Origin: Dehalococcoidia bacterium
GTDB lineage: Bacteria > Chloroflexota > Dehalococcoidia > Lucifugimonadales > Australimonadaceae
NCBI GenBank assembly: GCA_034428375.1
Contig: DAOUHT010000144.1
Location: 1,742 to 65,741, forward strand
Direction: 5' to 3'
Length of the DNA: 64,000 nt
Shown here: positions 1-64,000 of the stretch, in pieces
How the letters are laid out: every line of letters starts with the position of its first letter
Position numbering within the stretch: the first letter of the stretch is position 1
Made by a program: the position numbers and the translations under genes
Notes under the pieces: model-generated
Databases searched by the model: none
The model's input: only the letters and a program-made list of their open reading frames with translations
What the model was told of the DNA's origin: nothing

Positions 1-93
1 TGCGCAGTGATGCAGATAGCGGACGCGCCACGGATGCGTGAAGCGCCATCTGCTAGGCTGTAAACAACCTCTTCGGTCAAGGAGCGCAGCACA

Positions 94-534
94 ATGGAAA
101 GCAGCAGCGCGGGAATGCCAGAGAAGGCGGACTGGATTACCAGGCTGATCGCTGAAGTAATCGACGGCATCGCCTGGTCCCTAGCTTTCGTACCCTTTGT
201 CTTGGGTCTCTTCGTCGGAGGAGGATTCCCCATCTTCATAGGGATATTCCTCAGCCTCGGCGCCCTTGTGGTTATCGCCTCCGCGTACCGCGACGGACGG
301 AGCGTCGGCAAGCGGGTAATGGGGACCCGGGTTGTACGAACCGATGGAAGTCCCGTGAGTTGGGGGTTCAACTTCATCGTACGAGCCGTACTGGTCAAGG
401 GGTTGGTCGTAGGCATTGCCGGGCAGATAACGTTCGGAATCTTCACCCTGGTCAACTACCTGTGGCCGCTCTGGGACAAGGAGCGGCAGGCTCTTCATGA
501 CAAGATGGCCAGCACCTACGTGGTGAAAGTCTAA
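94..534 (+). CDS. RDD-family integral membrane protein
   Basis: 146-aa ORF with three hydrophobic segments. Has the Arg/Asp pattern typical of RDD domains (AYRDGRSVGKRVMG ... LHDKMASTYVV). Confidence 0.6.
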   Translation: MESSSAGMPEKADWITRLIAEVIDGIAWSLAFVPFVLGLFVGGGFPIFIGIFLSLGALVVIASAYRDGRSVGKRVMGTRVVRTDGSPVSWGFNFIVRAVLVKGLVVGIAGQITFGIFTLVNYLWPLWDKERQALHDKMASTYVVKV

Positions 535-680
535 ATCGCGCCAGAACATGCCTCGGCGATGGTCTACGCAAGCCCAGGAGCGAGGCTGGTTGCGGCAATC
601 GTAGACGCCCTGCCACGGGGGCTGCACCCCGTGGCAGGGCGTAGAATCCGCGCAACTGTAGCACGCACTGGAGGCCCACC

Positions 681-1277
681 ATGCCGGAATTCCTGGACGT
701 CGTCCGCAGCCAACGGGGCACCGCCTACTACAAGCCAGACCCGATACCGGACGACGTGCTGGGCCAGATACTCGAGGCGGCGACTCGTGCTCCGAGCGGC
801 AGCAACCGCCAGCCGTGGCGGTTCATCGTGCTGCGCGACAGCGAGGTGAAGCGTCAGATGGGCGAGCTGTACCTCGAGGCGCAACGGCGCATGACGGGCG
901 GGACGTCGGCCAGCGCACCGGGGGAGGAGCCCGCACACTTCAGCGGCGCGATGGAGGACGTGCCGGTGCTGGTGATGGTGTGCGTGGAGCGGTGGGAGCT
1001 CCGGGGCAGCGAGACGTACCGCGGAGCGTCGATCTACCCCGCGGTGCAGAACCTGATGCTGGCAGCGGCATCGTTCGGCCTCGGCACACGCCTCACGACG
1101 GTCTGGCAGCACTGCTACGAAGACGTGGCTGCGCTGCTGGGCGTGCCGGACGACTGGTGGATGATGGCGATGACCCCGATCGGCTACCCGGCCCCGCCGG
1201 ACCACCTGGGCGGCAGCCGCCGCAAGCCAATCTCCGAGGTAACGTTCTACGACAAGTGGGGCAACGCGGGGGCGTAA
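681..1277 (+). CDS. nitroreductase family protein
   Basis: N-terminal RRS-like motif and RAPSGSNRQPWRF, characteristic of FMN nitroreductases. ATG preceded by GGAGG. Confidence 0.8.
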   Translation: MPEFLDVVRSQRGTAYYKPDPIPDDVLGQILEAATRAPSGSNRQPWRFIVLRDSEVKRQMGELYLEAQRRMTGGTSASAPGEEPAHFSGAMEDVPVLVMVCVERWELRGSETYRGASIYPAVQNLMLAAASFGLGTRLTTVWQHCYEDVAALLGVPDDWWMMAMTPIGYPAPPDHLGGSRRKPISEVTFYDKWGNAGA

Positions 1278-1287
1278 GGAACGGCGG

Positions 1288-2430
1288 TTATTCCGCCATC
1301 GCTGCGGCGACGGTCTCGACCTCTTCCAGCAGCGCGCTGAGCATGTCGGCTTCCTCGACGATGCGCGCCTTCTGGCCCTTGCGGAAGATGATGGCGCGCC
1401 CGTTGCCAGCGGCGATGCCGACGTCGGCGTCCTTCGCCTCGCCGGGGCCGTTCACCTCGCAGCCCATCACGGCGACCTTCACCGAGGTGTCCATGCCCTT
1501 CAGCATCTCGTCCACGGTGTTGGCGAGCTTGCGGATGTCCACGTCGGCGCGCCCGCAGGAGGGACAGGCGACCATCTGGACGCCCTTCTTGCGGAGGTCC
1601 AGGGCCTTGAGGATCTCGTAGCCAACCTCGACCTCCTCGCGGGAGTCGTCGCTGAGCGAGACGCGGATGGTGTCTCCGATGCCGTCGTAGAGAAGCGTGC
1701 CGAGGCCGATGGCGCTGCGGATGGAGCCGGAGCGCGCGGTGCCGGCCTCGGTGATGCCGAGGTGGAAGGGGTACGGCACCATCTTCGCGAGCTTGCGGTA
1801 CGCCTCGACAGTGGTGTCGATGTCGTAGGCCTTGAGCGAGATCTTGATGAGGTCGAAGTCGAGGTCCTCGAGCACCTGAATCTCCCACAGGCCGGTCGCG
1901 ACCATGTGATCGACGACTGAGACCTCCTCCCCTTCGCCGGAGGCCGATGAGCCCTTCACGAGGCGGTTGACGCCGTCGGCATGCCGGTGCTGACCTCGCG
2001 TGACGCCAATCGCGCCGACCGGCGGCAGGCTGCCGAAGTTGACACCGATGCGGATGGGGATCTGTCGCGCCTTGGCCTCCCGCACCACGGTGCGCACCTT
2101 CTCGGCGTCGCGGATGTTGCCAGGGTTCAGCCGCAGGCAGTCAACGCCCTGGCTGAGGGCCTCGAGCGCGAGCTGATAGTGAAAGTGAATGTCCGCGACG
2201 ATAGGGATGGAGACCTGGCGCTTGATTGCGCCGAGGGCCTGCGCGGCCTCCATGTCCGGCACGGCGCAGCGGATGATCTCGCAGCCGACTTCCTCGAGGC
2301 CGTGTATCTGCGCGACCGTGGCCTCGACGTCGCGGGTGTCGGTCTTGGTCATGGACTGGACGCTGACCGGGGCGTCCCCACCGATCTTGACGTCTCCCAC
2401 CCACACAGGTTTGGTTACGCGACGTGCCAT
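1288..2430 (-). CDS. ispG: 4-hydroxy-3-methylbut-2-en-1-yl diphosphate synthase
   Basis: Full-length GcpE/IspG similarity (VSVQSMTKTDTRDVEATVAQI, IVADIHF, C-terminal CPSCGR and GCEVNGPGE Fe-S motifs). Confidence 0.95.
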   Translation of the reverse strand: MARRVTKPVWVGDVKIGGDAPVSVQSMTKTDTRDVEATVAQIHGLEEVGCEIIRCAVPDMEAAQALGAIKRQVSIPIVADIHFHYQLALEALSQGVDCLRLNPGNIRDAEKVRTVVREAKARQIPIRIGVNFGSLPPVGAIGVTRGQHRHADGVNRLVKGSSASGEGEEVSVVDHMVATGLWEIQVLEDLDFDLIKISLKAYDIDTTVEAYRKLAKMVPYPFHLGITEAGTARSGSIRSAIGLGTLLYDGIGDTIRVSLSDDSREEVEVGYEILKALDLRKKGVQMVACPSCGRADVDIRKLANTVDEMLKGMDTSVKVAVMGCEVNGPGEAKDADVGIAAGNGRAIIFRKGQKARIVEEADMLSALLEEVETVAAAMAE

Positions 2431-2540
2431 GTCCGGCTCCCCTCAGCTTGCTAGCAACCATGATACACCCCACGAGTGGCGCAGGGCGTGAGCGACGAAC
2501 TCCCTGTCCTGTACACCCTGTCCATCCCTGTCGAGTTGTG

Positions 2541-2566
2541 ACACGCGCCCCTTTCGCGGTCGCGCC
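2541..2566. repeat. REP family D element
   Basis: ACACGCGCCCCTTTCGCGGTCGCGCC. Shares 20 of 21 nt with 57838-57858. Confidence 0.65.
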
Positions 2567-2636
2567 GGCCTCGCTTACCCTGCCCCTGGTGTACAGCGAC
2601 CGGCGGGCACAGCCCTCCGCCTCCGCAGCGCCCCCC

Positions 2637-2663
2637 TGTCGCAGATTGTCGCAACTTGTCGCA
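2637..2663. repeat. three direct TGTCGCA heptamers at exact 10-bp phasing
   Basis: TGTCGCAgat TGTCGCAact TGTCGCAtcg (starts 2637, 2647, 2657). A degenerate TGTCGTC sits at 2678. Lies in the rseP-ispG intergenic region. Confidence 0.7.
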
Positions 2664-2786
2664 TCGCCGCTGCATTCTGTCGTCCGTGCCGTTGCTGAGC
2701 GTAGCCCGATCGTTGCGCAGAGCAAGGCCATCTACGAGTGAAAGCAGCACATTGCAACAAACAGAAAACGCAGAGATGCCCCGGGG

Positions 2787-4067
2787 TCATGCGAAGAGGC
2801 GTTGGATGTCGTTCACGGAGATCATGACTATCGCGCCGATGAGGAGGGCGAAGCCGGCGGCGTGGACGAAGCGCTCCTTCTCCGGTGCGAGGCGGCGTCC
2901 GCCCCGCACGATCTCCAGGAGCACGAAGGCGATGCGCCCGCCGTCCAGCGCGGGGAAGGGAATGAGGTTGATGATGGCGAGGTTGATGGAGAGCAGCGCC
3001 GTCCAGAGGATGAGCGGGCTGATGCCGGATTCAGCCACGTCGCCCGTCATCTGCGCGATGCCGATGGGTCCGGCGACCTGGATGGAGGACGCGCCCGCTA
3101 TCCAGCGCGAGACCTCGTTGCGGAAGAGCAGGAGTATCTCGCCGATCTGCATGAAACTCGCACGGAACGCGGCCAGCGGGCCCATCGAGCGCGTCCCCTC
3201 GGGGTAGGCCTCGACGGTCAGCCCGTCGAGCGCGTCCTCGTCCGGCGGCAGTTCCAGCGTCACGATGCGTCCCTGCCGCAACACCTCCACCGGCACCTGT
3301 TCGGAAGGGGCCTCTTGCACGACAGCGGCGAGGGCGGCCTGCGGACTGCCCTCGTTCAGCACGCGGCGGCTACCGATCGAGAGGAGAAGGTCGCCGGGAA
3401 GCAGGCCGCTCTGTGCAGCCGTCGAACCGAAGGCGACGGACGCGACGGTGAGGCGGGCGTCGGTGAGGAAGATACCGACGGCGCCCTGCCCTTCGGGCGG
3501 GTCGACGCGCACGTCCGGGATGCGCAGGGCGACGAGCCGGCCACGGCGCTCGACCGTCCATGCCGTGTCCGCGCCCAGGCGGAGGTTGATGGCTATGAGG
3601 AGGTCGGACGAGTTGTCGATGCGCCTGCCGTCGGCCTCGCGGACGAGGTCTCCCGCCTCCACGCCCGCCTGCTCGGCGGGCGACCCGGGGGCGACGCTAA
3701 GGACGGTCACGTCCGTCACCGGCACCGGCTGAGGAGTCATGAAGACGACGGTGAGGAGGACGATGGGAAGCAGGGCGTTCATCGCGGAGCCTGCACCGAG
3801 GATGAACAGCCGCTGCCAGGCAGCCTTGCCCGCGAAGCTCGCAGGCGCTGTAGGGTCTTCCTCGTCGAGCATGCGCACGAATCCACCGAAAGGGAGGAAA
3901 TTGAGCGAGTAGGTGGTGCCGCCGCGCGTGAAGCCGAACGCGCGCGGCGGCATGCCGACGCCGAACTCCAGCACCTGAACCCGGGCGAGTTTCGCGGCGA
4001 AGAAGTGCCCCAGCTCATGCACGATGATGAGTGAGCCGAGGACGACGAGGAAGAGAAGGACGGTCAT
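2787..4067 (-). CDS. rseP: RIP (site-2) zinc metalloprotease, M50 family
   Basis: HELGH motif at the N-terminus, central PDZ-like region, C-terminal LNLIPFPALDGG motif. Sits in the conserved dxr-rseP-ispG neighbourhood. Confidence 0.9.
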   Translation of the reverse strand: MTVLLFLVVLGSLIIVHELGHFFAAKLARVQVLEFGVGMPPRAFGFTRGGTTYSLNFLPFGGFVRMLDEEDPTAPASFAGKAAWQRLFILGAGSAMNALLPIVLLTVVFMTPQPVPVTDVTVLSVAPGSPAEQAGVEAGDLVREADGRRIDNSSDLLIAINLRLGADTAWTVERRGRLVALRIPDVRVDPPEGQGAVGIFLTDARLTVASVAFGSTAAQSGLLPGDLLLSIGSRRVLNEGSPQAALAAVVQEAPSEQVPVEVLRQGRIVTLELPPDEDALDGLTVEAYPEGTRSMGPLAAFRASFMQIGEILLLFRNEVSRWIAGASSIQVAGPIGIAQMTGDVAESGISPLILWTALLSINLAIINLIPFPALDGGRIAFVLLEIVRGGRRLAPEKERFVHAAGFALLIGAIVMISVNDIQRLFA

Positions 4068-4088
4068 GGCAATGAACGGGACGGAGCG

Positions 4089-5213
4089 CTAGCCGACGCC
4101 CGCCGCTGCCGCTGCCTCGCGTCGCGCCCACGCGTCGGCCTCGAGCACGGCCTCTGGCGTCGAGGCATCGAACGACTCGTGCCTGTCGAGCACGCTCTGC
4201 ACGATGCGGTGGATGTCGCCGAACCCGATTCGGCCGTCGAGGAAGTAGTGCACGGCCTCCTCGTCGGCGGCGCTGAGCACGGCCGGATAGGTCTGCTCCC
4301 TGCGCCCCGCCGCGACCGCAGTGGCGAAGCACGGATAGCGCGCAGGGTCGAGCGGCTCGAAGGTGAGCGACGGCCACGCGAGGGGGTCGTAGCGCGGCAG
4401 CTTGCCGTTGTCGAGGCGCGCAGGGTAAGCGAGTGCCGCCTGGATGGGGAGCCGCATGTCCGGCGGGCCCATCTGCGCCTTCACGGAGCCGTCCGTGCAC
4501 TCGATCATCGAGTGGATGACGCTCTGGGGGTGGACGACCACGTCTATCCGGTCGAACGGGATGTCAAAGAGCCAGCGGCTCTCGATGACCTCGAAGCCCT
4601 TGTTCATCAGCGTGGAGGAGTCGATGGTAATCTTGCGTCCCATGACCCAGGTGGGGTGTGCGAGCGCCTCGGTTGGGGTGACGCCGGCTATCTCGTCCAG
4701 CGGGCGGGTTCGGAACGGGCCACCGGACGCGGTGATGATGAGCCTGCGCACCGGCTCGTCCTCGCCGCGCATGCACTGCCAGATGGCGGACGGTTCGCTG
4801 TCGACGGGCAGGAGCGGTGCGCCGTGTTTTGCGGCGGCGCGGGTGACGAGCTCGCCCGCCATGACGACGACCTCCTTGTTGGAGAGCGCGACGGCCTTCC
4901 CGGCGCGGAGTGCGTTCAGCGTGGGTACGAGGCCCGCGCGGCCCGTCGTTGCCACCATCACGAGGTCGACGTCAGGCTCGGTGACCATCTCCTCGGGCGG
5001 CACGAGCGACGCGCCGTCGCCGCCGACGCTGTCGCGTCCTTCTTCGCACCAGACCATACGTGGCTTGAACTCGGCGACCTGCTCGGCGAGCAGGCCGAGG
5101 TTGCGCCCGGCCGACAGCCCCGCGACGCGGAAGTCGTCCGGCAGCGCGCGCACGACGTCGAGCGTCTGCGTGCCGATGGAGCCGGTCGAGCCGAGTACGA
5201 CGATGTTCTTCAT
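4089..5213 (-). CDS. dxr: 1-deoxy-D-xylulose 5-phosphate reductoisomerase
   Basis: Begins MKNIVVLGSTGSIGTQTLDV, the classic Dxr NADPH motif. I trimmed the track ORF (to 5399) to the internal ATG at 5213, because the upstream 62 aa are Arg/Ala-rich and overlap the cytochrome c gene. Confidence 0.9.
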   Translation of the reverse strand: MKNIVVLGSTGSIGTQTLDVVRALPDDFRVAGLSAGRNLGLLAEQVAEFKPRMVWCEEGRDSVGGDGASLVPPEEMVTEPDVDLVMVATTGRAGLVPTLNALRAGKAVALSNKEVVVMAGELVTRAAAKHGAPLLPVDSEPSAIWQCMRGEDEPVRRLIITASGGPFRTRPLDEIAGVTPTEALAHPTWVMGRKITIDSSTLMNKGFEVIESRWLFDIPFDRIDVVVHPQSVIHSMIECTDGSVKAQMGPPDMRLPIQAALAYPARLDNGKLPRYDPLAWPSLTFEPLDPARYPCFATAVAAGRREQTYPAVLSAADEEAVHYFLDGRIGFGDIHRIVQSVLDRHESFDASTPEAVLEADAWARREAAAAAGVG

Positions 5214-5233
5214 GGCTGGCCTGCCGTCCGCCT

Positions 5234-5581
5234 TCAGTAGATGCCACCCGCGCGCTGCTGCTCGCGGATGTACAGGATGATATGCTCCAACTCCTCGTCC
5301 GTGACTCCCACTATAGGCGGCATGTCTCCAAAGAACCAGTGATGCGATGGAACGCCGTTGCGCACCGCGCGGCGGATAGAGTGGTCGTCGTGGTGCCACG
5401 GCACATAGTATCCGTGGACGAGCGGCGGGCCGCTCTCGGTACCCAGCGCGCCTGTACCGTGACAGGTCGCGCAGTTGGCATCGAAGGCCCCCTGCCCCGA
5501 CGGAGCTTCCTCACCGCATGCCAGGGCTCCCATCAGAAGGAGGAGCGCCAGCCCGCCCAGTACCGCGTGTCGGCCGTTCAT
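5234..5581 (-). CDS. small secreted class-I c-type cytochrome
   Basis: Signal peptide ending LAC and a single CATCH (CxxCH) haem-binding motif. 115 aa. Confidence 0.75.
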   Translation of the reverse strand: MNGRHAVLGGLALLLLMGALACGEEAPSGQGAFDANCATCHGTGALGTESGPPLVHGYYVPWHHDDHSIRRAVRNGVPSHHWFFGDMPPIVGVTDEELEHIILYIREQQRAGGIY

Positions 5582-5587
5582 GGGCCT

Positions 5588-6274
5588 TCACCAGACCCGT
5601 GAGGCGAGATAGACAAGGGGGAATACCGGAATCAGACTGTCCAGGCGGTCGAACAGGCCACCGTGGCCGGGGATGAGGCGTCCGGAGTCCTTCACGTCCG
5701 CCATACGCTTGACCTTCGACTCCAGCAGGTCGCCCGCCTGCGCAACGACGCCGATTCCCAGCCCCAGCGCGACCGCCGGAAGGATGAGACTCTCGATGCC
5801 GTCGAAGAGGGCGACGAGCGCGGCCGCAGCGGCAGCGGCGCCAACCAGTCCCCCTATCGCACCTTCCCACGTCTTGCCGGGCGATATGGACGGCGCAAGC
5901 TTGCGGCGTCCCACCGCTCTGCCTACGGCATAGGCGCTCGTGTCGGTCGCGAATGTCACGAGGAATGCGAGCGCCGTCCACTGCAGGTCGGCATCGTCGT
6001 GGAGGCGCAGGGCGATCAGCGCCGCGAACGGCAGGGCGACGTAGGCGACGCCCGCGAGGACCCACACACCATCGAGGAGAACTGGCCCTCCGCCGCGTAT
6101 CGTCCGGGCGCGGCGCAGCAGATCGAGCATCTCGCGGAGCGCAATCAGCGCCGCGACGACTGCGACAGCTGCGAATACGAGCCCTCCGATCCAGAGCACG
6201 AGGAAGAGGAGAGGGAGCCCGACTGCCGCACTGGCGACGCGGAGGCGCAGGTCGCTCCGCGGGGGGGCGCTCAT
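5588..6274 (-). CDS. cdsA: phosphatidate cytidylyltransferase
   Basis: Multi-TM protein with the CDS signature GDLLESKVKRMADVKDSGRLIPGHGGLFDRLDS. Confidence 0.9.
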   Translation of the reverse strand: MSAPPRSDLRLRVASAAVGLPLLFLVLWIGGLVFAAVAVVAALIALREMLDLLRRARTIRGGGPVLLDGVWVLAGVAYVALPFAALIALRLHDDADLQWTALAFLVTFATDTSAYAVGRAVGRRKLAPSISPGKTWEGAIGGLVGAAAAAAALVALFDGIESLILPAVALGLGIGVVAQAGDLLESKVKRMADVKDSGRLIPGHGGLFDRLDSLIPVFPLVYLASRVW

Positions 6275-7017
6275 CAGTCCTCTTTGGGCAGAGCGCCGAA
6301 CCGGCGGCGGCGGCGCTTGTACTCGTTGAGAGCGCGCTCCACTTCCACGTCGTCAAAGTCGGGCCAGTAGACGGGGGTCTGGTAGTACTCGCTGTAGGCG
6401 GCCTGCCAGATAAGGAAGTTGCTGAGGCGCTGCTCTCCGGCGGTGCGGATGATGAGGTCAGGGTCAGGCACGTCGGGCAGGTAGAGGTTCTCGCGGATGA
6501 GGTCCTCGGTGACTTCGTGCGGTTCAACGCCCGCGGCCACGATGCGGCGTACGGCGCGGACCATCTCCGTCCGCCCGCCGTAGTCGAAGGCGACGCAGAG
6601 GCTCATGCCGGTGTTGCTTGCGGTGCGTTTCACTGCCTCGCGAGTAGCGTCGGCAAGGCTCGCGGGTATCTGGTCGAGCTCCCCGAGGTGGCGGATGCGA
6701 ATGTTGCGCTTGTGCAATTCGTCCACGCACTCGCCGATGACGGACTGCATGAGTTCCAGCAGCCCGGTGACCTCGGCGGTGGGGCGGTTCCAATTCTCGG
6801 TGGAGAAGGCGAAGAGCGTCACGAACTCGACGCCGGCGGAATCGAGCGTCTGGAGGACGCTTTGCAGGTTATCTGCGCCCGCCCGGTGACCGGCGAGACG
6901 CGGCAACCCCCGCTCGTTCGCCCACCGGCCGTTGCCGTCCATGATGATGGCGATATGCCTGGGGGCGCCGGGGTCTGCGTGAAGCGATGCGCTCCTCTCA
7001 GGTACGGCGCGCGTCAT
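6274..7017 (-). CDS. uppS: isoprenyl (undecaprenyl) diphosphate synthase
   Basis: HIAIIMDGNGRWA and RTAGEQRLSNFLIWQAAYSE motifs of cis-prenyltransferases. Confidence 0.92.
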   Translation of the reverse strand: MTRAVPERSASLHADPGAPRHIAIIMDGNGRWANERGLPRLAGHRAGADNLQSVLQTLDSAGVEFVTLFAFSTENWNRPTAEVTGLLELMQSVIGECVDELHKRNIRIRHLGELDQIPASLADATREAVKRTASNTGMSLCVAFDYGGRTEMVRAVRRIVAAGVEPHEVTEDLIRENLYLPDVPDPDLIIRTAGEQRLSNFLIWQAAYSEYYQTPVYWPDFDDVEVERALNEYKRRRRRFGALPKED

Positions 7018-7024
7018 GAGCGGC

Positions 7025-7600
7025 CTAGACCTCCATCAACTCGGCTTCCTTCTTGTTGCTGACCTCGTCCGCCCTGGCGATGTGCTCATCCGTGGTCTTC
7101 TGGAGCTGGTCCTGATCGCGGCGGAGGTCGTCCTGGGATATCTCCTTGTTCTTCTCGAGGCCCCGCAGGTGTTCGAGGGCGTCGCGGCGGACGTTCCGGA
7201 TAGCGACATGCGTGTCCTCGCGGAACTTGTGCAAGCGCTTGACCATCTCCTGGCGGCGCTCCTGCGTCATCATGGGGATGGGCAGGCGGATCACCGTGCC
7301 GTCGTTACTGGGCGTCATGCCGAGGTCGGCGCGCATCAGTTCCTTTTCGATGGCGCCGAGCGTGGAGCGGTCGAACGGCTGCACGACGAGGAGGCGCGGG
7401 TCCGGCGCGTTGACGGTCGCGACCTGGTTGAGGGGCATCGCCGCGCCGTACAGCTCGACCCGGACGGAATCGAGCATAGCAGCGTTGGCGCGTCCCGTGC
7501 GGATAGTGTCGGCCTCGTGGCGAAGCACCTCGACGGACTTGTCCATCCGCTCCGCCGCGTCCTCCAGGATGAGTTGCACTTCTTCGTTGTCGTCAGCCAT
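7025..7600 (-). CDS. frr: ribosome recycling factor
   Basis: Full-length Frr similarity (RTGRANAAMLDSVRVELYG ... ISQDDLRR). Confidence 0.93.
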   Translation of the reverse strand: MADDNEEVQLILEDAAERMDKSVEVLRHEADTIRTGRANAAMLDSVRVELYGAAMPLNQVATVNAPDPRLLVVQPFDRSTLGAIEKELMRADLGMTPSNDGTVIRLPIPMMTQERRQEMVKRLHKFREDTHVAIRNVRRDALEHLRGLEKNKEISQDDLRRDQDQLQKTTDEHIARADEVSNKKEAELMEV

Positions 7601-7628
7601 GTGCGAGCCTCTCCGATCGTCCTGCCGG

Positions 7629-8886
<1,258 letters not shown>

Positions 8887-8914
8887 TGGTTACCTCGCTA
8901 CTCTATGGAGTGGG

Positions 8915-9814
8915 TTACTCTTCCCCTTCAGTCTGCTCAGTCTGCGTTACGTCCGCAGGCGGGATCTCATCCTCGGCGACGGCGACTTCGTCTTCAGAGG
9001 CGGCTTCCTCATCGCCCTCGAGGACCTCTTCCGGTTCGATCGGCTCGTCCACGACCTGGCTGTAGCCGCCGCGCGACGCGAGCCACTCGTTGTGGCCGGC
9101 CTGCGCGGAGCGCGCGATGTGGCCGGAGACGAGGCGGATGGAGCGTATGGCGTCGTCGTTGCCGGGGATGGGCCAGTCGATGCCGGTGGGGTCGCAGTCG
9201 GTGTCGACGAGGGCGATGATGGGGATGCCTGCACGCCGGGCCTCGGCGACGGCGATGTTCTCACGGCCCACGTCCACGATGAAGAGCGCGCCGGGGAGGT
9301 TCGTCATGTCCTTGATGCCGCCGAGGTAGCGGTTCAGCTTCTCGATGGCGGCGTCGAGCTTCAGGGCTTCCTTCTTGAGGAGGCGGTTGAACTCGCCGCG
9401 GGCTTTGCGCTCTTCCAGGTTCACCAGGTGGTCGATACGCGTCTGGATGGTGGCGAAGTTGGTGATAGTGCCCCCGAGCCAGCGCTGGTTGATGTAGTAC
9501 TGCCCGGCGCGCATGGCCTCTTCCTTGACGGACTCCTGTGCCTGCTTCTTCGTTCCCACCATGAGGATGCGCTTGCCCGTGGAGGCAATCTCCGTTGCGA
9601 ACGCGCACGCCTGTTCCAGCAGTTCCATGGTCTGCTGAAGGTCAACGATATGGATCCCATTGCGCTGGGCAAAAATAAAGCGCCGCATCCGGGGGTTCCA
9701 CCTGTGCGTCTGATGACCGAAGTGGACGCCTGCCTCAAGCAGCGCTCGCATGCTGAGTGACTCGTCCCCCTGAGGCGCAACCTCACGAGGCGCGTCGGAC
9801 TGTACTTGTACCAT
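8915..9814 (-). CDS. rpsB: 30S ribosomal protein S2 with acidic C-terminal extension
   Basis: [19 protein letters not shown] core. ATG at 9814 preceded by AAAGGCAGG. C-terminal ~45 aa are Glu/Asp-rich. Confidence 0.92.
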
Positions 9815-9906
9815 GGGACCTGCCTTTCTGTCGGTCTGAGAGATGTCCGCGGGGCTCGACGTTCCCCACGGCTACGCCTGAGCGTGCTGCGCCAAGGCGC
9901 AGGGCG

Positions 9907-9915
9907 ATTGTAGCA
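9907..9915 (-). promoter_or_regulatory. extended -10 element upstream of rpsB
   Basis: Minus strand reads TGCTACAAT, about 90 nt upstream of the rpsB ATG. No good -35. Confidence 0.3.
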
Positions 9916-10018
9916 CAGGGACACTCGCAGGCGCTCGTGTGGAGGAGCCGGGCGGGGCTGCCCCCGATTGCGCCTCCGTTAGCATTATGCAAAGGTCTGC
10001 CCCGGACAGGAGCGAACG

Positions 10019-10537
10019 ATGACAGCAGACTACGAAAGCCTCATCCGGGCGATACCGGACTTCCCGCAGCCCGGAATCCTCTTCCGCGACATCACGCCGC
10101 TGCTGGGCGACAGCGAGGCGCTACGGGCAGTAGTGCAGGATCTCGCCGCGCCGTTCCGAGAGCAACGTATCGACCGCGTCGCCGGGATCGAGGCCCGTGG
10201 GTTCCTCTTCGGTGCCCCGCTGGCTATCGAGCTGGGTGCAGGGTTCGTTCCGATGCGGAAGGAGGGCAAGCTGCCCCACGAGACGTTCTCCGCCCGGTAC
10301 GAGCTGGAGTACGGCGACGCCGCCATAGAGCTGCACCAGGACGGCCTGCAGCCCGGTGACAACGTGCTGCTGGTGGACGACGTGCTGGCCACCGGAGGAA
10401 CGATGGCAGCGGCGGTGGAACTCGTGCAGCAGACAGGGGCGAACGTCGCGGGCATCCTGACGCTCATCGAACTCACGGCGCTGAACGGTCGGGCACGGCT
10501 GCCGGACCACGACGTGGTGGCGCTGATCCGCTACTAA
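10019..10537 (+). CDS. apt: adenine phosphoribosyltransferase
   Basis: IPDFPQPGILFRDITPLL and PRPP-binding VLLVDDVLATGGT motifs. Confidence 0.93.
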   Translation: MTADYESLIRAIPDFPQPGILFRDITPLLGDSEALRAVVQDLAAPFREQRIDRVAGIEARGFLFGAPLAIELGAGFVPMRKEGKLPHETFSARYELEYGDAAIELHQDGLQPGDNVLLVDDVLATGGTMAAAVELVQQTGANVAGILTLIELTALNGRARLPDHDVVALIRY

Positions 10538-10610
10538 CCCCGTCCCTGATTTGACACGCGCAGAAGGGCACACAGACAATCCGCCCAAGTACGAGCGGGG
10601 GAGCGAACTC

Positions 10611-11795
10611 ATGCAGGACGTTGTCATCGTAAGCGGCGCGCGGACGCCCGTGGGGCGGTTCGGGGGCGCATTCAAGGACCTGTTGGCCTCCGACCTCGGC
10701 GCCGTCGCCATCAAGGCAGCCGTCGAGCGCGCAGGCATCAGCCCGGAGGACGTTGACGAAGTCATCATGGGCAACGTGCTCCAAGCCGACGAGACGGGCT
10801 ACACCGCCCGCCGCGCGATGCTGAAAGCAGGGCTGCCGGACCACATCCCGGCGATGACCGTGAACCGGGCGTGCTCGTCCGGACTCGAGGCCATCAACCT
10901 CGCCGTGCAGGCCATCGCCACCGGCGAGTCGGAGGTGGTCGTCGCGGGAGGCGCTGACAGCATGAGCCGCGTGCCGTACCTCATGCGGGGCGTCCGGTTC
11001 GAGGGGCCGCGCATGGGCGACTACAGCGTCACGGACGGCCTCACGCTGGGCCTCACCTGCCCCATCTACGACTACCACATGGGCGTTACCGCGGAGAACG
11101 TTGCGACGCGCTTCGAGGTGAGCAGAGAGGCACAGGACGAGATGGCCGTGGACAGCCACCAGCGCGCCGTCCACGCGCAGGCGGAAGGCTACTTCGACAC
11201 GCAGATCGCGCCAGTGAGCGTTCCGCAGCGGCGGGGAGACCCCGTGGCCGTCGCGCAGGACGAGCATCCGCGTGCGGACACGACGCTCGAAGGGCTGGCC
11301 AAGCTACGCCCCGTCTTCAAGGACGGCGGCACGGTGACGGCGGGCAACTCCGCCGGCATCAACGACGGCGCCGCGGCTGTCGTCGTGATGTCGAGGGAGC
11401 GCGCGGAGGCGGAGGGGCTGACGCCGCGCCTGCGCTGGGTGGGCCGCGGCGTGTCAGGCGTCGACCCGTCAGTGATGGGCATCGGGCCGGTTCCGTCCAC
11501 ACGGAAGGTGTTGGAAAAGACCGGCATGGCGATAGCCGACCTGGACCTCGTCGAGTTGAACGAGGCGTTCGCGGCGCAGGCGCTCTACGTCATACGCGAG
11601 TTGGAGATGGACTGGGAGCGGACGAACGTCAACGGGAGCGGCATCTCGCTCGGGCACCCGGTAGGGGCGACCGGTGCGATCATGACGGTGAAGCTGATGG
11701 AGGAGCTGGCGCGCACGGACGGGCAGTTCGGGCTCGTGACGATGTGCGTCGGCGGGGGGCAGGGCGTTTCGACGATATTTGAGCGGCTCAACTAG
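10611..11795 (+). CDS. acetyl-CoA C-acetyltransferase (thiolase II)
   Basis: Starts MQDVVIVSGARTPVGRFGG after a GGGGGAG RBS. Has active-site NRACSSGL and C-terminal CVGGGQG. Track ORF trimmed from 10551. Confidence 0.9.
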   Translation: MQDVVIVSGARTPVGRFGGAFKDLLASDLGAVAIKAAVERAGISPEDVDEVIMGNVLQADETGYTARRAMLKAGLPDHIPAMTVNRACSSGLEAINLAVQAIATGESEVVVAGGADSMSRVPYLMRGVRFEGPRMGDYSVTDGLTLGLTCPIYDYHMGVTAENVATRFEVSREAQDEMAVDSHQRAVHAQAEGYFDTQIAPVSVPQRRGDPVAVAQDEHPRADTTLEGLAKLRPVFKDGGTVTAGNSAGINDGAAAVVVMSRERAEAEGLTPRLRWVGRGVSGVDPSVMGIGPVPSTRKVLEKTGMAIADLDLVELNEAFAAQALYVIRELEMDWERTNVNGSGISLGHPVGATGAIMTVKLMEELARTDGQFGLVTMCVGGGQGVSTIFERLN

Positions 11796-11824
11796 CGCCC
11801 GGTGGCGCAGGGCCGCTCCGAAGA

Positions 11825-11841
11825 GCCCCGCAATGCGGGGC
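11825..11841 (+). terminator. hairpin downstream of the thiolase gene
   Basis: GCCCCGC AAT GCGGGGC: 7-bp stem, 30 nt after the stop. No U-tract. Confidence 0.3.
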
Positions 11842-11857
11842 CAATGGTGTCTGCCCC

Positions 11858-11886
11858 TTGACGGCACTCCGCGCGCGTGCTAGTGT
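11858..11886 (+). promoter_or_regulatory. candidate sigma70-type promoter upstream of rpoB
   Basis: TTGACG (11858-11863), 17-nt spacer, TGC-TAGTGT (-10 at 11881-11886). Confidence 0.45.
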
Positions 11887-12035
11887 TAGCGGGAATGTTC
11901 ACCGCGCCTGAGCATCAGAAGCCCCGAATCCCTTAGATCGCCTTAGCCGAGGTCTAGCGTTGCATATCCGCTGGGCCTCTTTCCGTGTCTGTGCGAATCC
12001 GCAGGCCATGCGCTGCGAGGAGGATCGAGCCAGCA

Positions 12036-15908
<3,873 letters not shown>

Positions 15909-15953
15909 CAGCACACGCGGCCCCGGCCCGTGAGCGCACCGCACCGATAGTCA

Positions 15954-15969
15954 GCGGGGGCAACCCCGC
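15954..15969 (+). promoter_or_regulatory. rpoB-rpoC intercistronic hairpin with GNRA loop
   Basis: GCGGGG GCAA CCCCGC, immediately upstream of the rpoC RBS (AGGGGAG). Confidence 0.35.
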
Positions 15970-15986
15970 AGGGGAGAGCAGCGAAC

Positions 15987-20306
<4,320 letters not shown>

Positions 20307-20340
20307 CCTGCGCGCCGTTCAGAACGGACTCCACAGCATG

Positions 20341-20366
20341 GAAGGGCGCCCTGGCGGGCGCCCTTC
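20341..20366. terminator. GC-rich hairpin between convergent rpoC and ctaB (possible bidirectional terminator)
   Basis: GAAGGGCGCC / CTGGCG / GGCGCCCTTC: a perfect 10-bp stem. No U-tract on either strand. Confidence 0.45.
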
Positions 20367-20373
20367 TGCGTAA

Positions 20374-21246
20374 CTACGAGTACCAGGGCAGCATCGGTTC
20401 GACCGCCAGCGTGACGAACACGAGCGCGAGGTAGAGCAGCGAGTACTTGTACGCCGCGAGCGTGTCCCGAGAGTCTCCTCCACCGAGCAGCGGCCACGAC
20501 ATGCGCAGCCAGACCGCACTCAGCAGCGTCGTCACGAGCGCGAACGTCAGCCCGCCGTAGCCTGCGGCGAGCGGCAGCCAGGCCATCGCGGCCAGCAGCG
20601 CAACGTACAGCAGCACCTGCCGGGCGGTGTCGCGCTGCTTCGCTACTGCGGCCAACATCGGCACGTTCGCGGCGGCGTAGTCCTCCCGCAGCAGCATGGA
20701 GAGCGTCCAGAAGTGGGGCGGCGTCCAGAAGAAGACGAACGCGAACATATAGAGCCCCAGCGCCGTAAACTCGCCCGACACCGCTGCCGCTCCGATGAGC
20801 GGCGGGAACGCTCCCGCAGCGCCGCCGATGACGATGTTGTTCCACGAACGCCGCTTGAGCAGCATCGTGTAGACCAGCACGTAGACCGCAGCCGCGGCGA
20901 AGGTGAGGGCTGCCGCCAGCGGGTTCGCTCCCGCTGCCATGAGGGCCGTCGCTGCGGCCACGAGCACCACCCCGACGAGCGCGGCGTTCCGCGCACTGAT
21001 CTGTTGCGCGGGCACCGGGCGCACCCTGGTGCGCCGCATCACGGTGTCTATGTCTGCGTCCAGGCTCTGGTTGATGGCGTTCGCGCCACCTGCGGCGAGC
21101 GCTCCCGCGACAACGACCGTCAGCAGCACGAGCGCATCGGGCGAGCCCGCTGCCGCCTTCCATGCCCCTGCCGCTCCCGTGACTACAAGCAGCAATACGA
21201 TGCGCGGCTTGCAGAGTGCCGTCACTTGGCGGAGGAACGACGCCAT
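20374..21246 (-). CDS. ctaB: protoheme IX farnesyltransferase (heme O synthase)
   Basis: UbiA-family polytopic protein (LCKPRIVLLLV, NQSLDADIDTVMRRT). Start set at ATG 21246, which overlaps the ctaA stop as ATGA. The longer track ORF is Arg-rich shadow sequence. Confidence 0.88.
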   Translation of the reverse strand: MASFLRQVTALCKPRIVLLLVVTGAAGAWKAAAGSPDALVLLTVVVAGALAAGGANAINQSLDADIDTVMRRTRVRPVPAQQISARNAALVGVVLVAAATALMAAGANPLAAALTFAAAAVYVLVYTMLLKRRSWNNIVIGGAAGAFPPLIGAAAVSGEFTALGLYMFAFVFFWTPPHFWTLSMLLREDYAAANVPMLAAVAKQRDTARQVLLYVALLAAMAWLPLAAGYGGLTFALVTTLLSAVWLRMSWPLLGGGDSRDTLAAYKYSLLYLALVFVTLAVEPMLPWYS

Positions 21247-22124
21247 CAGCGCGTCCGTCCGAGGAGCGCGAAACTGAACTGCGCCACGACCGCCCACCAC
21301 ACTGCCGCGGCGAGTCCGAGATGCATGATGCGCAGCTCCTGCGGCAGCCGGAGCCAGACCGCGCTCACGCCCACCGTGAACTGCGCCGCCGCCAGCAGCG
21401 CGGCGATCACGCTCACATAGAACACCCATCCACCGATGCGGTATGCCTGCCAGGCCGTCCATATCAGCGCCAGCAGCAACGCCGTCGCCGCGACGCGGTG
21501 CACGAGATGCACCCACGCGGCCTCCGTGCCGCTGCGGGCATCGCACAGGGGGAGGCCGGGGCAGCCGGCGCTGTGCCCTGTGCCGACGATCGTTCCTCCG
21601 GCGAGCACGACGAACGCCGCCGCGATGACGAGCGCTCGCCATCGCCTGACATCCGGGGGCGGCGAGAGGCGCACGTCGAGCGCTCTCGCCGCGCCTCCGG
21701 TGAGGAGCGCGAGCGTCAGCAGGGAGAACGTGAGGTGTGCAAGCCGCACCATGCTGTGCAGCTCAGTGAGCACGGTGATGCCCCCGAGCACAGCCTGCAC
21801 GAGGATCGCCACAAGCGCCCAGACCAGCAATCGCGAGGTGAGCCGGTCATGCGCACGAGCGCGGAAGGCGAGCGCGGCGGAGGCTGCCACGAGCAGCATC
21901 GTCACGCCTGCATAGACGCGATGACCGAACTCGATGGCGGTCGCGCCCTCTATCTCCGGGACGAGCACGCCCTCACAGAGGGGCCAGTCGGGGCAACCGA
22001 GGCCGGAGCCGGACACGCGCACCCACGAGCCGTATGCGATGAGGCCCAGCGTGAGCACGGACGCCACGAGAGCGAGCCACCCTGCGCGGCGGACGTCCAC
22101 CGCGCGTACTCCATGCGTCACCAT
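21246..22124 (-). CDS. ctaA: heme A synthase (COX15/CtaA)
   Basis: 8-TM protein with GSGLGCPDWPLC and conserved His pairs (EFGHR, VHLVHR). Confidence 0.85.
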   Translation of the reverse strand: MVTHGVRAVDVRRAGWLALVASVLTLGLIAYGSWVRVSGSGLGCPDWPLCEGVLVPEIEGATAIEFGHRVYAGVTMLLVAASAALAFRARAHDRLTSRLLVWALVAILVQAVLGGITVLTELHSMVRLAHLTFSLLTLALLTGGAARALDVRLSPPPDVRRWRALVIAAAFVVLAGGTIVGTGHSAGCPGLPLCDARSGTEAAWVHLVHRVAATALLLALIWTAWQAYRIGGWVFYVSVIAALLAAAQFTVGVSAVWLRLPQELRIMHLGLAAAVWWAVVAQFSFALLGRTR

Positions 22125-22128
22125 CTAC

Positions 22129-22332
22129 CTAGGCCACCCTATACGACATGACGGCGAGGATGGCGATGAGGCCCACGGGGAGCAGGGTCCAGACGACCTC
22201 GGCGGCGCGTGTGCCCAGGATGCCGCGCGAGGCGTCCTGCTGCACGCGCATGCGCAGCGCAGTGACGACGATGGCCACCTCGGCCAGCGCCATGAGGCTG
22301 ACGACTATCCAGAATCCTGCGTGGGGTGTCAT
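22129..22332 (-). CDS. small 2-TM protein resembling the transmembrane domain of cytochrome oxidase subunit II
   Basis: 67 aa from the internal ATG at 22332. AAEVVWTLLPVGLIAILAV matches the E-x-x-W-T-x-x-P motif of COX2 TM helix 2, with no cupredoxin domain. Its stop lies 5 nt before the ctaA start. Confidence 0.45.
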   Translation of the reverse strand: MTPHAGFWIVVSLMALAEVAIVVTALRMRVQQDASRGILGTRAAEVVWTLLPVGLIAILAVMSYRVA

Positions 22333-22460
22333 GTGCAGCGGTACGAGAGCACGCGGGCAATCCTCCCCGCCCCGGCGCGCCTCCTCTATGGTAGCGTAAG
22401 CGGGCTGCCGCCGCCACGTTCCGCCGAGTGACAGGCGGCGGTCCAACGAGGAGGTGAGCG

Positions 22461-23207
22461 ATGGCGATACGCGAGGAAGAGCTCGACCTGCCAGTGGACG
22501 AGGGGGAGATGGCCGTCTTCCTCTATGAACCGGAGGGCGCCGGACCGTTGCCATCGATCATCATGGTGCACGACGCCGTCGGCCTGACCGTTGAGGCGCG
22601 CGAGCAGGCCAAGTGGCTCGCCGAGCACGGCTACACCGTGGCCGCGCCGGACGTCTTCCACCGCGCGGGGCGCCTGCTGACGCTGCCAGCGCTCGGCGAC
22701 GGGCCCGACGCTACGCCCCGCATCCGGGCGGGCATGACTAACGACGGCCACTGCGCGGACGTCACGCGCCTCGCCGCCTTCCTGCGCGAACGCTCCGGCA
22801 GCGACGGGCGCGTCGGGCTCACGGGGTTCTGCCTCGGCGGGCGCATCTCGTTCCTCGGCGCGACGCTGGGGGGCGTCGTGGACGCGACCGTGGCGTTCTA
22901 CCCCACGCGGCTGCTGGAGTCCGACCCCGCTATCCCCGGCTCGCCGTGGCCGGTCCAGGGGGCAGGGAACGTCACGAACCCGCTGTTGATGTTCTTTCCA
23001 GCGCTGGACGGCTTCAACCCGTACTCGAACGTCGAGGCGATCAGGGCCGCGTTCCCGGATACGGCGGACCACGTCCGGGCCGTGTGGGTGGAGGACGCCG
23101 ACCACGCCTTCGCGCAGCCGGAGAGCGGCGCGTACCACCCGGAGCGCGCCGCCGGGGCGTGGGAGGAGGCGCTCGCATTCTTCGACAGGCATCTGCGGCA
23201 GATATAA
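22461..23207 (+). CDS. dienelactone hydrolase family protein
   Basis: GAGPLPSIIMVHDAVGL, nucleophile elbow GFCLGGR and C-terminal HAF motif. RBS GAGGAGG. Confidence 0.8.
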   Translation: MAIREEELDLPVDEGEMAVFLYEPEGAGPLPSIIMVHDAVGLTVEAREQAKWLAEHGYTVAAPDVFHRAGRLLTLPALGDGPDATPRIRAGMTNDGHCADVTRLAAFLRERSGSDGRVGLTGFCLGGRISFLGATLGGVVDATVAFYPTRLLESDPAIPGSPWPVQGAGNVTNPLLMFFPALDGFNPYSNVEAIRAAFPDTADHVRAVWVEDADHAFAQPESGAYHPERAAGAWEEALAFFDRHLRQI

Positions 23208-23231
23208 TCGCCGCCCCGCGTGGGGGGCGAG

Positions 23232-23251
23232 ATTCCCGCTTTCGCGGGAAT
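23232..23251. repeat. REP family A palindrome (ATTCCCGC n4 GCGGGAAT)
   Basis: ATTCCCGC TTTC GCGGGAAT, between the two dienelactone hydrolase genes. Confidence 0.8.
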
Positions 23252-23354
23252 GACGAAGTAAGGCGGGAACGACGCAGTGAGGCGGAATGGCAGCGTGAGG
23301 CGGCAATAGCGGCAAGCAGCGCTTATCAGCACCTGAGCACAGAGGAGCACTCGC

Positions 23355-24089
23355 ATGGACACGATTGAACAGGTTGTCGACATCGAAACGGCGGACGGGG
23401 CGATGGCAACGCCGACATCGCGCCCCGCGGACGGCGGGACGCACCCGGGGGTCGTCGTCATCATGGAGGCGTTCGGCGTGAACCCGAACATCGAGGGCAT
23501 CGTGCAGCGGTTCGCGAGCGAGGGCTACGTCGCCGCCGCGCCTGACCTCTTCCACCGCTCCGGCCGGCTGCGGTATGCCCCCTACGACAAGCTGCAGGAG
23601 ATGCGGGAGGACCTGCGCTCCGGCGGCTTCGGCGACGCGTCCATCGACATGGACGTGCAGGCCACGATTGACTACCTGCGCAGCGACCCGAACGTCGGCG
23701 CGATAGGCATCGTCGGGTTCTGCCTCGGCGGGCGCGTCTCGATGCAGTCGGCGATACGCGCGAGCGGGCTGTCGGCGGCTGCGGTCTACTACGGCGGTTT
23801 CATGTTCCCGGGCGACGACCAGCCTGAAGCGTTTCACGCGCTGCGCGAGGCCGAGGCGCTCTCGATCCCGGTGATGGGTTTCTTCGGTGAGGACGACCAG
23901 AACCCTTCGCCGGAGCAAGTGAAGGAGCTGGACGAGCGGCTCAACTCTCTCAGCAAGGAGCATGTGTTCCACTCCTACGCCGGCGCGGGCCACGGATTCG
24001 TCTGCGACGACCGCGCCAGCCACAACGCGGAGGCCGCTGCCGACTCGTGGGCGAAGACGCTGGCGTTCTTCGGGGAGCGGCTGGGCTGA
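23355..24089 (+). CDS. dienelactone hydrolase family protein (paralogue)
   Basis: Same architecture (GVVVIMEAFGV, GFCLGGR, GHGF). Tandem with 22461-23207. Confidence 0.8.
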   Translation: MDTIEQVVDIETADGAMATPTSRPADGGTHPGVVVIMEAFGVNPNIEGIVQRFASEGYVAAAPDLFHRSGRLRYAPYDKLQEMREDLRSGGFGDASIDMDVQATIDYLRSDPNVGAIGIVGFCLGGRVSMQSAIRASGLSAAAVYYGGFMFPGDDQPEAFHALREAEALSIPVMGFFGEDDQNPSPEQVKELDERLNSLSKEHVFHSYAGAGHGFVCDDRASHNAEAAADSWAKTLAFFGERLG

Positions 24090-24106
24090 TCCTCCGAACC
24101 TACGTG

Positions 24107-24208
24107 CCATTCCGAGCGAAGCGCCGTGGAACCGAGGAATCTCTCCGGCGACGCCCCCTCCTGCGCGAACGCTCGTCCGAGAGATGTTTCGACTACGCTC
24201 AACATGAC
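24107..24208. repeat. head-to-head pair of REP family B elements (GTCATGCTGAGCGnAGCnGAAGCATCTCTC type)
   Basis: CCATTCCGAGCGAAGCG...GAATCTCTC (24107-24145), and the inverted copy GAGAGATGTTTCGACTACGCTCAACATGAC (24179-24208). Confidence 0.7.
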
Positions 24209-24231
24209 AACGACAACAGAGGAGATGCCCC

Positions 24232-25623
24232 ATGGCCAACGCATATGACGTCATCATCATCGGAGGCGGGTCCGCAGGCGAGAATGTCGCCGGGCGGACG
24301 GCACCCGCCGGACTGAGCACCGCCATCGTCGAAGCGGAATTGGTTGGGGGCGAGTGTTCGTACTGGGCGTGCATGCCGAGCAAGGCGCTGCTCCGCCCGG
24401 GCGAGGCGCTCGCCGCGGCGAAGCGCGTGCCTGCCGTCCGAGACGCCGTTACCGGCACGGTGGACGCGGCCCGCGCGCTGCGCGCCCGCGACGCGTTCGC
24501 GAGCCACTGGAGCGACGCCGGGCAGGAGCAGTGGGTCGCTTCCGTGGGAGCGACGCTCATCCGTGGCTGGGGACGGCTCGACGGCGAGAAGCGCGTCGTC
24601 GTGGAGATGGCGGACGGCAGGGGGAGCGTCGAACTTGAGGCGAACAAGGCGGTCGTGCTCGCAACGGGCTCCGTCGCATTCGTGCCGCCCATCGAGGGGC
24701 TGGCCGAGGCCGAGCCGTGGACGAGCCGCGAGATCACATCGGCGAAGAGCGTGCCGGAGAGCCTCATCATCATCGGCGGGGGCGTCGTCGGGCTGGAGAT
24801 GGCGCAGGCGTGGAAGTCGCTCGGCGCGGCCGAGGTGACGGTACTGGAGCGCAGGACGCCCGAGGACACGCCCCTGTTCGAGCCGTTCGCGCTGCGGGCG
24901 GTCGTCGATTCGCTGGAGGCACAGGGCGTCGTCTTCCGGTTCGGATGCGTCGTTGCTGCGGCGAACCGCACGAGCGACGGCGTGAGCGTGACGATGGACA
25001 ACGGCGAGACGCTGTACGCGCAGGAGCTGCTCGTGGCAGCGGGACGCACCGGCGTCGTAAACGGCGTCGGGCTGGAGACCGTCGGCGTCGACGCGCAGCG
25101 GTACGTGAAGGTGAACGACCACCTGCAGGTGGAGGGGGCGGACGGCGGCTGGTTGTACGCCGTGGGCGACGTGAACGGACGGGCGCTGCTGACGCACCAG
25201 GGCAAGTACCAGGCGCGGCAGGCGGGCGACCACATCCGGGGCCTCGACGCGTCCGCCTGGGCGGACAACGGCATGGTGCCCGCGGTTGTGTTCACTGACC
25301 CGCAGATCGGCAGCGTGGGGCTGACGGAGCGGGCCGCCCGCGAGCGCGGCCTGAACATCCGCGTCATCGAGATGGGCTGGCCGGTCGCCGCCGCGCCGCT
25401 GCACGGCGAGCACTTCAGCGGCGGTGCGAAGTTCGTCGTGGACGAGGACCGGCGGGTGCTCGTCGGGGCGACGTTCGCGGGGCCGGAGGTCGGTGAGCTG
25501 ACGCACGCGGCGACCATCGCCATCGTAGGCGAGGTGACGCTCGACCGGCTGTGGCACGCGACGCCGTCGTTCCCAACGCTGAGCGAGGTGTGGCTGCGCT
25601 TCCTGGAGACGTACGGCCTGTGA
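24232..25623 (+). CDS. class-I pyridine nucleotide-disulfide oxidoreductase (flavoprotein disulfide reductase)
   Basis: DVIIIGGGSAGE FAD motif, redox-active GGECSYWACMPSK (CxxxxC), second Rossmann IIIGGGVVGLE and a dimerisation domain. Confidence 0.85.
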   Translation: MANAYDVIIIGGGSAGENVAGRTAPAGLSTAIVEAELVGGECSYWACMPSKALLRPGEALAAAKRVPAVRDAVTGTVDAARALRARDAFASHWSDAGQEQWVASVGATLIRGWGRLDGEKRVVVEMADGRGSVELEANKAVVLATGSVAFVPPIEGLAEAEPWTSREITSAKSVPESLIIIGGGVVGLEMAQAWKSLGAAEVTVLERRTPEDTPLFEPFALRAVVDSLEAQGVVFRFGCVVAAANRTSDGVSVTMDNGETLYAQELLVAAGRTGVVNGVGLETVGVDAQRYVKVNDHLQVEGADGGWLYAVGDVNGRALLTHQGKYQARQAGDHIRGLDASAWADNGMVPAVVFTDPQIGSVGLTERAARERGLNIRVIEMGWPVAAAPLHGEHFSGGAKFVVDEDRRVLVGATFAGPEVGELTHAATIAIVGEVTLDRLWHATPSFPTLSEVWLRFLETYGL

Positions 25624-25720
25624 ACGGGGCCAGCGAGCGGTACAAGATGCGCAACTCCATGAAATTCTGCACACCTTGTTGTATCCGTTACGAGTAAACG
25701 GGGTGTTCGGTTTGAGCGTC

Positions 25721-25789
25721 TTGAGCACCTTGTGATGGCGTCAGGCAGGCCACGGCCTGCTTCCCGTGACGATCGAACAAGGTGCTCAA
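25721..25789. repeat. 69-nt nested hairpin element with 13-bp perfect outer arms
   Basis: TTGAGCACCTTGT ... ACAAGGTGCTCAA, with inner CGTCA/TGACG and GCAGGCC/GGCCTGC pairings. Confidence 0.65.
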
Positions 25790-25959
25790 CGAATTCAAGA
25801 GTTTGCGCCGCTTCCATAGAGCGCTTCAATACCTGGCGCCATGCATCCATAGATGTGGTCTATAGGTGGGGCATACAGCAGATTCATGTAACCAGCGTAG
25901 CGGGCGCGGGGGCGACCGGGTAAGAGGCAGATGTCACTCGTTGGGACGGGGCTGCGAGG

Positions 25960-25977
25960 TTCCCGCCTGCGCGGGAA
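25960..25977. repeat. REP family A palindrome
   Basis: TTCCCGC CTGC GCGGGAA. Confidence 0.75.
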
Positions 25978-26042
25978 AGACGGTAGAAGGAACCCCACGC
26001 CACCCCCTCCGGTTCACCCTCACCGCGCGCTGAAGCGCGTTG

Positions 26043-26085
26043 CCCTCCTCCCTTCAAGGGAGAGGGGATCAAGCAGGGTGTGGGG
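26043..26085. repeat. REP family C element (CCCTCTCCC n GGGAGAGGG ... GGGTGAGGG type)
   Basis: CCCTCCTCCCTTCAAGGGAGAGGGGATCAAGCAGGGTGTGGGG. Confidence 0.65.
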
Positions 26086-26137
26086 TCCGGCCTGCGCGGG
26101 ATGGTTCGACAGGCTCACCATGAGCGGGGCGCACCCT

Positions 26138-26177
26138 GAGAGATCTTTCGACTCCGCTGCGCTCCGCTCGAAATGAC
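26138..26177. repeat. REP family B element (inverted orientation)
   Basis: GAGAGATCTTTCGACTCCGCTGCGCTCCGCTCGAAATGAC. Confidence 0.7.
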
Positions 26178-26210
26178 GACCTCCGAGTCCATCCACGGGA
26201 CCCCTCTCTG

Positions 26211-26238
26211 TTGCCGCGCGTGGCGGGGCGCGTAAACT
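26211..26238 (+). promoter_or_regulatory. candidate promoter giving a leaderless menB mRNA
   Basis: TTGCCG, 16 nt, TAAACT (26233-26238). The ATG at 26245 is only 6 nt downstream and has no Shine-Dalgarno. Confidence 0.4.
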
Positions 26239-26244
26239 GCCCGC

Positions 26245-27042
<798 letters not shown>

Positions 27043-27115
27043 GGGAACAGGGGCAGAGTGGACTATACTGCTGGGCGTGGCGCCCGCACCGGGGCGGTCA
27101 TGCGGAGGGCAGGCG

Positions 27116-27406
27116 ATGGCAGGCATGGCGGAACGATCAAGCGGAGCCGGCAGCGGGGGGTTCTTCCCCGTCGACGAGAAGGCCTGTGCGCAACACGACG
27201 CCGACCGGGCATGGCTGGAGGCCCACCGCGCCGAGCTGTACGAGCGGTATCCGAAGCACTCGATAGCCGTCTACAAGGGCCGGGTCATCGCGGCCAGCCC
27301 GGACGAAGAGGCGATGATCAACGAGGCATACCGGGCAGCGAAGGAGCATATCGGCTACGTCGTGGTGGACTACCTGCGAAGCCCCGACGAGATACTGATC
27401 TTCTAA
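27116..27406 (+). CDS. DUF5678-like small protein
   Basis: WLEAHRAELYERYPKHSIAVYKGRVIAASPDEEAMINEA resembles DUF5678 proteins. ATG 27116 follows GGAGGG; the track ORF starts at 27077. Confidence 0.5.
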   Translation: MAGMAERSSGAGSGGFFPVDEKACAQHDADRAWLEAHRAELYERYPKHSIAVYKGRVIAASPDEEAMINEAYRAAKEHIGYVVVDYLRSPDEILIF

Positions 27407-27416
27407 GCGCTGCCGC

Positions 27417-27844
27417 ATGCCCGACATCAGAGCAACGGTCCAGCAGACTAATTCCTCCGCCCGAATCGTCGTAAGCGCTTATGTAGGTCTGCCTCTGTAT
27501 GCAGTAGAGCCAGCAGTGGTGGACTTTGTCGTCGATACCGGCGCGGAAACGTCTGTGCTTGCGTTCAGGGACTGGACACGCATCGTTGCTCCCAGCCTAC
27601 AGGCAACCCTGTCAGCCAATGCTGGGGCACGAAGCGCAGGTGGGACCGTTCGCGGTGCGACGACTGAGGCCGTCCTCCGGTTTCTCGCAATTGATGGTGA
27701 GGAATACCATTGCGCCCTCGATAATCTGTTTCTCTTACTCGAACTTGGAGCAGGTTGCCGTCTCTCCTGGGGATGGACGTGATGTTGCGCGGGGGCATGA
27801 CCTTCGACTATTCATCAGGGCACGCCGTGCTCTCGCTCGGCTGA
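27417..27844 (+). pseudogene. retropepsin-like (clan AA) aspartic protease, reading frame broken
   Basis: The frame starting at 27417 contains VDFVVDTGAETSVL (the D-T-G-A active site) and stops at 27780-27782. The expected C-terminal LLGMDVMLRGGMTFDYSSGHAVLSLG continues in the -1 frame from 27764 to TGA 27842-27844. Confidence 0.6.
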
Positions 27845-27887
27845 ACAACCCGGTACTGCGCCGCCCTGCTCCCGCACGCGGTGGCTT

Positions 27888-28811
27888 GTGTATGCTTCCC
27901 CCATGACCGCCACTCCTGCACCGCAATCGAAGCTCGTCTCCTGGTTCTGGGCGACGCGGCCGTTCTCGCTGTCGGCGTCAATCGCGCCGGTACTGGTGGG
28001 GACGGCGCTCGCCGCGACGGTGGGCGCGCTGGACTGGCTGCTGTTCGCGCTCGCGCTGACGGGGTCGGTCGCCATCCAGATCGGGACGAACCTCACGGAC
28101 GAGTACTCGGACCATCGCAAGTCGGGCAGCGAGGGGAAGTTCCTCGCGCCGCACAAGGTGATCCAGCGCGGGCTGCTCTCGGAGCGAGCCGTGGCGCTGG
28201 GGATGGGGGCTGCGTTCGGTTACGGCGTCGTTGCGGGGCTGGTCATCGTGGCGCACGTGGGCTGGCCGATCCTCGCGGTGGGGCTGGCGAGCGTCGCTGT
28301 GGCGTACCTGTACGCGGGCGGGCCGAGGCCGCTGGGGACGCTGGGGCTCGGCGAGCCGGTGGTGTTCGTGTTCATGGGGCCGCTGATGGTGATGTCGGCG
28401 TACTACGTGCAGCAGGAGGCGCTCACGCCGGCGTCGTTCTCCGTCTCGCTGCCGGTCGCGTTCATCGTCACGGCCATCCTCGTGGTGAACAACATCCGCG
28501 ACGTGGAGGAAGACCGGGAGGCGGGGAAGCGGAGCCTCGCAACCGCCGCCGGAACGCGGGTGGCGACGTGGACGTACGCGGCGCTCCTTGCGGGAGCGTA
28601 CGTGAGCATCGCGGGCGCGGCGCTCGGCGGAGCGGTGAGCCTCTGGGCGCTGCTGGGGCTCGCGCCGCTGCCGTGGGCCGTGGGCGCGGCGCGGGCGCTG
28701 TTCGCGGCGGGTGAGCGTCCCGCGATGAACCGGCTGCTCGTGCGGAGCGGGAAGCTCCACGGGTTGACCGGCCTTGCGCTCGCGGCGGGGTTGTACGCGT
28801 CGAGTTTGTGA
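27888..28811 (+). CDS. menA: 1,4-dihydroxy-2-naphthoate polyprenyltransferase
   Basis: UbiA-family protein with NLTDEYSDHRKSG and NNIRDVEEDREAGKRSL motifs. Start is either GTG 27888 or ATG 27903. Confidence 0.88.
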   Translation: MYASPMTATPAPQSKLVSWFWATRPFSLSASIAPVLVGTALAATVGALDWLLFALALTGSVAIQIGTNLTDEYSDHRKSGSEGKFLAPHKVIQRGLLSERAVALGMGAAFGYGVVAGLVIVAHVGWPILAVGLASVAVAYLYAGGPRPLGTLGLGEPVVFVFMGPLMVMSAYYVQQEALTPASFSVSLPVAFIVTAILVVNNIRDVEEDREAGKRSLATAAGTRVATWTYAALLAGAYVSIAGAALGGAVSLWALLGLAPLPWAVGAARALFAAGERPAMNRLLVRSGKLHGLTGLALAAGLYASSL

Positions 28812-28817
28812 GGGGCC

Positions 28818-28860
28818 TTGCACGCGATATACGTATAACCTATGATGCAATACGTATATC
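28818..28860 (+). promoter_or_regulatory. toxin-antitoxin operon promoter with two palindromic operator candidates
   Basis: TTGCAC (28818-28823), 17 nt, TATGAT (28841-28846). The 11-bp inverted repeat GATATACGTAT / ATACGTATATC (28826-28836 and 28850-28860) brackets the -10. Each half contains the self-complementary ATACGTAT. Confidence 0.55.
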
Positions 28861-28879
28861 GGGTGCAGGACGTGCGTCC

Positions 28880-29125
28880 ATGAAAAGCAAGCTCACCATC
28901 ACTATCGACTCGGAACTTGTCCCCGCCGCGAAGCGCTACGCTCGCTCCAAGGGCGTGTCGCTCTCATCGGTCATCGAGCAGGCATTGCGGGAGGCGACGG
29001 GAGAGACTGAGCCGTCCTTCATGGAGTACTGGAGGGAACGGTTCGCCGAGACGCGAAGGACGCCTCCAGAGCCCGGAACCGACCCCCGCTATGATGCCCT
29101 AGTTCGAAAGCACCTCTACCTATGA
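28880..29125 (+). CDS. DUF6364-type antitoxin, copy 1
   Basis: MKSKLTITIDSELVPAAKRYARSKGVSLSSVIEQALREA is a ribbon-helix-helix-like N-terminus typical of antitoxins paired with PIN toxins. Track ORF trimmed to ATG 28880. Confidence 0.7.
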   Translation: MKSKLTITIDSELVPAAKRYARSKGVSLSSVIEQALREATGETEPSFMEYWRERFAETRRTPPEPGTDPRYDALVRKHLYL

Positions 29126-29132
29126 CGAGCCC

Positions 29133-29369
29133 ATGAAAAGCAAACTCACCATCACCGTCGACTCGGATCTCATTCCAGCGGCAAAACTCTACGCCCGCTC
29201 AAGGGGCGTGTCGCTCTCGTCCGTAATCGAGCAGGCATTGCGGGAGGCGACGGATAAGGGCGAACCAACCTTCGCGGAGAAGTGGCTGGGTAAGTTCAAG
29301 TTGGATCCGGAAGACTACCCCAAGGATGACCCTCGCTTCGACTACCTCGCACGCAAGTACCTGAAGTGA
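29133..29369 (+). CDS. DUF6364-type antitoxin, copy 2
   Basis: First ~45 aa are nearly identical to copy 1 (MKSKLTITVDSDLIPAAKLYARSRGVSLSSVIEQALREA). Its stop overlaps the PIN start as GTGA. Confidence 0.7.
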   Translation: MKSKLTITVDSDLIPAAKLYARSRGVSLSSVIEQALREATDKGEPTFAEKWLGKFKLDPEDYPKDDPRFDYLARKYLK

Positions 29370-29773
29370 TACTTCTCGACACCGATGTGTTGCTGGACGT
29401 GGGGCTAGCCCGGCAGCCCTATGCGCCAACCATGGTCGAAGTCCTCAATCGCTTGCAGCGCAGCCCACGGGAGGCATTCATAGCCTGGCATACCATCTCC
29501 AACCTCTTCTACCTGATAGCCCGTGCACGCGGAGGAGCCGCTGCTCGAGATTTCATCCTAGAACTCATTCAGTTCGTACAAGTGGCCCCGACCAGCACGG
29601 AAGCTGTCCGGTACGCCGCATCACTCCCGATGCCGGACTTCGAGGACGCCATGCAGGTGGCCGCTGCGCGGGCATGCGGGGCTGAGCACATCGTCACACG
29701 GAACCTCAGCGACTTCGAACGCTCCCCCATCCCTGCTGTCACGCCGCAGGAGGCGCTCGCCCAACTGCGCTGA
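29366..29773 (+). CDS. vapC: PIN-domain ribonuclease toxin (VapC-like)
   Basis: ILLDTDVLLD start, and acidic residues at the positions expected for a PIN fold (DFEDAMQ, VTRNLSDF). Confidence 0.8.
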   Translation: MILLDTDVLLDVGLARQPYAPTMVEVLNRLQRSPREAFIAWHTISNLFYLIARARGGAAARDFILELIQFVQVAPTSTEAVRYAASLPMPDFEDAMQVAAARACGAEHIVTRNLSDFERSPIPAVTPQEALAQLR

Positions 29774-29793
29774 GACTCCCACTCGTCCTCGCG

Positions 29794-29822
29794 TTGACCG
29801 TGCGCCCACGCGCGCCTAGACT
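29794..29822 (+). promoter_or_regulatory. candidate promoter giving a leaderless vWA-gene mRNA
   Basis: TTGACC (29794-29799), 17 nt, TAGACT (29817-29822). ATG 29830 is 7 nt downstream with no Shine-Dalgarno. Confidence 0.5.
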
Positions 29823-29829
29823 CCTCGCC

Positions 29830-31911
29830 ATGGCCATCTACCGCTACTCCCGATGGGACGGCTCGCAAGAGGTCCCCATCCCCACGACCGACGACCTGTT
29901 CGACCGGCTCTCCGAGCAGATCCTGCAGGGCGACGACCTCCGCGGGGCGCTCAACCGCATGATGCGTTACGGGATGCGCGGCGAAGGCCAGCGCGGCGCG
30001 GGGCTGCAGGACCTGCTCGAACGGCTCCGCGACGCCCGCCAACGCAACCTCGACCGCTACGACCTGTCCACCATGTTCGACGACATCCAGGAGCGGCTCG
30101 ACGGCATCATCGGCAAGGAGCGCGAGGGCATCAACCAGCGGTTGGAGGAGGTCGAACCGTCGTCCGATGGCGGTCCGCAGGACGGAGGCGGACAGGACGG
30201 AGAAGGCGGAGAAGGCGGGGGCCAGCCCGGCGGAAGCGGGGCGCCACCGAGCGAACTTGCGGACATGCTCCGGCAGATGGCGAACAGGCGGCTGAACCAG
30301 CTGGACAAGCTCCCCGAGGGGGCGGGCGGTCGCATCAAGGAGCTCCGCGACTACGACTTCATGGACAGCGGGGCGCGCGAAGACTTCGACGCGCTCATGC
30401 AGGAGCTCCAGCAGCAGTTCCTCCAGCAGTACTTCCAGGGGATGCAGGAGAGCCTCCAGAACCTGACCCAGGGCGACCTCGCCCAGATCGCGGAGATGGT
30501 GCGCGACCTCAACGAACTCGTGAAGCAGAAGCTGCAGGGCGACGACCCGGACATCAACGACTTCATGAACAAGTGGGGACACATGTTCCCGCCGGGCATC
30601 GAGACATTCGACCAGCTGATGGACTACATGTCCAACCAGATGGCGCAGATGCAGTCGCTGATGAACTCGATGTCGCCGGAGATGCGCCGACAGCTCGAGG
30701 AGATGATGGACGGTCTCCTGCAGGACAACCGCCTCGCGTGGGACCTGTTCGAGCTCGGGACGAACCTGGAACGGATGAACCCCAACAGCTTCCCGGACAA
30801 CGACTTCCGCCTGTTCGGGGACGAACCCGTCACCCTGCAGCAGGCGCTGCAGTTGATGGGCGACCTGAACGACATGGAGGAGTTGGAGCAGCAGTTGCGC
30901 CACGCGCTCCGCACCAACGACGCCACGAACCTCGACGCGGACGAACTCGGCAAGGTGCTCGGCGAGGAGGCGCGGCAGTACGCGCAGGAACTCCAGCGGC
31001 TCACGAAGGAGCTGGAGGAGGCGGGCCTCATCCGCAAGCGCGGGCAGAACGGCTGGGAGCTGACGCCCCAGGCGATGCGGAAGATCGGCGACAAGGCGTT
31101 GACCGACATCTTCAACCGCATACGCGGCGGCGACATCGGCGACCACAACCGCGACAAGAGCGGGGTTGGCGTCGAGATAACGGACGAGACGAAGCGGTGG
31201 GAGTTCGGCGACCCGCTCCACCTCAACACGCTCAAGACCGTGAGCAACGCCGTGCTCCGCGAGGGGCCGGGCACGCCCGTCCGCATCAAACCGGACGACT
31301 TCGAGATAGACCGCACCATCTCCCAGACGCGCGCATCCACGGTCATCGCGATCGACATGAGCTACTCGATGTTCTGGGACGGCGCGTTCCAGGCCGGCCA
31401 GCGCGTCGGGCTGGCTCTCGACACACTCATCCGCTCGAAGTTCCCCAAGGACCAGGTGAGCGTCGTCGCCTTCTCATACTTCGTGCTGCCGATCCAGTCC
31501 CACATGCTGCTCGACACCTACTGGGTGGAGTTCGGCGGCGGCACGAACTTCCAGGAAGTGCTCCGCCAGTCACGGCAGATACTCGGCAGGCAGGGCGGGA
31601 ACAACAAGCAGATCATCCTCATCACGGACGGCGAGCCCACCACGTACAACTGGACGGAGAGCGACCTGCGGGCGAACTACGGGCGGCGGGGCGGCGGGCT
31701 CGTCGAGGCCACGATGCGCGAGGTGATGCGCTGCACACGCGACAACATCACCATCAACACGTTCATGCTGGACCAGAGCCCGTCGCTGCTGCGGTTCGTG
31801 CAACTGATGACGAAGATCAACAGGGGCCGCGCGTTCATCGCGAGCCCGCACAGCCTCGGCTCTTACGTCGTGTCGGACTACGTCTCGAACCGGAACAAGG
31901 TCATCCGCTGA
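29830..31911 (+). CDS. vWA-domain protein with long helical/acidic N-terminal region
   Basis: Starts MAIYRYSRWDGSQ. C-terminal vWA domain has an intact MIDAS (VIAIDMSYSM ... GGTNF ... ILITDGEPT). The track start at 29794 (TTG) coincides with a -35 box, so ATG 29830 is preferred. Confidence 0.8.
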   Translation: MAIYRYSRWDGSQEVPIPTTDDLFDRLSEQILQGDDLRGALNRMMRYGMRGEGQRGAGLQDLLERLRDARQRNLDRYDLSTMFDDIQERLDGIIGKEREGINQRLEEVEPSSDGGPQDGGGQDGEGGEGGGQPGGSGAPPSELADMLRQMANRRLNQLDKLPEGAGGRIKELRDYDFMDSGAREDFDALMQELQQQFLQQYFQGMQESLQNLTQGDLAQIAEMVRDLNELVKQKLQGDDPDINDFMNKWGHMFPPGIETFDQLMDYMSNQMAQMQSLMNSMSPEMRRQLEEMMDGLLQDNRLAWDLFELGTNLERMNPNSFPDNDFRLFGDEPVTLQQALQLMGDLNDMEELEQQLRHALRTNDATNLDADELGKVLGEEARQYAQELQRLTKELEEAGLIRKRGQNGWELTPQAMRKIGDKALTDIFNRIRGGDIGDHNRDKSGVGVEITDETKRWEFGDPLHLNTLKTVSNAVLREGPGTPVRIKPDDFEIDRTISQTRASTVIAIDMSYSMFWDGAFQAGQRVGLALDTLIRSKFPKDQVSVVAFSYFVLPIQSHMLLDTYWVEFGGGTNFQEVLRQSRQILGRQGGNNKQIILITDGEPTTYNWTESDLRANYGRRGGGLVEATMREVMRCTRDNITINTFMLDQSPSLLRFVQLMTKINRGRAFIASPHSLGSYVVSDYVSNRNKVIR

Positions 31912-31927
31912 CAAGCACGCGCGGGGG

Positions 31928-32101
31928 CTATCGTCCGAACCGGACGTACCAGTAGACGAACAGCACCATCGCCGCCGCGATGACTCCCAGGCTTGCAACG
32001 GCGAACGCCGAGTCCAGCAGCACGCCGAGGCTGTTGAGGACGACGGCGATGATGACGAAGATGAAGACGACGCCGACGAGTCCCGCATCTTCACGCTTCA
32101 T
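31928..32101 (-). CDS. 57-aa hydrophobic 2-TM peptide (below the ORF-track size cutoff)
   Basis: My translation: MKREDAGLVGVVFIFVIIAVVLNSLGVLLDSAFAVASLGVIAAAMVLFVYWYVRFGR. The ATG is preceded by AAGGGGA, 9 nt after the stop of the upstream hydratase gene. Confidence 0.4.
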   Translation of the reverse strand: MKREDAGLVGVVFIFVIIAVVLNSLGVLLDSAFAVASLGVIAAAMVLFVYWYVRFGR

Positions 32102-32110
32102 CGCTTCCCC

Positions 32111-32899
32111 TTAGCGGCCCGGGAAGTTCGGCGGGCGCTTCTCTCTGAACGAGCGCACGCCCTCCAGGAAGTCCTCGCTCGCTTCGACGCGGTCGAGCGC
32201 GCGCAGGCGTTCCTCGGGCACCTGGTCCGCCGTGCCGAACTCCAGCAGATCGCGTATCACCTGCTTGTGCGTGCGGTGCGACACCGGCGAGAGCGACGCG
32301 ATCTCCACGGCGAGCGCACGCGCATCGTGCATGAGCGCGCCGCCGTCCACCACGACGCTGACGACGCCCGACGCCAAGGCGCGTTCCGCTGGAATCATGC
32401 GGCCCGTCAGCATGAGGTAGGCCGTGTCGCCCGGCCCCGCGAGGCGCAGCAGGCGGTCGATGTGCCCGTGCGACACGCCGATGCCGCGCTTCGCCGCAGG
32501 CAGCCCGAACTGCGCGTCCGTCGACGCTATACGGACGTCGGCGTAGAGCGCGAGCTCCAGCCCTCCGCCGAGGCAGTAGCCGCGTATCGCGGCGATGGTC
32601 GGCTTGGAGAGCGCGTTCAGCGCGTCGCACGCGTCGTGCACCGCCTGCCGGTAGTTGCGCGCGCGGTCGGGCGTGCTGCGCGTCTCCTCGAAGTCCTTGA
32701 TGTCCGCGCCTGCCGAGAAGGCCTTCTCTCCCGCGCCGGTCAGCAGCACCGCGCGCACCGACTCGTCAGCGTCCAGCTGGGCGAAGAGCGCCGGGAGGCG
32801 CATCCACATGTCGTAGGAGATGGCGTTCCGCTGCTCCGGACGGTTCAGCGTCAGCGTTGCGACCGCGCCGTCGCGCTCTAGGAGTAACTCATCGGTCAC
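32111..32899 (-). CDS. enoyl-CoA hydratase/isomerase family protein
   Basis: LTLNRPEQRNA, LLTGAGEKAFSAGADI and GYCLGGGLELAL crotonase motifs. The GTG start overlaps the coxG stop (GTGA). Confidence 0.85.
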   Translation of the reverse strand: MTDELLLERDGAVATLTLNRPEQRNAISYDMWMRLPALFAQLDADESVRAVLLTGAGEKAFSAGADIKDFEETRSTPDRARNYRQAVHDACDALNALSKPTIAAIRGYCLGGGLELALYADVRIASTDAQFGLPAAKRGIGVSHGHIDRLLRLAGPGDTAYLMLTGRMIPAERALASGVVSVVVDGGALMHDARALAVEIASLSPVSHRTHKQVIRDLLEFGTADQVPEERLRALDRVEASEDFLEGVRSFREKRPPNFPGR

Positions 32900-33342
32900 G
32901 GTGTCATCCCTCCGCCGCTCGCGCGCAGGCAGTCGAAGAAGCGGTCGATCTGGGTCTTCGCTACCGTGCCCACGAGACGCTGGCCGACCCGCGCGAGCAC
33001 GCCGGTCACCTGCACGTCGCCCTCGAAACTGAGCTCCGTGCCTCCGCCATCGTCCGCGAGCGCCATCGAACCTGAGCCCCTGATCTCGGTACGCCCGCCG
33101 GAACCCTGGACCGTCATGCGATAGGACTCCGGCTCGACCATGTCGCTTATGGCGAGCGTGCCCTTGTAGGAGCCGGAGACGATGCCGACCCGCACCGAGA
33201 GTTCGATCTCGTAGCGATCGCCGCCGAGGGGTGTGAACGCGCTGATGCCAGGGATGCATGCGCCCACGGCAGCCGTGTCCATGAGCGTCGTCCACAGGTG
33301 CTCCCTCGGCAGGTCGAAACGGTACGCTCCGCTCAGTTTCAT
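32896..33342 (-). CDS. coxG: SRPBCC/CoxG family protein
   Basis: MKLSGAYRFDLPREHLWTTLMD ... GTVAKTQIDRFF matches carbon monoxide dehydrogenase subunit G-like proteins. Divergent from coxS. Confidence 0.8.
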   Translation of the reverse strand: MKLSGAYRFDLPREHLWTTLMDTAAVGACIPGISAFTPLGGDRYEIELSVRVGIVSGSYKGTLAISDMVEPESYRMTVQGSGGRTEIRGSGSMALADDGGGTELSFEGDVQVTGVLARVGQRLVGTVAKTQIDRFFDCLRASGGGMTP

Positions 33343-33522
33343 GGGACTCCTCCCAAGGTGCTGCGTCCACTATAGCAGCGCCGGGGAATGAGGCTCATTC
33401 TGCTCCTGACCGTTAACGCATTCCATCGATTGACAAACCCCGTGTGTTAGATACCCTTCCCCCGCGCGTGGCGCGCGCATGAATCCCAAGCACGACCAAC
33501 CGGTCGAGGGAGGAGGTCGACT

Positions 33523-33996
33523 GTGACGATCCCTGTCGAAATCACCATCAACGGAAAGGCCTGCGCCGGAGAGGTGGAGCCGAGACAACTGCTCGTCCAC
33601 TTCATCCGGGAGAACGCCGGGCTGACCGGCACGAAAGTGGGGTGCGACACCAGCCAGTGCGGCTCGTGCACGGTGCAGCTGGACGGAGTCGCGGCCAAGT
33701 CCTGCACCGTGCTCACCGTCCAGGCGTCGGGCTCCTCTATCACGACGATCGAGGGGCTGTCGGACGGCGTGGACCTGCACCCACTGCAGGAGGCGTTCTG
33801 GAACAACCACGGGCTGCAGTGCGGCTTCTGCACGCCGGGCATGATCATGGCGGCGAACGAGTTGCTCAGCAGGAACCCGTCTCCGTCGCGGGAAGAGATA
33901 CGCCACGGGTTGGAAGGGAACATCTGCCGGTGCACCGGCTATCAGAACATCGTGAGCGCCGTCGAGGACGCGGCCAAGTCGATGGGAGGGAGGTAA
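33523..33996 (+). CDS. coxS: [2Fe-2S]-binding small subunit of a molybdenum hydroxylase (CoxS-like)
   Basis: [12 protein letters not shown] and [11 protein letters not shown] ... CRCTGYQNI cluster-binding motifs. Confidence 0.92.
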
Positions 33997-33999
33997 GCC

Positions 34000-36354
34000 A
34001 TGACCACTCGGATATTCGGTTCCGGTATCCGCCGTCGTGAAGACCCACGGCTCATCACGGGCCGGGCGTCGTACACCGACGACATCAAGCTGCCGGGGAT
34101 GCTCCACGCGGCGATCCTCCGCAGCCCCTACGCACACGCGAACATCACGTCGATCGACGCAAGCGGAGCGGCATCACAGCCCGGCGTCGTCGCCGTCTAC
34201 ACGGGGGCGGACACGGACGGCGTGCTGAACGGCATGCCCTGCGCATGGCTGATCCCTGGCTCCGACCTGAAGACGCCTGCGCACCCGGCCATCGCGAAGG
34301 ACAAGGTCCGCTACGTCGGCGACGCCGTCGCGGTCGTGGTCGCGGAGACGCGGTACCAGGCCGAGGATGCGCTCGAGCACATCGCGGTCGACTACGAGCC
34401 GCTGGACGTCGTCGTCAGCCCGAAGGCGGCTGCGCAGGATGGCGCGCCACAGCTCCACGAGGACGTGCCGAACAACGTCGCGTTCACGTGGGCGGTCGCC
34501 GGTGGCGACGCCGACGCGGCGTTCGCGGACGCGGCGGTCACCGTCAGCGACACCATCACGCTCCAGCGGCTCATCGCGAACCCGATGGAGCCGCGCTCGG
34601 CGCTCGCCCAGTGGAACGCGCCGATGGGCGAGCTGACGCTCTGGAACACGTCGCAGAACCCGCACATCGCGCGGTTCCTCACCTGTGTCGTGACCGGCGT
34701 GCCTGAGCACAAGATACGGGTCATCGCGCCCGAGGTCGGCGGCGGGTTCGGGAGCAAGATCCCCTACTACCCGGACGAGGCCATCACCTCGTTCTGCGCG
34801 ATGAAGCTGGGTGTGCCGGTGAAATGGACGGAGACGCGCAGCGAGAACTACCAGATCACGACGCAGGGCCGCGACCACATCGAAGAGGTGGAGATGGCGG
34901 CCACGAGCGACGGCGTCATCACCGGCCTCCGCACCACGGTCTACGCGGGCATGGGAGGCTACCTCTCGACCGCGAGCCCGGGCATCCCCACCATCCTGCA
35001 CGGCCTGATGTACTCCGGGCCGTACAACATCCCCAACATCAGCGGCACGGTCTACGGCGTGTTCAACAACGGCTGCCCGGTGGACGCCTACCGCGGCGCC
35101 GGACGCCCGGAGGCGACCACGCTCCTCGAACGCCTGGTCGACCTGGTCGCTGCGGCGGTCGGACAGGACCCGGCGGAGGTGCGCCGCAAGAACCTCATAC
35201 CGAAGTTCGAGAACGGCCACGACGTCGCCACCGGCATCACGTACGACAGCGGCGACTACGAGGCCGCGCTGGACTCCGCCCTGAGCGCAGCCGGCTACGA
35301 AGCGCTGCGCGCGGAGCAGGCACAGGCGAGGACGGACGGCCGCTGCGTCGGCATCGGCGTCTCCTCGTACGTTGAGATATGCGGACTCGGCCCGTCACAA
35401 GTGGCTGGCGCGGTCGGCTTCCAGGGCGGTCTGTGGGAGAGCGCCATCGTGCGCTTCCACCCCACGGGCAAGGTGCACGTCATGATCGGCTCCTCGCCGC
35501 ACGGACAGGGCGAAGAGACCACGTTCGCACAGATCATCGCGAGCGAGGTTGGCGTGGACGTGGACGACGTCGACGTCATCCACGGCGACACCGACAACAC
35601 TCCGATGGGCTGGGGCACGTACGGCAGCCGCACGACGGCGGTGTCGGGCGCGGCGGTCGCAGTCGCGGTGCGCAAGATCAAGGAGAAGTCGCGAGCGCTG
35701 GCCGCGCACCTGCTCGAAGCCGCCCCCGAGGACATCGAGTACGAGGACGGGCGCTTCTTCGTGCGCGGGTCGCCCGACCAGCACAAGACGATCCAGGACA
35801 TCGCGCTCATGGCCAACGTCGCCTGGAATATGCCGGAGGGCATGGAGCCGGGGCTGGAAGCCAGCGCCTTCTACGACCCTCCCAACTTCACCTTCCCGTT
35901 CGGCGCGCACGTCGCGGTCGTGGAGGTGGACCCGGAGACGGGGCGCATCGACCTGCAGCGCTACGTCGCCGTGGACGACTGCGGCCCGCAGATCAACCCC
36001 ATGATCGTGGAGGGCCAGGTGCACGGCGGCATCGTCCAGGGCGTCGGCCCGGCGCTCTGGGAGGGCGCGGTCTACGACGACGACGGACAGCTCGTGACCG
36101 GCTCGATGCTGGACTACGCGCTGCCCCGCGCCGACCTGCTGCCGGAGCTGGAGGTCCACTCCAACACGACGCCTTCGCCGCACCACCCGCTGGGGGTGAA
36201 GGGCATCGGCGAGGCGGGCACCATCGCGTCCACGCCCACCGTCTACAACGCGGTGATGGATGCGCTGCGCCCGCTGGGCGTTACCCGCGTAGACATGCCG
36301 TTGACGCCGGAGAAGGTCTGGCGCGCCATCAACGACGCACGGAACGGAGGCTAG
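34000..36354 (+). CDS. coxL: molybdopterin-binding large subunit, form-II CoxL-like
   Basis: 784 aa of the xanthine dehydrogenase family. The active-site loop reads VDAYRGAGRPE (the form-II AYRGAGR signature, not the form-I AYxCSFR). Confidence 0.9.
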   Translation: MTTRIFGSGIRRREDPRLITGRASYTDDIKLPGMLHAAILRSPYAHANITSIDASGAASQPGVVAVYTGADTDGVLNGMPCAWLIPGSDLKTPAHPAIAKDKVRYVGDAVAVVVAETRYQAEDALEHIAVDYEPLDVVVSPKAAAQDGAPQLHEDVPNNVAFTWAVAGGDADAAFADAAVTVSDTITLQRLIANPMEPRSALAQWNAPMGELTLWNTSQNPHIARFLTCVVTGVPEHKIRVIAPEVGGGFGSKIPYYPDEAITSFCAMKLGVPVKWTETRSENYQITTQGRDHIEEVEMAATSDGVITGLRTTVYAGMGGYLSTASPGIPTILHGLMYSGPYNIPNISGTVYGVFNNGCPVDAYRGAGRPEATTLLERLVDLVAAAVGQDPAEVRRKNLIPKFENGHDVATGITYDSGDYEAALDSALSAAGYEALRAEQAQARTDGRCVGIGVSSYVEICGLGPSQVAGAVGFQGGLWESAIVRFHPTGKVHVMIGSSPHGQGEETTFAQIIASEVGVDVDDVDVIHGDTDNTPMGWGTYGSRTTAVSGAAVAVAVRKIKEKSRALAAHLLEAAPEDIEYEDGRFFVRGSPDQHKTIQDIALMANVAWNMPEGMEPGLEASAFYDPPNFTFPFGAHVAVVEVDPETGRIDLQRYVAVDDCGPQINPMIVEGQVHGGIVQGVGPALWEGAVYDDDGQLVTGSMLDYALPRADLLPELEVHSNTTPSPHHPLGVKGIGEAGTIASTPTVYNAVMDALRPLGVTRVDMPLTPEKVWRAINDARNGG

Positions 36355-36357
36355 GTC

Positions 36358-37224
36358 ATGTTTCCAGCACAGATCACCTACCACCGCGCAGGCTCGGTAG
36401 CCGAAGCGGTGCAACTGCTCTCCGACAACGAGGGAGCGAAACTCCTGGCGGGCGGGCACAGCCTCCTCCCGCTGATGAAGCTGCGGCTCGCGGCGCCCGC
36501 CACGCTCGTGGACATCGGGCGTATCGAGGCGCTGAAGGGCGTCTCCGCGAGCGGCGGCGGCATCACCATCGGCGCGCTGACCACGCACGCGGAGATCGCG
36601 GGCTCCGACCTCGTGCAGCAGCACGCTCCGGTGCTTGCCGAGGCTGCCGCGCTCGTCGGCGACCCGGCGGTGCGCAACCGGGGCACCATCGGCGGCAGCG
36701 TCTCCCACGCCGACCCCGCGTCCGACCAGCCGACCGTGCTCACGGCGCTGGGCGCGACCTTCAACGTGACCGGGCCCGGAGGCGACCGCAGCATCGCGGC
36801 GGCCGACTTCGCAACCGGCCTGCTGGAGAACGCGCTGGAAGAGAACGAAGTGCTGACGAGCATCTCGGTGCCTTCCGTTCCGTCCGGCGCGGGCGCGGCG
36901 TACGTGAAGTTCTCACACCCGGCGTCGCGTTACGCCGTCGTCGGCGCAGCCGCCATCCTTACGGTGAGCGGCGGCACGTGCTCGTCGGCGAGCGTCGTCG
37001 TCGGGGGCGTCGAGGCGACCCCGGCCCGAGCGTCTTCCGTCGAAGCTGCGCTGGCGGGCTCGGACTTGAGCGACAGTGCGCTGGACGCCGCTGCCGCAGC
37101 GGTCGCGGGCGACCTGAACGGCGACCCGATGAGCGACGTCTTCGCCTCCGCCGAGTACCGCAGGGCGATGGCGTCGGTCTACGTCCGCCGGGCACTCGGC
37201 GCAGCGGCGGCTCGAGCGGGCTGA
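36358..37224 (+). CDS. coxM: FAD-binding medium subunit (CoxM-like)
   Basis: KLLAGGHSLLPLMKLR and GTIGGS motifs of the FAD_binding_5 / CO-dehydrogenase flavoprotein family. Confidence 0.9.
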   Translation: MFPAQITYHRAGSVAEAVQLLSDNEGAKLLAGGHSLLPLMKLRLAAPATLVDIGRIEALKGVSASGGGITIGALTTHAEIAGSDLVQQHAPVLAEAAALVGDPAVRNRGTIGGSVSHADPASDQPTVLTALGATFNVTGPGGDRSIAAADFATGLLENALEENEVLTSISVPSVPSGAGAAYVKFSHPASRYAVVGAAAILTVSGGTCSSASVVVGGVEATPARASSVEAALAGSDLSDSALDAAAAAVAGDLNGDPMSDVFASAEYRRAMASVYVRRALGAAAARAG

Positions 37225-37320
37225 ACGCCCCGCCGGAACGTATGGGATAATCGCAGGGGGCGGCTTCGGCTCGCCCCCTGCGCATCTGCGAGAGAATCGC
37301 TATTCCGGAGGACAGAGGAC

Positions 37321-38259
37321 TTGGACGAAACGCGCACGAACTCAGCGCCCGCGTCCGTCGACGAACTGCAGAAGGCGCTTCGCGGCGAGATGTACGTCGC
37401 CGACCGCGCGCTGGCGATGTCGGTCTACCTCGCGCTGACGCTGAAGCGCCCGCTCTTCCTCGAGGGCGAGGCAGGCGTCGGCAAGACGGAGATCGCCAAG
37501 GTGCTGGCGTCGGCGCTGAACGCGCGCCTCATCCGGCTCCAGTGCTACGAGGGGTTGGACGTGAACCAGGCCGTCTACGAGTGGAACTACTCCCGCCAAC
37601 TGCTGCACATCCGGCTGCTGGAGGCGTCCGGAAACGTCGACCGCTCGGCAGCGGAGCGCGAACTGTTCAGCGAGGAGTTCCTCATCAAGCGTCCGCTCCT
37701 GCAGGCGCTCGACTCCGGCGAAGGCCCGGTGGTGCTGCTCATCGACGAACTGGACAGGGCCGACGAGGAGTTCGAGGGCTACCTCCTGGAGATGCTCTCC
37801 GACTTCCAGATCACGATACCGGAGGTCGGCACGTACACCACCGACGAGCCACCGGTGGTCGTCATCACGTCCAACCGGACGCGCGAGATACACGACGCGC
37901 TCAAGCGCCGCTGCCTCTACTACTGGATCGACTACCCCGACCTCGACAAGGAGACGCAGATCGTGCGGAGCAAAGTGCCGCAGGCGTCGCAGAAGCTCGC
38001 CGGGCAGGTCGCCGCGTTCGTGCAGGAGCTGCGCGGCACGGAACTGTACAAGGTGCCCGGCGTCGCGGAGACGCTCGACTGGACTGCGGCGCTCGTGAGC
38101 CTGAACGAGACGGAACTGAGCCCGGACGTCATCGACGACACGCTCGGCATCATGCTGAAGTACCGCGAGGACGTGCAGGCGGTGCGCGGCGAGCAGACCC
38201 GTGCGCTGCTGAACCGCGCCATGAACCGCGGCACGCAGCGCGGGGGCAGGCGTGGCTGA
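37321..38259 (+). CDS. coxD: MoxR-type AAA+ ATPase (CoxD-like)
   Basis: Walker A GEAGVGKT and Walker B LLIDELDRA. TTG start after GGAGGA. Confidence 0.85.
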   Translation: MDETRTNSAPASVDELQKALRGEMYVADRALAMSVYLALTLKRPLFLEGEAGVGKTEIAKVLASALNARLIRLQCYEGLDVNQAVYEWNYSRQLLHIRLLEASGNVDRSAAERELFSEEFLIKRPLLQALDSGEGPVVLLIDELDRADEEFEGYLLEMLSDFQITIPEVGTYTTDEPPVVVITSNRTREIHDALKRRCLYYWIDYPDLDKETQIVRSKVPQASQKLAGQVAAFVQELRGTELYKVPGVAETLDWTAALVSLNETELSPDVIDDTLGIMLKYREDVQAVRGEQTRALLNRAMNRGTQRGGRRG

Positions 38260-39595
38260 CGCCGGGGACGGATACATCCTCGGCAACCTCCTCCTTTTCG
38301 GACGGCTGCTCCGGCGGCTCGGTCTCGACGTGCACGTCGGGCGGATGCTGGACGCCATCCGCGTGCTGGAGGACATCGGCCTCGAACGCCGGGGCGACGT
38401 TCGCGCGGCGCTGCGGACGCTGCTCGTGCACCGCAAGGACGATCTCCCGTTGTTCGACGAGGCGTTCGACGTCTTCTGGCGTCAGCGCAAGGACAGCACG
38501 TCGACGATGGACCTGCGCTCGATGGGTGAGCAGCACCGCTTCCGCAAGCCAACGGCCGGACCGCCAACGCCGGGCCGCGACCCGGACGGCTCCGCAGAGC
38601 CTGCCGACCCGGACGAGGGCTTCGACCGCATCGACCTCACCCGCACGTTCAGCGCGCGGGAGGTGCTGCGAACGCGGGACTTCGCGGAGTTCACCTCCGA
38701 AGAGATGCTGCAGGCAAGGCAACTCATGGCCTCGTTGCAGTGGAACCCCGGCCTCAGGCGAACGCGGCGCAAGGAGGCGGGCAGAGGGCCGGGTCTGGAT
38801 GTGCGACGCACACTGCGGCACAACGCGCGGTACGGCGGGGAACTCGTGCGGCTGGAAACGCGCCGCCGCAAGCAGAAGCCGCGCAGGCTGGTGGTGGTCT
38901 GCGACGTGAGCGGCTCGATGGAGCGGTACACGCGGATGCTGCTGCACTTCATCCACAGCCTCTACGCAGGGCTGGACAACCGCATCGAGGCGTTCCTGTT
39001 TGCCACGCGGCTCACCCGCATCACGAAGCACCTGGGGCAGCGCGACATCGACCGCGCCGTCTCGGAGGTCGCGAAAGCCGTGCCGGACTGGTCAGGCGGC
39101 ACGCGCATCGGCGACGTGCTCAAGGAGTTCAACTTCCGCTGGGCGCGGCGAACGCTCGGCTGGGGCTCTATCGTCCTCATCGTGTCGGACGGCTGGGACC
39201 GTGGCGAGCCGGCATTGCTGGGACAGGAGATGGCGCGGCTCCAGCGCAGCTGCAACCGGCTGATCTGGCTGAACCCACTTGCGGGCAACGAGAACTACGA
39301 ACCGCTGACGGTAGGGATGCAGGCCGCCGCGCCCTACATAGACGACCTCTTGCCGGTGAACAACCTCGCCGCCCTGTTCGACCTCGCCGAGCACCTGAAC
39401 GGCCTCTCGCAGGGCCGTCCCGTGCGCCACCAGCAGACATCGCCTCTCTCCCGTCATTCCCGCGAAGGCGGGAATCCAGAAGGACAGGAAGCTGCCGCGG
39501 CGGCAGCGCCGCAGCAGCGTTCGTGGCACGTAAGCGCGAACCCGACGTTCCGGCATCCCATGTGGGGCAAGGGCGAGCCAGAGAACGGTGCGTGA
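38252..39595 (+). CDS. coxE: vWA-containing CoxE-like protein, C-terminus extended through a REP element
   Basis: VWA_CoxE-like N-terminus (LLLFGRLLRRLGLDV) and MIDAS VVVCDVSGSM. The last ~50 codons run through a palindromic repeat (SRHSREGGNPE). Confidence 0.85.
   Translation: MADAGDGYILGNLLLFGRLLRRLGLDVHVGRMLDAIRVLEDIGLERRGDVRAALRTLLVHRKDDLPLFDEAFDVFWRQRKDSTSTMDLRSMGEQHRFRKPTAGPPTPGRDPDGSAEPADPDEGFDRIDLTRTFSAREVLRTRDFAEFTSEEMLQARQLMASLQWNPGLRRTRRKEAGRGPGLDVRRTLRHNARYGGELVRLETRRRKQKPRRLVVVCDVSGSMERYTRMLLHFIHSLYAGLDNRIEAFLFATRLTRITKHLGQRDIDRAVSEVAKAVPDWSGGTRIGDVLKEFNFRWARRTLGWGSIVLIVSDGWDRGEPALLGQEMARLQRSCNRLIWLNPLAGNENYEPLTVGMQAAAPYIDDLLPVNNLAALFDLAEHLNGLSQGRPVRHQQTSPLSRHSREGGNPEGQEAAAAAAPQQRSWHVSANPTFRHPMWGKGEPENGA
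39456..39475. repeat. REP family A palindrome, inside the 3-prime end of the coxE ORF
   Basis: ATTCCCGC GAAG GCGGGAAT. Confidence 0.8.
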
Positions 39596-39643
39596 GGGGG
39601 ACCCGACCTATGCAGCCGCTGAGGCGTCGAGGGTACCCGTAGC

Positions 39644-41662
39644 ATGAGCGAACTGTTCGAAGGACTCGCGTATCTCGGCAACTGGGTCTACTGGGTCGCG
39701 TTCGGCGCTGCGGTTCTGGCGGCGGCCCTCGTCAGGCTGTTGCCCGGCGTCTCGACGAGCCTCGTACTGGCGTCCGCTCTGCCGTTCATCGTTGCGAACG
39801 TAGAAGACGCGCTCATCGGCATCGTCATGCTGGCAACGCTGGCGGGAGCGGGTGTGGTAATGAGGTCCGTCGCCCCCGTGCTGTTCGGCCTGCCGGGCAC
39901 TTCGAACTATGTGACGTTCCTGGAAGGGAACCAATTGGCGCGCAGAGGACAGGCCGCCCACACGCTTGGCGCTGCCTTCGCGGTCTCAGCGATAGGGGGC
40001 CTCGTGGGAGTGCTCGTGTTCGCTTCCGCGCTCCTCATCGGCGCCCCTCTCGCGAGTCTGCTGCTCAGCCCTTTCGGATTCGTCGCGATAGGGCTGTTCG
40101 CTCTCGTAATTGTTGCGCTCCTCAATTCGGAAGCGATGCTTAAGGGGCTGGCAGCTGCGGCATTGGGCCTGCTGCTCGGCACGAGCGGCCTCGACCCATT
40201 CGAGGGGCCGCTGCGCTCTGCTTTCGACGGATCGGGTGTCTGGCGTGGTCTCTTCGTGACCGCAGCAGCCATAGGCGTCCTCGGCCTGGCGGAAGTGATC
40301 GACCTGAAGATGACCCGGCAGCCGCTTTCGCTCCGGGAGACGCCGGACAGCAGGAGCGAAGTCTTTCGAGGCGTCCGTTACGGGCTTGGGAAGTGGCGCA
40401 CCGCCGTGCGGCAGGGCCTCTTCGGCGCTCTGGTCGGTGCCATGCCGGGCACAGGTTTGGGAGTGGTGCACTGGCTCTCGTATGCGTTGGGCATAGTCCT
40501 CACGAAGGAAAAGAGGGAGTTCGGCCGGGGATCTCTGGACGGACTGCTCCTGGCGGAATCAGCGGCTGGCGCAGGCATGACGGGAGGAGGAACTTCAACC
40601 GCCCTGTTCGGGATACCCGGCAGCAGCGCATGGGCGTTCGTCCTCGTCGCCTTGCTGTCGTACGGCATCGCTCCGGGCCCTCGAATGCTGGATGAGCATC
40701 GTGACGTCACCATCATGATGGTGCTCAGCCTTGCGCTGGCGATACCGGCGGTCGCCGTGATCGGAATGTTGGTCACGGGGCGGCTGGCGAGACTCGCCCG
40801 GGTCCCCTATCCGGTCATCGGCGGAATCATCATACCGGTCTTGTTCCTCGGGGGGTTCGCCTCGACAGAGAGCCTCGTTGGAATATACGTCATGGCTGCC
40901 GGGGCAGTGCTAGGGCTGCTGATGAAGTGGTGCAAGTGGCCTCGCGCACCCCTCGTCTTTGGACTCTCGACCGGCTCCCTGCTGAGCTGGGTCACTGACG
41001 CGCTAGCGGAAACCGAGATCACAGGGATGGCGGCCTGGTCCATCCCCTGGCCTGCGCTGGCCGTCCTGCCTGTCGCGGCGGTGGCGGCCGCTGTGGTCTT
41101 CAAGAGAGGCAGGCTCGGCGGTTCAGTCGCACGCCCGGACGAGGCAGGGGTCGACGCCGGAAGCGATAGCGGACATGCTTGCTCCACAGACAGCGGCCCC
41201 GACGACGCGGGCGCGCGGCCACGTATCGCGGTGACCCTTCCCAGCCTTTTCACGATGTCCGTCATCGTGGCGGGTGTCTGGGGGTTGTACGCGGCCAGCG
41301 GATCCTCATCGTCAGGCTGGGTGTTCCTATTGTCAGTCAGCGTCGCCGTTATCGGCCTCGGCGGCGCTCAACTGGTCTTCGACCTCCGGCAGGGAAAGCC
41401 CGGCGCGGTCATGGACTTCGGGATGCGGAGCGTGGGATTGCCAGGCGCACGGAGGACGGCGATGCTCATGATCGCCATGGTGGCTGTCTTTCTGGCGCTC
41501 CTTCACGTCATCGGTCTCAGGTACGCCAGCATGCTCTTCCCGCTCGGCCCCGCGCTGCTCTTCCTGGAAGGGCGCACACGCTGGATAGGCGCAGGGGTTG
41601 GCGTGGCGCTCCTGGCAGCAGCCAACCTCGCACTGATTTCCATCGGACAAGACTCCGCCTGA
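39644..41662 (+). CDS. tctA: tripartite tricarboxylate transporter permease, TctA fused to a TctB-like module
   Basis: TctA/DUF112-like N-terminal ~500 aa, then an acidic linker, then a 4-TM TctB-like C-terminal ~145 aa. Confidence 0.75.
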   Translation: MSELFEGLAYLGNWVYWVAFGAAVLAAALVRLLPGVSTSLVLASALPFIVANVEDALIGIVMLATLAGAGVVMRSVAPVLFGLPGTSNYVTFLEGNQLARRGQAAHTLGAAFAVSAIGGLVGVLVFASALLIGAPLASLLLSPFGFVAIGLFALVIVALLNSEAMLKGLAAAALGLLLGTSGLDPFEGPLRSAFDGSGVWRGLFVTAAAIGVLGLAEVIDLKMTRQPLSLRETPDSRSEVFRGVRYGLGKWRTAVRQGLFGALVGAMPGTGLGVVHWLSYALGIVLTKEKREFGRGSLDGLLLAESAAGAGMTGGGTSTALFGIPGSSAWAFVLVALLSYGIAPGPRMLDEHRDVTIMMVLSLALAIPAVAVIGMLVTGRLARLARVPYPVIGGIIIPVLFLGGFASTESLVGIYVMAAGAVLGLLMKWCKWPRAPLVFGLSTGSLLSWVTDALAETEITGMAAWSIPWPALAVLPVAAVAAAVVFKRGRLGGSVARPDEAGVDAGSDSGHACSTDSGPDDAGARPRIAVTLPSLFTMSVIVAGVWGLYAASGSSSSGWVFLLSVSVAVIGLGGAQLVFDLRQGKPGAVMDFGMRSVGLPGARRTAMLMIAMVAVFLALLHVIGLRYASMLFPLGPALLFLEGRTRWIGAGVGVALLAAANLALISIGQDSA

Positions 41663-41704
41663 CGAGATCTCCCGCCTGAAGGCGGCGTGTGCCTCGTGGT
41701 AGTC

Positions 41705-42802
41705 CTACGCCGAGGGGTAGAATCCCTTGTCGTACCAGTAGGTGAGGTCGCTGCCGAACCACTCGGTCGGGATCTCCTGGCCGAGGCCGGCCTCGACCGC
41801 CTTGCGGTAGATGAGGGCGCCCGCTGCCGCCATCTGTATCCCCATGCCGGTGCTGTTCTTGTAGTAGACGATGTCGCCGAGCTGCGCTTCGAGCGTGGTC
41901 GTGCCGGCGACCACTTCGCCCAGAGTGCATATCTTGTCCCACGAGACCACCCCCTGCTCGATGGGGTCGAGCAGCTCGATCTGGTTGTTCGAGTAGACGC
42001 TGTCGCGGTCGTTGATGCAGATGAAGGCGCTGCGGGCGAACGTCGTGTCGTCCACCTCGGACTTCTTGAAGTTGGCGTCGCTGTTCTGCAGCGAGATGAC
42101 GAACTGCCCCGGCTCCAGCCAGTCGCCGTCGAAGACCGGTTTGCCGCTCACGTAGCCCGCGTTCGTCGCACAGCAGACGATCTCGGTGCTCTCCATCGCC
42201 TCGCGCGGGTTGTCGACGGGCGTGACCTCGATCTCCAACTGCTGCGACATCTCGCTGGCGAATTCCTCGCGATGCGCCTTCGTGGGGCTGTAGACCTTCA
42301 CGCTCCGCACCGGGCGCACCTGCACGAGCGCCTCGAGGTCCGTCCGCGCCAGCTTGCCGCTGCCGAACATGCCGACGGTCTGCGCGTTCGGCGGCGCGAG
42401 GTACTTGGCCGCGACGCCCGAGGTGGCGCCGACACGTATCCCGGAGAGGTAGAACTCGTGGATGAAGGCGAGCGGCCGTCCCGTCTGCATGTCGATGAGG
42501 ACGATGAAGCCCCAGTTGCGGTTCTCGAACTTGGGCGAGCGCTCGCCCTGCGCGTTCGGCTTCGTGCTGCGCGCACTGCCGCCGATGCGTATCGCGGCGG
42601 TGTCGTATGAGGGCGTCGTGCCGATGTGGATGTTCGAGCCGTACACCTTGTCGGCGTCCGTCGTGGGGCTGATGTAGCGGATGCGGGGGATGTTCACGGC
42701 CCCGCTGAGGGCGTAATCGCGGTAGGCCGTCTCCATCGCCTCGAGGCAGTCGGCCATCGGGTGCACCCGTGCAACGTCTTCGTCACTCAGTACCAGCGTC
42801 AT
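41705..42802 (-). CDS. ornithine cyclodeaminase / mu-crystallin family protein
   Basis: OCD_Mu_crystall-like sequence with a Rossmann motif (VGMFGSGKLA). Confidence 0.8.
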   Translation of the reverse strand: MTLVLSDEDVARVHPMADCLEAMETAYRDYALSGAVNIPRIRYISPTTDADKVYGSNIHIGTTPSYDTAAIRIGGSARSTKPNAQGERSPKFENRNWGFIVLIDMQTGRPLAFIHEFYLSGIRVGATSGVAAKYLAPPNAQTVGMFGSGKLARTDLEALVQVRPVRSVKVYSPTKAHREEFASEMSQQLEIEVTPVDNPREAMESTEIVCCATNAGYVSGKPVFDGDWLEPGQFVISLQNSDANFKKSEVDDTTFARSAFICINDRDSVYSNNQIELLDPIEQGVVSWDKICTLGEVVAGTTTLEAQLGDIVYYKNSTGMGIQMAAAGALIYRKAVEAGLGQEIPTEWFGSDLTYWYDKGFYPSA

Positions 42803-42819
42803 GCGTTCCTCCTGTCTGG

Positions 42820-43191
42820 TCAGACGTGCTGGTCCACCAGGACCGGATTGCCGTCTGGGTCAATCGCCACGAAGCTGGCTGGCCCGGCGCCGTCCTCATC
42901 CGCTTCACTTACCAATTCCACGCCATTCGCTTTCAGTTGTCGCTGTAGCTCGCGCACATCCGTGAACCCGTCCAGCGGACGCGCCTGGCTGTCCCAACCG
43001 GGATTGAACGTCAGGATGTTCTGCTCGAACATCCCCTGGAAGAGACCGATGGTGTGGTCGCCATTCCGGAGTATCTGCCAGCCTTCGGCAGGGTCGCCTC
43101 CGACAACCTCGAACCCGAACTGCTCGTAGAAGCCCCGGGAAGCCGAGATGTCCGCGACAGCCAGACTGATGGAGAACGCGCCGAGTTCCAT
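42820..43191 (-). CDS. VOC (glyoxalase/bleomycin-resistance) family protein
   Basis: [27 protein letters not shown] ... [18 protein letters not shown] 43191 preferred over GTG 43206. Confidence 0.75.
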
Positions 43192-43205
43192 GTATCGCTT
43201 CTCCA

Positions 43206-44291
43206 CTAGTTGCTGTGCGGCAGGATGACGGTCTTCACCTCGCGGAAGTCGGCCATGGCGTGCAGGGCGTCGGAGGTCTCTTCGAGCGAGTAGGGGCGCG
43301 ACAGCATCCGCGCGAACGGCACGGACTCACCGCGGGTGCGCAGGAACTCCAATGCCTGGTGGTAGTGCCTCCCCTCGCCGGAGCGCACGCTCACGATCGT
43401 CACCTGCTGCCCGAACCCGTTGATGGAGACCGGGCCGCCGCCGCCGCCGATGGAGAGGTAGCGCCCGCCTGGCCGCAGGAAGCCCAGCCCCTCCGGGATG
43501 ACCGCGAAGGAGACGCACTGGATGGCGACGTCCGCGCCACGTCCACCGGTGCGCTCCATCACCCACTCGTGCCGGTCCTTCGCGTCGGGCATCTCGCCGA
43601 TGTCCAGCGTCTCGTCCGCGCCCCACGCCTCGGCGACGTCCAGCCTGACGCGCGGCGCGCCGATGACGAGCACACGTCCGGCGCCACGGTCGCGCGCAAC
43701 CGCCGACGCGTACAGTCCGACGGGCCCCGACCCCTGCACAACGACCGTGTCGTGAGGGTAGATCGGCCCGAGCCGCTCGAAGCCGTGCATCACGGTGCGG
43801 AGCGCGCACGCGGCGGAGGCCGCCTGCGGAGACGTCACTTCGTCGGGGATGGGGATGATGGCCGTTCCCGGCGGGATGTAGTGATACTCCGCACAGCCAC
43901 CCAGGAGATACGGGGACACGTCGGCGCGACCGCGCCCGAACCGGATGCTGTCGTCGCAGAGCGAGGGCTGGTTCGAGACCGAGCAGTAGAAGCAGTGTCC
44001 GCAGAAACGGTACGCGGAGACGATGCGGTCGCCCTCCTTGAGCGCTCGGCCATGCACGTCGTACCGTTCGCCGTTCAACGCAACGATGCGGCCCGCGGTC
44101 TCGTGGCCGGGTATGTAGGGCAACATGCCCGGGTTCGCGCCGTCGTGCCAGATGTGTACGTCGGTCCCGCAGAGCGTCGCGGCCTCGACCTCCACCAGCA
44201 GGCCAGTGGGTTCCAGATCGGGCATCTGGACGTCGCGCATCTCGGTCGGGTCGTTGAATCCCGTGATTACGGCAGCCTTGCACGTTTCCAT
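43206..44291 (-). CDS. zinc-dependent medium-chain alcohol dehydrogenase
   Basis: GHETAG zinc ligand, structural-Zn cysteines (CGHCFYC) and Rossmann [11 protein letters not shown]. Confidence 0.85.
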
Positions 44292-44384
44292 GACGTGTCC
44301 TCCGCTCCAATGATGTTCAATCCCCTCGGCGGTACTTTACTCCAGCGAGGCCGGCTCCGTGCGGCGTTCAGGCAAGCAGGCCAT

Positions 44385-45602
44385 CTACCCAGATGTGAAG
44401 CGCTCCGCTTCCTCCGAACCGCCCGTCGCGTCGCCTTCGCTGTACGAGTGCGCTCCCGCCCCGGCAAGCGCGCCTCCCTGCACGATGAGGTATTCCTCCC
44501 TGATGGGGCGTCCCTCGAACCAGCACTCGAGTATCTCGCGGACGCCCGCGGCATAGCGGGCCTGCGCCGAGAGCGAGGTGCCGGAGGTATGGGGCGTCAT
44601 CGCGTGGTTGGGCATCGTCCGCCAGGGATGGTCGTTGGGAGCAGGCTGCGGGAACCAGACGTCGCCCGCGTATCCTGCCAGCTGGCCGCTCTCCAGCGCC
44701 CTGACGATGGCGTCGCGGTCGCAGATCTTCCCGCGGGCCGTGTTCACGATGTATGACCCGCGCTTCATCCTGCCGATGAGCGCGTCGTTGAACATGTGCT
44801 CGGTCTCCGCGTGCAGCGGACAGTGGATGCTGACCACGTCGCAGACGTCGACGAGCGATTCGACGTTCTCGTGGAAGGTCAGCCCGACTTCCTGCTCCAC
44901 GTCGGCGGGGAGGCGGTGCCTGTCCATGTAGTGCAGGTTCACGTCGAAAGGCTTCATCCGTTTCAGCACGGCGAGCCCGATCCTCCCGGCTGCCACGACG
45001 CCAACGTCCATCCCCTCTATGTCGTACGAGCGCGAGGCCGCGTCGGCGATGTTCCAGCCGCCCCTGACCACCCAGCCGTACTGGGGGATGTAGTCCCGCA
45101 CCAGCGCCAGCATCTGCATCACCGCGTGCTCAGCCACGCTGATGCTGTTGCACCACGTCACTTCGCACACCGTGATGCCCCTGTCGATGGCGGACCTCAG
45201 GTCGACGTGGTCCGACCCGATGCCCGCCGTGACGGCCAGCTTGAGCCTGGGCGCCTTCTCGATGCGCTCCGCGGTCAGATATCCGGGCCAGAAAGGCTGG
45301 GAGATGACCACGTCCGCGTCCGGCAGTTCCCGCTCGAAAACCGAGTCGGGGCCGTCCTTGTCCGAGGTCACGACGAACCGGTGACCCCGCTCGGCCAGGA
45401 ACCGCGCCAGCCCGAGTCCGCCCGAAACGGACCCCAGCAGATGCCCGGGCGTGAAGTCCGTGGCGGCTGGCGTTGGCAGCGTCTGGCCGTCCGGATAGTG
45501 CGTGAGCGTGGGTATCTCCTGACGAGCGTAGGCAGGAGGGAACCCGGCCACCGGGTCGTCGTAGAGGACACACAGCACGTTCTGGCCGGAAGAGGTGCTC
45601 AT
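44385..45602 (-). CDS. fdh: NAD-dependent formate dehydrogenase
   Basis: Strong resemblance to Pseudomonas/Mycobacterium-type FDH (ISQPFWPGYLTAERI, AGIGSDHVDL, GVVAAGRIG, PQPAPNDHPWR). ATG 45602 follows GGAGGT. Not a selenoprotein or molybdoenzyme type. Confidence 0.9.
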   Translation of the reverse strand: MSTSSGQNVLCVLYDDPVAGFPPAYARQEIPTLTHYPDGQTLPTPAATDFTPGHLLGSVSGGLGLARFLAERGHRFVVTSDKDGPDSVFERELPDADVVISQPFWPGYLTAERIEKAPRLKLAVTAGIGSDHVDLRSAIDRGITVCEVTWCNSISVAEHAVMQMLALVRDYIPQYGWVVRGGWNIADAASRSYDIEGMDVGVVAAGRIGLAVLKRMKPFDVNLHYMDRHRLPADVEQEVGLTFHENVESLVDVCDVVSIHCPLHAETEHMFNDALIGRMKRGSYIVNTARGKICDRDAIVRALESGQLAGYAGDVWFPQPAPNDHPWRTMPNHAMTPHTSGTSLSAQARYAAGVREILECWFEGRPIREEYLIVQGGALAGAGAHSYSEGDATGGSEEAERFTSG

Positions 45603-45681
45603 GCCAACCTCCGCGGATCGATTCACGAACAGTGTATGCGGCGTCAACTGCGCGGGAAACCGCGCTACCGGCGCGCGGAGC

Positions 45682-47346
45682 CTACCGCGTGCCTGGAGGC
45701 CCCACCCGCACCGTGATGATGTCCGTGCCGTGGAACTGCTGGTGCCGCACGGACGAGGCGTAGCGCCGCAGCAGGCGCAGCGATATCTCGTTCTCGGACA
45801 CCGTCTCCTCGTCGTGCTGCTGCAGCTGGCGGATACGGTCCTCCATGTTCTCCTCGTCCCCGCCGCCGATGAATTCGAGCTCCGCGATCGGCCCCTCGCT
45901 TGAGGCCAGCACGACCAGCCGCCGCGTCTCCTGCTGGTCGTCTTCGGCGTCCAGGTCCAGCGTCAGGTCCAGGGGGGCGAGCGTCAGCAGTGTTTCCTCC
46001 GCGACAGCGCTCAGCCGTTCCTTCATCGGTTGGTCCCACCCTCTGCTCTCGGCGAACCGCTCCGTGAACGCGAAGAGGTCCGGCAGCACCTCCGCGTCGA
46101 GCTGCGACTCGAAGCGCATCCGCCGCTTCTTTGTGAACTCCAGGAAGAGGATCATCACGATGGCGGCGACCCCTCCGGTGGTGATGGCGCTCTTCACCAG
46201 CGTCCCCAGCACGGGCCCGAGCTGCGGCAGGGTGAACAGATCGAACTGGAACGAAGCGCCTATCCAGAAGGCGATGCCCGCAACGATGAGCTTCTGTGCG
46301 TTCTGCTCGGCCAGGATCACCGTCCGGGCGCCGTCCACGAACAGCGTGCCGGTGACGAGGACCAGGTAGCCGGCCATGACCGGCCCCGGCAGGCTGCTCA
46401 GCAGCCCGGACAGCTTCGGAAGGAACGCCACGAGGATGAAGATGGCGCCGATGGAGTAGCCCATCCTGCGCGAAGCGATGCCGGTGACCTGGATGAAGGA
46501 GACGATGGCCGGGTTCACGGCGTTGGGTACCGCTCCGGCGACCCCGGCCAGCGCGTTGCTCACTCCCGCGCCGGTCAACGCCCCCTGCACCTGGCGGAAA
46601 TCGACGGCTTTGACCTCGCGCTGGGAGACGCGCTGGTGCGTTATCGCCTGCCCGTTCACCTGAATGGAGATGATGACGCCGAGGAACAGGAACGCCGGCA
46701 GCAGCGTCCAGAAATCAACGCTGAAGTCCAGCGCCAACCCCGGCGACTCCGCCGGAAGCCCCACCCAGGCAGACTGCGTTACCCTGGTAACGTCGTAGAT
46801 GCCGAACGCGGCGGCGACCGCGACGCCCGCCACGATGCCGATCATCGGCGCCCACAGGCGCAACAGCACGCTGCCCCGCAGCGTCAGGGCCGCAACGACC
46901 GTGAGCGTCGCCAGGGCGGTCAGGGGCGCGGCCACCGGCTCTTCCACCGACGCGTCGTCCAGCAGCCCGAAGACGACCGACGCCAGCGTGATGGAGAGGA
47001 TCATCATCACCGTGCCGCTGACGACGGGTGTCACCAGCCTCCGCAGGATGAACAGCCACCTCGCGACGACGAACTGGAACGCCGCCGAAGCGAGCACCAG
47101 CGTCGTAAGCGTCGCAGGGCCGCCGTCCACCACTGCCGTGATGCAGAAGGGAATGGCGAATGCCGCCGTGAAGAACGGCATCACTGCGCCTGCGCCCAAG
47201 GGGCCCAGCCGGCGCACCTGGACCAGCGTGGAGAGTCCTACCACGAGCAACGACGCGAAGACCATCCACGTCACGTAGGACTCGCCCCTGTCCGATGCTT
47301 CCGCCACTATCACGGGCGTCACCAGCAGCGTGGCGGAGGCGATCAT
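45682..47346 (-). CDS. NCS2 (xanthine/uracil/vitamin C) family permease with ~135-aa cytoplasmic C-terminal tail; N-terminus unresolved
   Basis: Polytopic NCS2-like core. The conserved SLGFGLQFS motif lies in frame upstream of the first ATG (47347-47469), with no ATG/GTG/TTG in that stretch. Confidence 0.7.
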   Translation of the reverse strand: MIASATLLVTPVIVAEASDRGESYVTWMVFASLLVVGLSTLVQVRRLGPLGAGAVMPFFTAAFAIPFCITAVVDGGPATLTTLVLASAAFQFVVARWLFILRRLVTPVVSGTVMMILSITLASVVFGLLDDASVEEPVAAPLTALATLTVVAALTLRGSVLLRLWAPMIGIVAGVAVAAAFGIYDVTRVTQSAWVGLPAESPGLALDFSVDFWTLLPAFLFLGVIISIQVNGQAITHQRVSQREVKAVDFRQVQGALTGAGVSNALAGVAGAVPNAVNPAIVSFIQVTGIASRRMGYSIGAIFILVAFLPKLSGLLSSLPGPVMAGYLVLVTGTLFVDGARTVILAEQNAQKLIVAGIAFWIGASFQFDLFTLPQLGPVLGTLVKSAITTGGVAAIVMILFLEFTKKRRMRFESQLDAEVLPDLFAFTERFAESRGWDQPMKERLSAVAEETLLTLAPLDLTLDLDAEDDQQETRRLVVLASSEGPIAELEFIGGGDEENMEDRIRQLQQHDEETVSENEISLRLLRRYASSVRHQQFHGTDIITVRVGPPGTR

Positions 47347-47540
47347 GCTGAACTGCAGGCCGAATCCAAGCGAGGTCCGCCAGGGCGGGTTCTCGTGTGT
47401 TTCGTAACGGGGGCTCTGCGTTGCCGTGGCCAGTGTGCGCCTCCCAGCGGACAGGCATCTCGTTGAGTCTCACGCAACTTTACTACGCGCGCGCCCCGTT
47501 GCCACAGCCCCGTCCTTCCCCGTCATCCCCCGTGGACTCC

Positions 47541-48443
47541 CTACCGGGGCGAGGACTCCGATGGCCGAAGCTCGCCCGCGGCCCTGGCCAACGCCGCGCC
47601 GTACAGGAATATCATGCCTGCGACGTACCCCCACATCAGCAGCACGACGAAGGAGGCGATAGGCCCGTACACCGCGTTCCTCTGGCTGGCCAGGGTGGTG
47701 AACCAGAAGAACAGGTGTTTGCCCGCCTCGAACAGCACGATGGCCGTTATCGCGCCGAAGACGGCATCCCGCCAATGCACGCGGACGTTCGGCATGAGGT
47801 AGTACACCAGCGCAAAGAGCGCCATCGTCAGGAGCGCGGGCAGCAGCGCCGAGACTGCCCCCAGCGCGAATATAACGGCCACGGATAGACCTCCCGCCGA
47901 CTCAGCTATGCCCTCGCTGAACCGCACCGCCAGCTGCAGTGAAGCCGACAGTCCTATGGACAGCAGGAACAGCACCACGAGGACCGTCGAGACCGTCACT
48001 TGCAGGATCGTCCTGCGGACCACTCTCTGGACCTCGACCTCGAAGACCCTGTTCAGTGCCCTGTTCGCGGCCATGAACAGTCCATTGGCCCCTATAACCA
48101 GGCTGACGAATGCCACCGCTCCGATGGCCAGCGAACCATGGAGCAGGTTCTCGACAGCCCCCTGTATCAGGTCCCGTGACGTTGGGAAGTAGTAGACCAG
48201 GGCCTCTGTGAGCAGCCCCCGGACGTCTTCCGGGTCCCCGACGACGGCCATCGCCATGATGAACAGCGCCACTGCCGGGAGGAGCGACAGGATCGTGAAA
48301 TACGCGAGCGAGCCCGCGAGGTCGATCCCTCCCACCTGCCACAGTATCCGCACCGCCCTGGCCATGGCCGCGCCGCGCCATGCCCCTCTCTTCCTGGGCA
48401 ACTCGCGCGATAGCCGCCGGAGCCTTACCTGTCTGCGTTTCAA
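47541..48443 (-). CDS. YihY/BrkB (virulence factor BrkB) family membrane protein
   Basis: GIDLAGSLAYFTILSLLPAV and six TM segments. Confidence 0.8.
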   Translation of the reverse strand: MKRRQVRLRRLSRELPRKRGAWRGAAMARAVRILWQVGGIDLAGSLAYFTILSLLPAVALFIMAMAVVGDPEDVRGLLTEALVYYFPTSRDLIQGAVENLLHGSLAIGAVAFVSLVIGANGLFMAANRALNRVFEVEVQRVVRRTILQVTVSTVLVVLFLLSIGLSASLQLAVRFSEGIAESAGGLSVAVIFALGAVSALLPALLTMALFALVYYLMPNVRVHWRDAVFGAITAIVLFEAGKHLFFWFTTLASQRNAVYGPIASFVVLLMWGYVAGMIFLYGAALARAAGELRPSESSPR

Positions 48444-48544
48444 CGGGAACTTCCGATGCCTGCCTAACCATCAATTCTACGTTCCCACCTGCCCCGGCGT
48501 GTCCGACATTGCGCTGCACGATATGCCGGGCTTATCTTCTCGGC

Positions 48545-49420
48545 ATGACCACGCCGCTCCCCTGCGGATACGCCAGCGAAGGTCAGGGAGTCACGCCCCT
48601 GGCTGCCGCGCTGGAGTCCGGTGCGATGCTCGACCAGGGCTTCGACGTCACCCTCTCCAAGATGGGCGACGCGCACGCGGTCGTGGCCGGACTGGCCTCG
48701 GGCGCCATCGTCTTCGGCAACCTTGCTGCGCCCGCGCTGGTGCTCGCGGCAGCGGAGGGCAGGGCGGACCTCGTCTTCCTCGCGGGCGGCGTCAACCAGC
48801 AGTTCCTCGTCGGCGCCCCAGGCATGACGCTCGATGCGCTCCCCGGTCTGTCCCTCGGCATGAGCCATCCCGGCGACCTAACCGACTTCCTCGGCCAGCT
48901 CACCATCGACCGCGTGCTCGGCGGGTCGGGCGAGCTCCGCGCCGTTGGCGGCAGCCAGTCCCGCCTGCGAGCTGTGCTGAACGGCGAGGTCGCCGCGACG
49001 CCCCTCTCGCCGCCCACCGCCGTGCAGGCGAAGCACGCCGGCTGTCCGTGGCTGTACGACTACGCGGAGATGGACCTGAACTTCGCCATCGGCGGCATCG
49101 CGGCGCCACGGTCGCTCGTCGAGTCCGAGCCGGAGCTCGTGCAGCGCTTCCTGCGCGGCTACCTGGAAGGCCAGCGCCGCTACAAGCAGGACCGGGAGTT
49201 CGGCGTCGCCGTCCACGAGAAGTACGGCGAGACCACCCGCGCCATCGCCGAGGAGACCTACGACGTTACCCGCGAAGGCTTCCGCGACTTCCCCGACCCG
49301 GCCACCGAGGGCATGCGGATGCTCGTCGACTTCTGGAAGAGCGCCGGCATCATCCCCGAAGCGTTCCACGTCGAGAGCGTCGTCGACTCTGGCCCCGTCA
49401 CCGCGGTCTGCGGCGGCTGA
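48545..49420 (+). CDS. NMT1/THI5-like (NitT/TauT-type) substrate-binding domain protein, no signal peptide detected
   Basis: Periplasmic-binding-protein type-2 pattern (AGLASGAIVFGNLAAP ... AVLNGEVAATPLSPP). Internal ATG 48545 chosen because the upstream part overlaps the divergent yihY-like gene. Confidence 0.55.
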   Translation: MTTPLPCGYASEGQGVTPLAAALESGAMLDQGFDVTLSKMGDAHAVVAGLASGAIVFGNLAAPALVLAAAEGRADLVFLAGGVNQQFLVGAPGMTLDALPGLSLGMSHPGDLTDFLGQLTIDRVLGGSGELRAVGGSQSRLRAVLNGEVAATPLSPPTAVQAKHAGCPWLYDYAEMDLNFAIGGIAAPRSLVESEPELVQRFLRGYLEGQRRYKQDREFGVAVHEKYGETTRAIAEETYDVTREGFRDFPDPATEGMRMLVDFWKSAGIIPEAFHVESVVDSGPVTAVCGG

Positions 49421-49553
49421 GGCGTCCCCGATACCACTTTCGGCCCTGTGCGTGGCATCGCAGGCCGCGCCTACAGGACCCACCCGCGTGGAGCGCATCG
49501 CCGCACGCGGTGCGTTGCTGCGCCCGGTACGACAGCGCGGACTCGACAAGACG

Positions 49554-50927
49554 TCATGTCTGGTTGGCACGGGATGCCAACAGGTCTGCGACTTTGATTG
49601 CAGCGCTGTGGCCGCTGGAAAGGGCGCCGTTGACCGACGGCACGTGCGTGTAATCGCCCGCCAGAACGAGGTTGTCGATCCGCCCGGCAAGCTGCTCGGG
49701 GACGTTTGCCATAGCGGCGAGCATACCGGGCGTCCCCATGCACAGCGCCTCTTCCCAGCGGTACACGCGGTAGAACAGGCCCTCGTCGTCGGCCGGAAGA
49801 GCGGAGCCTGGAGGCGCCTTCCGGCGAGCAGCACCCAGCATCTCGCGCTTTATCTCATCATCGTCGAGCGGGATGAGCTCCCTGGCGCGGTCGCGCCCGA
49901 TGAGCAGGTCGAGGATGCTCTTGCCCGGAGGCGCGCAGGCAGGGAGAAAGGCGCACCGGTCCAGCAGGAGCGGGGTGTCGTCGTCCTCCGGATAGAGCGC
50001 GCCATGCCAGCCGGGAGGGAGCGGAGAGCGGTCGAGGCCTATCACCACCCGGCAACCGGTTGAGTAGCTGACCGTGCTGAGCGCGCGGCGAGCCTCCGCC
50101 GGCAGTTCTGGGATGAGCTCCGGGACCTTCGTTCCGGGAACGGCGCATATGACCGCGTCGGCCTCGATAGTCTCACCGTCCACGACGACGCCGGTAGCTG
50201 TCCCATCTGCGACGATGATCCTCCTGACGGGAGTCGATACGCGGATCGCGTCTGAGCAGGCGGTGGCAAGCGCTTCGCTCAGGGAGCCGACGCCTCGCTC
50301 GGGCATGTAGACCTTGCCGGAGTGCAGCATCGTCTCTCCGATGTACGCCCGCATCAGCGCCTGCCCTGCGGGCATCGGATCGCCCAGTATCATGTCGAGA
50401 GGCCCCCTCAGCGTCACCTGCAGGTTCTCTGGCACGCGGAGCCGCTTCAGGTAATCGCCGAATGACTCGTCGTCGTCGATCTCGGCGAGGGGGCTGTCGC
50501 CGGCGAAACTCATGTATGCCGACTGGCGACGGATCTGGCGCATCACCCTGGAGCCGGACCGCATGCCCGAGGGAGAAAGGAAGCCCATGATGAAGGCCGC
50601 ACGCAGGTGCCGTATGAAATTCCAGGGCGATTGGTCTGGCGTCGTGGTGACCCACCGCCCATTGCGGTGGTGGCCGAACTTCATCTTCGACGGCACCAGT
50701 GGCAGACCCAACTCCCCGCAGATGCGGAATGCGGTGTCGTAGGTGGAGGTGAACACGAACGCGCCCATGTCCAGGGAGAACCCGTCCACCCTCTCGCCGA
50801 TGCCGCGCCCTCCCGCACGATCTTGAGCCTCGAGTAGCAGGGGGGTGATGCCCTGTTTCATCAGCGTGTAGGCGGCGCCGAGCCCGGCGAAGCCCCCACC
50901 AACTATGACGACCCGCCCGGTGCTCAT
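49554..50927 (-). CDS. FAD-dependent amine-oxidase/phytoene-desaturase-like oxidoreductase
   Basis: VVIVGGGFAGLGAAYTL dinucleotide motif and C-terminal LAGDYTHVPSVNGALSSG, typical of the protoporphyrinogen/phytoene desaturase superfamily. Confidence 0.75.
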   Translation of the reverse strand: MSTGRVVIVGGGFAGLGAAYTLMKQGITPLLLEAQDRAGGRGIGERVDGFSLDMGAFVFTSTYDTAFRICGELGLPLVPSKMKFGHHRNGRWVTTTPDQSPWNFIRHLRAAFIMGFLSPSGMRSGSRVMRQIRRQSAYMSFAGDSPLAEIDDDESFGDYLKRLRVPENLQVTLRGPLDMILGDPMPAGQALMRAYIGETMLHSGKVYMPERGVGSLSEALATACSDAIRVSTPVRRIIVADGTATGVVVDGETIEADAVICAVPGTKVPELIPELPAEARRALSTVSYSTGCRVVIGLDRSPLPPGWHGALYPEDDDTPLLLDRCAFLPACAPPGKSILDLLIGRDRARELIPLDDDEIKREMLGAARRKAPPGSALPADDEGLFYRVYRWEEALCMGTPGMLAAMANVPEQLAGRIDNLVLAGDYTHVPSVNGALSSGHSAAIKVADLLASRANQT

Positions 50928-51301
50928 GTCTGCGGGCTCCCCACTCTCTATCCATTGCGCAGGCGTCCTGCGCGGGGATGCACGCGCGTGGTGGGCCTAC
51001 GTGGACGGTAGATGGCACTATCTTCGAGATGTGGCTCGGCCCGCCCATGAAGCGACCGACCCCCTCTGTAAGCAACCTGGTTCAGTAGGGCAGTGAACTG
51101 CGATCTCTTCGCCGGGAGGCCAGGCTGTAGGCCCGCCGCGCAATACCCCACCATGATGACAGAGCGGTATGGGCGGCAACAAGCGTCTCCCATTGCCTCT
51201 ATTTGCCCCACCGCACTCGAACCTTCTTCACATGGACAGCAAGACGGACTGCATGTCCCATCTCCCACATCAGACGTGGCCTCGGGCGCCGGGTAACCCG
51301 G

Positions 51302-53383
51302 TCAGGCGCACCACTCAATGCGAGGCAAGGCGTCCGGGTGGTCCGGAAGCCGGATGACGATGTCCAAGACACTCTCGCCGTCTACCTTGAAGCGGGTTGC
51401 GTCTTCCCGTACGATGGTGAACCCCCTTGGGCCGTGCCACCCTACGAAGGTGCATCCCTCTTTGGAGTCCGGACTTACGCCGGGGGCGAACACGTCCACA
51501 ATGAAGGAACCGTCGGGGACTACTATGGCAAAGGAGCCGTCCTCCCCGGTCGTAGCAGTGCCGACATTGTCCACGAAAGTGTCGGCTCCGTCGGGCCAGG
51601 CCCGCAGGAATGTCCCTTCCACCGGCTGATTGTTCGGCCCTATCACCTTGCCCTGAATGGTGACGATTTCCTCGGAGGGGTACTGGACCTCCGATGGCGT
51701 GTAGGGCGACATGTCGAATCCCTGCTCATCAAAGTAGATCAGGCGATTGGGTATTGTCCTCAGGATCGAAATGATCTCGGCGGTCGTCAGCCGTTCTGAT
51801 TGATACCGCACGGCGAACCACGCAAGGAAGCTCTCCGCGACATCCTCTGTGTCCGGATTGTCCCGGGCATACTCCGAGATGAAGACACCGTCGGCCTCCT
51901 GCGCCGCACGCCAGCCGGGGGAGCCTTCGTGCGTTTGGTCCAGCGTGGTATGTGTGGCTTCATGGACGAATACTTCCCCGAAATCACCCGGCTCCCGATC
52001 CGGATAGATGACGATGATCCCTAAGGTTTGGGACGCATTCCACCTTCCCTCGCCGGGGTGGATGTCCACGTGCTTGATACCGGGCATCAGGACCGCCGGT
52101 ATCTGTCCCAGGGCATGGGTGTACGTCTCGACTGCCCCTTGTGCGGCCTCTCTGCTGCCGAGTTCGGGATAGACGCGGAATTCCACCACGTGTCCGGCGT
52201 ACCGTACATCGAACAGGTAAGTATCGATCGTAATCGTCATTTCGGACTGTTTATCCCAGTGAGGGAGCTCGCCGCGACCCGCGTACGTGATGCTCTCCAA
52301 CGTGGTGGGATCGGAGGGTTCGATGACCTGCGGTGAGATAAGCGTTGTCCCTACGAACGGAGGCGTGCCCGTGTGTTCGAGTTTGAAGTCCAGCGTGCGG
52401 TCTTCCTCCATGGCGATCTCGACGGTCTCGGGTTCGTGGGTGGGCTCGGCGATGACACTAACCGTGACCGTCCCCCAGACGTTCGGGAAGCGGTAGCTTC
52501 CGTCGGGACCGATGACCATGGATTTCAGTTTGCCGTTCTCGAGCCGCACGACGGCGCCCGCCAGTACTGGCCCGTTCTCCCGGCTGTCACGTACCGTCCC
52601 AGATAGAGTGAACGTGGGTGGAACCGCTACCAGTGCGGACCCGGACGCAGCGCCCGCACTGGCCGTGATCGTCGCCTCCCCTTCCGCAATCCCAGACACC
52701 AGACCAAGCGCATCTACCTCTGCCACGAGGGCGTCGGCGGACTCCCACGAGAATTCAGCCCCAGCCACCGGATGCCCGTTCGCGTCGAGCGCCTCCGCCG
52801 CCAGCTGAACGGTCTCGCCCCATGCGATCAGCTCGGTCACGGACGGCGTCACCTCCACTGAGGCTACCTCCTGCGTCACCGTCACAACCGCGGACCCTGA
52901 TGCCGACCCAGCCGACGCCGTGATCGTCGCCGTCCCGTTGCCCGCTCCTGTCACGACACCGGCCGCATCCACCGTCGCCACCGAGCTGGCGCTGGTCGTC
53001 CAGGTCACGGTGACTCCAGTCATTACCGTGGAGTCCTGGTCACGCACCTCCGTCCTCAGTTGTGCCGTTGCGCCAAGTGCAGTCAGATCCACCGTAGCGG
53101 GGCTGACCGTGACCGACGCAGAGCGGGCGGGCTCAGATGTCGCTGTAGCAGTCGGCTCCGGGATTGGAGTGGCGGTCGCAGCCGTCGTTGGTTCCGGCGC
53201 GGAGTGGGTGGGCTCAGGTGTCGCTCCAGCAGTTGGCTCCGGGCTTGGAGTGGCGGTCGCAGCCGTCGTTGGTTCCAGCGTGGGAGGGGGGCTGTCGCTG
53301 CAGGCGCTCAAGGCCAAGGCGATGAGCAGCGTCGCCATAATCGCGAGCCAGCGGGTGGGAAGCCGGTGTGTCTCGATTCGCAC
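51302..53383 (-). CDS. large lipoprotein: PT-rich repeats, 2 BIg2 domains, 2 carboxypeptidase-regulatory-like domains and an HExxH module
   Basis: GTG 53383 after GAGGA gives the signal peptide VRIETHRLPTRWLAIMATLLIALALSAC. BIg2-like repeats (ATVDAAGVVTGAGNGTATITAS). FVHEATH motif at 51950-51964. Confidence 0.75.
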   Translation of the reverse strand: MRIETHRLPTRWLAIMATLLIALALSACSDSPPPTLEPTTAATATPSPEPTAGATPEPTHSAPEPTTAATATPIPEPTATATSEPARSASVTVSPATVDLTALGATAQLRTEVRDQDSTVMTGVTVTWTTSASSVATVDAAGVVTGAGNGTATITASAGSASGSAVVTVTQEVASVEVTPSVTELIAWGETVQLAAEALDANGHPVAGAEFSWESADALVAEVDALGLVSGIAEGEATITASAGAASGSALVAVPPTFTLSGTVRDSRENGPVLAGAVVRLENGKLKSMVIGPDGSYRFPNVWGTVTVSVIAEPTHEPETVEIAMEEDRTLDFKLEHTGTPPFVGTTLISPQVIEPSDPTTLESITYAGRGELPHWDKQSEMTITIDTYLFDVRYAGHVVEFRVYPELGSREAAQGAVETYTHALGQIPAVLMPGIKHVDIHPGEGRWNASQTLGIIVIYPDREPGDFGEVFVHEATHTTLDQTHEGSPGWRAAQEADGVFISEYARDNPDTEDVAESFLAWFAVRYQSERLTTAEIISILRTIPNRLIYFDEQGFDMSPYTPSEVQYPSEEIVTIQGKVIGPNNQPVEGTFLRAWPDGADTFVDNVGTATTGEDGSFAIVVPDGSFIVDVFAPGVSPDSKEGCTFVGWHGPRGFTIVREDATRFKVDGESVLDIVIRLPDHPDALPRIEWCA
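53129..53290. repeat. 2 x 81-bp tandem direct repeat inside the lipoprotein gene
   Basis: Units start at 53129 and 53210 (GGGCTCAGaTGTCGCT... / GGGCTCAGgTGTCGCT...). They encode the repeated EPTTAATATPxPEPTAxATxEP segment. Confidence 0.8.
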
Positions 53384-54019
53384 TATGTCCTCAAGCCTTG
53401 CAAATGAACAGCTTGTTGGAGCAATTCTCGTGGCTGGTTCTTCAAAATCCAAGTTAAGCGCAAGTGCCGGGCAGGCACAATGAGGGGCCATATCTTGGGA
53501 CCTCTGCCGACGACGTTCCGTTTCCCGGAGAGCGTCGTCGAGGAGGAGTCGCTTACGGGTTTCCCGCGTTCTGATGCGGCTCCAGGTCGCAGGTCCTCGC
53601 CAGATCAGATTGTTGGACGGCTTCGTCTAGGGGAACGTGTTGCGGTTGGCGTTCCCGCGGCCCGGTCCGGCCAGTTGCTGAAGTCTCTGGCGACGTCCGC
53701 GTACCTGTTTCGGCCTCTCACCTGCACATCGTATTGCCGGCCATTGACCAAGCCATCGATGGTGGTTCCGCCCTTCTGTTGGATCCTGTTCCGCATTTGC
53801 CCATGAAACGCTAGAGGCTCGGCATCGATTCGATAAGTACCAACCATCACTCTTGGGGAGGTGACTTGGCGCGCAAATTGTTGGCTCTAATGGAGAGTGC
53901 TTCTGCAATTCTGTGCCCTTGCTGACCGCTTGGACGGAGGCGAACGCAGTGATAGAGGCAGGAGGCATCCTGCCGTGCCGCGCAACGGCTCCGCATTGAG
54001 GACGGGTGGAAGGAACGAA

Positions 54020-54096
54020 TGGTGGGCGGTAGAGGACTCGAACCTCTGGCCTCCGCGATGTCAACGCGACGCTCTAACCAACTGAGCTAACCGCCC
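54020..54096 (-). tRNA. tRNA-Val (anticodon GAC), CCA encoded
   Basis: Folded by hand: GGGCGGT TA GCTC AGTTGGTTA GAGC G TCGCG TTGACAT CGCGG AGGCC AGAGG TTCGAGT CCTCT ACCGCCC A CCA. All four stems pair. Confidence 0.9.
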
Positions 54097-54115
54097 CGTC
54101 CACCGTACGCTCACG

Positions 54116-54124
54116 AGTATAGCA
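54116..54124 (-). promoter_or_regulatory. extended -10 element upstream of tRNA-Val
   Basis: Minus strand reads TGCTATACT, ending 19 nt upstream of the mature tRNA 5-prime end. Confidence 0.35.
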
Positions 54125-54214
54125 TCCCCCTGCCGTCGCACAGAGGACAGCAGGGACTGTGACCAGGCGAGCGCGCCGCGGCAGTCGAAGCGCGGTCCTG
54201 TGCTCCTTAATCCG

Positions 54215-54511
54215 CTACACGCCCTCGACCACGAACACGTTTGCGTGCGCGAAGCTGCCGCGGAGCCTGCGGAGTTCCTGGAAATTCGCGTCGTTGAACA
54301 GGTCCCTGATCTGATCGATGTTGTCAAACTCGGCGACCGCCATCCGGGAGGGAGTGAAACTGCCTCCCTTTGCCTCGATGGCCCCGGTGCGGATGATGTA
54401 TCTGCCTCCATAGCTCCCAACTGCCTCCACCAGGCGGTCCGCCAGGCCTGCGAGCCCTTCCAGATCCCAGACCTGCGTATCTATCGTCACGACGTATGCA
54501 GCCATCGGCAT
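54215..54511 (-). CDS. DUF1330 domain protein
   Basis: 98 aa; AAYVVTIDTQVWDLEGL ... GGRYIIRTGAIEAKGG ... MAVAEFDNIDQ is the DUF1330 pattern. Confidence 0.75.
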   Translation of the reverse strand: MPMAAYVVTIDTQVWDLEGLAGLADRLVEAVGSYGGRYIIRTGAIEAKGGSFTPSRMAVAEFDNIDQIRDLFNDANFQELRRLRGSFAHANVFVVEGV

Positions 54512-54593
54512 CTCCCTCCATCCATGTCATCGCAATATACAACATGTGCTACCATCATCCCCGCTGTATCAGGCAATACTACGGAGGAGGTGG

Positions 54594-54809
54594 ATGATGG
54601 TGGAAACAGCACTGCCCGCATGCCAGGCATGCAACGAAGGTGACCTCGTCCCGCTGTCGGACTTCGGGAGCCAGGGCGCGCCCATCCATTACAAGGCATG
54701 GGTCTGCACCAACCCGGACTGCGGGTTCAACCTCAAAATCCGCAACGGCGACGTCTACATCAACGAGCCCATCAACAACGGCGCCATGCAGGCGGGCAGG
54801 TCCCGCTAG
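54594..54809 (+). CDS. small zinc-ribbon protein
   Basis: 71 aa with CQAC ... CTNPDC cysteine pairs. ATG follows GGAGGAGG. Confidence 0.5.
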   Translation: MMVETALPACQACNEGDLVPLSDFGSQGAPIHYKAWVCTNPDCGFNLKIRNGDVYINEPINNGAMQAGRSR

Positions 54810-54830
54810 CGCCCGCTGTCCGCTCCTGTT

Positions 54831-54954
54831 GTCATGCCGAGCGAAGCCCTTGCTGTGATGAGCGGGTCCCTTGTTCCTCATGCTGAGCGGAGTTCTTGTT
54901 GTCATGAGCAGGTCTCTTGTTTGTCATGCTGAGCGGAGCCGAAGCATCTCTCGG
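54831..54954. repeat. tandem array of five degenerate family B units (22-32 bp)
   Basis: GTCATGCCGAGCGAAGCCCTTGCT / GTGATGAGCGGGTCCCTTGTTCC / TCATGCTGAGCGGAGTTCTTGTT / GTCATGAGCAGGTCTCTTGTTT / GTCATGCTGAGCGGAGCCGAAGCATCTCTCGG. Confidence 0.75.
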
Positions 54955-55017
54955 GGAACGTCCGCTTACGGCAGCTCTCCTCCCCGGGAGACAGCAATCC
55001 AGGCGCGTACCCCGTAG

Positions 55018-55833
55018 ATGATGAGCCCACCCGAAGCCTCGGCTGTTCCTGCGCGCCCCAGGCGCGCGTCCGTAGTCGGCGTCGCGCTGCTGGCCGCCGG
55101 TGCGCTCCTGCTCGCCGCCGCCGCCGCCTACTACGCCTACGGCTACTTCGCCGGGCGCGACCTGGACCGCCTCACGGTCGTCGTCCCCGACCCCGTCGCC
55201 GAAACGCTGGGGGCTGCGCCTGCCTCACAGGAACTCTATCCGGGCTCGCGCGTGCCAGCCCGGCAGTGGGCCGACCCGCGCGGCGCCATCACGCTCGGTG
55301 TTCCTGATCTGGAAGGCTTTATCCCCCTCGGCAACGAGGGGCGACCGCACATCGCGGGCGTCGTTGGCAGGGCGAAACGCATCGCCATCCCGCAGCTCAA
55401 CGTCAGTGCCGAGGTCGAGGAGCTCAGCATCATCAACCTCGCATCGAGCGCCGCCTACGAGACACCCGCATTCACCGTGGGCCACATCCCCACGACGCCG
55501 AACCCCGGTTCGGCGGGGAACGGCTGGTACTTCGGCCACCTGGAGAACCCGCTCCAGGGCGAGGGGAACGTCTTCCTCCGGCTCCCTGAGATCGCAGACC
55601 TGCTGCGCGACGGCGAAGACGTTCACGTCATCCTTACCGCAGACGGACGCGATTACCTCTATCTCGTGAACGGCACGAGCACCGTGCACGCGGACGACCT
55701 CACCCTTTACCTGTCGGAAGACGCGCGCATCTCGCTCGTCACCTGCTTCCCGCGCCTCAAGTACGACCATCGGCTCATCGTCACCGCGCAGCTCATCGCC
55801 TTCAGGGATGCCCCCGCGCCGGAAAGCGCCTGA
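55018..55833 (+). CDS. sortase family transpeptidase (class E/D-like)
   Basis: N-terminal TM anchor, FGHL His motif, ISLVTC catalytic Cys motif and the downstream RLIV Arg. Confidence 0.8.
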   Translation: MMSPPEASAVPARPRRASVVGVALLAAGALLLAAAAAYYAYGYFAGRDLDRLTVVVPDPVAETLGAAPASQELYPGSRVPARQWADPRGAITLGVPDLEGFIPLGNEGRPHIAGVVGRAKRIAIPQLNVSAEVEELSIINLASSAAYETPAFTVGHIPTTPNPGSAGNGWYFGHLENPLQGEGNVFLRLPEIADLLRDGEDVHVILTADGRDYLYLVNGTSTVHADDLTLYLSEDARISLVTCFPRLKYDHRLIVTAQLIAFRDAPAPESA

Positions 55834-55868
55834 AACCGCCTCATCTGAAAGCGCGTAAAATAGAAACG

Positions 55869-56753
55869 ATGGCTACAGCACAGGGATCCGGCCTCCTCGT
55901 GCGAACAGCAGCTGCCGGGCTGCTCCTGCTCGCGGTCGCCGCTTGCGCCAGCAACGAGGTACCCGTCGTAACCGAGCCGCTGGCCAACACCCCAACCCCT
56001 GTCCCGACGAGCACCCCCCCGCCGGTCCCCACCGACACTCCCGTTCCGGCCCCTACGAACACGCCGACTCCGGAGCCCCAGCCTACGGATACGCCGGTCC
56101 CTGACCCCTTGGGGAGCGAGGGGACCGTCGAGGGTGTGCTCGCCCAGCCGACCCCCACGCCGGAGCCGCCGCCCACTGCTACACCGACGACCAGGATGCT
56201 GCCAGAAAACACCCCAACCCCGACTCTCCCGCCTCCCCCCACCAACACGCCGGTCCCGGCGCCCACCGACACTCCGACGCCCGAACCGGCGCCAGCAAAC
56301 GGCTGGCGTACCGACATCGCCACCGGCTCCGGCATCGGCGACCGTGCAGTCGACGCCTCGCTGACCCTCGCCGACGGCTCCACCGGCACCATCGAGTCCA
56401 CAGCCGGAGGACGCGCCGTCCTGCTCTACTTCTTCGCCACGTGGTGACCGTCCTGTAACGCCGAGTTACGGACGTTAACCAGCCTCTACAACGACTACAG
56501 CAGCGATGTCGAAGTCGTATCTGTCGCCTTCAGCCAGAACGCCGACCAGCTCGGCGCGCACGCCGCGCAACGGGGCTACGCGGGAGTGTTTGCGGAGGGC
56601 CCTGCATCCCTCGTCCGCGACTACAACGTCCGCCAGCAATCGTCGTGGGTCGGCATCGGACGCGACGGCGCCATCCTCAACAGGCGCGGCTACGGCGCGG
56701 ATGGCGCGTCCTTCTGGCGCGGCGTCCTGGACACGCTGCAGTCCTCGTCCTAG
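55869..56753 (+). CDS. thioredoxin-fold (TlpA/ResA-like) lipoprotein with in-frame TGA at the first redox Cys: candidate UxxC selenoprotein
   Basis: Lipobox LAVAAC and a PT-rich linker, then AVLLYFFATW-TGA(56445-56447)-PSCNAELRTLTSLYNDYSSDVEVVSVAF ... continuing in the same frame to TAG 56751-56753. Confidence 0.75.
56449..56474 (+). promoter_or_regulatory. candidate bacterial SECIS hairpin, paralogue 1
   Basis: CGTCC-U-GTAAC / GCCGA loop / GTTAC-GGACG: 10 bp with one bulged U. Starts 4 nt and ends 29 nt after the U of UGA 56445. Confidence 0.5.
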
Positions 56754-56762
56754 CACTTCCGC

Positions 56763-56800
56763 CATTCCCAAGGAGAGGGTTAGGGTGAGGGTACTGAGGG
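56763..56800. repeat. REP family C element
   Basis: CATTCCCAAGGAGAGGGTTAGGGTGAGGGTACTGAGGG, between the two thioredoxin-fold genes. Confidence 0.65.
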
Positions 56801-56897
56801 CGCTGGTAGGGGTCGACATACGATTCGTGGTGAACCCGTCGGACCACAAGCCTCGCCACCCCTCCCTGTCAATCCCTGTGAATGCGCTCCGCCCGCA

Positions 56898-56927
56898 TTG
56901 ACACCCCCTCCGCACACCGCCTAGCCT
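56898..56927 (+). promoter_or_regulatory. candidate promoter of the second thioredoxin-fold gene
   Basis: Consensus TTGACA (56898-56903), 18 nt, TAGCCT (56922-56927). ATG at 56945. Confidence 0.45.
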
Positions 56928-56944
56928 TAACGAGAGTGAGCGGC

Positions 56945-57577
56945 ATGACCATGCGCAGCGCATCCATATCACGCCTCGCAAAGGCGGGGGCAGCCCTGCT
57001 CCTGCTGCTGGCGACGCTCGCCGCCTGCGGCTCCGACCCCACCGCAACGCCGGTGCCGCAGCCAACCCCGACCCCTGAACCGGGACCGACCGCCACCCCG
57101 GTGCCCGCCGGTTCGGACGGCATGGCAGCCGGGACATGGCGCACCGACGTCGCCGTTGGCTCCGACCACGGCGACCGCGCAGCCAACGCATCGATAACCC
57201 TCCCGGACGGCTCCACCGGCACCCTCGAATCGGCCGCCGGAGGGCGGGCCGTCCTCCTCTACTTCTTCGCCACGTGGTGACCGACGTGCCGCGGCGAGTC
57301 TCGCACGCTGGACACCCTCTACGACGGCTACAAGGACGATGTCGAAATCATTCACGTCGCCTTCAACGAGGACGCTGCGAAACTGGACTCGTACGCCAGA
57401 GACCAGGGCTACGACTGGATCTTCGCCGAGGCCGAGCAGGGCACGCAGCAGGCCTTCAACATCCGCTCGCAGGCGACGTACGTCGGCATCGGGCGCGACG
57501 GCACCATCGTCGCCAGCAGCGCCGGCGGCTCCGGAAAGGACTGGCCCAGCATCCTGGACCAGTTGACCTCTTCGTAG
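56945..57577 (+). CDS. paralogous thioredoxin-fold lipoprotein with in-frame TGA at the first redox Cys: candidate UxxC selenoprotein
   Basis: Lipobox TLAAC and a PT-rich linker, then AVLLYFFATW-TGA(57278-57280)-PTCRGESRTLDTLYDGYKDDVEIIHVAF ... continuing in frame to TAG 57575-57577. Confidence 0.75.
57285..57307 (+). promoter_or_regulatory. candidate bacterial SECIS hairpin, paralogue 2
   Basis: CGTGC (57285-57289) pairs with GCACG (57303-57307). Inner G91-C02, G93-C00 and G94-U99 pairs around a CGAG loop. Its 3-prime end is again 29 nt after the U of UGA 57278. Confidence 0.4.
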
Positions 57578-57588
57578 CCGATCCTGTC

Positions 57589-57650
57589 GTTCCTGCGCAG
57601 GCAGGAACCTCGCCCCTCAAGGCCCTGCGTCGTTCCTGCGTAGGCAGGAC
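57589..57650. repeat. two copies of a REP family A variant (GTTCCTGC n4 GCAGGAAC)
   Basis: GTTCCTGC GCAG GCAGGAAC at 57589-57608 and GTTCCTGC GTAG GCAGGAC at 57632-57650. Confidence 0.75.
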
Positions 57651-57771
57651 GCGCTTTAGCGCGCCCTCCCCCCCGGTTGTCATATTAAGCGGAGCCCGCG
57701 CTTCAGCGCGCAACGCTGGACCCAGTCGTGCCCACCAGGGCACACGGCAGAGTGATGTGGGGGTTGCATGA

Positions 57772-57811
57772 CTCCCCTCTCCCAGAGGGAGAGGGGCCGG
57801 GGGTGAGGGCC
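57772..57811. repeat. REP family C element
   Basis: CTCCCCTCTCCCAGAGGGAGAGGGGCCGGGGGTGAGGGCC. Confidence 0.7.
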
Positions 57812-57837
57812 ACCGTGATGGGGTCGCTGCAAGGGCG

Positions 57838-57862
57838 ACACGCGCCCCTTTCGCAGTCGCCC
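57838..57862. repeat. REP family D element
   Basis: ACACGCGCCCCTTTCGCAGTCGCCC. Confidence 0.65.
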
Positions 57863-57993
57863 TGCCGTTCGCTACGCTGGATGCATGACTAAGCAACCCC
57901 ACCCCACCCATAAACAACATCTATGGCTCGCCGGTCCAGCCATCAACGAGGCCTATGGCTCCGGCCTTAACTATTGAAATCGTTGGCATCCTT

Positions 57994-58051
57994 GCATCCT
58001 TGGTCGGCGGAAGCAGGCCACGGCCTTGGAAACACCCCCGACCAAGGATGC
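57994..58051. repeat. long hairpin element with 14-bp perfect arms
   Basis: GCATCCTTGGTCGG ... CCGACCAAGGATGC. The loop contains GCAGGCCACGGCCT, also present at 25747-25760. Confidence 0.7.
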
Positions 58052-58283
58052 CAAGAGTGCCAAACGCGGTCCCCGTTGCACTCGTAAGACGCGCACCAAG
58101 AGTGCCTGAATTCTTCAGGGTTGGCGCCCTTGGTGCGCCCTTCTCCTATCCAGCGACAGCCGGTCTGCCCCCTCTCTTCTCGGGTAAGGGCTGGGGGCAC
58201 GGCGAAAGGTTGGCGAGCGCAGCGCATCTGCGATAGCATCCGCTGCAGCAGGACGCGGCCGGCGCGGGCCGCGGGGAGGCTCT

Positions 58284-58763
58284 ATGACCACAACTCCAGT
58301 CAGGCAGACGGTCACGGTTACCGTCAATGGCCAGGAATACACCCGCGAGGTGCCTACCTACCGCACCCTCGTCGACTTCATCCGCTACGACCTCGGTCTC
58401 ACCGGCACGAAGGAAGCGTGCAGCGTCGGCGTTTGCGGCGCGTGCACCATCGAACTGAACGGCAGGATCGCCGCATCGTGCATCACGCTCGCCGTGCGGG
58501 CCGACGGCGCGGAGATCACGACCATTGAGGGCGTCGCCGACGGCGACACGCTCCATCCCGTGCAGGAGGCATTCATCAACCACGGCGGCTTCCAGTGCGG
58601 CGCGTGCACCCCCGGACAGATCATGGCCGCCAAAGCGCTCCTGGAGCACAACCCCAGCCCCTCCGAGGCAGAGATCAAGGAGTGGATGATGGGCAACCTC
58701 TGCCGCTGCACCGGCTATTACCAGATCATCGAGTCCATCCAGGCCGCTGCGGAGGCGAAGTAG
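58284..58763 (+). CDS. [2Fe-2S] small subunit of a molybdenum hydroxylase (second copy)
   Basis: ACSVGVCGACT and QCGACTPGQIM ... CRCTGYYQI motifs. Confidence 0.9.
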   Translation: MTTTPVRQTVTVTVNGQEYTREVPTYRTLVDFIRYDLGLTGTKEACSVGVCGACTIELNGRIAASCITLAVRADGAEITTIEGVADGDTLHPVQEAFINHGGFQCGACTPGQIMAAKALLEHNPSPSEAEIKEWMMGNLCRCTGYYQIIESIQAAAEAK

Positions 58764-58765
58764 CC

Positions 58766-59623
58766 ATGCACGACTTCACCTTCCACGCACCCGATTCCCT
58801 CTCCGGCGCACTCGACCTGCTCGCCGAGCACAACGGCGACGCCAAGCTGCTGGCCGGGGGCACCTCGCTCACGACACTCCTGAAGCAGTCCCTCATCGCA
58901 CCTGACCACATCGTCAGCCTGCACCGCGTGCCCGGCCTCGACTCCATCGAGGCGTCGGACGGCGTGCTCCGCATCGGCGGGCTCGTCACCCAACGAGACG
59001 CCGAGACGTCTCCTGTCGTGAAGGAGCACGCCCCGCTGCTCGCGGAAGCGTACCGACGAGTCGCCACCGTCCGCATCCGGAACGTCGCCACGGTCGGCGG
59101 CGGGATCGCCCAGGCCGACCCCGCGATGGACCCCCCGCCGTCGCTGCTTATCCTCGGCGCGAGTGTCGTTGCCACGTCGACGCGCGGCGAGCGCGTCATC
59201 CCCATCGACGACGTCTACACGGACTACTACGAGACGACGCTGGAGCCCGACGAGATCGTCACGGAGGTACGCGTCCCCACGCAGCCTTCCGGAGCGGCGT
59301 GGACGTACATCAAGTACCTTCCTCGCACCGAGGACGACTACGCCACCGTCTCCGTCGCCGCGCTCGGCAGCGTCGAGGGCGGCAGCATCGCCGACGTGCG
59401 CGTCGCGCTGGGGGCCGTGGCGCCCACAGCGGTGCGCGCCTCCGTCGTCGAGGAGGCGCTGACCGGCCAGGCCCCGACGCTCGACGCGCTGCGCGACGCG
59501 TCGCAGGCGGTCGCCGACATCGTCGACCCCACCGACGACCCCCGAGGCTCGGCCTGGTACAAACGGGACATGTCCGTGGTCTTCACCCGCCGCGCTCTGG
59601 AGCAGGTCCTCGGCGTCTCCTGA
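58766..59623 (+). CDS. FAD-binding medium subunit of a molybdenum hydroxylase (second copy)
   Basis: KLLAGGTSLTTLLKQ and ATVGGG motifs. ATG 58766 is 3 nt after the small-subunit stop. No large subunit is adjacent. Confidence 0.88.
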   Translation: MHDFTFHAPDSLSGALDLLAEHNGDAKLLAGGTSLTTLLKQSLIAPDHIVSLHRVPGLDSIEASDGVLRIGGLVTQRDAETSPVVKEHAPLLAEAYRRVATVRIRNVATVGGGIAQADPAMDPPPSLLILGASVVATSTRGERVIPIDDVYTDYYETTLEPDEIVTEVRVPTQPSGAAWTYIKYLPRTEDDYATVSVAALGSVEGGSIADVRVALGAVAPTAVRASVVEEALTGQAPTLDALRDASQAVADIVDPTDDPRGSAWYKRDMSVVFTRRALEQVLGVS

Positions 59624-59688
59624 TTCTCCCTCCCCACGAGGAGGCCCTCGCCAGGAGCGCGGAGAGGCTACTTGGGGGTGGGGGTCTT

Positions 59689-59726
59689 CATTCCCTCTCC
59701 TGGGGGAGTGGGCCAGGGTGAGGGCC
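59689..59726. repeat. REP family C element
   Basis: CATTCCCTCTCCTGGGGGAGTGGGCCAGGGTGAGGGCC. Confidence 0.65.
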
Positions 59727-59765
59727 CTGCGTGCGTGGAGCGGGGTAGTGGTACGCCGCCCCTGT

Positions 59766-60710
59766 CTACCACCAGTGCACCTCGTCGAGCGCCTCCGCGT
59801 CAGCGCCGGCAGCATCCCATGGACGTGAGGGCAGGTACTTCCACGCGCCGTCCGAGAACATCATGACGATGTTCCCGCGCTCCATGCCCTCGGCAACGCG
59901 CAAGGCCGTGTGCAGCGCTGCGCCGGAGGACACACCCGCGAAGACGCCCTCCGCCCGCATGACGTCCCGCGCCGCCGCTATCGCGCTCGCGCTGTCGACG
60001 AGGAAGCGCCGGTCCAGCATCCCCAGGTCGAGCAGCGGCGGGATGTAGCCCTCCGACAGGCTGCGCAGCCCCTGCAACCGCTCCCCGAGCCTCGGCTCGA
60101 CGCCAACCACCTGCACGTCCGGCCAGCGCTCCCGCAAGCGCCGCCCGACGCCGGTGATCGTGCCTCCCGTGCCGATGCCGGCGACGAACACGTCCACGTC
60201 GGTCTCTCCCATCGCCTGAACGATCTCCTCACCCGTCGTGGCGTAGTGGCACTGGACGTTGGCCGGGTCGCTGAACTGGCCGACCGCATAGTAGCCGGGC
60301 TGCTCCGCCATCTCCTGCACGCGCCGGATCGCTCCGCGCATCCCTGCCTCCGGCTCGCACCACTCGATCTCAGCCCCGTAGAGGTCCAGGATGTCCGCGA
60401 TGCTGGGCACGATGCCCTTCGGCAGGACGACGCGCACGCGGTAGCCCCTGCGGGGCGCCAGCGCCGCCAGCGCGATGGCCGTGTTCCCGGTGCTCGCCTC
60501 CACGAGCGTTGCGCCGGGGCGGAGCGCTCCGCTCTCCTCCGCCGCATCCAGCATCGCCACCGCTATGCGGTCCTTCACGCTGCCGCTCGGGTTCTGCCCC
60601 TCGAGCTTGGCGAACAGCCGCAGGCCGGAGCGCGGGCTGAGGTCCCGCAGCTCGATGAGCGGAGTTCTCCCCACGAGTGCGGCCAGCGTTCCCTGCCTGT
60701 CATGCGTCAT
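59766..60710 (-). CDS. cysK: PLP-dependent cysteine synthase family protein
   Basis: NPSGSVKDRIA lysine motif and STGNTAIALA and GTGGTITG loops. Confidence 0.88.
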   Translation of the reverse strand: MTHDRQGTLAALVGRTPLIELRDLSPRSGLRLFAKLEGQNPSGSVKDRIAVAMLDAAEESGALRPGATLVEASTGNTAIALAALAPRRGYRVRVVLPKGIVPSIADILDLYGAEIEWCEPEAGMRGAIRRVQEMAEQPGYYAVGQFSDPANVQCHYATTGEEIVQAMGETDVDVFVAGIGTGGTITGVGRRLRERWPDVQVVGVEPRLGERLQGLRSLSEGYIPPLLDLGMLDRRFLVDSASAIAAARDVMRAEGVFAGVSSGAALHTALRVAEGMERGNIVMMFSDGAWKYLPSRPWDAAGADAEALDEVHWW

Positions 60711-60772
60711 GCGGCGATTCTATCGCGGTGCGCCCGCAGGAACGATGCGCGCTATCCCGCAGCCCCGGTTCG

Positions 60773-60800
60773 TTGACTCGCCTCCTGTGCCTGCTAGAAT
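60773..60800 (+). promoter_or_regulatory. candidate promoter of the trkH operon
   Basis: TTGACT (60773-60778), 16 nt, extended -10 TGC-TAGAAT (60792-60800). About 75-nt leader to ATG 60883. Confidence 0.5.
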
Positions 60801-60882
60801 TTCACAAGCCGTTCCTCCATCGGCTGGAGTTCGCTACGATCACCCTCAGCCCAGTCCCCCGGGAACTCATCGAGGCTCTGCG

Positions 60883-62343
60883 ATGAGACGCAACAACTGG
60901 CGTCTCCGTCCGGGTGACCGTGTCGTCAGGCGCCCCCGCCAGAGCGAGACTGCGCCTGTGCGCATCCGTACGCACGACAGGCGGCGGCGCTTCGCCCTGC
61001 CTTCATCGTCCTCTGCTCTGCTCACCCTCGCGGGAGGGTTCGCAACGCTGATCTCCGCGGGTACTGCCGTGCTCATGCTGCCGTTCGCGGCCGCCGGGCC
61101 GGAGAGCGCCGGCTTTGTCACCGCGCTCTTCACTGCAACCTCCGCCGTCTGCGTCACCGGCCTGGTTGTCGTCTCGAGCGGGGCGTACTGGAGCGTGCTC
61201 GGGCAGGGCGTCATCGCTGCACTCATGCTCATGGGTGGTCTGGGCATCATGAGCGCAGGCATCGTGGTGCTGGCGCTGCTGGGTCGACGCGTCACGCTCA
61301 ACCAGCGGCTCCTCGTGCGAGAGACGCTGGGCGGCGAGGCGCTGGGCAGCGCGGTCCGCATCGTGCGTTACATCATCTACTTCGCGCTCGGGGCGCAGGC
61401 CGTGACGTTCCTGCTCCTCTTCGTGCGTCTCGTCTTCAAGTATCCCGCCGCTGAGGCGTTCTGGCAGAGCCTCTTCCACAGCGTCTCCGCTTTCAACAAC
61501 GCGGGGTTCACCATCTTCCCCGACTCGAACAGCCTCTCTGCATTCCAGTCCGACCCTGCCGTGCTCTGGACCATCGGTCTGAGCATCCTGCTCGGTGCGA
61601 TGAGCTACCCCGTCATGAACGAGTTGGCGCGGCGCAAGGGTTTCAAACGCTGGACGCTGGACACTCGGCTGGTTGTGCTCGGAACGCTGGGGCTCTGGGC
61701 CACCGGCGCGGTAACGATGCTGCTCTTCGAGGTCGTGAATCCTGCGACGCTCGGCGGGATGAGCCTGCCAGACAGGGTCAGCAACGGCGCGTTTCAGGCG
61801 CTGACGTCGCGCACGTCGGGGTTCAGTTCCATGGACTTCAGCCAGGCGGAGGCCGGTACGAGCTTCCTGTTCATGATCATGATGTTCGTGGGCGGAGCGT
61901 CCGGCTCCGTGGCGGGTGGCATCAAGGTGAACACCGCGATGGTGATTATCGTGGCGACCATCGCCGCCGTTCGCGGACGTACTCACGTGGAGTTCGAACG
62001 GCGCGAGATCGCGTACACCCAGGTAGGCCGTGCGCTTTCCGTGCTGGTGCTGGCGGTCATCGGCGTCTCGCTGTTCATCATCGCGCTCATGGTCTCCGAA
62101 CGCTCGAACCTCGAGGCGGGCGCCTTCGCCTTCGGCGACGTCATGTTCGAGGCGATGTCCGCCTTCGGCACCGTCGGTCTGTCCCACGGGATAACGCCTG
62201 ACCTCTCCGCTCCCGGGAAGCTCATCGTCACCCTGGGGATGTATGTTGGGCGGCTCGGTCCGCTCACGATCGCGCTCGGGTTGGCGCTCCGCGAACGCCG
62301 AGCCCTGTACCGGTACGCCGAGGAACGCGTTAGAATCGGTTGA
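60883..62343 (+). CDS. trkH: TrkH/KtrB family potassium transporter
   Basis: Repeated M-P-M pore motifs (TATSAVCVTGL, FNNAGF, TSRTSGFS, SAFGTVGLS). The internal ATG 60883 avoids overlap with cysK and lies downstream of a good promoter. Confidence 0.88.
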   Translation: MRRNNWRLRPGDRVVRRPRQSETAPVRIRTHDRRRRFALPSSSSALLTLAGGFATLISAGTAVLMLPFAAAGPESAGFVTALFTATSAVCVTGLVVVSSGAYWSVLGQGVIAALMLMGGLGIMSAGIVVLALLGRRVTLNQRLLVRETLGGEALGSAVRIVRYIIYFALGAQAVTFLLLFVRLVFKYPAAEAFWQSLFHSVSAFNNAGFTIFPDSNSLSAFQSDPAVLWTIGLSILLGAMSYPVMNELARRKGFKRWTLDTRLVVLGTLGLWATGAVTMLLFEVVNPATLGGMSLPDRVSNGAFQALTSRTSGFSSMDFSQAEAGTSFLFMIMMFVGGASGSVAGGIKVNTAMVIIVATIAAVRGRTHVEFERREIAYTQVGRALSVLVLAVIGVSLFIIALMVSERSNLEAGAFAFGDVMFEAMSAFGTVGLSHGITPDLSAPGKLIVTLGMYVGRLGPLTIALGLALRERRALYRYAEERVRIG

Positions 62344-62353
62344 GGGAACCGCA

Positions 62354-63016
62354 ATGGCTCACCAGGTAGCCGTCATCGGCATGGGCAGGTTCGGTATGAG
62401 CCTGGCGCGCGAACTGTACCGCGTCGGCCACGACGTGCTGGCCGTCGACAGGGACGAGTCCCTCACCCAGGTGATGATGGGGCAGGTCACTTATTCTGTA
62501 ACGGGTGACTCCACTTCCATGGAATTCCTGGAAGAAGTAGGCATCCGCAACTTCGACACCGCCGCCGTCGCCATCGGGACCGATATCCAGTCCAGCGTGC
62601 TTACGACCGTGCTCCTGAAACAGACCTTTGCGGTGCCACTGGTGATGGCGCGCGCCATCAGCGACATTCACGGCAAGACACTCTCCGCAGTGGGAGCTGA
62701 CCGCGTCGTCTACCCTGAGCAGGAAACCGGGCTGCGCGCGGCGCACAGCCTCTTCCAGCGCGACGTGCTGGAGTACATGGAACTCGCCGGGGGATTCGGG
62801 TTCAGCAAGGTAAGCGTCCCCGCGGACATGATTGGACTGTCGTTGGAGCAGGCAGGACTGAGCACGGCCCGGGACAGATATGGCGCGGCGGTCGTTGCCA
62901 TTCGCCGGGGCCGCGAGCCCATCCTCTCTCCATCCAAGGACGAAGTGCTGCAGGAAGACGACCTCCTCGTCCTCGCGGGCAGGGAGGACACGCTCGAACG
63001 CTTCGGGCTGCAATAG
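62354..63016 (+). CDS. trkA: Trk/Ktr system RCK protein (TrkA-N plus TrkA-C, KtrA-like)
   Basis: VAVIGMGRFGMSLAREL Rossmann motif and a C-terminal RCK_C region (DDLLVLAGRE). Confidence 0.85.
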   Translation: MAHQVAVIGMGRFGMSLARELYRVGHDVLAVDRDESLTQVMMGQVTYSVTGDSTSMEFLEEVGIRNFDTAAVAIGTDIQSSVLTTVLLKQTFAVPLVMARAISDIHGKTLSAVGADRVVYPEQETGLRAAHSLFQRDVLEYMELAGGFGFSKVSVPADMIGLSLEQAGLSTARDRYGAAVVAIRRGREPILSPSKDEVLQEDDLLVLAGREDTLERFGLQ

Positions 63017-63018
63017 GC

Positions 63019-63471
63019 ATGGCAGACATCAAGCGCGCTCTCGCACTGGTCACCGGCACTCCTATGGACAAGGCGGTCGTCTCCATCGCGTGCGACCTCG
63101 TTCGTCCCCATAGGGGGCAGGTCTGGGCGCTCTACGTTATAGAGGTCGGGCGGAAGCTGCCCCTGGACGCGGAGCTACCGAACGAGACCGCACGCGGCGA
63201 GCACCTGCTCCAGCGCATGGAGGCGTTCGGGCGATCGCTCAAGTGCAAGGTGGAGGGCGACATCCTGCAGGCCAGGGACACGGGCCCTGCCATCGTACGT
63301 GAAGCAGCCGACCGCCAGACCGACGTCATCGTCGCCGGCATGCCCTACACCGAGCGGTACGGCAGTCCGTCGATCGGGGAGATGGTGCCGTACGTTCTGC
63401 GTTACAGCCACTGCCGCGTCATCGTCTACCGCGACCAGCAACCCGATCCGATACCGGACGGTTCCTCATGA
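63019..63471 (+). CDS. universal stress protein family
   Basis: 150 aa with a UspA-like fold pattern (ALVTGTPMDKAVVSIA ... DVIVAGMP ... GEMVPYVLRYSHCRVIVY). Confidence 0.7.
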   Translation: MADIKRALALVTGTPMDKAVVSIACDLVRPHRGQVWALYVIEVGRKLPLDAELPNETARGEHLLQRMEAFGRSLKCKVEGDILQARDTGPAIVREAADRQTDVIVAGMPYTERYGSPSIGEMVPYVLRYSHCRVIVYRDQQPDPIPDGSS

Positions 63472-63872
63472 CACGCCACGTGATGATCGTCGGCTGCGGC
63501 AGGCTCGGGGCGACCGCCGCGACCGCGCTGCTCGACCGCGGAGACCGCGTCACCATACTCGACACGGACGCGGAGAATTTCCGGCGCTTGCGCCCGCGGA
63601 ACCGGCTCAGCATGTACGTCGGCGACGGCACGTCTCATGAGGTGCTGCGCCGCACCGGCATCGAGTCCGTCGGCGCGTTCATCGCCGCCACGGGACGGGA
63701 CACCACCAACGCGCTCGCCGCGCAATCGGCCCGCACGACATTCGGCATCCAGCACGTGGTCTGCCGGATCAACGACCCCGCCAGGAGCGTGATGTACGAG
63801 CAATTGGGCCTCACTACTTTGAACCCGAACCAGTTCCTCGTGGCACTCGTCCTCCACGCGATGGAGGAGTAG
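63468..63872 (+). CDS. TrkA-N (RCK N-terminal, NAD-binding) domain-only protein
   Basis: VMIVGCGRLGATAATAL Rossmann motif. 134 aa. The ATGA start overlaps the usp stop. Confidence 0.75.
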   Translation: MTRHVMIVGCGRLGATAATALLDRGDRVTILDTDAENFRRLRPRNRLSMYVGDGTSHEVLRRTGIESVGAFIAATGRDTTNALAAQSARTTFGIQHVVCRINDPARSVMYEQLGLTTLNPNQFLVALVLHAMEE

Positions 63873-63875
63873 CCG

Positions 63876-64000
63876 ATGTACGTCATCGTCGTCGGAGCAG
63901 GCAAGATCGGGTTCTACCTCACTCGTGAGCTTCTCTCCGCGAGCCACGAGGTGACGCTCATCGAACGCGACGCCCGCGTCAGCGCCACGGCGGCAGAGGA
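63876..64000 (+). CDS. TrkA-N domain protein, 5-prime part only (runs off the window)
   Basis: MYVIVVGAGKIGFYLTRELL Rossmann start. Confidence 0.7.
   Translation, partial: MYVIVVGAGKIGFYLTRELLSASHEVTLIERDARVSATAAE

What the first reader, a model, noticed from the sequence alone, without database searches (positions are those of the whole stretch)
55869..57577. Two tandem thioredoxin-fold lipoprotein genes with an in-frame TGA exactly at the first Cys of WCxxC: candidate unannotated UxxC selenoproteins
The ORF track ends both ORFs at the same sequence, ...GGRAVLLYFFATW-TGA (TGA at 56445-56447 and 57278-57280).

- Reading on in the same frame gives PSCNAELRTLTSLYNDYSSDVEVVSVAFSQNADQLGAHAAQRGYAGVFAEGPASLVRDYNVRQQSSWVGIGRDGAILNRRGY... 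to TAG 56751-56753.
- The second gene gives PTCRGESRTLDTLYDGYKDDVEIIHVAFNEDAAKLDSYARDQGYDWIFAEAEQGTQQAFNIRSQATYVGIGRDGTIVAS... to TAG 57575-57577.
- These are the missing ~100 residues of a TlpA/ResA-type thioredoxin fold. The beta1 strand and Trp lie before the TGA; xxC and the rest of the fold lie after it.
- There is no start codon or RBS for an independent downstream gene.
- A nonsense mutation at the identical catalytic codon in two clearly diverged paralogues is unlikely.
- TGA acts as an ordinary stop elsewhere in the window (for example 31909-31911 and 32896-32898), so this is not a reassigned genetic code.
- Both proteins carry lipoprotein signal peptides (LAVAAC, TLAAC) and Pro/Thr-rich linkers, so they would be surface-tethered extracytoplasmic redox selenoproteins.

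Selenocysteine forms of thioredoxin-fold proteins are known in principle. A tandem lipoprotein pair like this would be missed by standard gene calling.
Basis: partly seen in the sequence, partly recalled or inferred. Interest (0 to 1): 0.85.

Follow-up and report, generated by a model that had tools for sequence, protein, structure and literature searches.

The report
Two unannotated selenocysteine thioredoxin-fold lipoproteins
Two neighbouring genes of a sponge-associated SAR202 (Chloroflexota) bacterium almost certainly read an in-frame TGA as selenocysteine in the active site of membrane-tethered thioredoxin-like proteins; this type of selenoprotein is already known, but gene callers cut every member of this group short.

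Summary
Both genes (55869-56753 and 56945-57577) carry TGA exactly where TlpA/ResA/tryparedoxin homologues have the first Cys of WCxxC.

- **Conserved TGA and frame.** The same TGA, followed by a conserved frame of about 100 codons, occurs at 178 sites in about 150 loci, mostly Dehalococcoidia/SAR202 MAGs. dN/dS after the TGA is 0.12-0.47.
- **SECIS.** A 6-7 bp hairpin starts 10 nt after the TGA and has a G-U/G apical loop. It matches the bacterial SECIS model and shows compensatory changes at all 7 pairs (92% paired; 30-47% in slid controls).
- **Genetic code.** TGA is an ordinary stop for many other genes in the window.
- **Sec machinery.** It was not seen in the window. A congeneric bin with the same gene pair (SAR202 bin16) is reported to have SelA, SelB and SelD, and a true SelA lies 5.7 kb from a family member in another Dehalococcoidia MAG.
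- **Novelty.** UxxC TlpA-like selenoproteins have been listed as a family since 2005, so these are new, systematically mis-annotated members.
- **Difference from TlpA.** This clade replaces the near-universal cis-proline of the fold with Ser/Ala/Thr, so its chemistry may differ from classical TlpA.

The parts
55869..56753 (+). Selenoprotein gene 1: 294 codons with Sec at codon 193, a TlpA-like thioredoxin-fold lipoprotein
   Evidence: Translation. Pfam AhpC-TSA/Redoxin match at residues 156-261 spans the TGA. Orthologues with the TGA occur in L003, L015, L024 and L088.
55869..55946 (+). Gene 1 signal peptide with lipobox L-A-V-A-A-C (Cys26 at 55944-55946)
   Evidence: Sequence. A lipobox-like motif after a hydrophobic run occurs in 117 of 146 distinct family members (regex).
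55947..56297 (+). Gene 1 Pro/Thr-rich linker (117 residues)
   Evidence: Translation. Family linkers have a median length of 46 aa and are 73% P/T/S/A/E.
56445..56447 (+). Gene 1 in-frame TGA, the predicted Sec193 of W-U-P-S-C
   Evidence: Aligns with the first Cys of WCxxC.
56457..56476 (+). Gene 1 family-type SECIS hairpin AACGCCG-AGUUA-CGG(A)CGUU. An alternative, stronger hairpin lies at 56449-56474.
   Evidence: Register analysis and energies: family type -6.5 kcal/mol; alternative -13.1 kcal/mol but only 12 nt from the UGA. Two rare TTA codons supply the pairing bases.
56640..56642 (+). Gene 1 Ser at the position of the thioredoxin-fold cis-proline
   Evidence: Alignment A6.
56945..57577 (+). 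Selenoprotein gene 2: 210 codons with Sec at codon 112, paralogue of gene 1
   Evidence: Translation. Pfam Redoxin match at residues 76-197 spans the TGA. About 40 database clusters of truncated orthologues end in YFFATW.
56945..57028 (+). Gene 2 signal peptide with lipobox T-L-A-A-C (Cys28 at 57026-57028)
   Evidence: The start is supported by homologues P0004/P0005, which begin MTMRSASISRL.
57029..57130 (+). Gene 2 Pro/Thr-rich linker (34 residues)
57278..57280 (+). Gene 2 in-frame TGA, the predicted Sec112 of W-U-P-T-C
57289..57311 (+). Gene 2 SECIS hairpin CC-GCG-GCGA-GUC-UCGC-(A)-CGC-(U)-GG
   Evidence: -9.0 to -10.8 kcal/mol. G17-C27 is a compensatory swap relative to the family's C-G.
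57473..57475 (+). Gene 2 Ala at the position of the thioredoxin-fold cis-proline
   Evidence: HMMER alignments to 4fyu and tryparedoxin and MAFFT alignment A6 both place it opposite Pro.
55018..55833 (+). Sortase gene immediately upstream (35-bp gap), syntenic in all genus-level relatives. Possibly co-transcribed; membership of the system is uncertain.
   Evidence: Pfam Sortase 2e-16. Same order in L001, L003, L004 and L005.

Best explanation
Both genes encode selenocysteine-containing, TlpA-like thioredoxin-fold lipoproteins.

**Proposed mechanism**
1. Translation starts at 55869 and 56945.
2. At the in-frame UGA (codons 193 and 112), a SECIS hairpin lies 10 nt downstream, inside the codons for C-R/N-A/G-E-x-R. 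It recruits SelB carrying Sec-tRNA(Sec), so Sec is inserted and translation runs on about 100 codons to TAG.
3. The precursor is exported, lipidated at Cys26 or Cys28 and cleaved. A Pro/Thr-rich tether then holds the domain outside the cytoplasmic membrane of this presumably single-membrane SAR202 bacterium.
4. The W-U-P-x-C site acts as a selenol/thiol redox centre. Sec is the attacking nucleophile and the Cys three residues on resolves it. An unidentified membrane electron donor probably re-reduces it.

**Shown:** the conserved TGA, the selected downstream frame, the covarying hairpin, family homology and the lipobox.

**Inferred:** actual Sec insertion, export and lipidation, the reductase direction, and the substrate.
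For: **Cys/Sec pairing**
- Full-length Cys homologues read YFFATWCPHC at the same place (P0003, P0021, P0028, P0045).
- Solved structures align WCPPC to the site.
- W, C, P and C are invariant in alignment A6.

**Conservation**
- About 40 database clusters are truncated exactly at YFFATW.
- There are 178 pattern sites. 162 have complete downstream frames, of which 151 are 96-105 aa. All but one of the sites read U-P-x-C; the exception is U-T-V-C.
- Both tandem genes are kept in L003, L004, L005, L015 and L088.
- dN/dS after the TGA is 0.12-0.47.

**SECIS**
- On 116 distinct sequences, 92.2% of cells pair, and 7 of 7 pairs carry changes on both sides (135 cells).
- The covariation score is 0.53 against 0.115 for shuffles (0 of 500 reach it). 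Slid controls pair at 30-47% (smaller set).
- Several compensations use synonymous or rare codons, for example CGG to CGC, CGG to AGG, and TTA.
- The loop has G at position 21 in 116 of 117 sequences, followed by U or G. The loop starts 16-17 nt after the UGA, which fits the published bSECIS model.

**Genetic code:** TGA terminates many domain-complete genes in the window.

**Machinery**
- SAR202 bin16 carries the same tandem pair (L088) and is about 87% identical in DNA to the window.
- Slaby et al. 2017 Table S4 lists SelA=1, SelB=1 and SelD=1 for bin16.
- A real SelA (45% identical to E. coli SelA over 450 aa) lies 5.7 kb from a family member in L145. Its homologues are named L-seryl-tRNA(Sec) selenium transferase [Dehalococcoidia bacterium].
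Against: - No selA, selB, selC or selD lies in the 64-kb window, and no tRNA-Sec lies in any locus held.
- The machinery evidence for this lineage is second-hand: COG counts for a bin of a different species in the same genus.
- Gene 1's family-type hairpin is only -6.5 kcal/mol, weaker than the -7.5 model cutoff. Its stronger alternative hairpin sits too close to the UGA, at 12 nt.
- The hairpin register (bulge or no bulge at position 28) was chosen per sequence, which favours the structure in the pair counts.
- No CcdA/DsbD-type electron donor was seen near any Sec form.
- The clade lacks the cis-proline of classical TlpA/ResA/CcmG, so the disulfide-reductase step is the weakest part.
- There is no protein-level evidence.
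Confidence: 0.9

Rival explanations
1. UGA is read through or recoded with an amino acid other than Sec. Candidates are Cys or Trp from a suppressor or near-cognate tRNA, or Cys delivered by SelB from a Cys-charged tRNA(Sec)-like tRNA. The full-length protein would be made but would not be a selenoprotein.
For: Everything except the identity of the inserted residue would look the same: the conserved TGA, the selected downstream frame and the hairpin. Sec machinery was not seen directly in the source genome.
Against: - The hairpin fits the SelB-type bSECIS model in position and loop.
- SelA, SelB and SelD are reported for the congeneric bin16, and SelA is present in Dehalococcoidia that carry the family.
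- The position is a catalytic Cys in homologues, the classic Sec/Cys pair.
- TGA is a normal stop elsewhere in the window.
Confidence: 0.05
2. The genes are pseudogenes or genuinely short ORFs that end at TGA, and the downstream frame is a decaying remnant.
For: All gene callers stop there. NCBI annotates 111-112-aa 'hypothetical proteins'.
Against: - The same nonsense codon occurs at 178 sites in lineages from 45% to 72% GC, with intact frames of about 100 codons.
- dN/dS is 0.12-0.47 downstream of the TGA.
- A truncated product would lack xxC and three quarters of the fold.
Confidence: 0.02
3. Assembly or sequencing error, or a split gene whose second half is translated from its own start.
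For: None beyond the formal possibility.
Against: - The TGA is identical in independent short-read assemblies (JGI PetF, MKWU01, MPMJ01) and long-read assemblies (ERZ25…/OZ… chromosomes).
- No in-frame start or ribosome-binding site lies within 47 codons after TGA-1. No ORF of 40 aa or more follows TGA-2 in that frame.
Confidence: 0.01

Closest known systems
'Thiol-disulfide isomerase-like protein' selenoprotein family (UxxC, cd02966 TlpA-like). First predicted in the Sargasso Sea selenoproteome (Zhang, Fomenko & Gladyshev 2005, PMC1088965) and listed in Table 1 of the 2026 review PMC13188914.
   Same: A TlpA-like thioredoxin fold, a UxxC motif with Sec at the first position, marine metagenomic origin, and prediction by Cys/Sec pairing plus bSECIS.
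   Different: I could not fetch the family's example sequence (MGB1650493.1), so identity of clade is untested. The lipoprotein anchoring, the tandem arrangement, the SAR202/sponge-symbiont host and the missing cis-proline are not mentioned in the passages retrieved by term search (sponge, Dehalococcoidia, Chloroflexi, lipoprotein, signal peptide).
TlpA / ResA / CcmG (DsbE) extracytoplasmic thiol-disulfide reductases of cytochrome c and CuA maturation
   Same: - Pfam Redoxin/AhpC-TSA/Thioredoxin_8 membership.
- A W-C/U-x-x-C-(R/K)-x-E motif.
- Membrane-tethered and facing outward.
- The nearest Cys forms sit next to a CcdA-type DsbD_TM gene and a cupredoxin gene, as TlpA/ResA systems do.
   Different: - Sec replaces the nucleophilic Cys.
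- Scores fall far below the NCBIfam cutoffs for ResA, TlpA, DsbE and StoA.
- The cis-proline, present in all 36 generic TlpA-family sequences aligned, is Ser/Ala/Thr here.
- No CcdA or cytochrome-maturation genes are adjacent.
Tryparedoxin / nucleoredoxin-like WCPPC proteins (best PDB sequence matches 4fyu and 1ewx)
   Same: Best-scoring solved relatives (E 1e-9). W-C-P-x-C aligns with W-U-P-x-C.
   Different: They are cytosolic eukaryotic proteins with Cys and a cis-proline, and only about 25-30% identical.
E. coli fdhF-type bacterial SECIS, and the general bSECIS model (bSECISearch)
   Same: A hairpin within the coding sequence just after the UGA, a small apical loop with G followed by U or G, and a loop that starts 16-17 nt after the UGA.
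   Different: The hairpin is shorter (6-7 bp, with or without a bulged A) and lies at the minimum allowed spacing. It has no sequence similarity to fdhF. SelB binding is untested.

Membership tests
Bacterial selenoprotein gene (Sec-UGA decoded via bSECIS/SelB) | The in-frame UGA aligns with a Cys in homologues (Sec/Cys pair) | tested here: met
   YFFATW-U-PxC against YFFATW-C-PHC in P0003/21/28/45. WCPPC in 4fyu and tryparedoxin aligns to the site. The column is invariant in A6.
Bacterial selenoprotein gene (Sec-UGA decoded via bSECIS/SelB) | UGA-containing homologues exist in other organisms, with a conserved downstream reading frame | tested here: met
   178 sites were found; 151 of 162 complete frames are 96-105 aa. 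dN/dS is 0.12-0.47.
Bacterial selenoprotein gene (Sec-UGA decoded via bSECIS/SelB) | bSECIS geometry: 3-9 nt apical loop, 4-16 bp stem, G in the first two loop positions, 16-37 nt between UGA and loop | tested here: met
   - Loop of 3-5 nt.
- Stem of 6-7 bp.
- G21 in 116 of 117 sequences.
- Spacing of 16-17 nt.
- Covariation at 7 of 7 pairs.
Bacterial selenoprotein gene (Sec-UGA decoded via bSECIS/SelB) | bSECIS stability of -7.5 kcal/mol or stronger | tested here: inconclusive
   - Gene 2 passes (-9.0 to -10.8 kcal/mol).
- Gene 1's family-type hairpin fails (-6.5 kcal/mol). Its -13.1 alternative violates the spacing rule.
- 89% of family members pass.
Bacterial selenoprotein gene (Sec-UGA decoded via bSECIS/SelB) | selA, selB, selC (tRNA-Sec) and selD are present in the same genome | not testable with these tools
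   - Not in the window or in any locus held, apart from SelA in L145.
- Indirect support: the congeneric bin16 carries the gene pair and is listed with SelA, SelB and SelD.
- Whole genomes cannot be scanned with these tools.
Bacterial selenoprotein gene (Sec-UGA decoded via bSECIS/SelB) | Selenium is demonstrated in the protein | not testable with these tools
   Needs 75Se labelling or mass spectrometry.
TlpA-like thioredoxin-fold family (cd02966; Pfam Redoxin PF08534 / AhpC-TSA PF00578 / Thioredoxin_8) | Domain match above the curated cutoff over the whole fold | tested here: met
   - Gene 2: Redoxin 45.0 bits (cutoff 26.6).
- Gene 1: AhpC-TSA 41.2 bits (cutoff 26).
- Both matches span the TGA.
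- The family profile retrieves proteins named TlpA family disulfide reductase.
TlpA-like thioredoxin-fold family (cd02966; Pfam Redoxin PF08534 / AhpC-TSA PF00578 / Thioredoxin_8) | CxxC dyad at the N-terminus of helix 1, preceded by Trp | tested here: met
   W-U-P-[ST]-C, with U in place of the first C.
TlpA-like thioredoxin-fold family (cd02966; Pfam Redoxin PF08534 / AhpC-TSA PF00578 / Thioredoxin_8) | cis-Proline at the start of strand 3. PMC2757866 states that it is more strongly conserved than CxxC in thioredoxins and cytochrome maturation proteins. | tested here: not met
   - Ala in gene 2 and Ser in gene 1.
- In the Sec clade: S 20, A 10, P 3 of 36.
- The nearest Cys forms have Thr.
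- All 36 generic TlpA-family sequences have Pro.
ResA / TlpA / CcmG(DsbE) / StoA orthologue groups (NCBIfam) | Score above the equivalog or subfamily cutoff | tested here: not met
   The best match is ResA at 46 bits against a cutoff of 170. TlpA scores 25 against 230 and DsbE 28 against 123. These genes are not orthologues of any named member.
Bacterial lipoprotein | N-terminal hydrophobic signal ending in a lipobox [LVI][ASTVI][GAS]C | tested here: met
   VAAC and LAAC follow Leu/Ala-rich runs. 117 of 146 family members match a crude regex. No dedicated predictor was available, and lipidation is inferred.

The most novel reading that the evidence does not exclude
These genes would belong to a SAR202/Dehalococcoidia-wide clade of surface-tethered selenoproteins that has dropped the thioredoxin-fold cis-proline for a conserved Q-[S/A]-[T/S]-K loop. 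On this reading they are not classical disulfide reductases. They would use an exposed selenolate for something else, such as peroxide or sulfenic-acid reduction at the cell surface, or handling a soft metal such as copper. The clade would also be a main reason why sponge-symbiont Chloroflexota keep SelA and SelB when their free-living relatives do not.
Probability: 0.2. Interest if true: 0.6.

Novelty: new member of a known kind. Interest (0 to 1): 0.4.

Why it matters
- **Annotation.** Every member of this clade in a collection of 5.8 billion predicted-protein clusters is cut off at the Trp before the active site. SAR202 and sponge-symbiont proteomes therefore lack a whole set of extracytoplasmic redox proteins, and the Sec trait of these genomes looks purposeless.
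- **Ecology.** Slaby et al. 2017 reported that SelA and SelB are enriched in sponge symbionts. The passage retrieved here names no client selenoprotein, and these genes are concrete candidates.
- **Biochemistry.** A Sec-for-Cys, cis-proline-less TlpA relative is a natural experiment on what those two residues do in the thioredoxin fold.

None of this changes what is known about how Sec is encoded.

Tried and rejected
- **tRNA-Sec.** ARAGORN and Rfam on the window and about 150 loci found none. A 93-nt 'tRNA-Cys(GCA)' in L037 and L054 looked like an odd tRNA(Sec) relative. It lies inside a coding region and Rfam does not score it, so it is a false positive.
- **Sec machinery on a relative's chromosome.** I tried to place SelA on the same chromosome as a window relative by matching contig lengths. 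The SelA search listed only its best 120 hits (62% identity or more to the L145 query, which comes from another SAR202 lineage), and none matched. A near match (3,014,931 against 3,014,901 bp) proved to be two different contigs.
- **Electron donor.** tblastn with CcdA from the Cys-form loci found nothing near any Sec form. Neighbours of distant Sec forms show no common theme: MFS transporters, a P-type ATPase, NicO-like, DUF4396.
- **Multi-copy family.** One MAG has nine pattern hits, but seven of them have a stop 10-17 codons upstream. A gene fragment is riding on a dispersed repeat; these are not nine paralogues.
- **Other selenoprotein genes in the window.** A crude scan for TGA sites with coding signal on both sides gave only the cdsA / cytochrome c junction, which is two separate genes. 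That scan also missed the two known sites, so it is weak.
- **Rfam.** No known family matches 55800-57700; only chance-level hits appear.
- **RNAalifold.** On an unadjusted alignment it found only the 3-bp core, because sequences differ in having a bulge. I then fixed the register by hand.
Full report
**1.

Reading the window gives two genes.
- Gene 1 runs from ATG 55869, with TGA at 56445-56447 (codon 193), then 101 further sense codons in frame to TAG 56751-56753.
- Gene 2 most likely starts at ATG 56945, since homologues begin MTMRSASISRL. Its TGA is at 57278-57280 (codon 112), followed by 98 codons to TAG 57575-57577.

Both read ...GGRAVLLYFFATW-TGA-P[S/T]C. With C written in place of the stop, Pfam Redoxin/AhpC-TSA/Thioredoxin_8 matches run unbroken across the TGA. 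Gene 2 scores 45 bits for Redoxin and gene 1 scores 41 bits for AhpC-TSA; the cutoffs are about 26.

The next in-frame start after the first TGA is 47 codons away. After the second TGA, no ORF of 40 aa or more exists in that frame.

Both N-termini have a Leu/Ala-rich signal ending in a lipobox (VAAC with Cys26; LAAC with Cys28). Pro/Thr-rich linkers of 117 and 34 residues follow.

The window is 66.6% GC. The genetic code is therefore not reassigned.

**2. Origin**

- The exact gene 1 fragment lies on a JGI contig from sample 3300002734, whose contig names carry the prefix 'PetF', which I read as a Petrosia ficiformis sponge metagenome.
- Syntenic relatives, about 87-89% identical in DNA, occur in several places: long-read Dehalococcoidia MAG chromosomes such as OZ242348.1 (3.30 Mb); the Aplysina aerophoba metagenome MKWU01; and 'SAR202 cluster bacterium bin16', MPMJ01.
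- All show the order tRNA-Val, DUF1330, small ORF, sortase, gene 1, gene 2, CoxS-like, CoxM-like.

**3. The TGA is conserved, and so is what follows it**

- A protein search returned about 40 clusters of 86-119-residue 'proteins' that all end in YFFATW. NCBI names them 'hypothetical protein [Chloroflexi bacterium]'.
- In every genus-level relative, both tandem genes keep the TGA and an intact frame of about 100 codons.
- The pattern TAYTTYTTYGCNACNTGGTGACC was scanned against two collections.
  - The metagenome scan gave 24 loci, with GC from 45% to 72%.
  - The species-representative genome scan gave 117 stretches from about 95 assemblies, 93 of them Dehalococcoidia/Chloroflexota.
- Over all loci there are 178 sites. 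Of these, 162 have a complete downstream frame, and 151 of those are 96-105 residues. All but one of the sites read U-P-x-C; the exception is U-T-V-C.
- Thirty of 148 loci carry two copies within 8 kb.
- Against orthologues, dN/dS of the post-TGA region is 0.12-0.47.

This rules out pseudogenes, sequencing error and a chance ORF.

**4. Sec/Cys pairing**

- The nearest full-length database proteins (P0003, P0021, P0028, P0045; 32-35% identical) read YFFATW-C-PHC at the site.
- The best solved relatives are 4fyu, tryparedoxins, ResA and CcmG. They align their WCPPC/WCxxC to W-U-P-x-C.
- A profile of 36 diverse Sec forms retrieves those four Cys forms at 137 bits, then generic 'TlpA family protein disulfide reductase' entries at 113 bits or less. 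No full-length Sec form appears. Gene callers have therefore truncated the whole clade.

**5. SECIS**

Every family member can form a hairpin from nucleotide +14 to +30/31, counting the U of UGA as 1. It has a 3-4 bp core (17-27, 18-26, 19-25, often 20-24) plus three more pairs, either continuous or after a bulged A28.

I placed the bulge in its own column and used the pair-counting tool.

| Measure | 25 sequences | 116 distinct sequences |
|---|---|---|
| Cells paired | 94.3% | 92.2% |
| Pairs with changes on both sides | 5 of 7 | 7 of 7 (135 cells) |
| Covariation score | 0.489 | 0.53 |
| Shuffled score (shuffles reaching the observed value) | 0.094 (0 of 500) | 0.115 (0 of 500) |
| Paired when the 3' partner is slid 1-3 columns | 31-49% | 30-47% |

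The caveat is that I chose the register per sequence, which leans towards the structure.

Several compensations cannot be explained by protein conservation.
- GCC...CGG becomes GGC...CGC, where the Arg codon change is synonymous.
- GAG...CGG becomes TCG...AGG, again a synonymous Arg change.
- In gene 1, AAC...TTA uses a rare Leu codon in a genome with about 85-90% GC3.

The loop has G21 in 116 of 117 sequences, followed by U or G, and begins 16-17 nt after the UGA. The published bSECIS model asks for a 3-9 nt loop, a 4-16 bp stem, G in the first two loop positions, 16-37 nt spacing and -7.5 kcal/mol or stronger.
- Gene 2 meets all of these (-9.0 to -10.8 kcal/mol).
- Gene 1's family-type hairpin is weaker (-6.5 kcal/mol). 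Its stronger alternative (-13.1 kcal/mol) sits only 12 nt from the UGA.

The low-GC Cys forms have no comparable hairpin. That is a weak control because of their base composition.

**6. Sec machinery**

- None lies in the window, and no tRNA-Sec lies in any locus I hold.
- Whole genomes cannot be scanned with these tools.
- Two indirect links exist.
  - Slaby et al. 2017 (PMC5649159) report that SelA and SelB co-occur in most A. aerophoba symbiont bins. Their Table S4 gives SelA, SelB and SelD as 1 or more for all nine Chloroflexi bins, including bin16 at 1, 1 and 1. Contig MPMJ01000005.1 of bin16 carries this very tandem pair (L088).
  - A tblastn with E. coli SelA, SelB and SelD against all loci found a genuine SelA (45% identity over 450 residues) at L145:483-1922, 5.7 kb from a family member. 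Its many homologues are annotated as L-seryl-tRNA(Sec) selenium transferase of Dehalococcoidia.

**7. What the proteins are, and one real oddity**

They belong to the TlpA-like branch of the thioredoxin fold. They are not orthologues of ResA, TlpA, CcmG or StoA: NCBIfam scores fall far below the cutoffs.

The nearest Cys forms sit beside a CcdA-type DsbD_TM gene and a cupredoxin/COX2-like gene. That is the usual arrangement for outward-facing reductases. No such partner is near the Sec forms.

The clade also lacks the cis-proline at the start of strand 3.
- Two independent alignments put Ala177 of gene 2 and Ser258 of gene 1 opposite the Pro of 4fyu, tryparedoxin and all 36 generic TlpA-family sequences.
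- In the Sec clade, that column is Ser 20, Ala 10 and Pro 3 of 36, within a Q-[S/A]-[T/S]-K motif.
- The four nearest Cys forms have Thr.
- The thioredoxin-fold atlas (PMC2757866) states that this proline is more conserved than CxxC in thioredoxins and cytochrome maturation proteins. It says the proline probably contacts substrate and may prevent metal binding, and that peroxiredoxins have Arg there.

I therefore hold 'Sec-containing thioredoxin-fold lipoprotein' with high confidence. 'Disulfide reductase like TlpA' I hold only as the most likely chemistry.

**8. Novelty**

UxxC thioredoxin-fold proteins are the commonest kind of bacterial selenoprotein.
[quoted passage not shown] - I could not test whether that family is this clade.
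- No paper in the library mentions selenoproteins together with SAR202.

The finding is a correct detection of new, systematically mis-annotated members of a known kind. The added points are lipoprotein tethering, the tandem arrangement, concentration in SAR202 and the missing cis-proline.

**9. Verdict**

| Item | Assessment |
|---|---|
| Observation | confirmed |
| Confidence in Sec decoding | about 0.9 |
| Novelty | modest |
| Interest | 0.4 |

Noticed in passing
L048, L064, L068, L077, L083, L089, L093, L095, L140 (MAG CBDEFY01, isolate b072644e): Nine near-identical copies of the segment ...FILYFFATW-TGA-PHCRAELRTLHELTSQFGD... are spread over four contigs. Seven have a stop only 10-17 codons upstream of the TGA. 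The 3' two-thirds of a family member seems to travel with a dispersed repeat or mobile element.
   Followed up: partly
window 56640-56642 and 57473-57475; alignments A5 and A6: The thioredoxin-fold cis-proline is replaced by Ser or Ala within a conserved Q-[S/A]-[T/S]-K loop across the Sec clade, and by Thr in the nearest Cys forms. All 36 generic TlpA-family sequences keep Pro.
   Followed up: partly
window 55018-55833: A sortase gene lies 35 bp upstream of gene 1 and keeps that position in all genus-level relatives (L001, L003-L005). Neither UxxC protein has an LPXTG-type signal, and distant family members have no sortase nearby.
   Followed up: partly
window 57584-57652 and 57772-57802: Two tandem copies of a hairpin, GTCGTTCCTGCG[C/T]AGGCAGGA (stem TTCCTGC/GCAGGAA), lie just after gene 2. 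A further palindrome, CCCCTCTCCC-AGA-GGGAGAGGGG, lies further on. They could be terminators without a T-run or repeated extragenic palindromes. The consensus terminator scan did not call them.
   Followed up: no
window 51302-53491 (- strand): A 729-aa Big_2-domain protein also has a lipobox (LALSAC) and a Pro/Thr-rich linker like those of the two selenoproteins. This suggests a shared style of surface tethering in this organism.
   Followed up: no
L037:2472-2564 and L054:506-598: ARAGORN calls a 93-nt 'tRNA-Cys (GCA)' with a long extra arm near family members. It lies inside a coding region and Rfam gives no tRNA match, so it is a false positive.
   Followed up: yes
L030/L031:452-2112 and L032:491-2172: The nearest Cys-containing homologues, from low-GC marine contigs, sit in a conserved cluster: DsbB-like, cupredoxin/COX2-like, DsbD_TM (CcdA-like), then the TlpA-like gene. 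This suggests a copper-centre or cytochrome maturation role for the Cys branch.
   Followed up: partly
L083:1743-2531: A weak SelA-like reading frame (26% identical to E. coli SelA over 287 aa) lies about 1.2 kb upstream of a family-member fragment. It may be one of the extra COG1921 paralogues counted in sponge-symbiont bins.
   Followed up: no
L106 (Bacteroidia MAG CAZFEC01), TGA near 1162-1184 (- strand): The same YFFATW-TGA pattern is followed here by PPCC and a 387-residue frame that is unrelated after the first 100 residues or so. It may be a fusion protein with a Sec-containing thioredoxin-like N-terminal domain.
   Followed up: no
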